A stretch of DNA of 64,000 nucleotides, from assembly GCA_051294905.1 (NCBI GenBank), contig CM119375.1, forward strand, positions 19,468,001 to 19,532,000. The letters are read 5' to 3'. The translations under genes were made by a program, and so were the position numbers. The DNA is from Botryllus schlosseri. Its lineage: Eukaryota. The notes beneath the pieces were generated by a model. It was given only the letters and a program-made list of their open reading frames with translations. It made no database searches and was not told the origin of the DNA. This document shows positions 1 through 64,000 of this stretch, one piece after another (within the stretch, counting starts at the first letter, position 1; each line of letters begins with the position of its first letter).

Positions 1-1040
1 TCTCCATTGATTTTGACGATGTTCCATACCGAGATCGGTCATGATATTTGGCACAGTAAGTCTTAATGTTAGTATCGACCGCTGTAATAAGTTTTAAGTT
101 TGCCACTGAACTATGTGGGTGGTAATTTCGATTCCAAAGTCGAGTGAGAGCTGACTCTTCATTTATCGCTAACAGATTTACGCAAAAGCCGATATTGGTC
201 TCTATTGATTTTAACGATGTTCCATACCTAGATCTGTCATGAGCTTTTGCACGGTATGTCTTGATTTTAGTATCGAACGCGGTGCCAAGTCTTAAAGTTG
301 ACGCTCAATGATTGAGGCAGTTATTTCGTTTTCGAGGTCGAGTATGGTAGAGATGCGCGCTGATCTGATACTTAGCCTACCTACATCATTGCGGATCTCA
401 CGGAAAAGCCGGTGTCTGTCTGTGCTAATCTAGTCTGCGTTCCAGAATGAGATCGGTGATGATATTTCCAATGGTATATCTCGATGATCGCATGAAACAG
501 CTAACTAAGATTCTCGGTTTGCATTCAAATATTCACATAATTTTATGTTCGCCAATGTGCATTTCACTGTGAAATTGTGGCCTTCAAACCATTTGCTTAC
601 AATCCCCTGTCAAATGCGATAGCTATTTCATTTTCGATGTCGGCTAACAGCTGATCATTCGATCAGCCTATTCCTCGATCTATTTTACTCAAAGTTCGGT
701 GTTCGTCTGTTTGTATTGATTTTGACAGTGTACCATGCCGGAATGGGTTATGAGATTGCGAATGCTACTTCTCGATTATTTCATGTAACAGTATGCTAAG
801 TTTACGGCTTTCATTCATGTATTTATTGATTAATATATTTTCCAACGGCGATTTGGCAGCAGACAGTAAGCCGTATGTGTTGCGTCACAATCTCCAGTTT
901 CAAGGCCAAAATATACTATGTTGTTCCGAGACCGAAGTTCCGAGGCTGCTGTCCTTAGTTCTTCAAAGACCATTCAAATTGATGTTCTGGATTCAATATG
1001 ACAGGCCCAATCTATGAGATAACAATTGCGTATGTGTCCG
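1..1040. repeat. Degenerate tandem repeat, unit about 200-290 bp
   Basis: Motif ATTGATTTTGACGATGTTCCATACC..GATC.GTCATGA recurs at about 6, 204 and 715, with a weaker copy near 424. No reading frame is conserved across units. Confidence 0.5.
793..865 (+). CDS. Gene 1 exon 1 (candidate): signal peptide of CTLD-CTLD-Ig protein
   Basis: ATG at 793 encodes MLSLRLSFMYLLINIFSNGDLAAD, followed by the phase-1 donor A|GTAAGC, which fits the phase-1 acceptor at 2586. It lies inside a degenerate repeat, so it is less certain. Confidence 0.5.
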
Positions 1041-2585
1041 AAGTCGTTGACCTTTGCAGTTAGGCTTACGCAATCTCTCGAGTTCTAGTCATTGGAATTA
1101 GTCTGGTCAAGTCAAGTGCGAACATGAATCGTATTGAATCTTTGCTCCGTACGTAGGCTAGTTTACGCAGTTGCCTTTAGAGCGAAAATTGAAGGTCTAG
1201 AAGACTACTCCTTGTCGCTTCGACATATTCCTGTCTTTTCATTGTATCGCATTTTTGTGGTGTATTGAACTGATAAAATTGCTAATAAACCAATGATGAT
1301 GATGATAGAAATTGTCCAGTCCATTGATCCAATCGTACGCCGGGTACCTCCGCTTTGGTTGCCTAATGCCTATCACCTGGTCGTAACTCGTAACCACCAG
1401 CTCAGTGGTCGTAACACACCAGGATCGTGTACGAAACACTTTCGGACGGCCTATCGATTTGCGTAATCTCTAACTCTACCATGAAATCATAACGCATGCT
1501 ACTAAGGATGACCTGATAATTGATTCGTGGCATAGGGACGATTCTTAGTTCACGTACATTATGTAAAATAATCCTTTGATTAAAAAAAAATGAATAAAAC
1601 ATTTGTTACCACACTTCAAGTCACGGCTCACCGGCAAACCTCTCGCGGCACCTACGTTAAAATCACTGTTGTCGGGAAATTCATGTGACCATCATATTAA
1701 TGTTACTTTTTTACGTTGGAAAACGCCATTGTGACGTCATGTTGATAAAAGTCGCTCGCAGCCCTTGCCCCACCACCCGATATTGTCACGAGCCGCCACT
1801 GCTCTTACTACTAATAGACATAGGTCATTAATGAAATTTAGGAAGTAGTCAGATACCATAGGGTGCCTTTATTTTATACATGCACTAAGTCGAGTATTCA
1901 AAGACTAGGACTTGCAGTCTTTCTTAATCATTTATTCGACCCAAGCAGCTAAGCTACACTACAAATATTTTAAATTTTGTCAAGTGGGCAGCAGCGTTTG
2001 GTTATAGTTACATCAATTTTACAAAGCAGACGATGTATTTACTTTTAGTTGATATTGAGATTTACTTACACGGGCGACTCTGTGGAACGGCTTAATTCCG
2101 GCTGATAAGAATATGTTGTAATACACGACTCTCCACTCCAACGTCGGCAACCAAGGAAATTTAAACGCTGTACGTTACACATATCCCGGCCGTCAAGCTA
2201 CAGCCGATGAAAATGTTCTTCGAACAATTTTAATTGAAAATTTTTCGTGTAAAATTTTTCAATTGAATTTATAGATAGGTGGACAATTTTTCGATTTGAA
2301 AATGTAGTAAAACGTATTCCATTTAATTGTAAATTAAAATGATAAGAACGGAATATTTCAAAAGCATGCCTCGTTTTTAGGAGCAACCCTGATGTTAATC
2401 GTAAAAGCTGAAAATTGATATTTCTCCTACCCTGATAGAGATATCTAATCATGCGGTACAGAATGCTCAAAGCTGTTTTATTTTTTTCTTCGGTAGTATC
2501 GGTATTAGCAGGTACGTTGTTGTACAATTCTCGAGCTTTTTCGTTTTTTTAGCTATGATTTGATATGAAGTGTCATTCCTTTCAG

Positions 2586-2898
2586 GGCTGAAAAACAGCA
2601 TAAAGTTCGACGGTACTACACTAAAGTTTTATGATGGGCAGCATGATTCAGCAACATTCGGTACTGCAGTTGTGAGTTGCTTTCAGAAAGGCGGAGAACT
2701 AGTCATGCCTAAGTATAAGAAACTGAATGATGCTGTGACTCAAGTCGTTAATGAGTTAGTAAATAAGAACCTCACACAACCATGGATATTTATCGATCAT
2801 TTATTTTCAAGGGGAACCGCGTGGATTGGAGGTGGAGATTTTTTTGGTGAGGGTAATTACGAATGGAACGATGGTGAAAGGCATGAATGGACAAACTG
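2586..2898 (+). CDS. Gene 1 exon 2: N-terminal half of C-type lectin domain 1
   Basis: Acceptor ttcctttcag|GG. Encodes ...AVVSCFQKGGELV...AWIGGGDFFGEGNYEWNDGERHEWTNW with the Trp codon split TG|gt (phase 2). 313 nt. Confidence 0.88.
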
Positions 2899-3238
2899 GT
2901 ATCCTATATTTGAAACAGCCTTTATGCTCTGCATGATTCCAGTTACTGATGTATATAACCCTATACTGAAAATACTATGCTCAGTGCCAGTACCAGTAGG
3001 CTACCTACAAAATATCAGCGTGGGCTTGGGCCGCGATATGGTGGTTATTACGTTATTACTATAGGGACATTGAAACTCTATAAAAGGTTTTTGTTCGTGT
3101 GACCATGGATTTCCGTAAACAGTTCGCTGTGAACATGAACCTATGACATCACCAGGTTTCGCAATGTTAATTCGAATTCAAATCGCTTTCTGAATTCTTG
3201 ACTGCGCTCCTATTAGTTTAGTCTTGACATATTGCAGG

Positions 3239-3512
3239 GTGACGAGATTGCGTAGTGGTATGATCCACAGCTGCAACACCGATGGGTTGCGGGTTCAAGT
3301 TCGACCGAAGTCGACTCCAGAATTCATACCCAAGTGTTGGAGGTTTATCTAGGCTCCTCCTCGTCCCGTGATCCGCGTAAGCGGTGTCTGATAAAAAGTC
3401 TAGAAGTAGACCGTGCTACAAGTCTGTAAATACAGAAAAAAGTAAAAAATATCGGTATGGTGTAAAATGACCAATAGTCGAAACCCCATGAATACCCAAC
3501 AAACAAACAACA
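3239..3512 (+). mobile_element. tRNA-derived SINE family 1, near full-length
   Basis: A-box-like TTGCGTAGTGG, B-box-like GGTTCAAGTTC, (AAAC)n tail. Homologous copies at about 15020-15940, 22355-22540, 34818-35044, 53335-53430 and 57444-57712 (-). Confidence 0.8.
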
Positions 3513-3660
3513 TGTTGCAAGAGTACACAGTATAGTAATCAATCACAGTAGCCTACGTCCGGTATCGTACTTTGCACTTGCACCGAACTAAGCAGCGGAA
3601 CACAAGGTCGACCAAACGACTTTTTCTTTCGTATTTACTTATTATCAAGGAACAATTGAG

Positions 3661-4010
3661 GAGATATGAAGTAGGGTTATGACATCAAAATTTAATGTGT
3701 CCTGTAGTCCTAAATGCTAAACTTTTCTGTCCTGATTTGAAAATTCACAAAAGTTAAGACTGTTTATACAAAAACCTTTCGCACGAAAATTTTTGATTCA
3801 AAAACTGTTAAATCATCGTTGACCTTTGAAAAATAATTTTCAAACGCAGCCCAGTGTAACATATGTACACTAGGGTTATGACTAGAAAAAAATCAAAATT
3901 TTGTGTGTCCTGTAGTCACAAACGATAAACTTATGTGTCCTGATTTCAAAATTAACAAAAGTTAATACTGGTTAAACAAAAACCTCCCGCACAAAAATTT
4001 TCCAGTTTTC
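3661..4010. repeat. Two-copy tandem duplication (about 200 bp unit), probably transposon subterminal sequence
   Basis: TAGGGTTATGAC...GTGTCCTGTAGTC...TGTCCTGATTT...ACAAAAACCT occurs from about 3672 and again from about 3871. Confidence 0.7.
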
Positions 4011-5095
4011 ACTGCATATAGGAAGGATAGGCTTTCTTTTGTAGAGACAGACTATATAATATATATATCGACTAATTTTAATTTAACTGACACAATTTCA
4101 ATTGCGAAGATTAAAAATTGTATTTTGGTAAATTGTGATTGCCCCGATTGAATTAATCCTATCGTGTTCTTGATTACAGTAAAAATGAATAATTAATAAT
4201 TACTTTCGGTTTTAGGTGTAAACTGTATATATCGTCTAATTTGCACGACACAAATCAAACTGGGTGTTCTAAAAGGCGAAAGTAGAACAGCTCGAGATAT
4301 TTTCAGCAGTCTAGAAAACCTATTAGAGTAATATGATACATTGGAAAATTTGAAAATGTCATATCATATGTGACACAGCAAAGACAATATTAGGTTACCA
4401 CTAATCAAATGGCATGAACTTCTATCTCTACGCAATAGGAGATGGAGCTCGAGGGCCATGCTTGCGTACTTCCAAATCCCAAAATGGATCGTAACTCTGC
4501 AGATATCATGTCGCAAATGCATGTGCAAATGCAAATGCATATCGCAAATGTGTGTCAGGAAGTCTGGTATTCTAACCATATGTCTAAAGATGGAATTTAC
4601 CAAAAATTAGTTGGTATTCTATTTGAGCTCAAATCTCCTGGAGCACTAAACAGCCTTTAAACCCCATTTGAAGTCGGCAAAGTCCGTTGAAGATTTCCCT
4701 GGTACTAACATAATTGCAGAAGGGGAAATAAAATTGATGGAAGAACTTTACCAGAAGTGCAAAAAAAATATTTGAAGAATAAATTTGTAGCAAAAAATAA
4801 CCTTTGACTTGCATTTTTTTACATTTGGATCAATGTCGAAAATTGAAGTTAGTTTGTGTCTGGACATTTATTACGATTTCTACAAAATAATAATTATTTT
4901 ATTAATTTATACCAAAATGTTCATTAATTCCTGCTACAGACGAATGTTTTTCTCAAGTCATAACCCTAAATATGCAGCCCCGTATTGCCTACCGTGTGTT
5001 TTGCCCGAAACCAGTGCTGATCACAACAATTGCCAGCGAACTGTGAAAAGCAGAATACACCTTCGCCTAATCTTGGTTATCACAATGTCATAAAG

Positions 5096-5214
5096 GGGTG
5101 GCGATGGGCCTAGTGATACGGAGCATGAGAACTGCATTGAAATACATCCCAAGCTCGCAGGCGCATGGAATGACGATAACTGCTGTGTCAATCAAGGATA
5201 TGTTTGCCAAATAC
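5096..5214 (+). CDS. Gene 1 exon 3: C-terminal half of C-type lectin domain 1
   Basis: Phase-2 start completes W, then GGDGPSDTEHENCIEIHPKLAGAWNDDNCCVNQGYVCQI (WND motif and Cys pattern). Donor C|GTATGT. Confidence 0.9.
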
Positions 5215-5702
5215 GTATGTATTATTTCCCCACCAAACCAGTGTGGATTTTTACACCAATTACTGATATTATGAATATATTTGTTATTATATTAATATGT
5301 AGGCCTATACCAGACGTGGACCAAACGAAGCATCGAATGATTCCAACTGAACACAAAGTGGCATCGAACTAAAACTGTACGTTACGTTCGATCAATGAGA
5401 TCGATTTAAAATGACAAATTTATTCACAAATGTACCCAAATACACCATCAAAAAATTATTGCAGCTTATTGACTATGACGCCATATTCAGTGTGAGCTTT
5501 GGGCTTCAAGACACGAAGTAATTATAGAACTTGATCACACTCAATATATACCTTTCACGTCTCACAATTTCGAAGTTCGTGTTTGTGTCTGTCATTACAG
5601 AATGTCAGACTCGAGTATGTCGCTAACAGAAGCAAAATTTATATTGTTCTTACGACAAGGTCAGGGTATTTCGGCATTGCCATAACGTCGACTACCATTG
5701 AT

Positions 5703-6157
5703 TAGGGCTGGGCGAAATCGAGTACCTGAGTGAATGGATTCTGAATCACGTAATATGCTTCGAGTCGAGTCGAGTAATCGAGTATCACTCATTATGACGT
5801 CCATTATCGTTATCCATCTCATAAAAGATATTTGGTATTTTTTCGACCATACCGATTTCATTCCACTTGGTTACAATGTCGTGGGATAATCATTACTTCG
5901 GAAATATGCTACGTCCAGTAACATTCGCAGCTTTGTACCATAGATTTCGTATGCTACAATACCGCCAATCAAGGCTTCAAGGCTTCAACAGTGAAAATTA
6001 GTATCGAAACTATAATTCTCGTTGAATAATTAACTTTCAGTGGTGAGAAGCGTATAATTTCAGTACTCGAAAATATCATATTTTGCTACTCGACTCGAAT
6101 CATTGAAATTAATACTCGATTCAGATTCGAGTACTCGAATCATTGTGCCCAGCCCTA
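5703..6157. mobile_element. hAT-type MITE (family C)
   Basis: TIR TAGGGCTGGGC/GCCCAGCCCTA with perfect 8-bp TSD CCATTGAT. An inverted sister copy lies at 42612-43003. Confidence 0.92.
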
Positions 6158-6177
6158 CCATTGATTCTCAGAAGGAG

Positions 6178-6579
6178 CTGGGTATGTGACCCAAGTATTG
6201 TAACCAAGTCACAAGGTTCCGAGTCACAAGTCAATCTCATTTTTATCGTTTTGACTCGAGTCAAGTCGAGATATTTTCAATTCACCGCTGAGTCAAGTCC
6301 GAGTCAAAGTCAGTGGGTAGAGGTCCGAGTCATAGTGTTGTGACTCGAGTCTGAGTCCACGTCATTGCGTCCACTGTTCAGTTTTTAATTCAATCCGGTT
6401 CAATGCAATTTTCTCAACTCTTCTCAAGTGATATAGAATGGCACACATTGATAATATCCTAATTTCAATACAGAAATTGACTCGAGCGAGTCAATTTCCG
6501 CATTAGGTAAAATAACTCGAGTCAAGTCGAGTCACCAAAATATCGTTACTTAAGTCGGACTCGGGTCGTTACAACCCTG
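6178..6579. mobile_element. hAT-type MITE family A (GACTCGAGTC/GACTT arrays)
   Basis: Ends in GTTACAACCCTG, with dense GACTCGAGTCAAGTC repeats. Relatives at 7775-8721, 11150-11552, 25792-26327 and 30115-30706. TSD not recovered for this copy. Confidence 0.75.
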
Positions 6580-7698
6580 CTTGAACCTACAAAGGGGTGA
6601 TTGGACTTACGAAACAACCCTCTGCATACGTCACTGCCAGTGCCACTCATTTTGTGATTGAAGATATTATCTTGAAATTTCATTGATTTTATCAGACATC
6701 GTTAGCGGTGTGATTATGAATATTCTCTTGACTTGCAAAAGTAAATAGATATAAAGCATTTCGCGGACCAGTAACACGACTCCTCGCGGACCGGTGTCGG
6801 TCCACAGACAAGGGCTTGACGACCTCTGGATTAGATGACGGATTGTGCCGGAATAGGTAAATCACTAAAAATCAAATTCCATCCCGAAACGATCTCAGAA
6901 TTGATGTTGACATAAACTTCATGTCGAATATTTTTCGGCATTGCATATAGGCCTACTTCATGTTTGAATAGTTACCACAAACTTTGTACCACGCACCTGC
7001 GGTAACGTACTCTAGTTCAGTTGGACAATATGATTGCAATTATGTGTAGTTTTCAGTATCCATGCAATCACCCAATCTGATACAATCTGTACCTAACGGA
7101 AATAGCAAATGGATCGTGTATATGAGGGAAATATGGATCAAAGGTCCTACTTCCAAAATGAGATAATTGCAAAAAGAGTCGTTCAAGACTGGCACTATTG
7201 GATAAGCGTGTCAATTTCAAATCTCTGATGTCGAAGCTTAGTATGTAAATATATTTAATTGTATTCAGTGGTTACCAACCTTTTTTTCCTGGCGGGCAAA
7301 AATTTGAAAAATATTATAATTGGTGTAATCATTTGAACCTATGCATGTTGATCAAATCATGCTATGAAATTTTCCGATGGCAAAATCACAAACTTCAAGA
7401 ACTCATTCCATTTGCTACTACCTGAATATTTTAATATCTTACAATAGTACCACGTGTGCCACGAGGATGTTGGGGGCATTCTTTTTTATAAATCATTACA
7501 AAATCACATCTGTGAGATAATGTTCGCTTTCCTGCCGCCAGTGCGATTTTCAATTCGCGTATGAACTTTACAGATCTAAAAGGATGGCAGTAAATATATC
7601 AATTTCGGTCAACATGTTAATTAAACTTGAAAGTAGTAATAATTTGCATCATGAAATCATGCTCCCAACGAAATTTTAAGTCGACCAAGCAATATCCA

Positions 7699-7699
<1 letters not shown>

Positions 7700-7736
<37 letters not shown>

Positions 7737-8925
7737 ATTTATTTCTCCTGCATCGAGATGCTTGGACGATGGAGCAGGGTTGGGATGACTCGAGTCATGA
7801 CTTGACTCGAGTCAGACTCGAGTCACCTTTTTTGCATGACTTGACTTGACTCGAGTCACTTTGCTAAAATGACTTGACTTGACTTGACTCGGCGTATCAG
7901 AAATGAGGATTGACTCGTGACTCGGAGCAAAATTCACGAGTTAATTTCAAGTCATCAAGTAATCGGTGTCGATAAGAATCACTGTATCTTGGATATGTTC
8001 CGATTGTTTGCGAAACGCTTGCGTAACCCGTGAGAGCGACCAATCATTCAATGACCGTGCGTTTCACCGAGCTTCGGTTGTTCTCTCACAAATAAATTGA
8101 CCGCAAACGAGGTGATCGAAGCTTACAGCTTAAGTTGTCGTAACTCTAGTAGTAAAGTAATAGAATAACAAAATGTCTATTTCTGTTCTCTGTTAACCAA
8201 ACCTCTTGTTTTATTGAAATTGAAGTCGAAAATAGTTTATATAGTCCATTGGCGCAGGCTGGAATGGTAGCCTGTCATATCTATTTGTAAATGGGTAAAG
8301 TATTGCATCTTATCAATTCGTTTCTATATTCTATATTTTAGCTGGTAACTATGAACTGAGGCTACGCAATTACGTATATGTCAGCGATACAGCGCCTGCT
8401 TGTGTGTATATTTAACTCCATATTCGTTCATCGGTTCGGAATCAATGACCACTCAAACTGTATTTCAGACAGCTAGCAAATTGCAATGATGTAATCATGC
8501 CTCATACATACTTCGAAAAGGCAACTTGACTTGAAATGTGACTTGACTCGTGACTTGACTTGACTTGACTCGACTTGACTCCAGTCACCTCCAAAAATCA
8601 AGTGACTTGACTTGACTCGAGTCACCTTTGAAAATTGATTGACTTGACTTGACTCGAGTCAAAATGTGCAATGACTCGAAATGACTCGTGACTCGAAGGT
8701 AGTGACTTGATCCCAACACTCCGATGGAGATGCGATACCACGTATAAGCAAGGTAATCTAGTCTGTACCACCATATTTTCTCCTCCACTCTATCCGTTGA
8801 TGCTGAGCGCCTAGCGGGATAGCCGCGGATACCAGTTTTCGAGTTTTTTTGTCTAAACCGGTCGGGGATCGAACTCACGACGTACCGATCAATAAGCCGG
8901 ACGTATCACTATGACGCTATCTCGG
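7700..8925 (-). mobile_element. tRNA(Lys)-like SINE family 2 with (TC)n tail, interrupted by a hAT MITE
   Basis: Minus-strand head GATAGCGTCATAGTG...GTCGTGAGTTCGATCCCC near 8865-8920, (GA)n at about 7702-7730. The flanks of the 7775-8721 insertion rejoin into sequence matching 46195-46330 and 41460-41590. Confidence 0.75.
7775..8721. mobile_element. hAT-type non-autonomous element (family A-related)
   Basis: TIR CAGGGTTGGGAT/ATCCCAACACTC, perfect 8-bp TSD CGATGGAG, GACTT/GACTCGAGTC subterminal arrays. Confidence 0.9.
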
Positions 8926-9325
8926 TCGGAAACTGATTGATATCGTAGTTGAAATATGACATGTTGAAAACAATAACACATCTGCCATTCAGCGTCCACG
9001 TGATCCTTCTGAACCTGTTCATGATTGATCACATCAACAGTTTTGCTGTAGAGGGCAGTGACGTATATGAATGAAGTAAATCAGGAGATGGGAGTCAATA
9101 GCCTACCTTGTCAAGCAAAACCAATCTCATAGTTTTCATGCAGAATGCAGTCACGAATTGCAAATAGATCCAAATTAGGCTACAATGTTTTTAGGTTGGC
9201 ATTAGGTAGATTATGGTAATGCGGATGTGGAAATAGGCTATAATAATAGGCTATAGGATATAACGGATGGGGTGAAAATATATCACCGAGCCGATGAAAC
9301 CACAAGCTACTCATATTCGTTTCAG

Positions 9326-9494
9326 CTGATACCAAATCTAAACCGTACGAACACAGTGCCATAACTGTATATGATGGATACACTGATCGAAAGTCTTATC
9401 TCCAAGCTCGACAATTTTGCAAAAGACATAAATCTAGACTAGCACTGCTTCATGATGATGAGAATTTAGAAGCTCTACTGTCGAAGCTGGAATA
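9326..9494 (+). CDS. Gene 1 exon 4: N-terminal half of C-type lectin-like domain 2
   Basis: Acceptor tcgtttcag|CT. Encodes DTKSKPYEHSAITVYDGYTDRKSYLQARQFCKRHKSRLALLHDDENLEALLSKLE. Donor TA|GTAAGT. Phases 1/2 fit both neighbours. Confidence 0.88.
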
Positions 9495-9982
9495 GTAAGT
9501 GATAGTTGGCTTTTAACATTTGGCATAATTAAGGACAAGCCTGTATCCCTGGCCTGGCCCCCTTGCGAAGACTTTTACATATCGTGGCGCTGATTGGAAC
9601 TGCAGGTACTGGAATATAGGCTACTTGCATTACTGGGTTGATTCGATATTTGATCATATTGAAAAATATAGAGAACAAATGGAAACAAAATCGATATGAC
9701 AGCCATTCAAGCTACAGTCAGAAACTCACACGATCTTCTTGGTTCTCGAAGACAAACTTTGCTTCATCTGAAACCTGTTTAGTTCTTCTTTTCCTGCGCA
9801 ATGTTAATTCATACACTGAGCGAGAGATGAAAGCCTTCACAAAGAGACCACAGGATACAACCCGTAGAGTACCGTTGTCATACATAGTGTAGGCCTATAT
9901 TTCGATGTTGGTGTGGTTCACCGAATGTCTATCACGCTCTTGGTCCTATGGTCGCTATTCGTCTCCTGTGAATTATTTTCAG

Positions 9983-10104
9983 CCCGAGCATGACGCCATT
10001 TTGGGTCAATAGCGAGAAAAAAGAACATTCGTGCATCAGTGTGTCTGAGGATGGGATTTCTGATGCCGACTGCCTTCAGTCAATGCCATTCATATGCGAG
10101 CAAG
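9983..10104 (+). CDS. Gene 1 exon 5: C-terminal half of C-type lectin-like domain 2
   Basis: Acceptor attttcag|C. Encodes PSMTPFWVNSEKKEHSCISVSEDGISDADCLQSMPFICEQ. Donor G|GTATGA. Confidence 0.88.
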
Positions 10105-10770
10105 GTATGACTGAGTTCGTGTACCGCAAATATCAGACAAATTGCCCAAAAGCAAACACGGTTTTCTAGGTTTGATTTTAGTCACATTTGCTGATCTGCC
10201 GTGGCAGAGCGATGCGAGAAATATGGCTTCGAAAGATGTGAAAACAATATCCCTTCTCGCAGCAGTCGTTTACGTTGATGAAAGATTAATCGCAATCATT
10301 TTTGCTTGATTTTGCTTCCTTGACAGCATATTCAAAGACAATATAATGTTTGGCTCGAGGAAGATTCATGAGATATCGTTTTTTTAAATCGGGATGTTAT
10401 TCGTTTGCAACATCCAAATATAATCTTCATTGACGGCCAACTTCGATTTTGAATAAATTATGGCAAAATCATGATTGCTGGTGCCGGAATAACGAGTTGA
10501 ACCACAACTTGGTCTAATAAAACAAAACGAACACCAACGCTGAAAAGCAACATTATCATTACATGAACCATCGTCTATCTATGTATTCTGGTCCTCTTAC
10601 TTGTGCGAAGAATTTATGATTACGAGATCCGCCATATTAAATTGAATGCATTTTAGAAACCGCTGTTGTTAAGGGTATATAGCGGTCATGGCCATGTGTC
10701 GTATAATAGTGCCTAGTACGCATTTTTCGGAATCTTCTTTCGCAACACATCCATGGAAATTGCTTTCCAG

Positions 10771-11043
10771 TTGCTGCCCATGATTTGTCTGTTTCCGAAG
10801 AACAACCTTTCGTAGAGCCGGGTATTGATCTGAATATCAACTGCTCTGCATTGGGGATTCCAGTTCCGAAGGTTTCCTGGTACCGAGACGGCAGATACGT
10901 ACCGCATCAGAAACACGGACTCGGCAGCTCAACACTAGTGCTCAAGGACATAGGTCCCGATGATTTGGGCATGTATGTGTGTAAAGCTGTGAACGAAGTT
11001 GGAGGACAGCTGAGACGCATGGGAGGATTGTCTTTCGTTGAAA
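10771..11043 (+). CDS. Gene 1 exon 6: immunoglobulin (I-set-like) domain
   Basis: Acceptor tgctttccag|TT. Contains INCSALG..PKVSWYRDG...STLVL...DDLGMYVCKAVNEVG (Cys, Trp and DxGxYxC Ig motifs). Phase 1-1 exon, donor A|GTAAAT. Confidence 0.92.
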
Positions 11044-11149
11044 GTAAATATGTTGCATATACAGCAGTATACATTGACTCAATCCCGTTTCGAAGATCAT
11101 TACTTCTGTTTTTTCTCTCTCTGTCGTTTGTCACTTTTCCTGCACTCTA

Positions 11150-11552
11150 TAGGGTCGGGTTGTAACCAAGTCAGAGGGCATCGAGTCCAAGTCATTGCGT
11201 TGACTGCTCAGTTTCTAGTTAAAGTCCTGTTAAAGCAACTTTTTATAACTCTGTCTGGTGATATCGAATGGTTCGCGTTTGAAATATAATAATTTCCTGA
11301 CTATAACAGTTTCTGGTCGCATTTTCAAGTAGGCCTATACCAGTACCAATAGGCAAAACACCAACAGTGTGGGTATTTTACCATTCATCGAAATTACAGT
11401 GAAATGTCGGTCTTGGCCGTCTGAGACTCGAGTAATATATGACAATCTGTGTATTACTATTAACTCGAGTCGAGTCATTTTAGTATTTTGAGAAAATGCC
11501 TCGAGTCAAGTCGAGTCATAAGAAAATCGCGACTCGAGTCACTACAACCCTG
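11150..11552. mobile_element. hAT-type MITE family A
   Basis: GGGTTGTAACCAAGTCA ... CTACAACCCTG, colinear with 6178-6579 and 30115-30706. Confidence 0.75.
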
Positions 11553-11844
11553 CTTCAGCGGCCTCAGACATTCTCAGTTCATAGTAAATCCGGCTTTAAA
11601 TTTGTCTGCAGTGCACTAACGACGCCATATGATCTACGCTTGGGTTAGCATAATTTTGTGGCTCAAATTCCGGGTGCTCATTAGCACCTACTAGCGGGTT
11701 TTATCCGGTATCCGTCCCACCAGTCGTGAGTTTGAAAGCCCTGCTATGATGTTAGGTCGGTGTATTTATGTCATCTGGTGATTTAACCATGACCGAAACA
11801 GCATTTTTCATCCCCTCTCGCCCAAAAATACACAGTGATGTTGG

Positions 11845-12540
11845 ACCCACCGTAGGGTAATCGATGCAACTTCTGGGGGCTTACTATATGCATCGTGTTT
11901 CTACATGCATCTGGTTGATCTCTCTATTAGGGCCAAAACCACCGTTTTCGAAGGTTTAAAGCCGGTTAAATTTGATTTACGGAAAGAGAGTTGCGTTATC
12001 AAAAACGCAAACAAACATAGCCGACCGGTCGTAAAAATCGACTACACCTGTCACATTAACACCATCAAATCAAAAGTACTGTTATGCGTTGATTTTGGAA
12101 GAGGCCGTGAGACATTAAAAAATTGCCAAAGGACCGTTTCGTGAATACTTTTGAACTTTGAGAACCGATATTGTACATCGTTAAGTCATGTTCATGTCAA
12201 CAAATAAGACTATTAATTGGCCGAAATTCCGGTCCGCGCCAGCACGTTGCACATCGGGTGGTTGCCTACCTTTTATGGTCGCGACTGATCTATTTCCAAT
12301 TTCGAAATGTTCCGTGGCACCGCTCAAAATTGTATAAACTGATCACTAAAAACGGTCAGCACCTTTACCCAGACTTACCCACGGCCTCTTTTGGAAGCCG
12401 ATTACGTTCAACATCTTCCGATCCCCAGAGTAGAGGCAAACGACCTCCCGCAGGTTTAGAATCTGTTTCCTTGACTAAAGCATCGAAACGGTCGTAACCA
12501 GCTCTGGAAATATGCCGTTATCTCATTATTTCGATAACAA
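11845..12540. repeat. Interspersed repeat, sister copy at about 50590-51150
   Basis: Shared blocks such as GTAGGGTAATCGATGCAACTTCTG..GGCTTACTATATG and TTGTACATCGTTAAGTCATG. Confidence 0.7.
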
Positions 12541-12944
12541 TTGGACTTATTGCAGTAAAGGCTCGTTATTTTTATCTATTTTTGATTGCATTTTTGGGAA
12601 GGGGGTGGACGCCATATTCAATTGAATATATGAGACACTAAATCGCGCGCAGCACGAAGAAAAATTTCAAGTAGCACACAACTGCTTAAAAATAATATTG
12701 TTCGTGTTCATTTACGAAATTTTGCAGCCTATTTCAAGTCTTAAAATTTCGGATATGTATTCAGATTTTAGAATTTACTCCTGGACGCAGTTTGATCAGT
12801 AAAATTCCGGACGTATGGCAATCCTAATCTACGCCCGTACAATGGCCGTATAATTAATTGTGGTAAATCGTGTGTCGGATATTTCCCTTCTATACGCGGT
12901 GTCGTCGCTATGGAATCGAATAGCGGTGTGGCCGAGTGAGCATT

Positions 12945-14164
12945 CTGGGTGTTGTAACCAGTAAGAGTAGAAGTACTTCTTTCACAGGCAACCTAAAACT
13001 ACTTTAAGTAGAAGTAGAATTGACTGACTTTAAATCTATTCAAGTAAGTAAGTAGTTGTGAAAACGATCGTGATTCGTTCGCATGGACTGTCAAAAGCTG
13101 TAAATGGAGCTATATGCGGAAGGTGTGGAGAGCTTGATTCATATTGATGCATCAAAGGAGGTGTCAATATTTGACAGAATAAGCAGTCGTCCATATCATG
13201 ATGTGTAAATGATAGTATCGATATGGAAATGCGATACCAATCTTTTGTTTACTCGAACACCCCGTTTTATAAAATATCATGGCATGGCGCCCTCCCCCAT
13301 ATTATAAGGCCCCTAGTTCAGTCGAAGTGCAATACGGAGAAGTTGTGTCGGATACGGCTTTAACACTTTGCGCGATTGCTGTACGTTAAATAAAAAAATG
13401 GCAGATCGTAAAAATGCCATATAGTGTATAGCTTTATTTTCGGAAAATATCAGGCATTACTAGGCCTACACTTGCTTTTAAACTTCAACATGTATGTACT
13501 CCAGAGAAAAGAACTGAAACTATAATTATAATTCAACGTATAAAACTCGTAATGAAAAGAAAAATACAAATGCTACTTCTGAAAAGCAACAAATATATTC
13601 CCTGTCTTTTGTCCAGAAATTTCAACGGTGGTCTGCTAAAACAGGCTAAATAAAGTCAACGTCCACTTCTCGAGATTAAGACGCGTCATGGGCTGCTAGG
13701 TATAATAGGTAAATGCTAGATTGCGAAACGGTAGTTTCAAACATTATGGGGGCCATATTTCAGTCATGAAATATTTTATCTAGGCGACAATGAACGGAAC
13801 CACGCAACCCGGTATCTAAATTATATTCAGCGATACTTTCGTTGAAACATATCTGTCACTGCATATCTACTGTGCGCGAAGCGCAACGAAAATTCTGGGT
13901 ATTACATGACTTTTATGAAAATAAAATGTTGGTACTACGTGAAAACAGCCCCGAAATTCCTTAGGCTATCTTTCTTATTGGGAAATTGAACTACTTGTAC
14001 TTGACAAACTGAAACTAGCGAAAAGGAAGTAAGTGGTTCACAAACTATTTCGAAGTAGAAGTAGAAGTAGCGAAAAAAGATTTACTTGAATAAGTACCAG
14101 AAGTAGATGTAAACTACTTGAGTACTTCGAAAAAGTAGAAGTTCTTGGTTACTGGTCACCTCTG
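12945..14164. mobile_element. MITE-like element with GTAGAAGTA repeats
   Basis: AAGTAGAAGTA arrays at both ends. The right end GTTACTGGTCACCTCTG is shared with a partial copy at about 46080-46160. TSD not recovered. Confidence 0.55.
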
Positions 14165-14676
14165 ATTATAACTACGTTGGCTGCGATTAAATGCGACGTC
14201 ATAGCAGATAGGCTACATCTAAAACTAATTATATCGCGTTCGAAGCCTCCATTCCTCCTTTCAAATCATTTATTAGAGAACTCTTCAAAGCTCTCCTATA
14301 CTGCAACTTCAAATATGGATATTCTACCTTTACTCATGCAGAAAAAAGTTTTTGAAATGCGCTCGGGCAGCATGGTTACTATACGTTCTCCTTTAGGAGA
14401 ATTTGTCCTCCTTTTTCAGGTTTCTGAAAATGTCCTCCGATGACGCCTTAATGTCCTCCTATTTGGCAATTATTAGCCAACCCACCAAATTTGGCAGAAA
14501 TAGCAAAATAGGTTGATTGCAGTCTTCATCAACTAACTTTTCTGATTTGCTAAATGTGTCCTCCTTTCTCTCTTCCAAAATGGGGTAACCCTAGTGTAGC
14601 ATGAATAAATTACATCCGATGATAACAACGTAACTCAGTGCTAAGCAATGCTTCCTGATGCTTATTTATGTTTCAG

Positions 14677-14696
14677 GCTCAACGATTCTGGAGTGA
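14677..14696 (+). CDS. Gene 1 terminal exon (SSTILE-stop)
   Basis: Acceptor ttatgtttcag|GC in phase 1, TGA at 14694-14696, AATAAA at 14725-14730. The full model is 1089 nt, about 362 aa, with no TM segment. Confidence 0.6.
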
Positions 14697-15053
14697 GGCG
14701 AAAACTTGCTATTCATAATGCTGGAATAAAAAATCCTAATATAACTGAGTGATTATCATAGTATAGTACTGTAATATTTTCAATAAGATTTTTACACGCT
14801 TAATCTCCAAATGTATCGTATGTATTCCGATTTTAATGAAGAATGAAGAGAAAGGGCACGAAGGAAGTACATGCAACGCTTTTGCGAATGGTTGATAATT
14901 AATTGTATCTTGATGAACGACTAGATTTCGAACATTTTCAGTGGAGAATTTTCATATTTAATGTTCTCTAGAATAAAGCGGAAGGAAAGGAAGGAAGGAA
15001 ACGTAACGCACAGGTGAAGCACATAGTGGCGAGATATAGCTTGATAGTTTAAT

Positions 15054-15678
15054 CATAGTGTCCTATATGGTGTCGACACAAGCAAATCTCACGGCTCAGT
15101 GAAATTGTATCACGTCACAATTTCCCTTTGGCTACAGGCAATTTGACGGTCATTTTGACCGGCTTGCCGAGCATTAAATTTGGTAAAACGGGTATCAATC
15201 GAAAGCTGACTCTGCACTGATTACGAAAATATAAATTACGTTCCGCTCGTGACCCTGGAACTCCCACAATCAGTCTCGAATTTTTCATTGTTATGGAGAT
15301 TGGCATTGGGACGCAACAATTCTGTCTGGCGAAACGAGAAAGAAGCTCATGACGCAACAATGCTGTCTGGCGAAACGAGAGTGTAGCTCAAGAGAAAAAG
15401 GTTCAAAAAGCATTGTTGCGTCCCATGCCAACCTCCATAACAATGAAAAATTCGAGGCTGATTGTGGGGGTTCCAGGGCCGCAAGCGGAATAATATTTAT
15501 ATTTTCGTAATCAGTGCAGAGTCAGCTTTCGATTGATACCCGTTTTACCAAATTTAATGCTCGGCAAGCCGGTCAAAAATGACCGTCAAATTGCCTGTAG
15601 CCAAATGGAAATTGTGACGTGATACAATTTCACTGAGCCGTGAGATTTGCTTGTGTCAACACCATATAGGACACTATG
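15054..15678. mobile_element. Foldback MITE, P-element/Galileo-like
   Basis: About 290-bp near-perfect inverted arms, termini CATAG...CTATG, 7-bp TSD GTTTAAT. Inserted in the head of a family-1 SINE. Second copy at 53504-54068. Confidence 0.85.
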
Positions 15679-15981
15679 GTTTAATCGACATCTGCAACCT
15701 GCAGCAACATTGGGTTGCGGGTTCCAGTCCGACCGAGGTCGACTCCAAAATTCCTACCTAAGTGTTGAATATTTATCCATAGGCTTCTCCTCGTTGTCTC
15801 ATCCGCATGATCTAATCGCGTCTTAAAATGTCTTAGAAGTGGGCCGTGCTACAAGTCGGCAGCTCCGTAATCAAAGTAAAGAAATTCAGCTTGGTACATA
15901 AATGACCATTGTAGTCGACAACAAAACAAACAAACAACAGGTGAGGCACAGACGGGCCAAACCTCACCTGTCATATATAGC

Positions 15982-17332
15982 CAGGGTTGCCATACCGTCC
16001 TTATTTCTAAGATTTGTCCTTATTTTGAACGTCCACGTCTTATAAAACTCAACTGTCCTTATTTCTAAGAAATGCCCTTATTTCGACTTGCGTCCTTATT
16101 TTGTCTTATTTTCAACCACTACAGAACTTCGATCGTTTTCCTCTGGTATTTGTGTTGAATAATATTCATAAATTATGCTTTTGTGTCGAGATTTTATGAC
16201 ATCATAAAGGAAAGGAACTCTCGTTAGGTACACACCATAAGATTAGACTTCTAAGTGGTGAGATAGCTCGGGCCGTGAGTGGTTTCGTCTGTACCAAGTT
16301 ACCACGGCGGACGTCATTTTAGCAGTAAACAGCAGTACCAGGTTCCTGCTGTTTGGTCTACAGCAGACTAAGCTAAAGCTGTGGGGAAGGCAGCATTTCT
16401 TGCGTAGTGAAAAAAGGCGCAGTGCAGTCGACACATTGGTTAAAAAGTAGTAAAGCTATTAATTATTGATAAATTTTACACTTGCGCACATAGTTTTAGC
16501 TACTAATAAGGCTAAATCAATCTGATTAGTAAAAATGAGCAGGCGTAAAACGTTTTTCGTGACGATTATGAAGGAGAATTCAAAGGGTGAGTGTTTCGCA
16601 CATAGCAATATCTGCAATTTTGACATCGACCTTGAGGCCATAGGAAAGACCGCTATTTCAACTCCCATTGATACCCAAAAACACAAGAAGTGCGTCATAA
16701 TGATTAATTTGAGCCAGTCGATGAATAATTTTTCCACAAGTCGATCAGCACCAACGACCACAGACGACAAGGCAGCTGCTGCAGCGGGTACCTGGGCTTT
16801 CCATACTGTCAAACTCCAGCAATCATTCCTCACCAACGATTGCACATCGCAATTGCTCAAAACAATATTCCCCGATTCCAACATCGCAAATAAGTTTTAT
16901 TCGGCCAGGCCCAAGACTACAAGCATTGTTACTCGAGTTCTTGCTCCATACGCTCAAAAATGATTTTGTCTAAACATGGTGCAGGCCTACGGCCTTTTTC
17001 CATCTTGGTTGACGCCTCTAATCATAACGAGGCGATGAATTTTGGTTTATCACCCTATGGGGGGGGGGTCAAGACCAATGTTTTTTGTGGGGGGGGTGAT
17101 GAAGTGCTGTTTCGGCCCTGAGTAAAGGTAAACCTAGACCTGAGCTTTCGTGAGCACCATGAAGCACTTTCTAATAACAAACAGTTACTTGAGCAGATTG
17201 TTTCTGGTGAAAAGTATGGAATGTGATATGCCACGGCTCGTATAAATACAAAGTATGTTCAAAAACGTTTTTTCATGCTGATCTAATTTTTCGACTGTCC
17301 TTATTTTTGGGTCCATGTCGCTGGCAATCCTG
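15982..17332 (+). mobile_element. Internally deleted hAT transposon with transposase remnant
   Basis: TIR CAGGGTTGCCA/TGGCAATCCTG, perfect TSD TATATAGC, GTCCTTATTT subterminal repeats. Confidence 0.92.
16535..17030 (+). pseudogene. hAT transposase N-terminal fragment (zinc-finger relic and start of the DDE domain)
   Basis: ...AHSNICNFDIDL...GTWAFHTVK.QQSF..NDCTSQLLKTIFPDSNIA.KF...R.KTTSIV..VLAPY, then a frameshifted PFSILVDASNH (first catalytic Asp). Confidence 0.8.
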
Positions 17333-17966
17333 TATATAGCGCAACTCATTGTAAAGACCTTAGAACATGGTATCAAACATACGGCCCACCAGACGATTTC
17401 ATCAGGCCCGCGAAGCAATTTTGAGTAAATTGAAACATGCTTATATCATCAAGCACACTTGTAGCAAGTGTTGAGATTTTTTGTCGGAAATACTTTCAAT
17501 AGATAATCAATCTAGACAGAAAATGTCGAGCATGTCCAGTCCATTGTCCATAGGTCATATTATTGCCAGCCGACTGCGGGGTTGTGGTTTCACCGTATAT
17601 GCTAGTTACCTTTAGGAACCAGCCCGTGACATTATGACACTCTACTACGAGAGGGCAAACAGTGCAAACAGATTTCAGAGTTTTATGGGAAAATAGACCA
17701 AAACGTAGATATTCACAGAAACGAAAACGACGATGCGGAACCGGTACCTGCGGCGTACTTATAGAATATATTAGGCAAACAAAATACATATAACTCTAAT
17801 ATCTGTTGTCGCACTACGATGTATCTTACGACTCAAAAGGTCCCCGTACTACAGCTAAATCTATTGTCTTGGTCACTCCTCAGTCCTCATACACATGGCT
17901 AACGCCAGATTACGATTAAAGCAAGCGGAGATAAGTGCCAACTTATATCGTCGTTTGCGTTACTGG

Positions 17967-19081
17967 TAGGGATGGTGTGAACCTCTAAAAGGTTCAGGTT
18001 CGTGTGAACGCGAACCTTTTTGAAAGGTTCTGTGTGAACACGAACGTGAACCTCATGACGTCACGGGACGTCATATTGCTAATTCCAACCTATCCTTCAA
18101 TGAAATGATAGCCTATATTAATGTACACGATACCTAGCGACGACTCGGGCAACATTACGTCACAATGCTCAAATACATATTGACGTTTTAAACTTCGCCA
18201 AATGTATCAACTGGAGCATTCAAATGATATAATAATCTCATAAAATCAATATCTTCCGTCGCTTTGCCAACAATTTTGACGAGGACTTACCATGGAAAGA
18301 TGGAATATAAGGGAAGGAAGGGACATAGTTTACTTTTGTCCTTGATGTTCTTGCGGCATATACACCGACTCATGATATACATACACACGATCTGCGTATA
18401 TGCATACCATGAATAGGCTACATGATGTGCATATGCCGTCGGGAAACGAAGATGCAGATTATAGCCTTGTAGCAGTGTTAGGAAGACTGAAGTCAGACTC
18501 GGGTCACCTTTGTCGTATGACAGATCGGAAAATGTATTCGGCGTCTGAGTATTGCTACATTGATATTGAGCAGAGTGTAAAACGGGTTTCTATACTTGCT
18601 ACCGATATTACCCCAATAACAAGTTATACGGTAGTAGCCAACAACTTTGGTTTTAATGATCCAGTAAGCATATGAAGGCAAGATTGACCCCATACGCCTC
18701 CTAGATTGATTAGTTGAATAAGCATCATTCGCTGACTAGGTAGCTTATTTCGATCGTGATGTTTTGTGATTGTGGGTCAAGCTCGCAGCAGAGAGTCAAT
18801 AAATATTTACAAACGGAAAGTTGGGTATTTCGAGCAAACTTTTGCAACAAAGCAAGTAAAACTTTTGAGATTGTCAAGGTACATGCTCGTTTAGTGTTGA
18901 TTTTCTATGCCTATAGTGCCATGCATAGGGTGGCCCGCAGTTGAAAGTCGATAAATTTGAACCAACGATGTTGTAATGAAGTTGCAGAACCTACCAAGGT
19001 TCTGTTGTGAACGCGAACCTCTAAATTTTCGAGGTTCACACACAGAACGCGAACGTGAACCTCACGTTCACACCATCCTTA
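17967..19081. mobile_element. hAT-type non-autonomous element family B (GTTCACGTTCGCGTTCAC repeats)
   Basis: TIR TAGGGATGGTGTGAAC/GTTCACACCATCCTTA, TSD GTTACTGG/TTTACTGG (7/8). Other ends of the family at 23191, 24433, 27618, 36408, 44366 and 52421. Confidence 0.85.
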
Positions 19082-19095
19082 TTTACTGGTTAAAT

Positions 19096-20618
19096 CAGTG
19101 GTTCTTAACCTTGAACCCAGCGCCCCCCAGGGGGCGGAAACGCTCAGGGGGCGATATGAGGAGCGCTGGGCTCAGGAGGGCGGTATGGGGGGCGCTGGAG
19201 AAAAATGGCTTCGCAGTAGATGATGTGGTGATAGGACATATCCTTAATGAGTATTCAGAGCAAATTAACACCGAAAACATCGTTACATATAGCCTTCAAA
19301 ATACATATAGGTTTAATTGTCCATAGGCGCCTAAATGACTGACACCGAATGTTCCTGTCTTGGCAATCTGAACCCCAGAAGACGAATTCCATCTGGCAGG
19401 GCAAAGTTCTATGTCAGTGAAGAAATACCAATCTGAAATCGTGTGCGTCTTTTAGTTTAGTACGATTGGGCGACAGGGATATTCCTGTTGGGCGATATCC
19501 CCGTTGAGCGATTCTATATTTTTTGATATTGCAGACTGGGGGGGTCACGAAATAACATCATGCAACGAAGTCATACCAACGGGTTCGCCCGCCCGAATAT
19601 GTTTAATTATTAGTAACGGGCCCTACAGTTTCCAAGAAACCTCACAATGTTCGTTTTAAGTTTTGATGAGTCTGCGCACACTCAACAACTCACTGCGCTG
19701 AGCCTTGGACAACAGTGCGTAACGACTAAAAAAAAGGTAATAACTCCGGATTTGTTGTGCGCAACGTAGATTTTCTGTGCGCAGAGACCGTGTCAGCACT
19801 GCACATGTGCGCAGCTTAGAGGGAACATTGCACCTCACTCAGCTCTACCGGTAAATGTGTTCACGTGAGCAGAGAGAGGATAAAAATTGATCTCAATTTA
19901 CATGCAATTCCCGATGATATTGACCAATTCAATCATTAATTAGTGAAATTTTTCGCACTTCGCGCGACTAGGCGAGAATAGCTGCCTCAGTAAATGGACA
20001 CCCAATGTAGATACCTAATAGGCTATCAGCAAATAGCGGACAGCCTAATGGGGGTCTGGGAGTGAAGTCGCCCGGAAGTTTGGTTTATCACCCGATGGGG
20101 GCCCAGGACCAACGTTTTTTGTTTGGGGGGGGGCTGACGAAGTGCTGTTACGGCCCTGGTAACGAATAATTGTACCTGCGGGCACACCCAAATATGTATA
20201 ATTATTAATTACTTGCCCTTTATTTTCCTATGCAACAGCTCACTCAGTGCTACTGGTAAATCTGATTACGTGGGCTGAGAGGACAAAAAGTTTATAGCGA
20301 CTTATATATGTAATTACCACGTATTCATTCATGTATTATAGAAAATTTTGGTACCTAGGGCGACCAGGCCACACAAACTTTGCTGACCATCAAAATCACG
20401 ATATGGGGTTCGTGGGGGCGAAGCCCTCAGAAGTTCGTTTTATCACGCTATGGGTGCGCAAGGCAATCGTTTTTAGGGGGGTTGACGAAGTGCTGTTACG
20501 GCCCTCCCTCTAACTCATTGTCTTTATTACATTCCTTACAATATGAAGTTGGGGGGGGCGCTGGAGCGCGATAATTTTTGAAAGGGGGCGCTGGAAGAAA
20601 AAAGATTAAGAACCACTG
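19096..20618. mobile_element. hAT (Charlie/Buster-like ends) composite element
   Basis: TIR CAGTGGTTCTTAA/TTAAGAACCACTG, perfect TSD GGTTAAAT. The interior from about 19280 to 20505 is homologous to 39040-39991. Confidence 0.88.
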
Positions 20619-23600
20619 GGTTAAATGGTTTATATCGGTATTCAACCGGACAATCATTGTATTATTGCCAATTCCATTGTTCGCTAGAATTTATTACTAT
20701 AATAAAGTCCCTGTGATCCGTGATACTGTTTAATATACTGATATCTGTAAACAAAGTGATCATTTTAGAATCACTGGAGTGGCGCCGGACCGCGAGCGGT
20801 TTATAGGTTTGAATACTGCCCGCGACGCAATTTGAGTTTGACCCCACTGGCTTAGTATTTAAAATCAGTGATCTTAATTGAATATAATTCTCGCACTTAT
20901 TCCGAAAATCTAAATATTGATCGACCTCGCAAGTACTCGTCGTGACATACCTATGCCTAGATCAATCAATCATGATATTAGTGATATTAGTCGCCGGCGC
21001 AAAAGCAACTTGAACTTGAGGATTTTGAAAAGGGGGATACGGGTCCCTAACCCTGGATACCCCACTGACTTGACCTCTCAAAGACATGTTTATGCTGCCA
21101 CGAGAATATTCATTATGGTCATAATGAATATTTACTCCCAAAGCTGCTGCAATATTGATAAATAAGGTTTAAAAATTAAATAGGAAATTAAATTAAATTA
21201 CAAATTTGTCAAAGACCCATACCGTATACACAAGAGAACCATATAGGGCTCACGACCCATAGGTTCCCGACCCTTGGCTTATACTGTGTGATACGAATGT
21301 TATTGAGAGTTCAGTATTGGTATTTCATGGTGTTTGTAAATTACGTATTTATTAGATATATCTCTAGTGCAGTGGGTCCCGACCTTTTCATGGTCGCGGT
21401 CAAATTTCCGATTTGAAAATGTTGAATTCAACTGATTTTGCGGGCCAGGTTCAACACTTTAGATCGATCGCGAGCCGCACCAAAATTCCTCAATCCCAAA
21501 ATACTTCAAAATCCATGCTCTTGTTTTTCAGTTAAATACTTCATTAACCAGCTTATTGACACAATATAGTATTACATTATATTTCGGATATAGGTTCTAT
21601 TCTAGCTGCACCTTTATTCGCAAACGGTGGAATTGGTAATATTACGATGATTGGGCGGACGAAAACAGTTATAAACCGATAAAACAGTGGATATTAACAA
21701 TGATTTGGCATATTTCTATGTTTTCTTCGTTTTAGTGATATATTGGCATTAACCCTGCGTATATGCGTTGTGAGAAATGCAAAAATTTAACTGTAAACGC
21801 CGAGTTTACTTCATATTATTATATCACGATTTGGGTTTCACTCAAGGCTGGAGACCTCTAATATATTTTCCATGTAACCTGCATATAAGTGTTTCGTATT
21901 GGCATTTTCGCTTTTGTGAATAACAAGTTTTTGGTCAGTGAAACGAATTCACACTTTCTGACCTTCTCGGAATTGGGTGTCAATGTCAGCAACCTGCTCC
22001 TAATGGTGACTAGAAACCACAACACCGCAGTCGGGTGGCTATATTGTGGCCGTAAAGATACTCGACAAGTGATATCTTGAAGGACTATTTAACGGAAGTA
22101 TTTCTTACTAAAAATCACAACATTTGTTACAAATGTGCTGAAGAAATGAACGCATTCTTTCAATTCACTCAGAATTGCTTCGCGGGCCGGACGAAATCAT
22201 CAGACGGGCCGGATACGGCCCGTGGCCCGTTTGTTTGACCCCCCTGACCTAAATCTTTGACAATGTGTCTACTTAATCACGGTATATCTGTGAATCTGAT
22301 TACACCTTCGCGAAAACGAATGATATATACTAGTGTCACGCAGCCGGGGTGCTCCTCCTCCCCGTCTCCTCCGCATAAGCGTTGTCTCACAAAAAAAGCT
22401 TCCACTTACAAAACATGGCCGTGCCATTAGTCGGCAGTTACGGAATAATAATGAAGAATATTGGTCTGGTTTAAATGACCAAAGTAGTATAGACAAACAC
22501 CATGAATACCTCAGAACAAAACGAAATTCTCAGCTGTGAGATTCACCCGCAATCACACTACATCAAGAGCGAAAAACACCACATGTAAGTAGTCAGCGAA
22601 TGATGCTTATTCAACCAATCAATGAAATTGATATCGCTGTCTGATGAAAAAAAATCTAGCAGGCGTATGGGGTCAATCTTGACTATAGTTGACTTCATAT
22701 GTTTATTGTCTCATAAAAACCAATCCGTGCGATTGTGATGTTGGCTACTATGCTGAATAACTTGTTAATGGGGTGATATCGGTCGTAAGTATAGAAACCC
22801 GTTTACACTTTGCTCAATATCAACGTAGCAATGCTCAGACACCGAACCGCCCTACATTCTCCGGCCTGGCCTAGACCGTTAAGGCGTAAGTTTATATTCT
22901 CTACCAAGTTGTCGTCGAAATTGTTGGCAAAGTAAAGGAAGATATTGATTTCATGGGATTATTATATCATTTGATTTCCCCAGTTGATAAATTTTAAAAC
23001 GTCAATATGTACTTCAGCACTGTGGCATTATGTGGAACGAGTCGTCGCTAGGTATCTTTGTACTATGAACATTAATATAGGCTATCATTTCACTGAAATG
23101 TAGGGTTGGAATTAGCAATATGACGTTACGTGACGTCATAAGGTTCACGTTCACACGAACCTGAACCTTTCAGAGGTTAACAACATCCCTAGTAAAGAGG
23201 GTTGTAGTTGGCATGAAACAACAATTGAAGTGTCACTGTGTGGAAATATATTGTGTTTTTAAGTTGAAGTTAGTCATGTGAAATACATTTTGAAAGCTGC
23301 ATGTCATCTTCTTCGAATAGTCACCGTCTTCGAACTGCAGCTACAAGATTTTCATGAAGATATACACCAATGCATGGCTATCTGTGATATCGAGGTGACG
23401 TGTAATCGCTAATTTTACGTATTTACGAAATTTCTAGCACGCATTCTTTAGTGTTGCAATTTTTAAACGCGGTCAAGGAGGAGAGATGATTTAAAACGTT
23501 GCTAAGCGATATTATCAAGGAAGGGAGGAACTTTGGCTTGGCGGTTTTAGTATAGTAATTATGCGTATAGTGCCTGCACTCAACGGACAACGTAACAACA

Positions 23601-24646
23601 ACTACTGAAAAAAGATTGGTAGCGGTAAATTAGGCGTGTGACAAATGACAATGGTATCGGGATGATACGTACTATATATTATCTGGACGGAGCAAAATAA
23701 GATTAGTTGAGCATTATTGGATATTAACTACGAAAACTATCGTTTCACTATTTCGTCATAGCGTTGACAGCCTTGACACCAAGATGGGTTGAGTTGCAGC
23801 ATCCACTAGGTTACAGTCAATATTTGCACGAGACAGATGACGGTTGCACGATTATTGAGCTAATTTTTGTGAAAATTTGAGGGGTCCGCGGGGGATCACG
23901 GCGGTGCAAAAGGGGTCAGGGAAGACAAAAAGTTGAGAACATATTAACTTTTTTTACGAATTACGGGTTTAAATTTATCACATAACAATTTGAAACACAT
24001 ACCGTATAATGCGTAATGTGACAATGACAACGACGAAGGTTTGAACTAAACTATGTGGAAAAAGTGACTTCTTGTGACTTTAATTGCTATACTCATACTT
24101 TGCACATTGCCTTTATTTTGAACATAGATTACTCATACAGGGTACGTAGGTAGCGTAAACGTGACCTATTCATGAACAGGCTTCAAAGTAAACGAATATC
24201 CTGTTCAGTTGATACAGCCTATAGCTTTAGTCATTCAAAAAGGGGTTTTTATGTTTTGAATTCCAAGCAAACTTTCCAGGCCGCATTTGGCCCAACGGCC
24301 GCACTTTACCCAGGTCTGGTGTAGGTAGATTAATAGGCCTATATATCACTTCACGTTCGCGTTCACACAGAACCTTTCAAAAAGGTTCGCGTTCACATAA
24401 ACCTGAACCTTTCAGAGGTTCACACCATTCCTAATCCCTATGTATCACGCACCTTAGTAAAACTGGTAATGAAGTACACGATTTCACGCAAATGCATTTG
24501 AATTGTGATAAAATTATTCTGCTATAGGTCTAAACACAATACATATTCAACTATTACACACCAACGAACGGTTCTGCATTGAATCGTTGAGTGTAGAGTA
24601 ATATACGTTTTCATCTATCATGTAAACAGCATATATAGCACATTGA

Positions 24647-24847
24647 TTAGATACTCGAAGTATTAATTTCACATAAAACACTGTTATATCCGTACAAAGG
24701 ATCAGTATTCCTCATTCCCTCATCCTTGCTTCCTTTTGAGAATACAACTAGTGTCACCGCTGTCCTATAGACATCATCACTCGGAAAATTGTGCGCCCAT
24801 TTGACAAATGGAGCTGACGAGCCATCAGAGAGATATGTCGTTCCAGA
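24647..24847 (-). CDS. Gene 2 exon 3: C-terminal half of a secreted C-type lectin
   Basis: Acceptor cctactttattcag|TCT (phase 0). Encodes SGTTYLSDGSSAPFVKWAHNFPSDDVYRTAVTLVVFSKGSKDEGMRNTDPLYGYNSVLCEINTSSI-stop. 201 nt. Confidence 0.9.
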   Translation of the reverse strand, partial: SGTTYLSDGSSAPFVKWAHNFPSDDVYRTAVTLVVFSKGSKDEGMRNTDPLYGYNSVLCEINTSSI

Positions 24848-25506
24848 CTGAATAAAGTAGGAAATACAGTATTTGGCAACATCATCAACACAATGCCAAT
24901 ATATGGACGAATTCTATTCCAACAGTTAGAATTCTGCACCATTCATAACATAACCTCCGACGATTGCCGCATGACTAAAAATTACACAGTCGTATATGTG
25001 AACGTTGATGTTGACAAACTTGTTTCCTCCGACTTGATGCGGTGAGAGCCGTCTTATGCAAAATTCACTGCCATTGATGTTTGTTATATATGAGCAGCAC
25101 CTTGGATATGATACCGGTGCCGCAGAATAAAAAAGTCCGCTTTACCCGATGGGTCCCATTTCGAAACATCAATGGAGGGCATTTGAATATCAAAAATGGC
25201 CAACAACCGATACCAACGGTCAAGCATAGTTGGTGAATATACTCAGTACTGGCACAAGATGAAGACAGACTTCAGTTAATAAACGCGGCACACACACATT
25301 TTGTCAATCGGTTTCAGTTCCCACTTCAGTATCGATGAAGTTCGCACATAATCTAATGTTTTCTACCGCCTACCACTACTCGAAGCAAATGAATCGTAAT
25401 CGACATTTTCGAATCAGCCTAATAATCAGAAACGCATAAGCCACGCATGCCGAATGTACCTGACCATTAATGCAAAGTTAAGTTACTTCAAACAAAATTC
25501 ACTTAC

Positions 25507-25742
25507 GTTTGGTTTGTAATACATGCCCGTACGAACTCCGAATGAGGGAACTTTGGCGGTGCTTGAATCAAGCCATGTTCGGATGTAGTTCTGAACATCA
25601 TAGTATTGCTCTTTTGTGTATATATTGGCCAACTTTGCGCCATGTCTAGTACAAGCTAAAGCCGCAGCTTCTTGGTTCACCCATCCGTCGCCAACAAAAA
25701 TAACAAAGTAGCATCTGTCGTCATCATGAATGTCACACTTAT
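25507..25742 (-). CDS. Gene 2 exon 2: N-terminal half of the C-type lectin domain
   Basis: Acceptor ttattttcag|AT. Encodes KCDIHDDDRCYFVIF...AALACTRHGAKLANIYTKEQYYDVQNYIR...VRTGMYYKPN. Donor |GTAAGT (phase 0). Confidence 0.92.
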
Positions 25743-25791
25743 CTGAAAATAATAAAAATTGTAACCTCTGTCTTAATATATACAAACGAGC

Positions 25792-26327
25792 TAGGGTTGT
25801 AATGACTTGAGCCACGGTTTTTGGGTGACTCGACTTTGTTTTTTTCAAATGCGTTTAATGACTCGAGTCGACAACATTTGTGTATTGACTCGACTTGTAC
25901 TCGAGTCATTGCGCATGACTCGAAGCAATTCATATGATTCGGACTGTGTCTATAAAGACAGGCATTCCATTGTAATTTCAAAGATATTAAAGTTATCACA
26001 CTAATAATATTTCGTCTGTCAGTACTGGTAATTGAAAATGATTCCAGAAACTGTTAAAAGTGAGGAAAATTAGTATATTAGGAATGCGGAGCATTCGACA
26101 TCACATAGCAGAGTTGGAAAAAGTGGGTTTCACGTGACATTAACTCAGAACTGAACAAGTGAACAGTCAACACAATGACTTGGACTCGGACTCGACACTG
26201 TACTCCGTGATTTGGACTCGGATTTGACGCGGTGGTGAACTGAAAATTACTCGACATGACTCGAGTCAAAACTATAAAAGTGAGATTGACTTGGGACTCG
26301 GAACCTTGTGACTAGGTTATAACCCTG
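25792..26327. mobile_element. hAT-type MITE family A in intron 1 of gene 2
   Basis: TAGGGTTGTAA ... TTATAACCCTG with GACTCGAGTC arrays, inverted relative to 30115-30706. Confidence 0.8.
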
Positions 26328-26410
26328 ATACATGTTTTTGCGGAATCGCAGCATGTCATATTGAATATTTAACCGTTTAATTTAGCAACTAATTCAGACG
26401 ATCGTTTCAC

Positions 26411-26573
26411 CGTGATATTGTAGTATAGTCCGTCTGATTTCACGAAGATCCTGGTGGATATCCATGTGGTGTTCTTGGACAGGCTCAATCTCATTCCGAC
26501 TGTTGCTGATCGCAGCAGAAAAACCCTGATCAGTGCCAAATAAGCTTACTGACAGTATAAATAAAATATACAT
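26411..26573 (-). CDS. Gene 2 exon 1: signal peptide and short helical neck
   Basis: MYILFILSVSLFGTDQGFSAAISNSRNEIEPVQEHHMDIHQDLREIRRTILQYH with phase-1 donor G|GTGAAA. The joined CDS is 600 nt, 199 aa. An in-frame upstream ATG exists at 26630. Confidence 0.75.
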
Positions 26574-26722
26574 CTCGTATTCGAATATCTTTGCGAACTG
26601 GTAAATAATAAAATTAATATCTCCCCGCATATGTAATAGTATTTGTGGAGCAATTTATCAGCTGCTGAAACTTTATCGGCACTTTATGAATCTAGAATTG
26701 AATTGGAAAAAGATGTCTGGAC

Positions 26723-27618
26723 TAGGGACTGTATGAACAGATGTTCGCGTTTGCGTTCGGTGTGTGAGCCTCAGAAATATAGAGGTCCCCGTTTTCAAAC
26801 AAACCTTGGTAGGTTCTGTACTGTGAACCTTTTTTCATGTATTACAATTTTTAACGTCATTTTATCGTCTCTTTGGCTTTCTTGCTTATCAACCTCGGAC
26901 CACTCTCCGCAAGGCACCGGCAACATGAAAAGTAACTCAGTACTAAACGAGCTTTCACCTATAGCTGACTACGAACATTATTTGCTTCAAAGTTTGGTCG
27001 GAATATTCAGCTTCCTGTTTGTGAATATTTATTGACTATCAGCTGTGAACTTTGTCGGTAAATCACACAATAGCAAGAACGAGACACACTACTTGTACGA
27101 AGTCAGTGAATCGTGCTTAGTCAACCAATCAATGATATTTACATCAACGAAATTGATACAAAGAATGCAGCGATGTAGAATGTAAAAAATCTGTGAGGCG
27201 CACGGGAGCTATCTCGATTTGATATCCTTATTGGATACACGATATGGTGTTGTCTACTGCATACCTTGTTTTTGAGATAATATCTGGCGCAAGTATGGAT
27301 ACTCGTGTTTTACTCTTAAGAATACATCAGTTCGGTCTAGCCGAGTCCTCGTTGAAATTGTTGGCAAAGCGACGTAAGATATTGATTTTGTGGAATTATT
27401 ATAGCATTTGATTGTTCCAGTGTATAGCCCACATTATGTGACATTTAAAATGTCAGCATTTACTTTGGCATTGTGGCATAATGTGACCTTCGCGGAAATG
27501 TAGGGTTGGAATTGGGAATATGATGTCACGTGACGTCATAGGTTCACGTTCGCGTTCACACAGAACCTAAGTACGAGCTCACACGAAGCAGAACCTTACT
27601 GGGGACGCACCATCCCTA
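26723..27618. mobile_element. hAT family B copy immediately upstream of gene 2
   Basis: Left end TAGGGACTGTATGAAC, right end GCACCATCCCTA, interior shared with 22560-23191 and 35450-35830. TSD degenerate. Confidence 0.65.
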
Positions 27619-29245
27619 ATCTATAGTTATAAATCATAGCAAATTTAGTACCAAAATATCGTGGTCTATGCCATTCTCGTGATGCTAGCCTGTTAGATAT
27701 GCTAAATACTTATGTTCCGAACATGGTAGAAGACATTTTCTTCACAACCTTTTCTGGCTTATCTTCGTCTAAAGTCCGGATTTGACTGCCCATTATGTAA
27801 GCCCAATGAGGCTTATGATATAGAAATTGTAACTAAGTTCCCAGTACATCTACCGATCCAATGTAAAATCCTTTACAGATTCTGCCGTCTACAATCCACT
27901 GTTATGTGTAGAGTATATATACACTGACTATGTACTACCCTACTATGACAAGCACCACATCATCGGTAAATTGGAGGTGTTTGATTCTGCTATCTGTTGG
28001 TCACTTTCAGTGCACGAAAAGTATATTTGATGGGTTATTTTTGCTTTAGTAATAGCTAATCCAAGTTGTCTATACAATAAGGAGGATTTCGCTGCCAGTG
28101 TTGACAGGTTTCAACTTGTTATCGCATCTGTTTTATGAAATCGTCAGTGACTTGTTAAACACAAAAGATAGGGCGACGGTATCTGGTATCGACTATTTTA
28201 TACGCGCGTGTGAAGTGTGAACGTATCCGCTGAAAAGAACATGTCGAATCGAAAATATGAACGTAATTAGAATAAGTTGAAATTGCGTCGATGGCTGAAT
28301 AATTTCGCTGCGTTACGAATATATCTTGTGATTCGCCAGGTAATATATGCAGCATAGTTTAATAATCTTATACAACGAATCTTTTCTACGTAGATCACAT
28401 GCTTGCCATATTATTTTGTATAAATATTGATGAGAGGTCAAGTTTTTGTTGCAGTTAAATCCATGGAAACTTGCATTTATTTTTGAAAAAAGGTAAAAAG
28501 TTGCAGAAGTTGCATTTTGCTCGGTTGACTAAAACAAAGTCAATTTTCCGGCTCAGCTCCCGAAATACCCGTAAAAGCGTTACTTCGGTGCTGATTTCAT
28601 ATTCCCAATTCCAACCCTACATTTCACCAAAATCGAAAATACTTTCATGAAAAATCGAAAAAGTTGCAAAATGTTGCAAAAAGTTGCATGAAAAAAATGG
28701 AAAAAAGTTGCAAAAAGTTGCACTATAAGATTCCTTCAAACAGCTTAAAACAGCATTCTACATATCTTACGCGTATTTAGGAAGCTGCCGGAAGCTGTAA
28801 AAAAGTTGCAAAAGTTGCAAAAACTTGTCCTATGATGACCATCAAACGCCATATGGTTTCGACTCTCAACTCTAATATGCAGGGAAAGCGAGTGCATCAG
28901 TGTGCTGCGACACAATTGAGACATTATAATGGGTGCTGGTTTTGGTTTCGGCTCTGCCATGATTCTACGTGTCGGACGTTTATCTGAACACCTCATCTTC
29001 GATCACGTTGTAGGCGCACCATGTTTCGAATGCCCAGAAATATAGGCTACAGTGAACGAATCTCAAATTCGGTCACAGATACCCAAAAATAGAAACAAGA
29101 AAGCGACTGTGACCGAAGAGTGAGAGTGCGCGAGTATGAAAAGTCGCCATGAAGCCATGGCAAAGATCGACATGCACCTATCATCGCCAAATGCAATGTT
29201 GGGCCGCTTAAGACCTAAACAGGCGATAAGCGACAATGTCGTCGT

Positions 29246-31797
29246 CAGACATGGGGTAATCGCGATTAGTAATCGTAATCGATTACGACGATTACAGCAT
29301 TTTCAATTAATCGTAATCGTGATCGATTACATTCGAAAAAAATCCAAAGTAATCGTAATCGACTACTTCACATATCTAATCGATTTCTTTGTGAAAGAGC
29401 GATTACTTTTTATTTGTACAATGAATATGACATTACCGAACATTCGTGAACAAGGAAGAGATGTTATGCCACTGCTCATTATTGCGTCAGAAGTATTAGC
29501 TCTGCTCGTCCCTGCGTAAGAAGTATCCACGCGTAGTAAATATATATTCGATGGTCATTGTTGTGCTATTGTTAAAACAATGTAAGCCATGCTGTATATC
29601 AGGTTATCAATACACTCCAGACGCCACTACCTCGCAGCAAGATAATAATCACCACTCTGCCTAGTTTCAAATAGTAACTCATGTATTGATGTTTGGTTAT
29701 GCTTAGTTAAACGCAGTTTGACCGTTGCTGTTTGGCGAGCAGTAGGCCTATCTATGTAGTATACGTATGTATTGTACGTACACCGGAAAAAGATTTGCAA
29801 TTTTGTACTCAAATAAAACATTAGGATGGTTAAAATAAACAGCTGCTGATATATATCATTACCGACCCGTTCTTTGCTGTTTCTCGTAACGGCAGCTTTC
29901 AGTATCTGTATTAAGTGTAAGGTTGAATTTTAAGTTCACTTTATCTTATTCTCATATGACTCTACTTGAAACGGCCGCCAATCGTTATTTCAAAATTCTT
30001 CACTCGAGATTTATACCTATCGCCATGACGATCAGCTTATATTTGTAGCGTGGGTTGTAGGCACAATCAGGACCAAAACAGCAATTCGTCACCCACTCCC
30101 AACATTGGTATTGGTAGGGTTGTAACCAAGTCACAATATTCCGAGTCACAAGTCAATCGCACTTTTATAGTTTTGACTCGAGTCAAGTCGAGTCATTTTC
30201 AATTCACCCCCGAGTCAAGTCCGAGTCCAAGTCAGCTAGTATAGGGACGAGTCCGAGTCATAGTGTTTGACTCGTGTACGATGCCAAGTCGTTATGTTCA
30301 CAGATCAGTTTTTCGATCAATCCGGTTCAACCCCCTCTTTTCAACTCTGCTCGAGTGATATGGAATGGCTCGTATTCATAATATAGTAATTTTCATCAGT
30401 TTTCACAGTTTGTGGCCCTATTTCAGGACTGATCAGTATCAGTATCAGGACTGATAGACGAAATACAAATAATGTGGTAACTGTACTATTCTTCGAAGTT
30501 ACGTGGAATGTCTGTCTTGGCCGTTCTAGTCTCGAGTCATATGACTTGGTTCGAGTCATGCAAAATGACTCGAGTACAAGTCGAGTCAATACAAAAATTG
30601 ATTCGAGTCGAGTCAATTTACGCATTTGAAAAATGACTCGAGTCAAGTCTAGTCACCAAAACATCGCGACTCGATTCGAGTTATGACTTGAGTCATTACC
30701 CTCCTGGGTATTGGGGCCCAATAGGGTGGTCAGTTTTCAAGTTGATGACTGAATTTCGTTAATAATATTGGTGATTGCATTATATTGCTATTCATTCAGA
30801 TTTACCGGTAGAGCTGGGGGCACGTAATTCATAATTATAGCATCTGGTATGTTGTTATAATTATTTTATTGTGTGTTGTTGATTCGTGACCTCCCGTCTT
30901 TTATATTTAATAAAAAGATATTGTAGTCGCCCAAACGTAGCAGACTAAAAAAAACTTTCGTGAGACGCACACACAAATTGTCATGTCTTCATTCCTCTGC
31001 GAGTGCCCCGGGTGGCATTTACATTGTTGTGGCTCAGATTGGAAGGAACGGACTATTCGTCACGCCCACAGAGCGCGGCTACTGACAACGGACACATACC
31101 AAAAGTTTTGTCACAAAGGCCATTCTTTGGTAGCACACTTTGTGGAGTTGCATGTTGGCCGAAATTGCATACGTCTTTTGGTGTGTCGTGGCGTAGCAAT
31201 AACCGTCACCGAAATACCTATTCCTATAAATTATGCTTGCTTTTTTTCTTGAGGTGGAGAGGTAAGCATTTCAAAATCAAGCTATTTAGAGACATTAAAT
31301 CCCGAAGCTCGAAGAAAACTTTCAAGGTAATTAACTCTCTTGAAAAAACTTTATAATAATTTATGCTGATTTACGAAATACTTTTGAGTCAACTTAGAGC
31401 TCCTCCCGGTCCTATTGGGAAGTTTGGGGTGTGGCAGTTACAGACCTGGCAAGAATGCAAATCGTTGGGTGCGACGAATAGTCCTGCGTAGAGTTGGGCA
31501 ATGAGTACATTATGACGTAACAAGCAAAGGACGTATGATTTATAAAGAAAGTTGTTATCTCATTAGACCTTTTCATCGTAAGCCTTATATTGTCTCCCAA
31601 TATCTCTTCTGAAATTAGTTCTAAGAAGCAAAACAAATGTAATCGTGAGTAATCGTGATTACTTTTGAAATGCAATCGTAATCGTAATCGACTACTTCCT
31701 GATTTTGCTGTTATCGTTATCGTAATCGTAATCACGAGATTCACAAGTAATCGTAATCGCAATCGATTACATTCGTAAAGTAATCACCCCATGTCTG
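29246..31797. mobile_element. 2.55-kb non-autonomous hAT element (GTAATC repeats)
   Basis: TIR CAGACATGGGGT/ACCCCATGTCTG, perfect TSD GTCGTCGT, (GTAATC)n subterminal arrays at both ends. Confidence 0.9.
30115..30706. mobile_element. hAT MITE family A nested in 29246-31797
   Basis: TAGGGTTGTAACC...CCCTCCTG with perfect TSD GGTATTGG. Confidence 0.88.
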
Positions 31798-34739
31798 GTC
31801 GTCGTTTTATAATAATATAGAAAGTATCATGAGTTTTGTTACTCCTTAGACATGCTATAGTGTCGGGGGTGGAGTCATATAAAACAATTTATAAGAAAAA
31901 ACCAATTTTGATAGACCTAAATCGCGGTTACAGCTCAGATACAAGGACACCAAATGAACTAACATCGCGTGAAGAAGTATCACGGTGTTGAGTTGTCTGA
32001 TACATTCAGATATCTTCATATGCAGTCTTCAGTCTTCATATGCATTTGGATAGATATTTTAGAGTTTTTTCATTTTCAACCTTGAGTTTAGATCAAAGGT
32101 ATCGGACTATAAACTAATTTAGAGAGCCATTTTGCGCACTCCGCACCATTCAAAATCGATATTTACTCGCGGACATATCTTTCTGGGCCGATCACATTTT
32201 GCGCGTGGGACACAGGTGGCACACGATCCAATAAAAAATTATGGCAGGATGGAGGATTTGTGTTTGCATGATAATATATATATACATCGAGCCCAATCTC
32301 TAACGATCACATTACCATTCACAACAATACAGAAATCTATTGAAGTAAACTGGAGCAAACACAACTCATGAAATCGGGTATGATATCATTCAGTCTTCAA
32401 GAATCCATTTGTCCACTCAACAGTTTTGTGCGACTCTGTCGCCATGTGAAAAAACTGATGACCAAACTGACCATATTTATTGTACTCGTCTATATAAATG
32501 TAACACCACCTCACAATTTACATGAACAATTTATGATATAACTGCCCTAATTAGGTATGACGTACCATCGGAGCAAAGAGTCCTTCAACAAAAGAATAAC
32601 AATGAGCGAGCTATATAGATAATGCTACAGTCATCTTTAGATTAAAGTATAGTATCGTTGTTATTGCATGTTTATCATCTGCTAACACCGTGGGGGATAT
32701 TGACTTTAGCCAGTCCTTAAACACTTGCCGATGATTTTGCTATTCCAGTCCGCCATCTCCCGCCGAGTTTGTGTATTGATTTATATGCGCACTGCTGCTG
32801 CGCGGTAATGATCCGCAGGTGTAGCATCTCACAGTGTTGCATTTGAAACAAAAATTAATTTAAAACAAACATGTAAAAACATTACCCTCGTTCAAAACAT
32901 GTTTTTTTCAAGCATGACGTCACGAATCTTTAATTGACTGTAGTTGCTGCTGACGTTTAATCGTTATTCAGGGGTCCTATTTAGACTCTAGGTCAGTGTT
33001 TCTTTTGCAGCTCGCGGAACACTAGAAAAATTCTAAAACGCTCGCGACACATTTACGGGAGAAGAAAAGTTACTTCGAAATATTTCCGCACGTTAATGGG
33101 CTTGTTTATAGAACATATACGACTGAAACGATGTTGCATTTTTGCCCAACATACGAGCATTTATAGTCGCCAATTCAAAAGGTCTCTCTCGGTCACAACT
33201 ATGTTCATGCCATGTTCCTTAGCCGAAATGCTGGTACCATATTGTCCCGAACCAGCTGATTGTGCAGAATAAAACACTCCTACTGCCTCAAGGGATATAG
33301 TCTAATGGTTCTTATAATTGCGAGACGGTCATCACTGCAAATTATGGGTATATTCTAGAATTAATTGTATTTCTGGAAGGAGTGGTACCCCTATAAAAGT
33401 CGAGAATAGCATTTCAGACTAAATCGCGTTGAGCGCGAAGAAATTTTCAAGTTGAGTATTATGCTGTCTGGCAAAAGTATTATGCTTTACGTGTATTTGC
33501 AAAAATGATTTTTGTCCCCTTTCGAGCTTGGACCAGCTTTCAATCAGGTGCTAGGGGGAAGGCAGTTACGGTCCCGTTCACATAGCCTTGAAGATGGAAC
33601 AACTACAGGCTAATTACCTCGCTTTCGCACTGATGAAGGCAAAGGATTTGAAAGCAGAAAGTCAAAACTCATCCATCAATCAAACAGCAGATTCTGGAAA
33701 ACGTATTGCTACAGTTCGAGTGGAGCTTCAGACAATATATGCCCATGGTTTGCGGAAGGATTTTTCTTGATTATGAGTTGGTGCATTGAATTATTCAACA
33801 ATTATTTTCCGAAATTGCCAAAAATGTCGCGGCTCACAATTTGCGAATCACTGGTCCAGGTCTTTCAGTTTTCTTTTTTCATTCAGCGTCGGGTCCTTTT
33901 CAGGGCTTTTTTTCTCCGTACGTACAATAATTTCAGCCCAATATTGGTGTCGGATTGATGTCGACTCCTTCCTCTCATTTTATCACATTCTTGTGGTGTC
34001 TTATGATTTATACTGAGCTGATATTACCTGAAGGTATTTCTGTACATATGTGGGCTATATCAATTTTATGTGAGGTTTATTATAAAAATCAAGACATAAA
34101 TTGGTACAAGGGCATAACAGCAACACAACAACAAACATCGTCATTTCTTTTCTCCGTCGCATCCCATCTGCCTTTACACGTCCATTCGCCTGAACTCCAA
34201 TTCACACGAAAGCAATCAATCAATTTCACATGCGATACTCAGTGGCTGAGGCAACACTAAACCTGAGCCACACAAAGACACAAACACGAATCGTAAGCCC
34301 CTCTCGTATCCCGAACTACCATTTCTTGGATCCCGGATAAAGGGAAAGACCTATATATCCAAAGTGACAGAACCACGAAAAGTCAAAATAACCAGAAATG
34401 GACACATTCCAGTTCCAGGGACGATTTGGGTAAAGATGTCATATTTATAAACCCCTGAAATTGACGAAGAGTTAACGAAAGAATGGTAAAGACATGGAGC
34501 AAAATATCACAGATGTAAATGATTCATTGTTGATAGTAGGTTAATGATAGAAGGCGTGTTGAAAGACACAAGTTAATAAAAACGGGCAATGGATTTTTCC
34601 CGAACAGATCACATTGAATTTTTGCCTTCAGAAAATGAAAAGCGCATATTGAGCAAGCCTCAGTTATGGCATAGCCTTTCATACATAAGTCACTTTCTTG
34701 AAGATAATTCAAACCAAATCTTAGCAGTATTGATGAAGC

Positions 34740-34745
<6 letters not shown>

Positions 34746-34784
<39 letters not shown>
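34746..34784. repeat. (GA)n microsatellite
   Basis: Direct reading. Others at about 7702-7730 and 46194-46208. Confidence 0.95.
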
Positions 34785-34788
<4 letters not shown>

Positions 34789-34817
34789 AGAAAATAAGAG
34801 AATATGAAACATTTCTA

Positions 34818-35044
34818 CGGGTTTGAGTCCGACATATTGGTCGACTTCAGAATTCCTTCCGTTGGAGGTTTATCTAGGCTCTTACTCGCCATCTCATCCG
34901 TGCAAGCGGTGCCTTGTGAAAAGCTTAGAAGTGGGCCGTGCTAGTCGGCAATTACGGAATATAAATGAAGAATATCGGCCAGGTGTAAATTACCATACTA
35001 GTCGACAAACATCATGAATACCACAAACAACAACAACAACAACA
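34818..35044 (+). mobile_element. SINE family 1, 5'-truncated
   Basis: Colinear with 3290-3512 and ends in (AAC)n. Confidence 0.8.
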
Positions 35045-35045
35045 T

Positions 35046-36408
35046 GGCCATTTCCATCGAGCTATTGTTCGGAACAGTGCCGATTTTCAGACGTTTAAGG
35101 CTATTTCGGGGTGTTCCCATTGTCCTGACAAGATTTAATTAGTATTTTCGTAATCTATGCGACACTGGCTTTCGATTGTACCAGACTTATTACATTTGGG
35201 CGCTCGAATCGCCAGCCTACCAAATATTCTAGTTTTAGCCGGTTCAGCGGTAGATGGCTCTTCGTATTCAAGTGTGACGACTGTCTTGCGCATCTATCCG
35301 TACATTAGTAATCTATAGCATAAGACGGCTTGAAGCAGTTTGCCCTTTATATTTTTCGGAAACAAGAGAGTCGGATTGACGAGTCAGCTTCGAAGCTTAC
35401 CAAAACGGCCATATGGCATCAACGAAATTGATTTAGCGAACGAATCGTTGACTACTGTAAGAGGTCTAGCAGACGTATGAGATATATCACGATTTGATAT
35501 GTTTATTGTATCATAAAAACCAAATCCGTTCAATTGGAGTGCTGGCTACTGTATAACTTGTTTTTGAGGTAATATCTGTAGCAAGTGTAGAAATCGCTTT
35601 TCCGCTCTGATCCATATAAATGTAGGTGACGCATTAGGAATACATTGTCCAGTCAAACCTATAAGACCGTTCGTTACGTCTTCAGCTTATCGTCCCTTTC
35701 TGTAGTCCCCGTCGAGATTTTTGGCAAAGCGATCGAAGATATATAGATTTTACGGAATTAATAAAGCATTTGATTGCTCCAGTTAATACATGATGCTTAA
35801 TAGTTCAGCCTGTACTTCAGCACTTTGGCTTATGGCATAACTTGGCCTAAATAGTAGTGCTGAGCGGATCCACAAATTCTCTGGTCCGGCTCCGATCCGG
35901 CTCCAGTCGTATCAGGAAAAAGTACTGATCCGGCTCCGATCCAGCTCTGGCAAAAAATGAAAAAGTCCTGCCGGAAATCCGGCCCAACACGGTACGGTGG
36001 TTCCGTGAATTTAAAAATATAGCTCGTTTCTTTTCGCACTGGCTCGGCGGTTACTTGCGTGTGGTTGGTTGGTAGTTATTTAGTTACAAACGTCATGCTT
36101 ATCCATAAACATTCTGGACTTATCAAAAAATACTGATTCGTCTCCGATCCGTCTCCGGCGTATCAGAAAAAGTACCGGTCCGGCTCCGATCCGGTCCGGC
36201 CAAAATTGAAAAAAATGCGGCCGGATATCCAATCCGACTCCGGTTCATGCTCCACACTACTAAGTAGTCGCTAGGTATTGCGCACGTACATTAATATATT
36301 ACTTTACGGAAATGTAGGGTCGCAATGGGACGTCACGTGGCGTCATTGATTCCTGTTCACGTTCGCGTTCAAGCGAATCTGAACCTTTCAGGAGTTTGCA
36401 CCATCCTA
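35046..36408. mobile_element. hAT family B derivative (interior and right end)
   Basis: 35046-35800 matches 45120-45870. The right end GCACCATCCTA is at 36408. Confidence 0.65.
35855..36259. mobile_element. hAT-type MITE (CCGGCTCCGATCCGG repeats) nested in family B
   Basis: Ends TAGTG.../...CACTA, TSD CTAAATAG/CTAAGTAG (7/8). Partial relative at about 52010-52103. Confidence 0.78.
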
Positions 36409-37809
36409 TTATACATAATTGTAATCGTATACATTTTTATTACGAATCATATGGGCTTTATTCTCACTCTTATTCGCAAACAAATGAATTAGTAAAATTC
36501 TATGATTGACCCATTGAATGTAATTATGTACCGCTAAATCAGTGGCTGCAACGACGATATTAGTTGACATTTTTCTATGATCTCCTTCTCTAGTCGTCAT
36601 GCGACGTTTGTCCTGCGTATGCGTCGTGAATATTACAAGAGACTTCGGAATCTGGTTCCTTGTTATTAATCAACATCCGGGTTGCAACTTGCATACAACG
36701 GTGTCGCATCAGCGTTTTCGCTTCCTGTGTGGATAACTGTTGTTTGGTCCATTTCTCCAGAAAACTCTGAACTGAGTGTGCACTGTGCACTTTATAAATT
36801 TGTAGGAAGGGAAATTGCCCAGCCACGATTTTGTACCTTGATAGGGTATGTCCTCCATTTCGATAGAGTTGTTACTTCAAAATAACGGGAACCTAGTTGC
36901 CCATGGATGTAATCAACCTACAAAGGCCATAGACATGCATCTACCAAATGCATTGGGAATCGATGCGCTATCAGAACGCATTATTGCGATGTAACATTAT
37001 AGTAGCACGTGATCCAAACGTCAACGGTGGGCGATCTGCAGCCGTGAATACAAATTTTGTGGTCGTCCACAACGGTGATTGAAATGTACATAGGCGGCCA
37101 TGCTGAATTTTTAGATTCACGGATGAATTTCGTCATTGAATTAGTAGTTTCATATATTACTTTCAGACATTTAGCCTTTCTTAGCTCTCGTGATCAGATT
37201 CACCAGTAGAGTTGATGGAAGGGGTGTTTCTTCGAAAATTCGGAGAAAGTTTTAAATGATGATGAATCTTTGGGTGGGCCAATTTTTATTGGTCACTTTG
37301 TTGCATGCTGTTATTTCTCGACGTCCCATCAGGATTGCCGGTACAGTGTGAATATATTAGAATCATCCATCCGTACTAAAAACATAATTTGAGTTCGTGA
37401 GGAGCACATGATTCCGATTTGGTATGTCTATATGGGACACATCATTTCCTCTGCTGTTCGCGTCTGTACTGCGGGGCTCAGATTGCAAAGAGCGCTACTA
37501 ATTTAAATCGAAAAATCAAATAGCATTGAATCGCGCGAGGCGCGAAAAGTAATTTCAAAATTACTCTCAAAATGTCGGCAGTGAATTCGCAGATTCAATT
37601 TGCACGTCGACGGCCGCCAACACATACTAAATGAGTTACGTGTCTACCGCCACACAAATTCCCTTCCAAGGCCGCAGGTTGGCCACCCCTGGAATAAAAG
37701 AACATTGTCCATAATGCTGGTACCGGACAAAAACGTCTTATTGCAGAAAATGGTATACATTGACGTCATGCATGTACGTTCACTTTCAATCGCTAATTAC
37801 ATGGGCTGC

Positions 37810-38183
37810 TCAAGGAAAGCTGATCATGAAGATTGGCATCGTTACCAGCCGATGCAAAGAAGCGAGCTGGATCATTTGCCTTTTCGCTGTCTGCAGGTAT
37901 CGAAAGAATGAGACTCCACTTTTTGAAGCAAAATAGTCATCGTATGATTCTGCAGACTTTTGATACTTTCGAATTCCTGGTGCTCGTTGCCGAACTTTCG
38001 CAAGTCGCCTAATAGTTCCGTTAACTGAATGAGTCTCATCACGATGGCCCATTGATGTCGAAAATTGTTAAGTCTTAATTGCTGACGGATCTTTCTATTT
38101 TCACGTCTTCCGCTTTTCAAGTCTTGAAAGAAACCAAGCGAAAGTGGTCCGGCAGCTAGCGGAAGCTCTACGACGAGCACCAA
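37810..38183 (-). pseudogene. Frameshifted histone-H3-like sequence (copy A)
   Basis: Two overlapping frames (37872-38183 and 37810-38052). Contains IRKYQKSAE at 37948-37974 versus H3 IRRYQKSTE. Paralogue of 46408-46810. Confidence 0.35.
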
Positions 38184-38713
38184 TAAATCGAAACTGTCAA
38201 AAGTCTGGCAAACTTTACGGTGAATGTCTCATAACTCGAAACGCGGAGTCATATTTATTTGTTATAACGTGAGCACATTTCAGGCCTAAATTCTCTATTT
38301 ATATATTATATTAAAGTAGTTTTGAACATGCATAGAAATTGAAAACGCAGAATGTGACGTGTAATTCGGACTATAGAAATACTTTGTATTGTGACATACG
38401 GTCACCTGTCATTGCAGCCTCACCTGATTGATTTTATTAGAAGCGCCTAAATGCAAGAAAATGAAAGAGTGAATTCAGGCGTTTAAACTGTTCTTGTAAC
38501 CAACATTATTCATGTCAGATAGCCTGACATATTCTTTTTAGGAAATCAGTTGCGAACGCGGTATTGTCGCCACATACATACGCTCGATTCAGAGAAATAT
38601 TCAATATATTAGAAACCTACATGTATACCGTTACGATTTATGACGACAAAGTCCTAAACTCAACTGATAACCGTACCTTTCACCTTCCCCATGGCTAGTT
38701 CCATGTGTATATA

Positions 38714-39991
38714 CAGCACCGTAACTGCCGCACCCCAAACCCCCCAATTGGGGGGGGGCCCGAGCTCGAAGGGGGCCCAAAATTATTTCGTGAATTAGCA
38801 TAAATCATAGAGTATTTTTTGAAAATTTATGCAATTTTTTCAGAAATTTTTCGCGCTGCGCGCGAATTTAAGTAGCTATGTGCCTGTATTATTGGGTATT
38901 GGGCCATTACCGCGCCACGACCCACCAAGACATACAAGCAAGTTTTAGGCCATATAACATGCGACTCCAGGAAGTGTGCCAGAACGATCGGCAGCGAGAA
39001 AACCTTGGCCGAAAGGGTCTATGCCCTTATGCTGACCAAAGACTTCGTTATATATACAAATAAATATAGGTTTAATTGTCCATAGGCGCCTAAGTGACTG
39101 GCGCCGAATGTTCCTGTCTTTGCAATCTGAACCTCACAAGACAAATACCATCCCGCTGGGAAAAATGTTATGCCAGTGAAGAAATACCAATTTGAAATCG
39201 TGTGCGTCTCTTAGTTTAGAAGCCTACGTTTGGGCGATTCTATATTTTTTGATATAGCAGACTGGAAGTCACGAAATAACATCATGTAACGAAGTCATAT
39301 CAACGGGTCCGCCCGCCCGAAGATGTTTGATTATTAGTTACGGGGCCTCCCGTTTTCAAGACACTTCACTCAGCTCTACCGGTAAATCTAATTACGTGAG
39401 TAGAGAGGGCAATAAATTGATAGCATAATATATATGCAATCGCCGATCTGATTGACCGATTTTATCATAAATTATCGAAAATTTTCGCGCTTCGCGCAGT
39501 ACAGATGATTTCGTGACAAACGCGAAAAACGTGATGGAGGGGTCGTTTCATCACCCTATGGGACCCAAGACCCACGTTTTTGGGGGCCTGACGAGGTGCT
39601 GTTTCGTCCCTACCAACGGGTATACGCCCGAAGATGTTTAATTTTTATTGAGTGTTCCTACCTTTTCAAACACACCTCACTCAGCTCTACCGGCAAATCC
39701 GATTACGTGAGCAGAGAGAAGATAAAAATTGATAACAATATATATGCAATTCCCGATCATACTGACCGATTTAGTCAGGAATTCTAGAAATTTCCCGCGC
39801 TTCGCGCGCTCAGGCGACAAAAGCTGCTTCACTACACAAACTCCCGACGCACATCATAAATAGCGGTAAACAGGGTATCGCTGGAGGGGGGTCTGGGGGG
39901 CGAAGCCCCCCAGACGTTCGGTCTATAACCCTATGGGGGGCCCACGACCAAAGTTTTGGGGGGGGCCTGGCGAAGTGCTGTTACGGCCCTG
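38714..39991. mobile_element. 1.28-kb non-autonomous hAT element upstream of peptide gene A
   Basis: TIR CAGCACCGTAAC/GTTACGGCCCTG with perfect TSD TGTATATA. The empty site is visible in unit B (about 47395-47410). Confidence 0.92.
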
Positions 39992-40452
39992 TGTATATAT
40001 TACATAACCTGAATCGTCTTGAGTCTCACATTCATTGCTCTTGCTAGCGAAGTTCAGATCAATTTCATGTGATTTTGCTGTAATCTAAGACGTTTTAATG
40101 TCGAAAATGATGATACTTCTGTAATGCTTTTTTTTACTTTCCTAATCTAAAAAGTCCACACCATCGAAACTTTAAATCAGGGTACCGATGGGGCAGCCAT
40201 ATTTTGTTGATGCTTGTGAGTGGTAACCAAAGTTACAATTCTTATTTACTAGGAAAATATTCAGCTTGGGGTCACAATAAAATTGCCACCAAAATGCATT
40301 AGCATCGGTAAGTTTCGGTGGTGAAACGGGGATTTTATCATATGCTATGATTCTGCCAATATCTATTCTGGACGAACAGGCTGTAAAGTCATTACCGAAA
40401 TATGATTCATAAAAAGTCTTCCGACGAAACTCGAAATCTGGGGACAGACGGC

Positions 40453-40512
40453 TATAAATGAGTAGAAGTTCTCACACTCTTGCACGCATTCTGATTGATA
40501 CTGAACGTGAAG
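40453..40512 (+). promoter_or_regulatory. TATA box and non-coding exon 1 of oligo-arginine peptide gene A
   Basis: TATAAA at 40453-40458 and strong donor AG|GTAAGT at 40512/40513. Both are conserved in copy B (47860 and 47919). Confidence 0.75.
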
Positions 40513-40903
40513 GTAAGTCAAGGTAATCGGAATTTTATATATTGTAAATTCCACTGGTATTTAACGGAGGCTCCTTAAATTCCCGTTGACAGTGGGTTGC
40601 CATTTAGGTGCTATCTCGGTCCGACGTCTTTAAGAATTCAATGCTGGCACCAAGTTCCCTTGAATTGAAACGGTTTGAAGACTTTTCATCATGCCGAACT
40701 TCCAGTAGGATTCTGATGCCATAGTTTATACCGATGTTATGTAGCTTATAGGAGTTACGAATACGAAATATGGAAATGGCTTTATAGGTTTTTCGAAAGC
40801 CATCGCCAAGGTGTATGTGTTTCTAGTGGCTTAGCTGGTAAAAACGCTTAATATGCATGCTTAAAGCCTAAACGCCCAGACCATTGCAGCTACTTGATTG
40901 CAG

Positions 40904-41015
40904 ATGAACTCGAAGCTGCTCGTTGCTGTCTTCCTTGTAGTTGCTCTTCTTGTTGTCGAGAACGAAGCTATTTTGGGCCGCCGGCGCCGCCGTCGCAGAC
41001 GCCGTCGACGCGGGG
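40904..41015 (+). CDS. Oligo-arginine peptide precursor A, exon 2: signal peptide + ILG-R11-G
   Basis: Acceptor ttgattgcag|ATG. Encodes MNSKLLVAVFLVVALLVVENEA ILG RRRRRRRRRRR G. Phase-1 donor G|GTGAGC. Confidence 0.9.
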
Positions 41016-41081
41016 GTGAGCGTGTCTTTTCGAAATATCGAGCAGTTTGCCCTTCATTACAAAGGTATATGCTCTTTTAAG

Positions 41082-41170
41082 ATAACGAGATGGATATGAA
41101 CCGTGAGGAGTTGATGGACGGTGACTTCGATGAGAACGAGGTACATATGGCGGATCAGCACCAACAGTAA
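41082..41170 (+). CDS. Oligo-arginine peptide precursor A, exon 3: acidic C-terminal piece
   Basis: 66-nt intron, acceptor ttttaag|AT. Encodes DNEMDMNREELMDGDFDENEVHMADQHQQ-stop. Precursor 66 aa. The exon continues to the donor at 41184. Confidence 0.88.
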
Positions 41171-41266
41171 TGAAACTCATGCTGGTAATTTGTAATAGAC
41201 TCTTTCTCTGCACGTACTGCATTCAGCCACATTATTATCGCTGATTGTATCGCAGATTTATCGAAA

Positions 41267-41590
41267 AGGAAAGGACGTAGTTTATTTTTGTCCTTTGATG
41301 TTTTTTGCGGCATATACACCTACTCATGATACACATACATACGATCTGTGCATATGCATACCATGAGTGCATGATGTGCATATGTCGCCAGACAAGGAAG
41401 TGCAGATATAGCCTTTACGGCTTTCTAAGTCATGCACCACCCCTCCATGCTATCCCAGTAATGCATGAACGCCAACCAGGGAAGTCATGTATACCAGTGT
41501 TACTAATGAGGTTTTGGTATGACCCGGCCGGGGATCGAACCCACGACCTACCGATCAAGAAGCCGGACGCTTCACCATCACGCTATCTTG
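41267..41590 (-). mobile_element. SINE family 2 in intron 3 of peptide gene A
   Basis: tRNA-Lys-like head (GATAGCGTGATGG...CTTCTTGA...GGTCGTGGGTTCGATCCCC), flanked by TCGAAA direct repeats. Absent at the orthologous position of copy B. Confidence 0.85.
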
Positions 41591-41846
41591 TCGAAATCTA
41601 AAGTAATGCGGCATCCAAACCATACGCTGCTGTACGTAGAATCATTTCGTTGTAAAAAGGATTTCTTAGGTCATGTCGCCGTTTACATGTGGTCAGGGTA
41701 CCAATTTATCCTCGATTTCAAATAAAGATAAGGATGATGAAGATTTATATCGTGAATATCTAACATCTTAATCCTATCACCTTTCAGTATTTTCGCTATA
41801 CCTTTATCGTATCTAAAAGGAAATTTGAAGTGACTTTATTTTACAG

Positions 41847-41917
41847 CCGAATGACCAGCCGGAACTGGAAAAGATATCGTTTCCTTCAGTTGAATTGGAA
41901 ATATAATCCTGAATAAA
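41847..41917 (+). other. 3'-UTR exon 4 with polyA signal, peptide gene A
   Basis: Acceptor ttattttacag|CCGAAT and AATAAA at 41912-41917. Paralogous exon at 48788-48854. Confidence 0.7.
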
Positions 41918-42611
41918 TTCACTCATGTATCGGGTTATAATTGTATGTACCACCGGGTAGAAAATATCTACATTTTAGGTTATTTCTTTAGGTTATTTTG
42001 GCTATCTCCAATGCCATTAAACATATAGACTCCTCTACATTATGATCCATTTCCCAATTACAAATTTAATTCACGAACATAGCGTATTAGCCATCCACAT
42101 TACCGATTGTTAGGTAGCTTGATGGCTTTGCTATTAAAATGTAGGCCTCCAGCACAATAACGTAATGTTGCCGCTGAGGAGTTTAAGAATTGGGCTGTAG
42201 AGTCAACTTTATGATATCAATTGTGATGATGAGTTTATGATATCAGCTAGAGTTTGTATGCTCAAATTGTCCGGCAACCAGCTAGATTATTGCTGGCGCG
42301 ATAGCATCACATCACAACACAAATTCCAAATAGTGCACCTCGATTTCACGCCACTATATGGCGACACGAATCTTTAATTGTGACGGAAGAGTTGATTGAT
42401 ATCTTTAAGACTTACAATTGAAAATGTGCGGTCAATATGGCTCTTTTGGAGAAAAAGGTTCCCGACCTCTGGTATAGATGTATGCATGGATATGTAACCA
42501 CGGTGTTTGTGGATGTACGAGGTGCTTTCAATCTGAAATCGTCAACATGATATCCGTAGATTTTCATTGTTATGCAATAATATGTTATCTAACCAAACCA
42601 CAACTTATAAG

Positions 42612-43003
42612 TAGGGCTGGGAACAATGATTCGAGTACTCGAATCTGAATCGAGTATAAATTCTAATGATTCGAATCGAGTAGTAAAAGACTAATTTTTC
42701 CAGTACTGAAAATATACGCTCCTCGCAACTAAAAGTCAATTTACTAACGATAATTATAATGTTGATACTATTTTCCACTGAGGAAGCCTTGAAGCCTTGA
42801 TTGGCCGTGTCGCACCATACCAGATATAGTTTAAAGCTACGACATAAAAGCAGCCAAGGCATAAAAGGTACATATTTGAACTTCGACATAGTACGTTCTG
42901 TTGTGACGTCATAATGAGTGATACTCGATTACTCGACTCGACTCGAAGCATATTACGTGATTCAGAATCGAATCACTCAGGTACTCGATTTTGCCCAGCC
43001 CTA
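42612..43003. mobile_element. hAT-type MITE (family C)
   Basis: TIR TAGGGCTGGG/CCCAGCCCTA, perfect TSD CTTATAAG, inverted copy of 5703-6157. Confidence 0.92.
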
Positions 43004-43031
43004 CTTATAAGTCACCAAACTGAAATATTAG

Positions 43032-44133
43032 CAGATTTCTACAAACTATTGGATTTTCAAAAAGCACAACTGGAACTAGAACTAGAATTACCCAATTTTC
43101 ACAATCCTCAACTATAGAACTAGAACTAGTCACTTGTCAAAATCCGCAACTAGAACTAGAACTTTTCACTTTTCACTTTTCATAACCCGCTACTAACTAA
43201 AATACAACTATTAACTAGATAAGTGTTTCTTGACCGGCGTTTCCAGGCGCGCAATGTAAGTAATGTATTAAATGTGTAGTTATCGTATAATGTGGTAGAC
43301 TTTTGTTTTTTGACTAACTAAAAATTAGGCGTTCCCCGAAAGATTGTAGATTAGCGTAAGGCGGATCTTGGCATTTTAAGGCCGATAGGCCAAATACGGA
43401 TCGCAAAATTTTGAATTATTCATTTGAATGTGTACTAAAAACATGGGCTGTGTATAAATTGAACCTGAATTGCGTTTACTTTGAAGGCTGTTTATTGTTT
43501 ATTTGTTCACCGTAGCTAAGTAGCCTACGATCGTCGTATGAGTAATGTATATTTTTAAATTAAAGCCGATATAACATGTGTTCATTGAAATAGGGATTAT
43601 GACATAAGCACGCAGTCACTCGGCTTCCAATTCGGAAAACCTCACGCCACACATATATTTTATCGGAAATATCAGACATTGCATAGACATTTCAAAAGAA
43701 CGTAGTATCTAGTTAGGACAGATTCCGACCCCATAAACCCACCTGCTGGCTATGCCACTGTTAGCAGTGATGCAAGCAATGGCTACACAAACATCATTCA
43801 ACAGAACACCAACTCAATTCACGCGACACGTGTTTTATGGTTGTTCGGCAACTAATTTTTTTTCTTCAAATGTGCAACTACAACTAGAACTACTGAATTT
43901 TCAAAATCTACAACTAGAACTAGACCTAGAATTAATCACTTTTCGATAACCGCAACTATAACTAGGATCAGAACTACAACTATACTCAATTTTCAAACTC
44001 TGCAACTAGAACTATAGGACTACCGAATTTTCAAAATCGGCAACTAAAATTAGAACTAGAACTAGAACCATTCAAAAAAACGTTAGTTAGTTGACCGTAT
44101 CACCTAACTAAATTGGTAGTTTGTACAAGTCTG
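43032..44133. mobile_element. hAT-type non-autonomous element (ACTAGA repeats)
   Basis: TIR CAGATTTCTACAAACTA/TAGTTTGTACAAGTCTG, perfect TSD AATATTAG, ACTAGAACTAGA arrays. Confidence 0.88.
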
Positions 44134-44365
44134 AATATTAGCCATCGAGGTATAGTTAGCGCAAGTCCTGAATACACATTCACACGCATTTACAACGAGG
44201 ATGGTGAAAGTTATGGATCAAGGGTGTCCAACGCAACTTGGGCCACACAGAGGCCAGATTCATAACTTTTGATGGCATGCGGGTCGGATGATGCCAAAAT
44301 GTTAGTTTCAAAATTCATACTTTTGATTTTTGCTGGAATGCTTCAATTATCAGCCCTATAATATT

Positions 44366-45870
44366 TAGGGATGGTGCGAACGTGGGGATCACGTTCACGT
44401 CCGGTGTGAGAACCTCATAAATCTACTGGTTCTCGTTCACAAACGAGCCTTTTTACGTTATACACTGTGAACCTTTATCATTGTAACATATTTGTCGAAA
44501 TTCTATCAAATTCAACTTCGGGCCACTCTCTGCATGACTCTAGCTGCATGAGAAGAAACTCAGCAGTAATTGAGCATGCACTCTGCCAATTTCAAAAATT
44601 TTAGTCGCTTTGTTAGAATTGTTTGTAAGAAATATTCAGCTTTCCGGTTTTGAATATGTGGTGACTCTCTGCTGTGGCCCACAGTCACACAACTTCGAAA
44701 ACGAAGTAGACTACAAGTAACCAGTCGTCGAATTGTGCTACGCAACCAATCAATTATCAAGCGCATTTACATGGTGACTGGTGAGTTGGAGTGCGCCGCG
44801 AAGCTAAGTCGTCTTGGAGTGACGTCATGAGTCGAATTGCCGAAGTGCTGAAGATACGATCGAGTTTACATATGGGCATATGTTTGTCGCAGCTCCAGTG
44901 ATACAGCACTTTGATTTAGAGCGCGGGAATATGCTACGTCATCTGCAATAACCAGAATTACTTTTACGCAATTCTAGATTGCTCAAGCATACCTTGCATT
45001 ACATATTCCTCCTGATACTGTATTAAAATCTGGTCAGGGCAATGGAACAACTTCGAAAAAGTCGCAAAAGCCGACAGTTCCGAACAATCGGAACACTGCA
45101 ACACAATGACCATAACAATGCCCTATTCCATCGAGCGATCGCTCGGAACAATGCAGATTTTCTGACGTTTACGGCTATTTCGGGGTGTTTCCATTGCCTT
45201 GATTAGATTCTAATTTGTATTTTCGTAATCAATGCGACATTAGCTTTCGATTAGGACAAGTTATGTCACATTTAGGCGCTTGTATCGCCTGTCATGGGAC
45301 TACCAATTATGCTGGTTTTAGCCGGCTCAGCAGTAGATGGCTCAGCAGTAGATCTCTCTGGAAATTCAAATGTGACGAGTGATTTGCGCATCTATCTATT
45401 CGTAGGTTAATAATCTATAGCCCGATACGGTTGGAAGCAGTTTGCCTTTTTCTCTTTTTCAAAACAAGAGGATAGGATCGACGAAGCTGACCCAAACGGC
45501 CATACGACATCAACGAAATTAATTGATTTAGTGAATAAATCGTTGTCTAATATCAAACGTCCAAAAGACATGCAAGATTAATCTTGATTTGATATGTTTA
45601 TTATGTGATAAAATCCAAGTCGGAGTGTTGGCTACTGTATACCTGTTTTTGAGGTAGGCCCTATTATCTGTAGCAAGTATAGAAACAGTTTTTTTCGCTC
45701 TGATCAATATAAATGCAGCTAACGCCATAGGAATACCTTGTCCAGTACAACCTAGACCGCTTGTTTAGGCTTAGACTTATCTTTCCTGGCTAGTCCTCGT
45801 CAAGATTGTTGGCAAAGCGACGAAAGATATATATTTTACGAATTTATGGAAGCATTTGTTTGTTTTAGTT
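44366..45870. mobile_element. hAT family B derivative (left end and interior)
   Basis: Starts TAGGGATGGTGCGAACG. 45120-45870 matches 35046-35800. Confidence 0.6.
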
Positions 45871-46407
45871 CAGGGATGGGCAACCTTTTTGTAGTCCACG
45901 GCCACATTTCCACTTCGACAGCATACGGCCGCCAGCCTGAGGTGGGCAGACTAAAAAAGGTCATTTTCCGTTCGAATCCCGAAATACCCGGATTAAATGC
46001 CCTTTTCTCCTTTGTTACTGTTCTTTTTCGTTTAAGGAACATAATGCAATGTAGAATAACTTTATAATGTAATTGGGCCGAGGAAAAAGTAGAGGAAGTA
46101 GAGGAAAACTACTTGAGTACTTCGAAAAAGTGGAAGTACTTCGTTACTGACCACATCTGATTACCGCCAGTCACATATTACAATAATTGGAATGAGAGAG
46201 AGAGAGAGATATGGTATTCTTTTTAGCCTGCATCATCGAGATGCTTTGATGACGGAGTAGCGATACGGCCCCATGAGGTCATCTAGTCTGCGCCCCCGTT
46301 TTTTTCTCCTCCATGCTATCCGATGTATAATCCGATATTATACTGTACGTTCTCGAATGGCTTCATCCTCTTCCAAACTTTTAAGTAATTGAACCACAGT
46401 AGTTCAA

Positions 46408-46810
46408 TCATTGTGCTGGAAGCCTTATAAGCAAATCTGAATTTGATGAACCCGGACGGGGGTCGTGCACTTCCGGACAAAAAAGATATTTTCCCGGAAG
46501 GCTATAGTGAGTTTGGTCCGTGACAGCACGAGCTCCGGCAGCGAGCTGGATCATTTGCCTTTTCGCTGTCTTCAGGTAGTAAACCGCTGCACGAGTATAT
46601 CGAATGAATAAGACTCCACGTTTTCGAGCCAGGAATGGTTCTGCAGACTTTTGATAGTTTCGAATTCCTGGTGCTCGTAGCAGAACTTCCCCCAGTCCCC
46701 TAGTTTCGGTTACTGATTGAGTCTCATCACGATGGCCCGTTGATGTCGAAAAGCTATGAAGTCTTAATTGCGAACGGATCTCTCCATCTTCATGTCTTCC
46801 GCTTTTGAAG
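46408..46810 (-). other. Open, highly diverged histone-H3-like reading frame (3' part of the 218-codon ORF 46408-47064)
   Basis: IRNYQKSAE vs H3 IRRYQKSTE; LARK vs LIRK; FIRYTRAAVYYLKTAKR vs FQRLVREIAQDFKTDLR (ungapped, 6/17); H..R......D spacing near the C-terminus matches H3 HAKRVTIMPKD. By-eye alignment only. Confidence 0.45.
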
Positions 46811-47859
46811 TCTTGAAAGAAACCAAGCGAAAGTGGTCCGGCGACTGGAGGAAGCTCTACGACGAGCACCAGTAAATCGAAACTGTTAAATGTCTGACGA
46901 ACTGTACGATGAATGTCCGACTTGAAAACGTGGGAGTCGTAGCCTGTTCCTTTTTTTAAACGTGAGCACATTTCATGCCTAAATTTTCTATTTTCACCTG
47001 AAGTAGTTTTGCACATACATAAAAATTGAATACGCTGAATTTGACTACGTGTGATACGGATCATAAAAATAGACTTTGTATTGTGACATACGGTTACCCG
47101 TCATTGCAGCCACACCTGGTTGATTTTGATCAGAAGTTCGTTGACCCAAGAGAATGCAAGAGCGAATTCAGGCATTCAAACTGTTCTTGTAGCCAACATT
47201 ATGCATGTCAGATAGCCTGACACCAACTTTTATAAAAATCAGTTGCGATTGCGGTATTGTCGCCTCATGCATACGCCCGATTAAAAATATATTCAATATT
47301 GTATAAACCTACATGTATGCCGTTACGATTTGTGACGTCGCACTCCTAAACTCAACTGGTGACTGTGCCTTTCACATTTCCCCTGGCTATAGTTCCATAT
47401 GTGTATATTACACAACCTGAATCGTCTTGCGTCTCTCATTCATTGCTCTTGCTGGCGAAGTCCAGATCAATTTCTGGTGATTTTGCTGTAAACTAATACG
47501 TTTTAACGTAGAAAATGATGATACTTCCGTATTGATTTTTTTTCTTTCCTAATCTAAAAAGTTCACAACATCGTAACTTTAAATCAGGGTTCCGCTTGGG
47601 CAGTCATATTTTGTGGATGGTTGTGAGTGGTAATCAAAGTTAGAATTCCTATTTACTAGGAATATATCCAACTTGCAGCCACAATAAAATTGTCACCAAA
47701 ATGCATTAGTATCGGTAATTATCGGCGGTGAAACAGGGATTTTATCATAAGCCATGATTCTGCGAATATCTATTCTGGACGAACAGGCTGTAAAGTCATT
47801 ACCGAAATATGATTCATAAAAAGTCTTCCGACGAAACTCGAAATCTCGGGACCGACGGC

Positions 47860-47919
47860 TATAAATGAGTGAAAGTTTTGGCACTCTTGCACGCATTCTG
47901 ATTGATACTAAACGTGAAG
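47860..47919 (+). promoter_or_regulatory. TATA box and non-coding exon 1 of oligo-arginine peptide gene B
   Basis: TATAAA at 47860-47865 and donor AG|GTAAGT at 47919/47920. Confidence 0.75.
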
Positions 47920-48186
47920 GTAAGTCAAGCTAATCAGAATTATATTACAAATTCTACTGGTATTTATGTTCCTGTATAGTAGGATTCTGATGTCATAGTT
48001 CATAATGACGCTATGTAGCTTATAGAGCTTACGAATAGGAATTATGAAAATGGCCTAACTGGTTTTTCAAAATCCATCGACAAGGTGTGGGCTATGCATG
48101 TGTTTCTAGTGGCTAATCCAGCGAAAACGCTTCATATACCTACTGAAACCCTAAACGCCCAAACTACTGCAGCTCTTTGATCGCAG

Positions 48187-48301
48187 ATGAACTCGAAGCT
48201 GCTCGTTGCTGTCTTTCTTGTAGTTGCTCTGCTTGTTGTCGAGAATGAAGCTATTTTTGGCCGCCGACGCCGCCGCCGTCGCAGACGCCGTCGACGTGGA
48301 G
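48187..48301 (+). CDS. Oligo-arginine peptide precursor B, exon 2: signal peptide + IFG-R12-G
   Basis: Acceptor ttgatcgcag|ATG. Encodes MNSKLLVAVFLVVALLVVENEA IFG R12 G. Donor G|GTGAGC. Confidence 0.9.
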
Positions 48302-48371
48302 GTGAGCGTTCATCTTCGAAATAGCTACCATGCAGTATATCTTTCATTACAAAAGTATATGTCATGTTAAG

Positions 48372-48463
48372 ATAACGAAATGAATATGCATCACGAGGAG
48401 TTGATGGATGGTGACGTCGATGAGAACGAGGCAATGATGGAGGATCAGCACAATCAGCAGTAA
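48372..48463 (+). CDS. Oligo-arginine peptide precursor B, exon 3: acidic C-terminal piece
   Basis: 70-nt intron. Encodes DNEMNMHHEELMDGDVDENEAMMEDQHNQQ-stop. Precursor 68 aa. Donor at 48474. Confidence 0.88.
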
Positions 48464-48787
48464 AACTCATGCCGGTAATTTATAATTATCTCTTGCTCTG
48501 CACCCTGCACGTACTGCATTCTGACACATTATTATCTGTTTTCACTGAAATGAAATCACTGATTGTATCGCAGATTTATCCAAATCTATAACTATGCGTT
48601 CGTCCCCTTTTACATCTGGTCATGGACCAATTTATCCTACATTTCCAATTAGTATGAGGATGATGCAGTTTTATATTTTGGACATCTAAATAATAATATA
48701 TCTTAACACCGTCATCCTATCACCTCTTAATATTTTCGCTACCTTTATCTTAACTAAAAGGAAACTTAAATGGTTTTCATTTTTCAG

Positions 48788-48854
48788 CCGAATAAAGATC
48801 CGGAATTGGAAAGATGTTTACTTCAGTTGAATTGTAGCTATAATCCGGAATAAA
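48788..48854 (+). other. 3'-UTR exon 4 with polyA signals, peptide gene B
   Basis: Acceptor tttttcag|CCGAAT, AATAAA at 48791-48796 and 48849-48854. Confidence 0.7.
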
Positions 48855-51800
48855 TTCGCTCATGTAGGCTATCGGTGTGTAATTTTATGTACCCTTGGGC
48901 TAGGAATATGTACATTTCAGGTTGTTTATTTGAGGTTGCAATGATTATGAACTATCTCCAATAGTGTCATGTACCCTTGGGCTGGAAATATTTACATTTC
49001 AGCTTGTTTCTTTGAGGTTGCAGTGATTATGAACTATCTGCAATACCATTAAACTTATACGCTCCTCTATATTATGATCCTACCGATCATTTACTTAACA
49101 CGATTACACCGAACCGAAAGGCCTTTGACAATTCTCACTGGGGAACATATTTATTATCGCAAAGTCCTATACAATTAGTAACTTGGACTAAAATAGCGGT
49201 TCATAACTCGTAGGTTGCGACCTAAATGGGAGTCAGAACGTCACCTAAGCAGTTATCAACGCCGTTCAGGTTTCCGACACAGTATTTGCTATTTTATGCC
49301 GGAATGAACTTCAAACCACGTGGCATGTATTTGAAAACAATACACCATGTCAACAACGGTACTGAAATCTAGACCTAATTGCATCTCAGGCAGCTCCGTT
49401 CAGCGATTCATTACGATCTCGGTACACCCCCCCCCCCCACCACCCCCCCCCCAATAACGCTTAGCAAATTACTTATCCTCTAAATAACTCCAAGTAATGG
49501 GACGAGCATGTGATCGAGTGTCGGGTTTTCATACCTTGACGTAGGTTTTCCATTCGGGTTTCTTGGCTTCGATCCCAAAGGTAAAAGTAGAACCAAAACG
49601 AATAGAAACGGCCTTACGGCGCATTGAGTGCTGTCAATACGATGTTGCAAAAATTAGACGAATAGCCATGGCTCTCTCTCTGATCTAACGCCCATAAAGT
49701 ATTTTGAGTTTGCGAAGCTCCTGCGATGCAGACATTTGGCTGCTAATCATTGGTGGGGATGTCATCATCGATTCACATCCAAGTCCTTCGCCGTTCCAAG
49801 TCTTGAAGACGCGTGATTTCATTAGAGTTCATATGCATTCTACTAAATGGTAGAGTAGCAACTGGTAGAGAATTGAAAAGGACATGCCATATCAACAATC
49901 TTATGGCAAAATATGACGTCACCGCGATACGTTTGTTGAAAGACAGCAGTAGTTCTTCACCTTCGCACCAGCGCCTCTCAGGGGACGATTTGGATTTTGA
50001 AGATTGCAGAAACTCTCAAAGAGCGATATGGGGGCCATCGGAGCGCTGAACGAAATTGGCGTAGCAGTATAGATGGTGTAGTAGTTCTCAAGTGGAAATG
50101 TAGTTCTGTATAGCATAGCTAAATTTCTACATGTAGCTTACCTGAGCTCTTGCTGCAAATTGACTTCTGATCCAATTTAGCAAACCACCAAACTTTTCGT
50201 CGAGCTACGTGGTAAATTTACCAGGGATGTATGCAACGTATTTTTCAAACAAAGTTGGTATCTCGCGCAAAATCAGTATCACGTCAGTGAAACCATGCAA
50301 ATCCTATATGATATGCTCAATGAATAAAGGCAAACATAGATGTTTTATCTATGGTTACCATATTTTTGCAAGACAAATTCCGGGCGCTCTTTGGCTCCTA
50401 CTAGTGGGTTTTAAAATGAGGTATAAGTACATTGTCGATCATTATGACGTTTCACCAGCGAAGCTTTGTCTATCGAGTAGAGGTGGTCACGATCCGGTTC
50501 AGCAGTATATGGCTGCGTGTGTTGTAAGTTGTAACCAGGGTTGAAGCCACATTTTTAGCCCCCTGCCGCGCAAATAAACACAAATTTTAGGCCCACTGTA
50601 GGGTAATCGATGCAACTTCTGGAGGCTTACTATATGTATCCATTCGTTAAATGATTTGAATGAATTATGTCATTATTATTGGTTCTTCCATATATTACTA
50701 TATCATTTTTATCCTCTCTCCGCCCACATGATCACAGTCAGTGTTAGAGCTGGTGGAGGATCTCTTCGAAAATGCAAGGAGCGTAATTGTACATCGTTAA
50801 GTCATGGTCATGTCACATCGATAAGATTATTTATCAGCATAATGCCGGTGCGCACTGCACCACTGAGCTATTTAAACTCCGCACATCCGGTGGTCTGCAA
50901 CCTTTTATGGTCGCGACTCAATGTTCAATTTGCCGAGGCCAGCTCCAAATTTGAGAAGCTGATTACTAATTAAAGGTCGGCACATTAGCCCACACTTACT
51001 CACGGCCTATTTTGGAGGATGATTACGTTCAACATCTTCGCGGAACCCAGAATGAAAACTACCCCCAGAACCACTATCTTTGAAAAGAGTATCCAAACGG
51101 TTTAAGCCGACTCTGTGAATGTACCGTTGTATTGTAATTGCGATTACAATTATACTTATTTCTGTAAATGATTGCTATTTTTAATTATTTTTGATCGCAG
51201 TTTTTGAGAGGGTGGTAGTTCCCATATTAAAAATAATACAAGTGATATTAATTGGTGCGCAGCGCGTAGGTAGGTCGCTACTAGTACATACACGTTCGAC
51301 TTCGATAACGGAATTGATGCAGTAATCATTGTATGACAAACCGGAAAATTTGCACAGTGTATGACAGGGGTCGACAACCTTTTGATGGTCACGGGCCAGA
51401 CATCGAGTGTACAACGATTTGGCGGGACGGACATTTCATTTGTATTATAATTCACACTCACTTAAGTAGGCTATATTACGCTACATTGCTCTAATCTCAA
51501 TCACACCAATCACAAAAAAAGCAAAATATATGTAGTCACACTTCAACAATACCGCATTAATGTGATACTTGATGTTGCTTGCTTTGTGAAAGTTTTTAGC
51601 ATCTAGTAACCAGTCAGATTAAGCAACAAACAAAACATTTTCTAAGTGGGCGTCGGGAATGCATGATCTTAGCTTGCTCTACATGAATATTAAAGTTGAA
51701 AACATTTGTTCACAAACATAGTTGCAATTTACGTTGCATTGCTGGTCAAGCTGGAATAAAGACCACTTTCTTTGAGTAGAAGTCAAGCAGCGATACGCCC

Positions 51801-53503
51801 GTTGTATGAAATTTTGCTTTCCATTTCTTCTGCACTGCGTAAGAACTCAATATCAAGCCCAACCCTGAAGTATTTTTGCCAACTTGGACTTAGCATGTGG
51901 TTTATCTCCGTTAACGTTGCACTTTAACTATATTGATTCGAGGGTGGAAGACGGTAAGGCTAACATATTCTTAGTAAAAAGTAGTGATTCAGATCATATC
52001 CGACTATCATAGAAAATAGCGATCCGGCTCCGAACCTGCTACGGCCAAAACTGAGAAAATCCGGCCGGATATCCAATCCGGTCCCGGTACATGCTCCGCC
52101 CTAGCACTTATACATATAGTCGATTTGGATAAGGCAATTACTACCCTGATTATTAAGTGGAAAACTGGAAGCTTGGTACACACATTTGGTGATGTTTAAA
52201 ACGCAGCATCTGCTTCAATATTGTGACATAATGTGGCCTGAGTCGTCACTTGGTATCGTGCACCATAATATATCACTTCACTGAAACGTAGGGTGCGAAT
52301 TAGCGATATGACGCCAGGTAACGTCCTAGGTTCACGTTCTTGTTAACTATTCACACAGAACCTTTCAAACAGGTTTGCGTTCACACGAACCTGATCCTTT
52401 TATGGATTCGCACCGTCCCTATTGAATAGCACTGGTCCTAATTTTATGAAGTCGTTCGGTTGATATCAAGAAACTGTGCAGTAAAACGGGACTTTCCCTC
52501 AAGAGACCCGTGCTTCCGCTCGACCTTACCGACACGGATTCGTTGCCGACTACGTTCCTGGCCACCGTAAATATCTTTCGAATTTATAATATATGCTATT
52601 TATACGCCTGCATAGTTTTCAGACTGCAGGTAGTGAACGTGCCGGCTGACGTCAGCTTGGCGCACCTTTGACAATGGGAGTCCTATACATTACTAAACAA
52701 ACGTTGAGAGAACCATTCTCTGGCTGCTTGCCGGCGATATAACCATGCCTTTTGCTGCCAGTCGCTCAATCGAGCGATCATTTATCCAGGGGTCGGCAAC
52801 CTTTTGATACTCGCGGGCCAAATTTCGAGTGTACAACTCATAGGCGGGCCGGACTTCTCATACTACAATTCACACTTCATTATATTACGCTACATTGCTG
52901 CAACCTCAGCAAATGCATTCACACTTCAACAACACAGCATTAATGTAACACTTGATGCTGCTTCTCTTTTGAAAGTTGTTCACTATCTAGTACCAAGTCA
53001 GATGATGCAAGAACCAGAACATTTTCTAAATGGGCGTAGGAAATGCGTAATCTTAGTTTGCTCTTAGTTTCTTTTGCATGGCTGGTCAAATGGAAATGAA
53101 GACCACTTTCAAGGATGTACTTTTTGTAAAAGTCAAGCAGCGATATGCTCTTTGTATGGAATTTTTCTTTCAATTCATCACTGCATTGCATTTAAATAAG
53201 GTCCATTTGAAATTTTGTGGGTATGGTATTGACGTTCAAAGCAAACGGAGTACCGAATAGCCTGAATTTATTTCGTAGAGAACGAATGTCGGAAAGCGTG
53301 AGAAAAATTCAATAATTAAATTAGTGGTCCGTGCTATAAGTCGGCTTCTACAGAACCAAAATAAGGAATATAGGCCTGGTGTAAATGACCATTGCAGTCG
53401 GAAAACACCACAAATACTACAAACAACTACTGCAAAAGGAGCCATTTATGACATGCCGAATAGAATGTAATTTACAAGTTGCGCACACTTGGGAACATTA
53501 TAC

Positions 53504-54068
53504 CATTGTGTCCTATATGGTGAAGACACAAGAAAATCTCACTGCTCAGGTAAATTGTTCTAAGTCACATTTTCCGTTTGGTTAAAGGCAACCTTGTGGC
53601 CATTTTTGGCCCGCTTGTCGAGCGCTAAATTCGATAAAACGGGTATCAATGGAAAGCTGCTTCTGTACTAATTACGAAAATATCAATTTTATTCTGCTCA
53701 TGGTCATGGAACCCCTCAAAATCAGCCTCGAATTTTGCATTGTGATCGAGTTTTAACATTGTGACGCAACTATTCTGTTTGGCAAAACGACATTGAAGCT
53801 ACGAAGAAAGAATCAGAAAGTATGGTTGCGTCACAATTCAAAACTAGATCACAATGCAAGATTCGAGGCTGGTTATGGGGGGTTACAGGACCGTGAGCAG
53901 AATAAAATTTATATTTTCGTACTGAGTATAGCAGCAGCTTTCCATTAATACCCGTTTTATGGAATTTAGGGCTCGGCCAGCCGGTCCAAAATGGCCATCA
54001 AGAAAGTGTGTCGAAGACCAATTTCACTGAGCGTGAGATTTGCTTGTGTCCACACTATGGACACTATG
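53504..54068. mobile_element. Foldback MITE, P-element/Galileo-like (copy 2)
   Basis: Long inverted arms, termini CATTG...CTATG, 7-bp TSD ATTATAC. Homologous to 15054-15678. Confidence 0.85.
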
Positions 54069-54202
54069 ATTATACCGTATTCTACATCCAGTCGACCTCT
54101 TTATGAAAGCCTAGATATGAATTATTGTGATAGCTATAGTCATCGGCAGAATGTAATGCGATATCTGGTATAACCCATCCGAGTGGTACATGCTACATGG
54201 GT

Positions 54203-54622
54203 TAGGGATACCATGCGTCCTCTTTTTAGAGGATTTGTCCTCTTTTTTGACTTTTTGAAAGTGTCCTCGGAGGACGCCCTTTTATCCTTTTTTTGAGATT
54301 TTGTCCTCGTTTTGAGAATTTTGGTCATATTTATAGAAAAATTCGACTGAGATGCCATAAATCAGCAAGGAAATGACGCTCCGGCGGGTATGTCGGGAGC
54401 TGAGTGGAAAGTCGACCTTTTTTTAGTCAACCACCTGACAATGTGTAGGAAAAAACTGTATTTTGGGCGCTGAGCGAGGAAGTTGACTTTTTTAAATTTT
54501 TAGTCAACCGACCACAAACTGGTAGAAATTTACAATTTTTGGAGAATTCTCCTCCGATTTTGCAAGTTTGAAAATTCTGAAAAAGTGACCTCTTTTCAGA
54601 TTTCCAAAATATGGTAACCCTA
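54203..54622. mobile_element. hAT-type MITE (GTCCTC repeats)
   Basis: TIR TAGGGATACCAT/ATGGTAACCCTA, TSD ACATGGGT/ACATTGGT (7/8). Confidence 0.8.
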
Positions 54623-55374
54623 ACATTGGTACACGCTTTAAAATATATGTTACACCATTGGGTGTACGCACTCGGTTGAAGAGCATTCTTCTTGGCAACT
54701 ATCGTTAACTCTACAGGCAATCTCGCACTGTGCCTAGTACGATATACTATACTAAAATTCCGCCTGCGATAGAGCAGTACAACGTACTTATATCTTAGCA
54801 ATGCTACTATTTGTCTAAATAAACAGTGCTGGAACTGAAGTTTGAAACTCAACAAGAAAGGGCGGGCCGTATTCTTGCGACAACTAATTATGATGTCGCG
54901 GGCCGGACGATTTCGCTTGGCGGGCCGTAGGTTGCCGACCCTTTATTTATACATTCGTTTGAATTGGCCAACCGGCCCAATTATACTAAGGCGCGGGCTA
55001 CACTAGTGTTCCCCAACCTTTTTCGACTCATCGCCCCCGTATCAAGCTCGACACAAATTTTCGGCCCCTTCCCCACAATATTTACGGTTTCGAAAAAGAG
55101 GACATGTATATACGGGATATTTATTCAATTAACCCTGATCGCAGGTGAATTGTCTAAAAACGGTCATTTTGTTAGAGCAGGTGCTCGGAAAACCGGTTTC
55201 CGCGTCTACCTTCCGTTGAGTCGACCTTTTATTAGTCAACTTTCGCGTCATATGCGGAATAAACCATCTTAACATGCATTTTTGCCATGTTAATTAAATA
55301 TACCGTAATTTTCCATGCATAAAGCGCAGAATTTTACCGATTTTTCGTGCTAAAATCACACCTTTCTTCCGGTT

Positions 55375-55456
55375 TATTGTCAATGGCGCATCGCAGTCTG
55401 GTCATAAAGGCATGCACGGCAACGAAAACGTTGATGAAAGAGCACGAAGGGCAGCC
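55375..55456 (+). pseudogene. RNase H fragment of a non-LTR retrotransposon (tentative)
   Basis: GHKGMHGNENVDERARRAA resembles the H.G..GNE.AD..AK.AA RNase H motif. No RT found nearby. Confidence 0.4.
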
Positions 55457-55599
55457 CCGACGCCACTCGCACGTGATGAAACCCTTCAGCAAAAAAAAAA
55501 CTGTGAAGGAAATGAAATCCAACACTGCCGATATATGTCGGAAAAGTGGATGGATTACTTGATCGAATGCCGATGATGAAGACTCCCAATGTAGAATAA

Positions 55600-56150
55600 T
55601 TATCACTGGTCTACAAATTTCGAAAAAATATTTGCGACAAACATTTTATGTAAGGTGGTTGAATTCGATTCTGTGCTCAGAATTTCTCTATCACGTCAGA
55701 TTTTTTCCGTAGTAGTTTTTCTCAATTTCATAAATTAATCAAATTTCGGGTTTCGTTAGTGACATCACGAAAAGCATGCAACTGCAACAGATCAAATATC
55801 GTCATTGAAATCATCTATCATGAAACCTGGGTTGTTGTAGTACAGGATGAGTGAGTTCGGTGAACTTGAATGTAGTGATTCCCTATCTTCGTTCAATCAG
55901 AAGCTATTTTCGACCCATAAAATTACACTGGTCTACAATTTTTTGGCCAAATTTCAGACCTAAAATTTTAATGATTGATTTAGGCTTTTGTTAGGTTGCT
56001 GATTCCGAATTTGTGCTCGGAATTTCTCTATCACATCAGATTTTTTCGGTATGTATTTTTCTCATTTTCATAAATTAATCAAATTTCGGCTTTCGTTAGT
56101 GAAATTACGGTGAACGTACGACAGCAACAGATCAAATATTGGTATTGATA
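55600..56150. repeat. Two-copy direct repeat (period about 320-340 bp)
   Basis: CACTGGTCTACAA...TGTGCTC.GAATTTCTCTATCAC.TCAGATTTTTTC...AATTAATCAAATTTCGG occurs twice. Confidence 0.75.
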
Positions 56151-56826
56151 CAACATAAAACGTATTGTGAACTGATGCCAGTAAATACTAAATAGATCTG
56201 GGAAAAATCGAGTACCTGAGTGAATTCCCACCGGTAGGGAACCACTGGTTTAGAGCGAGTTAAATATTGGTAACCTTTTCAATGAATGTTATAAATAGTC
56301 TAATGACTATCTTCTTGGACCAAAGAGCGAAGTTGTAGCACCAAGACCGCTGAGACAGGCTTATATTAATGAAGCAGTCTACAACCGACTTCAATCACTT
56401 GAAGTAACTGTTACAGTAACTGTCCTCAAAGATTCACCTTCAAGTAAGTATATTTTGATTAATTCATTACAAAACAATTTGTGTTAATTCGCTGTGCATT
56501 AATGATTTCAGAAACCCGTTTTTCGTCTGTATAAAATAAAATTCGACGCAGCAGGCGGAACAGTGTCATCTTGGGGTGTTGGATAGGACAGTTAGGCTAT
56601 ATCTCCATTGTGTATACGTGGAAGATTCCATCCCTCTTTCCCGGCTACGGTAACTAGGTAGGCTGAGCACAATTTGGTAGAGATTGGAACCATTTGATGG
56701 CATCCAGTACCATGAAAGCCATATCGCGCCAACTCCGAAAGATTACGTCGATTCACAGGCAGTAAACAGTTTTTGAGATCAAGAAAACTGTTACAATGAA
56801 ATCTGTGGTCATATTACCATCGGCAA

Positions 56827-57022
56827 TCACACTAGAACTTGAATCTTTTGGTATACGCATAGCGAACCCAAAACTTTCTGACCAGATTTCGATTCGACTG
56901 AATCGTAACCGGCGACGTCCTTTTGCCTCAGCAATTTAATTTTCCTTTCATCTAGCAGCGTGTTTAGATTATTCATCAACTCTTGTCCGTAATCCGTTGG
57001 TTTTTCCATCTTGCGGGTATTA
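56827..57022 (-). CDS. METTL27-like exon 5, 3' part (downstream of the insertion)
   Basis: INTRKMEKPTDYGQELMNNLNTLLDERKIKLLRQKDVAGYDSVESKSGQKVLGSLCVYQKIQVLV-stop. In frame with 58155-58195 once the element and one TSD are removed. Confidence 0.8.
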
Positions 57023-57030
57023 ATGATCAG

Positions 57031-58154
57031 TAGGGCGATTTTTTTTTGACATGTCAAAAAATGTCAAAATTGACAAAATTTTTTGCAACCTGCATTTTAC
57101 TTGTATCGTAGATTTTGCGCAATCGGTGAACTTATCGTTTGACATTTTACAGTTTGTAGCCTACTTTATAGGCCTACCGTGGCAGACGGCGCATTGTCTG
57201 CTCATTGTGAATCATAAACAGTCAAATGAAACAAATAGGTTGACACGGTGTTATGCTCAACGTACCGCAATATTCTAAGTGAAGCAAGACTGCGTAGGCA
57301 TTGCATGGTTCTTACAAAAATTGAGATGTACACCATTGTCAGAATGAAGCAACACGGTGTGTCACCTGCAGTGTACGAATGCACAACTTCAGTGTTGCCA
57401 ACCAATAGCTGCTACAGTTGAACGTTCTTTCTCCATTCTTCTTGCTGTTGTTGTTTTAATATTCATGGTGTTTGTCGACTACAATGGTCATTTACACCAG
57501 GCCGATATTCCTTATTTTCGATTCCGTATCCGCCGAGTATGTGCCGACTTGTAGCACGGCCCACTTCTATGCTTTTTGTAAGACACCGCTTACGCGGATG
57601 AGATGGCGAGGAGAAACCTAGATAAACCTTCAATACTTGACCTCGGTCGGACTAGAACCTAAAATCCATTGGTGTTGTAGCTGTGGATTATCCCACTACG
57701 CTATCTCGCCACATTTTCATCCTTGGCAAGCTGCTTAGTAAAGACAGACACTTTTTACCCGAGAATCAGGGATATCTAGATATCCCTGCCGAGAATGCAG
57801 GAAAGTATCTTTCGTTGTACTACAACATATTTTAATTATTTTCACCATAGTACATCATGTGCTGGAATTCATCATAGGGCCAAATTTTGTTAAAATAATA
57901 TTTCGTCATGTAAAAATTTGTCAGTTTTTGAGTCAAACAAGTTTTTCAGGGAAAACTACTTCGTAAGGACAGACAATTCAAACCAGAAATGAGGATAAGT
58001 AGTAAAATTCTAACATTTTTTGGGAAAACACCTAATTTGCATACGTTAGGTCAAAATTTGGTCAAAATTTAGTTTTTTAAGGTCAAAAAATGTCAAAATT
58101 TAGATTTTTTAGGTCAAAATCTTTCGTTTTTTAGGTCAAAAAAAAATCGCCCTA
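57031..58154. mobile_element. 1.12-kb non-autonomous hAT element inserted in a coding exon
   Basis: TIR TAGGGCGATTTTTTTTT/AAAAAAAAATCGCCCTA, perfect TSD ATGATCAG (57023-57030 and 58155-58162), TAGGTCAAAA subterminal repeats. Confidence 0.93.
57444..57712 (-). mobile_element. SINE family 1, full-length, nested in the hAT element
   Basis: Minus-strand head GGCGAGATAGCGTAGTGGG, (AAC)n tail, colinear with 3239-3512. Confidence 0.85.
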
Positions 58155-58195
58155 ATGATCAGCAATCCTTTTTTGGTCAATGCCTTCAGTAGATT
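58155..58195 (-). CDS. METTL27-like exon 5, 5' part
   Basis: Acceptor ttatgcctag|AAT (phase 0). Encodes NLLKALTKKGLLI(I). Read-through into the element gives RAIFF then TGA at 58138-58136. Confidence 0.8.
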
Positions 58196-58479
58196 CTAGG
58201 CATAATATGAGATTGTGATAAAGTTTTATGTGGACTCAAGAACACAAGGATCGATGGAGTCGCATTAGATAAGCTCGTCACAGCACTTTGCGGATAGGCT
58301 AGAGAGGTTCAACAGACACGGTTACTACTATACATGTTTGGTTGGAGCTGGCCTCGGAGGCTCGGATCGTTACCATGGTCACTTTGAATTATACGCATAA
58401 TTGTTCCGCTCACTTTTTGCCAACCTTGAGCGGAGAAACGGCTTTCTCCGAGTTAAGCGAAAAACGTATTGCTCGCTTC

Positions 58480-59684
58480 ATGGTGGTGCGTAAAGACACA
58501 CAACGCATTCAAAATACGTCACTGTTGCGTATACAGCTGGGATAGTCTGCAATAATTGGTCTAGTTGTATTGTATTGTGCAGTACAGTACAACAGTATAT
58601 TGCAGTACTGTGTAACAAACGCATATGGGGTTCAGTGAGTACTTTTTTATATTCCCAGCTACGCAACTAACTGCCGAACTGTCGAGGAAGCGACACATAC
58701 AAGCTACACACACAACATTTATTCCTTGTAGTATTGACGAAAAAACATGCTCCCGTGAATACGAATGAAACCCAGCGACCGAAGGCCACCCGGATAATGA
58801 GCGTTTAAATTCGTGTACCGCCTGTTTCGTGTAGAAAATGATTCGTCAAACGTGATCGAAAAACGTCCAATGCTGCGTTTCATTGCCATAAGCTCTTCTT
58901 CCACACACTTACGGATTTATTTGCTGTGCTCGATCACCAAGTCACGAACCCGTTTGCGACATCTTGACAAGTCATAGCCATAAGCCTTGAAGGCCCGACG
59001 AATTCACTCACTTTTGGTAATTGAAGAAATGTTAACCCGTCCACAGCAGTTAACTGGTTAAGAAGTTCATCGAGGCGAGGCTTATGCGATTTATTTTATA
59101 GGAATCGATCTTCCTCATCTTTATTTTTAGCTGATCGTTCTTTGACGTGTCCGATTGAATCATGCATGATTGAATTACTATCATTTGTACGGACCTATGC
59201 GTTATTAATCCCTTTGTGCTAGACACTGAAGCTTTCAAAACGTCTTGACACAAGTTGCATTTGGCTTTTTATGTAGATTTATAAAACAAACTGTTTCGCT
59301 AAACATGTGATTCTCTCTTTGCATTGACATCTTCGAAATTCGCCATTATTCGACCTGTATTTCACCTCCACAGCACCGTCCTTGTGACTTTCCGATACTC
59401 AGTTACACTGCTCCGATTCGTAGACTACGACGGAAGTGATCGTGTAGTACATTGTTATGCCATAGCTGGCTTTAATATCAAATAATTGTGAATTGTTTTA
59501 GACAATCAGCAGAGTTTGTGACATTGCTTTATTACCAAAATAAGAGATATGGCGCTACGTAAGCCTTGGAAAATGCTCTTTACAAATCCCGGGATTTCAT
59601 TAGGGGTAATCCCGGGATCGGGATTGCTTCAAATCCCGGGATCCCGGGATCCCGGGATCGGGATTTCCCGGGGTCCCAACGCTA
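58480..59684 (-). mobile_element. Degenerate hAT transposon with BED-finger transposase remnant
   Basis: Terminus TAGCGTTGGG with ATCCCGGG repeats (59590-59684), BED relic AKCNLCQDVLKAS.SSTKGLITH, and RFSITFDES.S.RNRRY.NLNAH...LG.IRIHGSM. Internal stops are present. Confidence 0.8.
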
Positions 59685-60069
59685 GTAGCATTCCAGTGAT
59701 TGTTCAGGATTGCACTGTCAGTTTGGCACCATTGTCAAGGCCAAGTTTAGGTATAGGTGGTTGTATTCTTGTCACACATTCTCTATTTCGGTGGGCCCAA
59801 CATTTTCGTCTTCGCGGACTACTTTTCTTATCAAGGTCTACGAGGTGCCCCTATGTTTTGGTTCAAATTTAGTTCAATTATAAAATCCTGCAACCGTATA
59901 ATATGTATTTCTAAAATATTACCTGAAGGCTTCTGTAAACTGCATAAATAGCGCATTACTTGAAAATGGCATCATACTTCAGGAAGTATGTGACCACCTT
60001 AAATGGTTCAACCGGAAATCACATGATGGGATTTCTGAAGCTGTATCTCAAAAGCCAATACTGCGTGAG

Positions 60070-60409
60070 TGCGTGGTCGTGTCTTTGAAATCCACGACTG
60101 ACTTCGATTTTATATGAATAAGAGCCGAAAATCCACTTTCACAAGTAAGACAGGTGGAGACGAACGCTTCGGAGCACGCGTTTGAGTATGACAATCCATG
60201 AAAGGTATTTTTCAATGAACATATCACGTCCAGAAGCTAATCCAGAAGTTCTGGAATAGTGGTTATGTCTATAACAGGAGAAAATGGATTTCGAACCCTT
60301 GGGACATATAGGAATATACTTCAAGAATTCTGTCTTCAGTGATTGGAATTAGGCGTTCATTCATGTTGCATATTTAGAGGTTTCGCGGACCCCAGGTTGA
60401 GAACTGCTG
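60070..60409 (-). mobile_element. Charlie/Buster-like hAT fragment
   Basis: Terminus CAGCAGTTCTCAACCTGGGGTCCGCG at 60409 and dimerisation-domain relic CESGFSALIHIKSK at about 60101-60145. Confidence 0.65.
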
Positions 60410-60594
60410 CTTTATTTAAAAGTTCTCAGTATGACACCGCCAATCGTTTCTGGATATAGGCTATACCCGGTGTCGGCAACCTTTATTGCGATTTCATTCA
60501 CTAGTCCCTAATACTCGCTGCTTTATGCAGCTGTCGTGGTTGTTTGAAATAGCATTATTAACGGATCAATATGCTATCGGCGAAATTGTCATAC

Positions 60595-60715
60595 CGGAAT
60601 ACAGTCAGGTTGTAAGAGATTTTCGAGGAACGCACCAACAACAGTTACAGCGTCATAAATTCCGTCTTGTACAGGCAGTGGTTCGACAGAGGAAACCGTG
60701 TGACAAAATAACTTC
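60595..60715 (-). CDS. METTL27-like exon 4
   Basis: Acceptor ttcctcgtag|G. Encodes KLFCHTVSSVEPLPVQDGIYDAVTVVGAFLENLLQPDCIP. Donor |GTATGA. Confidence 0.85.
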
Positions 60716-60779
60716 CTACGAGGAAGTAGGAATCGTCGATTGTTGAAGAATTGATGGAGTAATATAAATATTGCATTGC

Positions 60780-60891
60780 CTGTAAAGACTCTTCGCTCTG
60801 GCGATTTCGAGCATTGCAGCATTCATCTCAATTCCATCAATTGCCCCCTTGAAGCCGGCGTCATTCCAATGCTCGGCAACTTTTCCTGTTC
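60780..60891 (-). CDS. METTL27-like exon 3
   Basis: Acceptor ttgtttcag|GA. Encodes TGKVAEHWNDAGFKGAIDGIEMNAAMLEIARAKSLY. Non-canonical donor AG|GCAATG. Confidence 0.85.
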
Positions 60892-61565
60892 CTGAAACAA
60901 TAATCCTCGATTGATAGCCTCGAAGCTTGCTGGACTTTGGTTGCTGTTATTTCGCACACACAAAAATGAGTAATATTAATGGGTGTTTTACTTTTGTAAG
61001 CTCTTTCATCATATATATATCGCATGCATGCGGCCTTGTTAGTGCGTTTTGCTAAGATCGGATCACTTTATACCCGTCTAACATTTTGTATACACTCGCG
61101 AATCTTTTGTATGCACTTTGGTGTACTTGATGTGTGTCTCGATACTGATAGCAATTTTCATACAATTTCGACCAATGATAAATGATATTGTTATGAGGTA
61201 ACCTACATGATGTTTACAAGTGGTTGACTCTAACACCATTGATTTTAGTAACCTTTTGTTGTAGAGTTGGCCATATATGTGTTACTGTTATGTCAATCGC
61301 AATAGAAATGCCGAAATTGCAGAAATTGCCTGTATAGGCCGCACATGTCCATTGTCGATGTTCGAATGAGTATTTTCGTGGGCCTCTTGATTCAGTGGAT
61401 GACTTATCAGATGATGTGCAATTACTTTAAATTATTTAGAATTTGATATTATGAAGCTATAGTGATAGTCTGACCTAAAGTTTTACTTTGAATATGCATC
61501 ACTGCCACCAGTTAAGTCGTATGAAATATCTCTCAAAACATTAAACGGGATGACAAAATTCTAAC

Positions 61566-61701
61566 CTGCCGCCACATCCAGTATTTGGGTGGATTCATCA
61601 TTTTCAATGAGCGCGAACACTTCTCTAACCAGGCTGTAATGGCCGGCACATTTCAACCGATCCAAATCGGCATCGTATTTGGAGGCCCACTCTGTATAAA
61701 C
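61566..61701 (-). CDS. METTL27-like exon 2
   Basis: Acceptor tgtttaacag|GTT. Encodes VYTEWASKYDADLDRLKCAGHYSLVREVFALIENDESTQILDVAA. Donor G|GTTAGA. Confidence 0.88.
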
Positions 61702-62407
61702 CTGTTAAACACGTGTCGTCTGTTATGCCAACCACGCCACGATAGTCGAGGAAGAAATTATGAACGTGGTAGTATTCCCGCGCACGAAAGAAGAAACCAG
61801 GAAGTCGTGCATTTTCAATGATGTATAATAACTGATAATTATTATTATTTTAAGTGAACACGCTATACAAAAATACTTTTTTGAGTCGAGAGAAATATCA
61901 CCTTCTCATCTTAGATCAGTAGATTTGGAATACATAGAACATTGTGTCCTTCTATTACAGAAGTAATATGTTCGAACTACTGTTCTGGATATTTGTATAA
62001 CTTACAATTTACAATGTACGAACGAAAGCGAACATTCGCATATTAGTTTATAGTAGGAGATATAAAGACGAGTGAGACCATCAAATTATGATTAATATAT
62101 ATTTGCTACAGGAAACCCTCCGCATTTTCAATATTTTCACCAATTTGCGATACTATATCATACGAAAGATAAAAAAGCGCCTCGGTGAACCTTGGTCTAT
62201 GAAAATCAATGCAAAAAAGTATATCTAGAAAAAAATTAGTAAACCGAGCTCGAAAGACTTAAATATAAAATATGAATAGAGTGTAAATTAAGCCAACAGC
62301 CATGCAGTCAGCGGTACAGCGAACGGGAACCAAGATATATAAGCCAAGGCGTTCGTTAGAATGATAAAAATATGCAACCGTTGCGTATCCGGTGCATTTT
62401 CACCTAC

Positions 62408-62479
62408 CGTATTTGCATGGCATTGTGAGTTAGCTTCGAGGACGGCATTAACATAAAACCATTCACTTTGAGCTTCCAT
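62408..62479 (-). CDS. METTL27-like exon 1 (candidate)
   Basis: Encodes MEAQSEWFYVNAVLEANSQCHANT with phase-0 donor |GTAGGT. Length fits the family N-terminus. Confidence 0.6.
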
Positions 62480-62667
62480 TCCGCGATGCATGCACTGCGA
62501 TGACGAAATCACACAATGCACTAGTCAACTCGTGTCTACCTGTTTGAGTAGGCGCAGTGTGTTATTGCGCAACAGCTAGGTTTAATCATGTTTCACAAAA
62601 ATGTATTCTTCTTTCTATGCAATTACGCCTACACATAGAAGACATCCCTCTACTCAACCAATATAAA

Positions 62668-62949
62668 CTCTCTATCTCTCTATCTCTCTATCTCTCTATA
62701 TCTCTATCTCTCTATCTCTCTATCTCTCTATCTCTCTATCTCTCTATCTCTCTATCTCTCTATCGCTCTATCTCCCTATCGCTCTATCGCTCTATCTCTC
62801 TATCTCGCTATCTCTCTATCTCTCTATCGCTATATCTCTCTCTCTCTACCTCTCTGTCTCTCTGTCTCTCTGTCTCTCTATCTCTCTATCCCTCTATCCC
62901 TCTATCGCTAAATCCCTCTATCTCTCTATCTCTCCATCTCTCCATCTCC
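62668..62949. repeat. (TCTCTATC)n-type simple repeat
   Basis: Direct reading. About 280 bp of degenerate 6-8-mer polypyrimidine repeats. Confidence 0.95.
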
Positions 62950-63432
62950 AAGTATAACTATACATCAAACACATTACTATAGTCCACAAAATGAACTGTG
63001 CAGGTGTGCACCAACAGAGTGTTAAAAGATAAAAACAATTGAAATATAATTTTCACAGGAAACGAAAACATTATAATGAATATTTATAGCAAATCTTACT
63101 CTGCTGTTCCCCTTCAGATGCCAGTTCAGAAACCTTGTAAAGTGTCATCGTAATGTTCGGTCAAACTATATACGCAACACCAACACTAACAATGTGATTA
63201 CGGATCGGGCATAATTTCCTGCAACCAATGATGCCCCTGACGGGCGCGTCATAGCATATCATATGTATCAGTTGCGTGCGTGTAGGTATCCTCTGAGACT
63301 GGTTCAGAGAACCTCTGATGTTCCATGGAACACCGATTAAGAACCACTATGATATGTAGAGTTAGGAACGATATCGCTAAAGTCCGGTAATGAAACTATT
63401 GCATCATTTACAAGTGTATTGTGTCTTCACAG

Positions 63433-63533
63433 GGCTAATGCTATTCGCTCATCTGCTGCTATTACAATCCGGACCATAGTCGATGTGAACAGGATCTTAC
63501 AGGGAGACGATCCCGACACCTACAATGTCTTAC
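63433..63533 (+). CDS. Possible exon of an unidentified gene running off the window
   Basis: Strong acceptor tgtcttcacag|G and donor C|GTATGG. Open frame ANAIRSSAAITIRTIVDVNRILQGDDPDTYNVL. A phase-compatible mini-exon may exist at 63118-63159. No family recognised. Confidence 0.3.
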
Positions 63534-64000
63534 GTATGGTATCGTGTATTTTGCATTAAAATAGAAGAAGTCAACACCGAGCTTTTCCCACATCTATATG
63601 GAAGTGTCGTCATCATGTACCATCACTGTCTTTTACGCGGACGTGGAGTCGCGAATTCTCCACCCAAAACGTCGTTCCCGAACGCCAAGTGTCATAATCG
63701 TCTCTCATATAGATACACGAGTAGGGTTGCATTTAAAACAACTATTTTAAAACACTTTTTGTTAAAACATGTTTTAAACAATGTTTTGAATAAATGCCTT
63801 GTATAATTATACCATAATTGTCTGAATGCTTTCGAAAAATATGCAGTATGAGCCTACACCCAAGTTAGTTGACGTATGCGATGTGGAGTGGCTGGGACCC
63901 TCGAAATCGTCACTGCGTCATTAGTTATAGCAAGTAGATATAGATAATTGGTACGGAATGGGTGTTCTGATGATGATGACCGACGATCGTAAAAATGCTG

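Follow-up and report, generated by a model that had tools for sequence, protein, structure and literature searches.

The closest documented analogue of the two tandem genes described here, copies A and B, is the myticalin type of cationic-peptide precursor. Myticalins and modiocalins are linear cationic antimicrobial peptides of mytilid mussels, a family reported to be restricted to the Mytiloida (PMC5577615). Their precursors comprise a signal peptide, a directly following cationic Arg-rich region and an anionic Asp/Glu-rich C-terminal extension; the genes begin with a short exon containing only 5' UTR and an intron of a few hundred nucleotides that ends right before the ATG, and exon 2 spans the signal and the cationic region and reaches one or a few residues into the extension, followed by a phase-1 intron and an exon encoding the rest (PMC5577615). 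This arrangement of precursor and gene recurs in copies A and B, with one extra intron in the 3' UTR, and in both systems the signal is better conserved than the rest and ends in an acidic c-region of the form E-x-E-G/A. There are also clear differences. Myticalin genes have three exons, their cationic regions are 23-42 residues long and rich in Pro, Arg, Tyr and Trp, a separate Lys-Arg site is present, often after Gly, and the extension has 35-75 residues, whereas the corresponding region here has 14-15 residues without Pro or a separate Lys-Arg, 11-12 of them forming an Arg homopolymer, and leads into an extension of 29-30 residues. The resemblance to the myticalin signal consensus (MKGXXLLLLTIXXALCMIXECEG) is compositional only (…AL..[IV].E.E[GA]), no sequence homology with the family was detected, and no relative turned up when billions of proteins were searched by words and with HMMER.

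In ascidians, the clavanins and styelins of Styela clava come from haemocytes and carry a C-terminal amide (PMC10608444). The mature peptides are amphipathic helices of 23-32 residues rich in His or Phe, unlike the Arg run of copies A and B. Their precursors consist of a cationic peptide, a Gly and an anionic extension without a basic pair, which would make them the sole known precedent for amidation of a Gly that is followed by Asp.

Polyarginine is classed in reviews as a synthetic type of cell-penetrating peptide (PMC7251059). Synthetic R8-R12 peptides cover the Arg length observed here but are man-made, whereas copies A and B are gene-encoded, carry a predicted secretion signal and are conserved in two paralogues. 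In engineered peptides, a polycation can be masked by an attached polyanion until it is unmasked by a trigger; the original activatable design was a protease-cleaved polyGlu-linker-polyArg, and a pH-triggered example is also known. Such peptides have the same topology as the products described here, in which a Gly junction connects a cation block to an equally charged anion block. Protamines likewise contain long uninterrupted Arg runs written in mixed CGN/AGR codons, but they are nuclear DNA-condensing proteins without a signal peptide or a charge-matched acidic block, whereas a hydrophobic signal-like N-terminus is present here. The Arg run also satisfies the R-X-[KR]-R motif of multibasic furin sites many times over, although natural convertase cleavage sites contain about 4-6 basic residues compared with 11-12 in these products.

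Gene structure and transcripts of copy A

Copy A is a four-exon gene at 40453-41925 on the forward strand of the 64-kb stretch of Botryllus schlosseri DNA that was analysed (the window). Its TATA box, non-coding first exon, GT..AG introns and AATAAA signal had been proposed in an earlier note on this DNA, and inspection of the sequence confirmed these features at the following positions.

40358-40439, forward strand: promoter block of 82 nt, identical to 47765-47846 of copy B and the longest identical run in the alignment of the two copies
40453-40459, forward strand: TATA box (TATAAAT), read directly and kept in copy B at 47860
40475-40512 (start approximate), forward strand: non-coding exon 1 (5' UTR), followed by the donor GTAAGT
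40904-41015, forward strand: exon 2, the first three bases of which are the ATG
40904-40969, forward strand: first part of exon 2, a 22-aa signal-like segment recognized from translation, hydropathy and zero nonsynonymous versus three synonymous changes against copy B
40970-41015, forward strand: second part of exon 2, from translation, with Ile-Leu-Gly, 11 Arg (40979-41011) and Gly37, the Asp38 codon beginning at its last base
41016-41081, forward strand: intron 2, 66 nt, phase 1, GT..AG, sharing 76% identity with its 70-nt counterpart in copy B
41082-41184, forward strand: exon 3, with the 29-aa acidic tail, the stop codon TAA at 41168-41170 and 14 nt of 3' UTR, without mismatch in the contig from run X1
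41185-41846, forward strand: intron 3, in the 3' UTR, GT..AG, with its joint present in the X1 contig
41847-41925, forward strand: exon 4, which completes the 3' UTR and carries AATAAA (41912-41917); in the X1 contig the transcript ends near 41925

The promoter block extends from about -95 to -14 relative to the TATA box. A kappa-B-like/GATA-like motif at 40329-40343 is partly kept in copy B and is a weak lead. Exon 1 is non-coding and ends at the donor after 40512, as had been proposed, but does not begin at the TATA box: transcription probably starts near 40475-40488, giving an exon of about 25-38 nt. A block of 28 nt in this exon (40475-40502) is identical in copy B and contains no ATG, and the join to exon 2 would place a purine at position -3 before the start codon. 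In exon 3, an in-frame TGA comes after the stop codon. Intron 3 contains a SINE-like repeat at about 41266-41593 that is absent from copy B. Since the stop codon lies 14 nt upstream of the last exon junction, within the distance of ~50 nt allowed by the rule known from vertebrates, nonsense-mediated decay would not be expected despite the 3' UTR intron.

At least the 3' half of copy A exists as spliced RNA with a poly(A)-site end. A contig of 193 nt (depth 2.9) in run X1 joins 41183/4 to 41846/7 across a GT..AG intron, covers 41846-41925 and ends 8 nt past AATAAA, followed by seven unaligned letters. The three unaligned letters at its 5' end differ from the TAA of the intron and thus fit a join from exon 2. 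Of the splice junctions proposed earlier, 41184-41847 is therefore present in RNA, whereas 40512-40904 and 41015-41082 were not directly seen in runs X1, X2, X8 and X23. Read depth over exon 2, the Arg exon, was zero in the same four runs, and a trace of depth over exon 1 was found in X23. Of the exon 2 words, a fraction of 0.9 was present in run X25 and of 0.5 in X26, and the 1.6-kb genomic stretch was recorded for neither, a pattern that would fit cDNA rather than DNA. A sister species, organism B, has half of the exon 2 words. Contigs of the exons were found in one of 18 probable RNA runs, suggesting that expression of copy A is low or restricted.

Several other readings of the region were rejected. 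The antisense open reading frames that overlap the Arg exon (minus strand, 40968-41222 and 48132-48470) differ in frame between the copies and encode unrelated sequences. A 218-aa minus-strand frame at 46408-47064, within the duplicated upstream block, has no Pfam match, and copy A has it in broken form. If intron 2 were retained and translated, the read-through products would differ between the copies, with an early stop in copy B, and the intron itself differs in length (66 versus 70 nt). Scans of the window for Rfam families and tRNAs gave no match.

Copy B, selection and database searches

A paralogue with the same four-exon layout lies on the same strand.

47860-48862, forward strand: paralogue B
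47860, forward strand: TATA box
up to 47919, forward strand: exon 1
48187-48301, forward strand: exon 2, followed by a 70-nt intron
48372-48474, forward strand: exon 3, with TAA at 48461-48463
from 48788, forward strand: exon 4, with AATAAA at 48849-48854

Its product of 68 aa has the same signal, followed by IFG, 12 Arg, Gly and a 30-aa tail. The two copies are 92-96% identical in the promoter compared with 76-82% in the introns, and 94% identical in exon 2 compared with 81% in the tail. Exon 2 contains one nonsynonymous and seven synonymous changes (dN/dS 0.05, Fisher p = 6e-4); for the tail, dN/dS is 0.17 (p = 0.014), and the overall value is 0.19 (p = 3e-4), with synonymous divergence near 0.3. 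The differences in the Arg-encoding part of exon 2 are four synonymous changes, one conservative replacement of Leu by Phe and one extra Arg codon, and the Arg codons show no nonsynonymous change despite ten CpGs in the block. Eight residues of the tail are changed and one single-residue indel is present, and the tail is still acidic. These comparisons show that both copies evolve under purifying selection and support their being real, constrained genes. Gene conversion was rejected as the source of the identity in exon 2, since identity drops immediately outside the exon and the remaining differences are almost all synonymous, as selection would produce.

The Arg run of copy A is written with six CGC, two CGT, one CGG, one CGA and one AGA codons, and Tandem Repeats Finder detected a weak 20-nt match of period 9 and not a period-3 array. 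Because the codons are mixed and their order is common to both copies, the run predates the duplication, and a recent microsatellite origin was rejected.

The searches for relatives returned little. The 66-aa product had no candidate among 5.8 billion protein clusters in a word-indexed search; the exon-2 translation gave two HMMER matches among 1.84 billion representatives, both of them translated repeats; no record matched the 66-aa, 68-aa or unspliced 58-aa product exactly; and pattern scans of metagenome DNA gave zero matches. No Pfam family scored above threshold (best E about 0.06-0.08, HemY_N and Fungus-induced). The nearest neighbours in a protein language model are small secreted peptide precursors (apelin, frog-skin peptides and pleurocidin), with weak scores that serve as leads only. 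Literature searches with the motif strings, and with a 10-Arg run combined with precursor terms, found zero papers. These results support the conclusion that copies A and B have no likeness in the protein databases, Pfam or the literature searched, in keeping with the earlier note, which knew of no described natural secreted peptide whose mature region is essentially an Arg homopolymer.

This isolation, together with the very low RNA coverage, would also be expected of young, lineage-restricted loci with little or no function, in which the Arg run came from an exonised (CGN)n simple repeat and transcription is at noise level; a length difference of one Arg codon is a typical slippage change. 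Such an origin is highly improbable, however, given that purifying selection is significant at the observed synonymous divergence, that both copies have kept an intact TATA box, splice sites, reading frame and poly(A) signal alongside the identical promoter block, and that the mixed Arg codons place the run before the duplication.

The predicted precursor

Exon 2 of copy A encodes MNSKLLVAVFLVVALLVVENEA, followed by ILG, 11 Arg and Gly, and breaks off after one base of an Asp codon. Translation across the 66-nt intron agrees with the earlier prediction of a 66-aa product, in which the 22-aa signal-like segment precedes ILG, the 11 Arg and Gly, and a 29-aa acidic tail forms the C-terminus. The signal-like segment consists of an n-region (MNSK), a 14-residue hydrophobic core and a c-region (ENEA), with Kyte-Doolittle 9-mer means of up to 3.6. 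Five ATG-initiated open reading frames in the window pass a filter for a hydrophobic N-terminus, two of which are copies A and B. The n/h/c layout and the hydropathy fit a signal peptide, whereas the adjoining Arg cluster is unfavourable: by the positive-inside rule, 11 Arg straight after a 14-residue hydrophobic core disfavour translocation.

The N-terminus could alternatively remain uncleaved as a reverse signal anchor (N-terminus out, C-terminus cytosolic), in which case the product would be a 66-aa membrane micro-protein with its polybasic stretch and acidic tail in the cytosol. The flanking charges (+6 within 15 residues on the C-terminal side versus +2 on the N-terminal side) point in this direction under the same rule, as does, weakly, a sub-threshold Pfam match to the transmembrane-plus-juxtamembrane model EphA2_TM (E = 0.09). 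An anchor nevertheless carries little probability: the 14-residue core between Lys4 and Glu19 suits a signal peptide and is short for a membrane span, the c-region ends in small residues that fit a signal-peptidase site, and myticalins also have a strongly cationic peptide straight after the signal (PMC5577615).

Arg runs of at least five residues occur in the window only in copies A and B and their antisense readings. From base composition, 2.5e-8 runs of at least 11 Arg are expected in the six frames of the window, and chance thus cannot explain the run. The tail is acidic and Met-rich, with a conserved core EELMDGD-x-DENE. Its net charge is -10 against +11 for the Arg block in copy A and -11 against +12 in copy B, so that Arg count and tail charge shift in step, a match that rests on two sequences. 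The neutralization of cationic peptides by anionic propieces of 15-30 residues is an established principle (PMC10608444), and the tails of 29-30 residues agree with this length.

Near-zero net charge in both copies, with the opposite charges segregated in two blocks, and the absence of a dedicated cleavage motif after Gly37 in the copy A sequence would also be consistent with a propeptide that is secreted whole, as a block polyampholyte of ~44 residues that self-associates or coacervates in a packaging, adhesive, matrix or mineral role. The chain is, however, very short for a structural material and has neither repeats nor Ser, Tyr or Cys for cross-linking or phosphorylation, and its RNA abundance is low, whereas structural secretions are usually highly expressed. 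A role of this kind is distinctly unlikely.

Proposed processing and possible role of the products

As a tentative best explanation, copies A and B may be tandem paralogous genes for very small secretory prepropeptides, in which an oligo-arginine is held inert by a charge-matched acidic propiece and freed at the Arg/Gly boundary. The 22-residue N-terminus would direct the chain into the ER and be removed after Ala22 or Gly25, leaving a peptide of ~44 residues, a two-block polyampholyte in which the Arg block (+11/+12) would be neutralized by the acidic C-terminal block (-10/-11). As anionic propieces do in other cationic host-defence precursors, the acidic block may keep the Arg block off membranes, sulphated glycans and convertase active sites during export. 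A furin-type convertase or another protease could then cut at the boundary, where the last Arg is followed by Gly-Asp and the sequence R-X-R-R then Gly fits the R-X-[KR]-R consensus of convertase substrates. This cut would free an oligo-arginine with a short hydrophobic Ile-Leu/Phe-Gly cap, and the freed polycation would be predicted to bind polyanions such as microbial envelopes, nucleic acids and cell-surface glycans.

The mature ILG-R11-amide predicted in the earlier note is not supported. Gly37 is followed by Asp-Asn-Glu and not by a basic cleavage site, so that the canonical route of cut, carboxypeptidase and PAM does not expose it as an amide donor, and only Gly25 (Ile-Leu-Gly-Arg-Arg) fits a canonical amidation signal. 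By the -3/-1 rule, a signal-peptidase cut after Gly25 is as plausible as one after Ala22. In addition, processing by a convertase and carboxypeptidase E/D would be expected to trim, and so degrade, an exposed Arg run.

Trimming of this kind would be the normal fate of the Arg run if it were an oversized multibasic spacer for processing or sorting. Convertases would then cut inside the run or behind it, carboxypeptidase E/D would remove the Arg residues, and the lasting product would be the acidic, Met-rich peptide of 29-30 residues, with at most an Ile-Leu-amide or Ile-Phe-amide in addition. The R-X-[KR]-R motif fits every position of the run from the fourth Arg on, the one canonical amidation signal lies at Gly25 and not at Gly37 (the convertase/carboxypeptidase/PAM logic is as applied in PMC5577615), and the tail is itself under purifying selection, with its core conserved. 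Four basic residues would suffice for cleavage, yet 11-12 Arg are kept with synonymous changes only; moreover, the length of the run tracks the charge of the tail, and the tail evolves faster than the Arg exon, the opposite of what activity in the tail alone would predict. A spacer is rather unlikely.

If the signal segment works, the product enters the convertase pathway, and the Arg run could occupy the acidic substrate cleft of furin-type proprotein convertases as an endogenous inhibitor or regulator, comparable to the small secretory-pathway regulators of vertebrate PC1/3 and PC2. Polyarginines bind in convertase clefts and are nanomolar inhibitors of furin, PC5/6, PACE4 and PC7, with Ki values of 1.3 nM for nona-D-arginine and 106 nM for hexa-D-arginine (PMC4482483). 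These nanomolar values belong to D-peptides, however, and L-Arg runs are also substrates. Nothing connects the gene with a convertase, an inhibitory Arg run would be hidden by the acidic tail, HMMER and Pfam found no similarity to known convertase-binding proteins, and no natural polyarginine convertase inhibitor was described in the literature searched. Convertase inhibition is accordingly a very improbable function.

For an oligo-arginine masked by its acidic propiece, the most likely role would be in host defence, or else as an effector directed in some other way at membranes or polyanions. The R11/R12 peptide could act on microbial or foreign eukaryotic cells through polyanion binding or membrane entry. 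Plain R12 is weakly antibacterial (MIC 0.6-0.9 mM; PMC11336422). According to work as cited in that article, antifungal activity needed at least 11 Arg, and the length of 11-12 Arg is at this reported threshold, which gives a concrete hypothesis. The more specific proposal, that a secreted, selected peptide has a near-homopolymer R11/R12 as its active part, bears a tiny hydrophobic cap and is kept inert by an acidic block of equal charge until proteolysis, is offered with considerable caution.

With an mRNA of about 320 nt, a product of 66 aa and a coding sequence split by a 66-nt intron, copy A is missed by six-frame and routine annotation, and similar genes may be overlooked elsewhere. Polyarginine is a workhorse of drug delivery, where it is regarded as a synthetic cell-penetrating peptide (PMC7251059). 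If the proposed reading is true, polyarginine cell-penetrating peptides and their polyanion-masked forms, which have been treated as synthetic inventions, would have a natural counterpart in copies A and B, and evolution would have reached the polyarginine solution with charge masking by a linked polyanion included. The locus would then offer a natural system in which to study how cells make, transport and unmask a sticky polycation, and would add a homopolymer to the range of sequences used by host-defence or effector peptides.

Gene anatomy and predicted products

Direct reading of positions 40200–42200, followed by translation, bears out the four-exon gene described in the earlier note (copy A, 40453–41925), with its splice signals, poly(A) signal and 66-residue precursor. 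A six-frame scan for Arg runs places a paralogue (copy B) 7.3 kb downstream, and no third copy was found in the window by tblastn and blastn.

Features of the two genes (window positions)
40453, + strand: TATA box TATAAAT, copy A
ending at 40512, + strand: exon 1, short and non-coding, donor GTAAGT, copy A
3′ end abutting the ATG at 40904, + strand: intron 1, ending ...TTGCAG, copy A
40904–41015, + strand: exon 2 (Arg exon), 22-residue signal-like segment (ending ENEA), Ile-Leu-Gly, 11 Arg, Gly and the first base of an Asp codon, copy A
between exons 2 and 3, + strand: intron 2, 66 nt, GT..AG, phase 1, copy A
41082–41184, + strand: exon 3, 29-residue acidic tail, stop TAA at 41168–41170, copy A
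between exons 3 and 4, + strand: intron 3, 662 nt, within the 3′ UTR, 14 nt past the stop, copy A
from 41847, + strand: exon 4, AATAAA at 41912–41917, copy A
47860–48862: copy B gene, four-exon layout as in copy A

The 68-residue product of copy B has a signal identical to that of copy A, followed by Ile-Phe-Gly, 12 Arg, Gly and a 30-residue acidic tail. Arg runs of at least 11 residues are expected by chance at ∼2.5 × 10−8, given the base composition of the window and six frames. The run uses five different Arg codons in an order common to both copies and gives only a weak 20-nt, period-9 match in Tandem Repeats Finder, which excludes a plain microsatellite. Among ATG-initiated ORFs of 28 codons or more, counted over both strands of the window, just five have a comparably hydrophobic N-terminus, and copies A and B are two of them.

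The tandem duplication reaches ∼2.5 kb upstream of the genes (37944–38697 and 46635–47389). The upstream block of copy A has a specific ∼1.3-kb insertion (38700–39986) containing direct repeats (39314–39497 and 39625–39807; ∼310 nt apart, 80% identical), and two tandem 82-nt units (48880–49043; 88% identical) lie just downstream of the copy B poly(A) site. A 218-residue minus-strand ORF in the duplicated upstream block (46408–47064) is broken in copy A, has no Pfam match and is probably not a gene. The only recognizable protein domains found in the window are C-type lectin-like (ORF 2564–3061, + strand; E = 8 × 10−4, below the Pfam threshold) and a clear immunoglobulin domain (Ig_3; exon-like ORF 10710–11162, + strand; E = 5 × 10−13). 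The GC content is ∼40% throughout, with no CpG depletion (observed/expected 1.07).

Divergence of the two copies

Feature-by-feature alignment of the copies gives identities of 93.8% for exon 2, 76–82% for the introns, 81% for the coding part of exon 3, 90% for the TATA/exon 1 region and 92–96% for the proximal promoter, which includes an 82-nt identical block (40358–40439 in copy A). Since identity falls immediately outside exon 2, selection accounts for this pattern better than gene conversion does. Nei–Gojobori counts with one-sided Fisher tests give one nonsynonymous versus seven synonymous differences in exon 2 (dN/dS 0.05, p = 6 × 10−4), 8.8 versus 5.2 in the tail (dN/dS 0.17, p = 0.014) and a dN/dS of 0.19 for the whole coding sequence (p = 3 × 10−4). 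Synonymous divergence (∼0.26–0.36) is in line with that of the introns, so that the duplication is old and both reading frames have been retained. A young locus without function is very unlikely in view of this selection signal and the conserved promoter. In the copy A promoter, positions 40329–40343 (GGGGATTTTATCA) resemble a κB-like site overlapping a GATA site, and the copy B counterpart (47736–47750) reads AGGGATTTTATCA; the resemblance is a weak lead.

No Arg codon carries a nonsynonymous change, despite ten CpGs in the block, and the sole difference in the run is one added Arg codon in copy B. The tails differ by eight changed residues and one single-residue indel, with strong acidity kept. 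The Arg run could instead be a processing spacer only, the acidic peptide being the product, but this is rather unlikely: 11–12 Arg are retained where four would suffice, and the Arg exon evolves more slowly than the tail. The net charges of tail and Arg block are −10 versus +11 in copy A and −11 versus +12 in copy B, a covariation that is suggestive but comes from two sequences. An uncleaved polyampholyte as the functional form is improbable.

Transcript evidence

Four runs were aligned to the locus: three probable RNA runs in contig form and one of raw RNA-seq reads. A 193-nt contig from one coded run (X1; depth 2.9) shows one of the splice junctions of copy A and its 3′ end: it comprises exon 3 exactly, a 662-nt skip with GT..AG ends and then 41846–41925, ending 8 nt past AATAAA with seven more letters left unaligned. 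The three letters unaligned at its 5′ end differ from the last bases of intron 2, consistent with a join to exon 2. Of the junctions proposed in the earlier note, 41184–41847 is thus joined in this contig, while 40512–40904 and 41015–41082 have no spanning reads in the four aligned runs; these two are predicted from sequence signals and paralogue conservation. Neither exon 1 nor exon 2 shows depth in these runs, the one exception being a trace for the exon 1 bin (run X23). A search with exon 2 alone finds part of its words in two runs of unlabelled kind (X25, 0.9 of the words; X26, 0.5) and in one with a second organism label (X20, 0.5). Since X25 and X26 are absent among the runs holding the full 1.6-kb stretch, they probably carry exon 2 without introns, as cDNA would. 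Expression is low or restricted, and an mRNA of ∼320 nt would be poorly recovered in standard libraries.

Most apparent RNA-run matches to the locus come from two repeats. A SINE-like repeat in intron 3 (41266–41593; related pieces at 18314–18468 and 8846–8922) reaches depths between hundreds and tens of thousands in each of the four runs; since copy B lacks it, it was inserted into copy A later than the duplication. On the minus strand its 3′ part has a tRNA-derived look, but ARAGORN gives no tRNA there. The repeat at 39900–40060 has very high RNA-contig depth (up to ∼7000 in run X2), with identity between the copies down to 61%.

A candidate masked polycation

The search for relatives was empty; the earlier note knew of no described natural secreted peptide with a mature region that is essentially an Arg homopolymer. 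A word-indexed search of 5.8 billion protein clusters gave no candidate, and HMMER against 1.84 billion representatives gave only two matches, both spurious repeat translations. Look-ups of the exact products returned no record, metagenome DNA patterns 0 matches, Pfam searches of the products nothing above threshold and full-text literature searches for motif strings no paper. Protein language-model neighbours are small secreted peptide precursors (apelin, Toddler, frog-skin peptides and pleurocidin), with low scores that make them leads at most.

The closest documented case is the mussel myticalin/modiocalin family of linear cationic antimicrobial peptides (PMC5577615). As here, exon 1 is purely 5′ UTR, an intron of a few hundred nucleotides ends immediately before the ATG, exon 2 runs from the signal through the cationic region into the first residue(s) of the extension, and a phase-1 intron precedes the exon with the anionic extension. 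Membership of this family is unsupported, however, since no similarity in sequence was detected, the cationic part is a 14–15-residue near-homopolymer without Pro, a separate Lys-Arg site is lacking and the tail is shorter than the myticalin extension.

Several cationic host-defence precursors likewise start with a signal, continue with a cationic block and close with an anionic C-terminal block, and neutralization of a mature cationic peptide by a short anionic propiece is an established principle (PMC10608444). Given this layout, the myticalin-like gene architecture and the propiece principle, copies A and B may tentatively be read as precursors of a secreted polycation, the Arg block, which would be kept inert by the charge-matched acidic propiece and freed by a cut at the Arg/Gly-Asp boundary. 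The final Arg residues of the run match a furin-type consensus in sequence. Once a convertase had cut behind the run, carboxypeptidase E/D would be expected to trim the C-terminal Arg residues, so that survival of the run would need protection (e.g. by the acidic tail) or another protease.

The amidated ILG-R11 peptide proposed in the earlier note is not upheld: it needs a cut after Gly37, but Asp-Asn-Glu follows there, and canonical amidation, as applied to myticalins, requires a basic site after the Gly (PMC5577615). The sole Gly before a basic site is Gly25, where amidation would yield Ile-Leu-amide. Clavanin and styelin precursors reportedly have Gly directly before the anionic extension, which would set a precedent for the Gly-Asp boundary. 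Alternatively, signal peptidase could cut after Gly25 (Ile at −3, Gly at −1), with loss of the hydrophobic cap. The positive-inside rule favours a reverse signal-anchor micro-protein with its polybasic stretch in the cytosol, but the hydrophobic core has just 14 residues and the c-region resembles a signal-peptidase site, making this quite improbable.

Polyarginine is classed in reviews as a synthetic cell-penetrating peptide (PMC7251059). Plain R12 is weakly antibacterial (MIC 0.6–0.9 mM), and at least 11 Arg are needed for antifungal action, as cited in the same paper (PMC11336422). Polyarginines inhibit furin-type convertases at nanomolar levels (PMC4482483); that the product is an endogenous convertase inhibitor is most improbable.

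Judged from its sequence, the gene pair is real, unusual and selectively maintained. We infer the mature peptide as well as its ends and function. The predicted secreted product would be dominated by an Arg homopolymer and a charge-matched acidic block, a combination with no described counterpart in the databases and literature searched. The kind of precursor is already known; the near-homopolymeric predicted mature region is new.

Follow-up and report, generated by a model that had tools for sequence, protein, structure and literature searches.

Results

In the window analyzed here, a stretch of 64,000 nucleotides of Botryllus schlosseri DNA, the interval from 47860 to 48854 holds a genuine, spliced and transcribed small gene on the plus strand (copy B), which is the second member of a tandem pair. 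The interval begins with the TATA box of this gene and closes with its polyadenylation signal. The first member, copy A (40453 to 41917, plus strand), lies 7.3 kb upstream, and both copies sit in a tandem segmental duplication (roughly 35.0 to 42.0 kb versus 45.1 to 49.1 kb). Searching the 64-kb window for further gene copies with blastn and tblastn, we found A and B alone. In silico splicing, carried out on 47500 to 49300 and 40100 to 41900 of the window, gave for copy B four exons and a 68-aa precursor composed of a 22-aa signal, the residues I-F-G, 12 arginines, one glycine and an acidic tail of 30 aa. The same layout is seen in copy A, which has four exons, introns of 391, 66 and 662 nt and an ATG at 40904, and encodes 66 aa in which I-L-G precedes 11 arginines. 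Furthermore, the phase-1 intron after the Gly codon lies at the same place in both copies. The identical exon/intron layout and the 68-aa precursor that the first-pass annotation had described were both found, with RNA reads spliced across the three introns of copy B, and so were the two differences it had listed for the mature region, namely a change from L to F and one extra Arg.

Transcription of copy B starts 31 nt past its TATA box (TATAAA, 47860 to 47865), as seen in 28 raw RNA reads of run X24 in which the template-switch adaptor stands immediately before position 47891. Exon 1 (47891 to 47919) is a 29-nt 5′ untranslated region (5′UTR) without an upstream ATG, and the open reading frame (ORF) begins at the first AUG of the mRNA. 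The following GT..AG intron (47920 to 48186, 267 nt) has a GTAAGT donor and is removed in 36 X24 reads joining 47919 to 48187. Exon 2 consists of the 22 codons of the signal-peptide part, starting with the ATG at 48187 (48187 to 48252), and of a second part (48253 to 48301) with I-F-G, the 12 Arg codons, the Gly codon and the first base of the Asp codon; the latter part rests on the sequence and on in-frame RNA length variants. Intron 2 (48302 to 48371, phase 1, 70 nt) is absent from one X10 contig and from 20 X24 reads joining 48301 to 48372. Exon 3 (48372 to 48474) encodes the acidic tail, which has a net charge of −11, and ends with the TAA stop (48461 to 48463) and 11 nt of 3′UTR. Intron 3 (48475 to 48787, 313 nt) interrupts the 3′UTR, and its splicing is documented by the first X10 contig, which joins 48474 to 48788 and carries a C>G variant at 48472 that is also present in the DNA-like run X6. 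Exon 4 (48788 to 48870) contains the rest of the 3′UTR with the AATAAA signal (48849 to 48854), and RNA depth stops in the 48824 to 48874 bin. The mRNA has a length of ~330 nt. Because the stop codon lies only 11 nt before the exon 3/4 junction, nonsense-mediated decay, which usually follows a 50-nt rule, is not expected.

Read depth at copy B fell to zero ahead of the start site, within the introns and past ~48875; the transcription unit is compact and independent. An antisense ORF of 112 aa (48132 to 48470) was dismissed, since the GT..AG sites and the adaptor-tagged 5′ ends put transcription on the plus strand. Seven X24 reads, which carry four differences from copy B, splice exon 1 to an acceptor that lies 24 nt before the usual one (48163 to 48186). 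Copy A has an AG precisely at this point (cccAGacc), whereas copy B has AA there. Some family members thus use an alternative 3′ splice site within the 5′UTR, which leaves the ORF unaffected. An 82-nt unit occurs twice in tandem (48880 to 49043, 88% identical) just past the copy B polyadenylation site, and once at copy A.

The RNA and DNA runs were mapped with a threshold of 90% likeness, which also admits sequences from paralogues and alleles. A 289-nt spliced contig from run X10 covers exons 2, 3 and 4 and has no mismatch to copy B in exons 2 and 3. Given that copies A and B differ at 18 of the 92 coding positions of exon 3, this contig represents a transcript of the B locus. Its Arg run is shorter by 9 nt, and it therefore encodes R9. 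Run X20 gave almost no reads, indicating that expression depends on the sample. The X24 reads were 90 to 99% alike to copy B, almost all of them 90 to 95%, and all carried 48246C. In this animal, expression comes not from the reference-A or reference-B haplotype of exon 2 but from at least two major exon 2 haplotypes (~40% and ~60%) and at least three exon 3 types (~65%, 30% and 5%). The second X10 contig represents one more type, distinct from the others. The presence of at least three types within one library suggests that two or more loci are expressed, provided that the library does not come from pooled colonies. Length variants of the Arg run in RNA were −3 and −9 nt, all in frame, and the number of arginines is 9, 11 or 12 among alleles or paralogues.

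Two proposals of the first-pass annotation were only partly borne out by these data. It had considered both genes functional. Copy B is indeed transcribed and correctly spliced, but the exon 2 markers of reference A were absent from the two informative RNA runs, in which other haplotypes were found. It had also proposed that the family varies the number of arginines and the hydrophobicity of the cap. The former agrees with the 9, 11 and 12 arginines observed, but the variation of the cap comes down to a single L/F difference, and all RNA haplotypes read F.

Two similar units merely 7.3 kb apart, in an animal that is evidently very polymorphic and shows many haplotypes in its RNA runs, might reflect an assembly or haplotype duplicate of copy A; copy B might also be a decaying pseudogene or an untranslated ORF. 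We consider this highly improbable. The introns of the two units are 18 to 24% diverged and contain different large insertions, which is far past allelic variation, and both units lie on one contig. Furthermore, run X6, an independent run, contains B-specific intron 1 sequence (47999 to 48160) with one mismatch and thus supports the B locus independently, and the B-specific spliced mRNA is present in X10. Additionally, the ORF, the splice sites and the TATA box of copy B are intact, and dN/dS is well under 1. An insertion of ~300 nt in intron 3 of copy A (41290 to 41600) is found in copy A only. Its end resembles the 3′ half of a tRNA on the minus strand, with the T-arm GGTTCGATCCC, and the insertion is probably a tRNA-derived SINE; ARAGORN called no tRNA at this insertion, and Rfam and tRNA scans of the 64-kb window gave no matches. 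Its restriction to copy A is one more sign that the two copies are old paralogues rather than haplotypes. With an intron divergence of ~21%, different insertions and the B-specific intron 1 in X6, the artifact or pseudogene reading of copy B is largely refuted, in keeping with the initial view of two true paralogues.

Other features were observed in the window. An exon-like ORF at 10785 to 11165 (plus strand) encodes an immunoglobulin I-set/Ig_3 domain (E = 4 × 10−13), and another at 2570 to 3064 (plus strand) has a weak C-type lectin match (E = 8 × 10−4, under the Pfam cut-off). These ORFs point to other genes, possibly of immune type, in the window. The duplicated block upstream of copy B contains a 218-aa ATG-initiated ORF on the minus strand (46408 to 47064) with no Pfam match; the matching part of the A block has no ORF of at least 110 aa, and the 218-aa ORF is probably no gene. 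A long tandem array of an 8-nt repeat (62557 to 62990; at least 34 registers, strong negative GC skew) yields a meaningless ORF of 141 aa.

To compare the two copies, we aligned them globally, scored their differences by region and applied Nei-Gojobori counts. The introns differ at 129 of 612 positions with many indels, divergence being 18% with four indel events in intron 1 and 24% in intron 2. In exon 2, the signal-coding part differs at 3 of 66 positions and the remainder at 4 of 46, with one additional 3-nt indel. Exon 2 is therefore more conserved than the introns (7/112 versus 129/612; Fisher P = 7 × 10−5). In this scoring, exon 3 was not more conserved than the introns, with 18 differences in 92 coding positions. 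A coding part less diverged than the introns, as implied by the first-pass annotation, was thus recovered for exon 2 but not for exon 3. The three differences in the signal region are exactly the synonymous changes that had been reported (TTC/TTT, CTT/CTG and AAC/AAT), with no non-synonymous change.

The introns and flanks had also been described as heavily substituted. This holds for the introns and for the 3′ flank, where divergence is strong and indels are many, but not for the 5′ flank. Indeed, in the 160-nt proximal promoter that precedes the TATA box of copy B (47700 to 47859, plus strand), just 10 positions (6%) are changed relative to copy A, compared to 21% in the introns (Fisher P = 3 × 10−6). 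This segment and its counterpart at 40293 to 40452 are 94% identical, a higher conservation than that of the exon for the acidic tail. It contains GAAACTCGAAAT and TGATTCAT right before the TATA box as candidate regulatory elements.

Between A and B, dN/dS was 0.06 for exon 2 (binomial P = 0.003), 0.17 for the tail and 0.21 for the whole coding sequence (P = 0.002), values that average both paralogous lineages and so do not prove constraint on either copy alone. In the signal part, dS was 0.195, close to the intron distance of 0.21 to 0.29. Synonymous sites thus changed at the neutral rate while replacement sites were held, which indicates purifying selection with no need for gene conversion. 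Gene conversion as the cause of exon 2 conservation was rejected because the synonymous sites of the signal have diverged like the introns; it is also disfavored by intron 1, which is 18% diverged and lies between the conserved promoter and exon 2. When reference A and the RNA haplotypes were considered together, exon 2 showed 18 distinct changes, of which 16 were synonymous and only two, F24L and the hydrophobic-core change A14S, were replacements (P ~ 2 × 10−7), against a neutral expectation of ~71% replacements. The Arg run is encoded by a mixture of CGC, CGA, CGT, CGG and AGA codons, with an AGA in corresponding places of both copies, which indicates selection on the run of amino acids rather than on a DNA repeat. 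The exon coding for the signal and the Arg run is under purifying selection. This confirms the selection on the coding part claimed initially, on stronger grounds (16:2 in exon 2, P = 0.002 for the whole coding sequence) than the original count of 3:0.

The acidic tail is the fastest-evolving coding part, with a dN of 0.126 compared to 0.013 in exon 2, and the 13 variants in exon 3 comprised 6 synonymous changes and 7 replacements. Nevertheless, a tail core, E-E-L-M-D-G-D-x-D-E-N-E, showed no change among the two references and the reads placed on B.

The precursor of copy B starts with M-N-S-K, followed by 14 hydrophobic residues and E-N-E-A. This n/h/c pattern predicts a signal peptide with a cut after Ala22. 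AlphaFold modeled the signal part as a confident helix (pLDDT ~90); run without an alignment, it returned the whole precursor as one long low-confidence helix, which is uninformative. The charges of the cationic part and the tail are +12 and −11 in copy B and +11 and −10 in copy A, so that the pro-form is near neutral overall. The R9 transcript in X10 keeps the unchanged −11 tail, indicating that the charge match is not strict. The boundary between the cationic part and the tail of copy B reads R12-G-D-N-E, with an acidic residue and no basic motif. Two glycines could serve as amidation donors, Gly38 (after R12 and before Asp) and Gly25 (before Arg-Arg). The Gly38-Asp context fits the sea-squirt precedent, but Gly25-Arg-Arg is equally canonical, and either may be the donor of the putative amide end.

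We compared this precursor with known ascidian peptides. The linear cationic antimicrobial precursors of Ciona consist of a signal, a cationic region and an anionic helical pro-region, and their boundary is free of basic processing motifs (Ohtsuka and Inagaki 2020, PMC7387483). Styelins are cut N-terminal of D and clavanins N-terminal of DD (PMC7387483), and both are C-terminally amidated (PMC10608444). Copy B shares with ascidian precursors an N-terminal signal, a length of 68 aa (within ~50 to 100) and an anionic pro-region with an acidic boundary. It does not share the amphipathic alpha-helix, as its cationic part is a +12 homopolymer without a hydrophobic face. Compared by description, the clavanins and styelins of Styela clava (Lehrer group) are blood-cell peptides that are cut before Asp and amidated, and the Gly-then-Asp context of copy B is alike. 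However, they are His/Phe-rich amphipathic helices of 23 to 32 aa with heavy side-chain modifications, whereas copy B has an Arg homopolymer.

A close parallel was found in the Ci-MAM family (Ci-MAM-A, -D and -E; Fedders and Leippe). These proteins and copies A and B are 66 to 78 aa long and consist of a signal, a cationic part and an anionic C-terminal pro-region. The Ci-MAM pro-region and the tail of copy B are both rich in Met, Glu, Asp and Gln, and an acidic residue at the boundary replaces the basic motif. The signal of Ci-MAM-E, which begins M-N-R-K-I-V-F-A-L-F-L-V-V, resembles that of copy B in its M-N-x-K start and in F-L-V-V. Moreover, Ci-MAM-D and -E have L-V-(V/L)-G followed by 4 to 5 arginines (...V-G-RRRRR in Ci-MAM-D and ...L-V-L-G-RRRR in Ci-MAM-E, before the acidic tail), where copies A and B have I-(L/F)-G followed by 11 to 12, a run 2 to 3 times longer. 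Unlike Ci-MAM, copies A and B have no amphipathic helix (at least 13 residues of the cationic core are missing) and no W-N-(E/Q) junction motif.

Ci-MAM-E aligns colinearly with copies A and B, with a 13-residue gap at its amphipathic helix. In region-preserving shuffles, the whole alignment with Ci-MAM-E reached P ~ 0.01 to 0.02, while those with Ci-MAM-D and KH.S921.1 were not significant. The signal comparison with Ci-MAM-E (score 40) gave P = 0.0006 in a full shuffle but P = 0.08 when only the hydrophobic core was shuffled, and the similarity of the tails to Ci-MAM was not above composition. We thus did not retain homology to Ci-MAM as a result, since the tails stand at composition level and the signal at P = 0.08 under the fair null; common descent with Ci-MAM is a lead suggested by sequence likeness.

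Searches for further relatives gave little. In a word-indexed search of 5.8 billion protein clusters, none shared even three 5-residue words with the query, and the products of the window itself were missing from these clusters too, indicating that the gene is unannotated. An exhaustive phmmer search of 1.84 billion representative proteins returned a single spurious match to a repetitive protein of 634 aa, and degenerate back-translated patterns of the signal and the conserved tail core had no matches in metagenome contigs. Among the protein-language-model neighbors of exon 2, an unnamed viral cluster scored 0.71, and named families of small secreted cationic peptide precursors, such as apelin, frog antimicrobial precursors and pleurocidin, scored 0.51 to 0.55; with such low scores, these neighbors serve as a lead only. 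We conclude that copy B is a functional gene, transcribed on its own, and that it belongs to a small family restricted to its lineage. Such tiny genes, with an mRNA of ~330 nt, escape gene prediction, as the absence of both copies and of any relative from billions of predicted proteins shows.

Protamines, the sperm nuclear basic proteins of fish and mammals, likewise have very small genes with Arg runs, of 4 to 7 residues, encoded by mixed CGN and AGA codons. They have no signal peptide and no acidic tail, are nuclear and are testis specific. The hydrophobic signal peptide and the acidic pro-piece of copy B rule out that it is a protamine.

Discussion

Judged by its sequence, the copy B precursor follows the plan of the linear cationic host-defense peptides of sea squirts, with an unusual cationic part in which a short hydrophobic cap (I-F-G) precedes an Arg homopolymer. 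We tentatively hypothesize, with slightly less than even confidence, that its product is a self-neutralized, secreted polycationic effector of the host-defense type. The acidic tail would keep the oligo-arginine harmless through synthesis and storage. Cleavage before Asp, as in clavanins and styelins, would release I-F-G-Rn, and the exposed Gly could be converted to a C-terminal amide. The free oligo-arginine would then serve as the polycationic effector, with microbial and other polyanionic surfaces as its targets. We infer processing, amide end and activity alike, and several points speak against this hypothesis. A homopolymeric Arg run is unable to adopt the amphipathic helix by which the sea-squirt peptides known so far are defined. 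Furthermore, an Arg run in the secretory pathway is a multiple furin-type site, and carboxypeptidase trimming after such a cleavage could erase the whole run. The loose charge match of the R9 transcript, the likeness to Ci-MAM that falls short of significance under the fair null and the lack of the reference-B haplotype in X24 also count against it.

The Arg run could instead be a processing signal or spacer. A convertase and a carboxypeptidase would then leave no more than I-F-amide, if anything useful at all, and the product would be the C-terminal peptide, which is acidic and rich in Met and His. This would explain why I-F-G followed by Arg-Arg matches the classical Gly-dibasic motif, and it fits the G-RRRRR and G-RRRR found at the same position in Ci-MAM-D and -E as well as the invariant core of the tail. 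However, the putative product would then be the least constrained part of the precursor, with its higher dN and with non-synonymous changes in 7 of its 13 variants. Additionally, 12 arginines are far above the need of a cleavage site, and 9 to 12 are retained in every haplotype seen. Polyarginines also inhibit furin-type convertases with nanomolar Ki, as shown for D-forms, and need not act as ordinary substrates (PMC4482483). Overall, we regard a mere processing role of the run as unlikely.

The same inhibitory property lends itself to a role outside defense, in which copy B would encode an inhibitor or regulator of furin-type convertases. Alternatively, the peptide could bind polyanions or form coacervates with them (sulfated tunic glycans, polyphosphate or nucleic acids), the tail serving as counter-ion. 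The near-neutral charge of the pro-form is in agreement with such a role, and so is the fact that polyarginine restrained by a polyanion works in synthetic activatable cell-penetrating peptides (PMC8341016). Nevertheless, the build of the gene, its tandem duplication and its allelic diversity are more typical of host-defense families, and we think it improbable that the polycation serves a non-defense function.

Under the effector hypothesis, copy B also bears comparison with these synthetic peptides, in which a polyarginine is masked by a linked polyanion until the linker is cut (PMC8341016). Its Arg run equals those of synthetic R8 to R12 and activatable cell-penetrating peptides in length, and it is likewise covalently paired with a polyanion of matched charge that is to be cut off (PMC8341016). 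However, activatable cell-penetrating peptides are man-made, from polyArg, a cleavable linker and polyGlu, whereas copy B is gene encoded, secreted and evolutionarily conserved, and its order is polycation and then polyanion, without a known linker protease. Our literature search found no report pairing an Arg run of at least 11 with a natural signal-peptide precursor, only reviews on cell-penetrating peptides. It is possible, although we hold this bolder claim to be doubtful, that the family represents the first natural, gene-encoded, secreted homopolymeric oligo-arginine (R9 to R12 with a two-residue hydrophobic cap), with a self-neutralized pro-form whose tail is cut at Gly-Asp. It would then be a natural counterpart of activatable cell-penetrating and antimicrobial oligo-arginines. 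A possible origin of the oligo-arginine gene is a Ci-MAM-type gene that lost its helix and expanded its Arg cluster.

Oligo-arginines of 8 to 12 residues are among the most-used synthetic cell-entering and antimicrobial peptides, and the cleavable polyanion mask is an engineered device. If our hypothesis is true, a conserved, transcribed animal gene family with a masked oligo-arginine would mean that evolution preceded the engineers, and the natural processing protease and the solution to storage would become open to study. Overall, the host-defense peptides of sea squirts would then extend past amphipathic helices.
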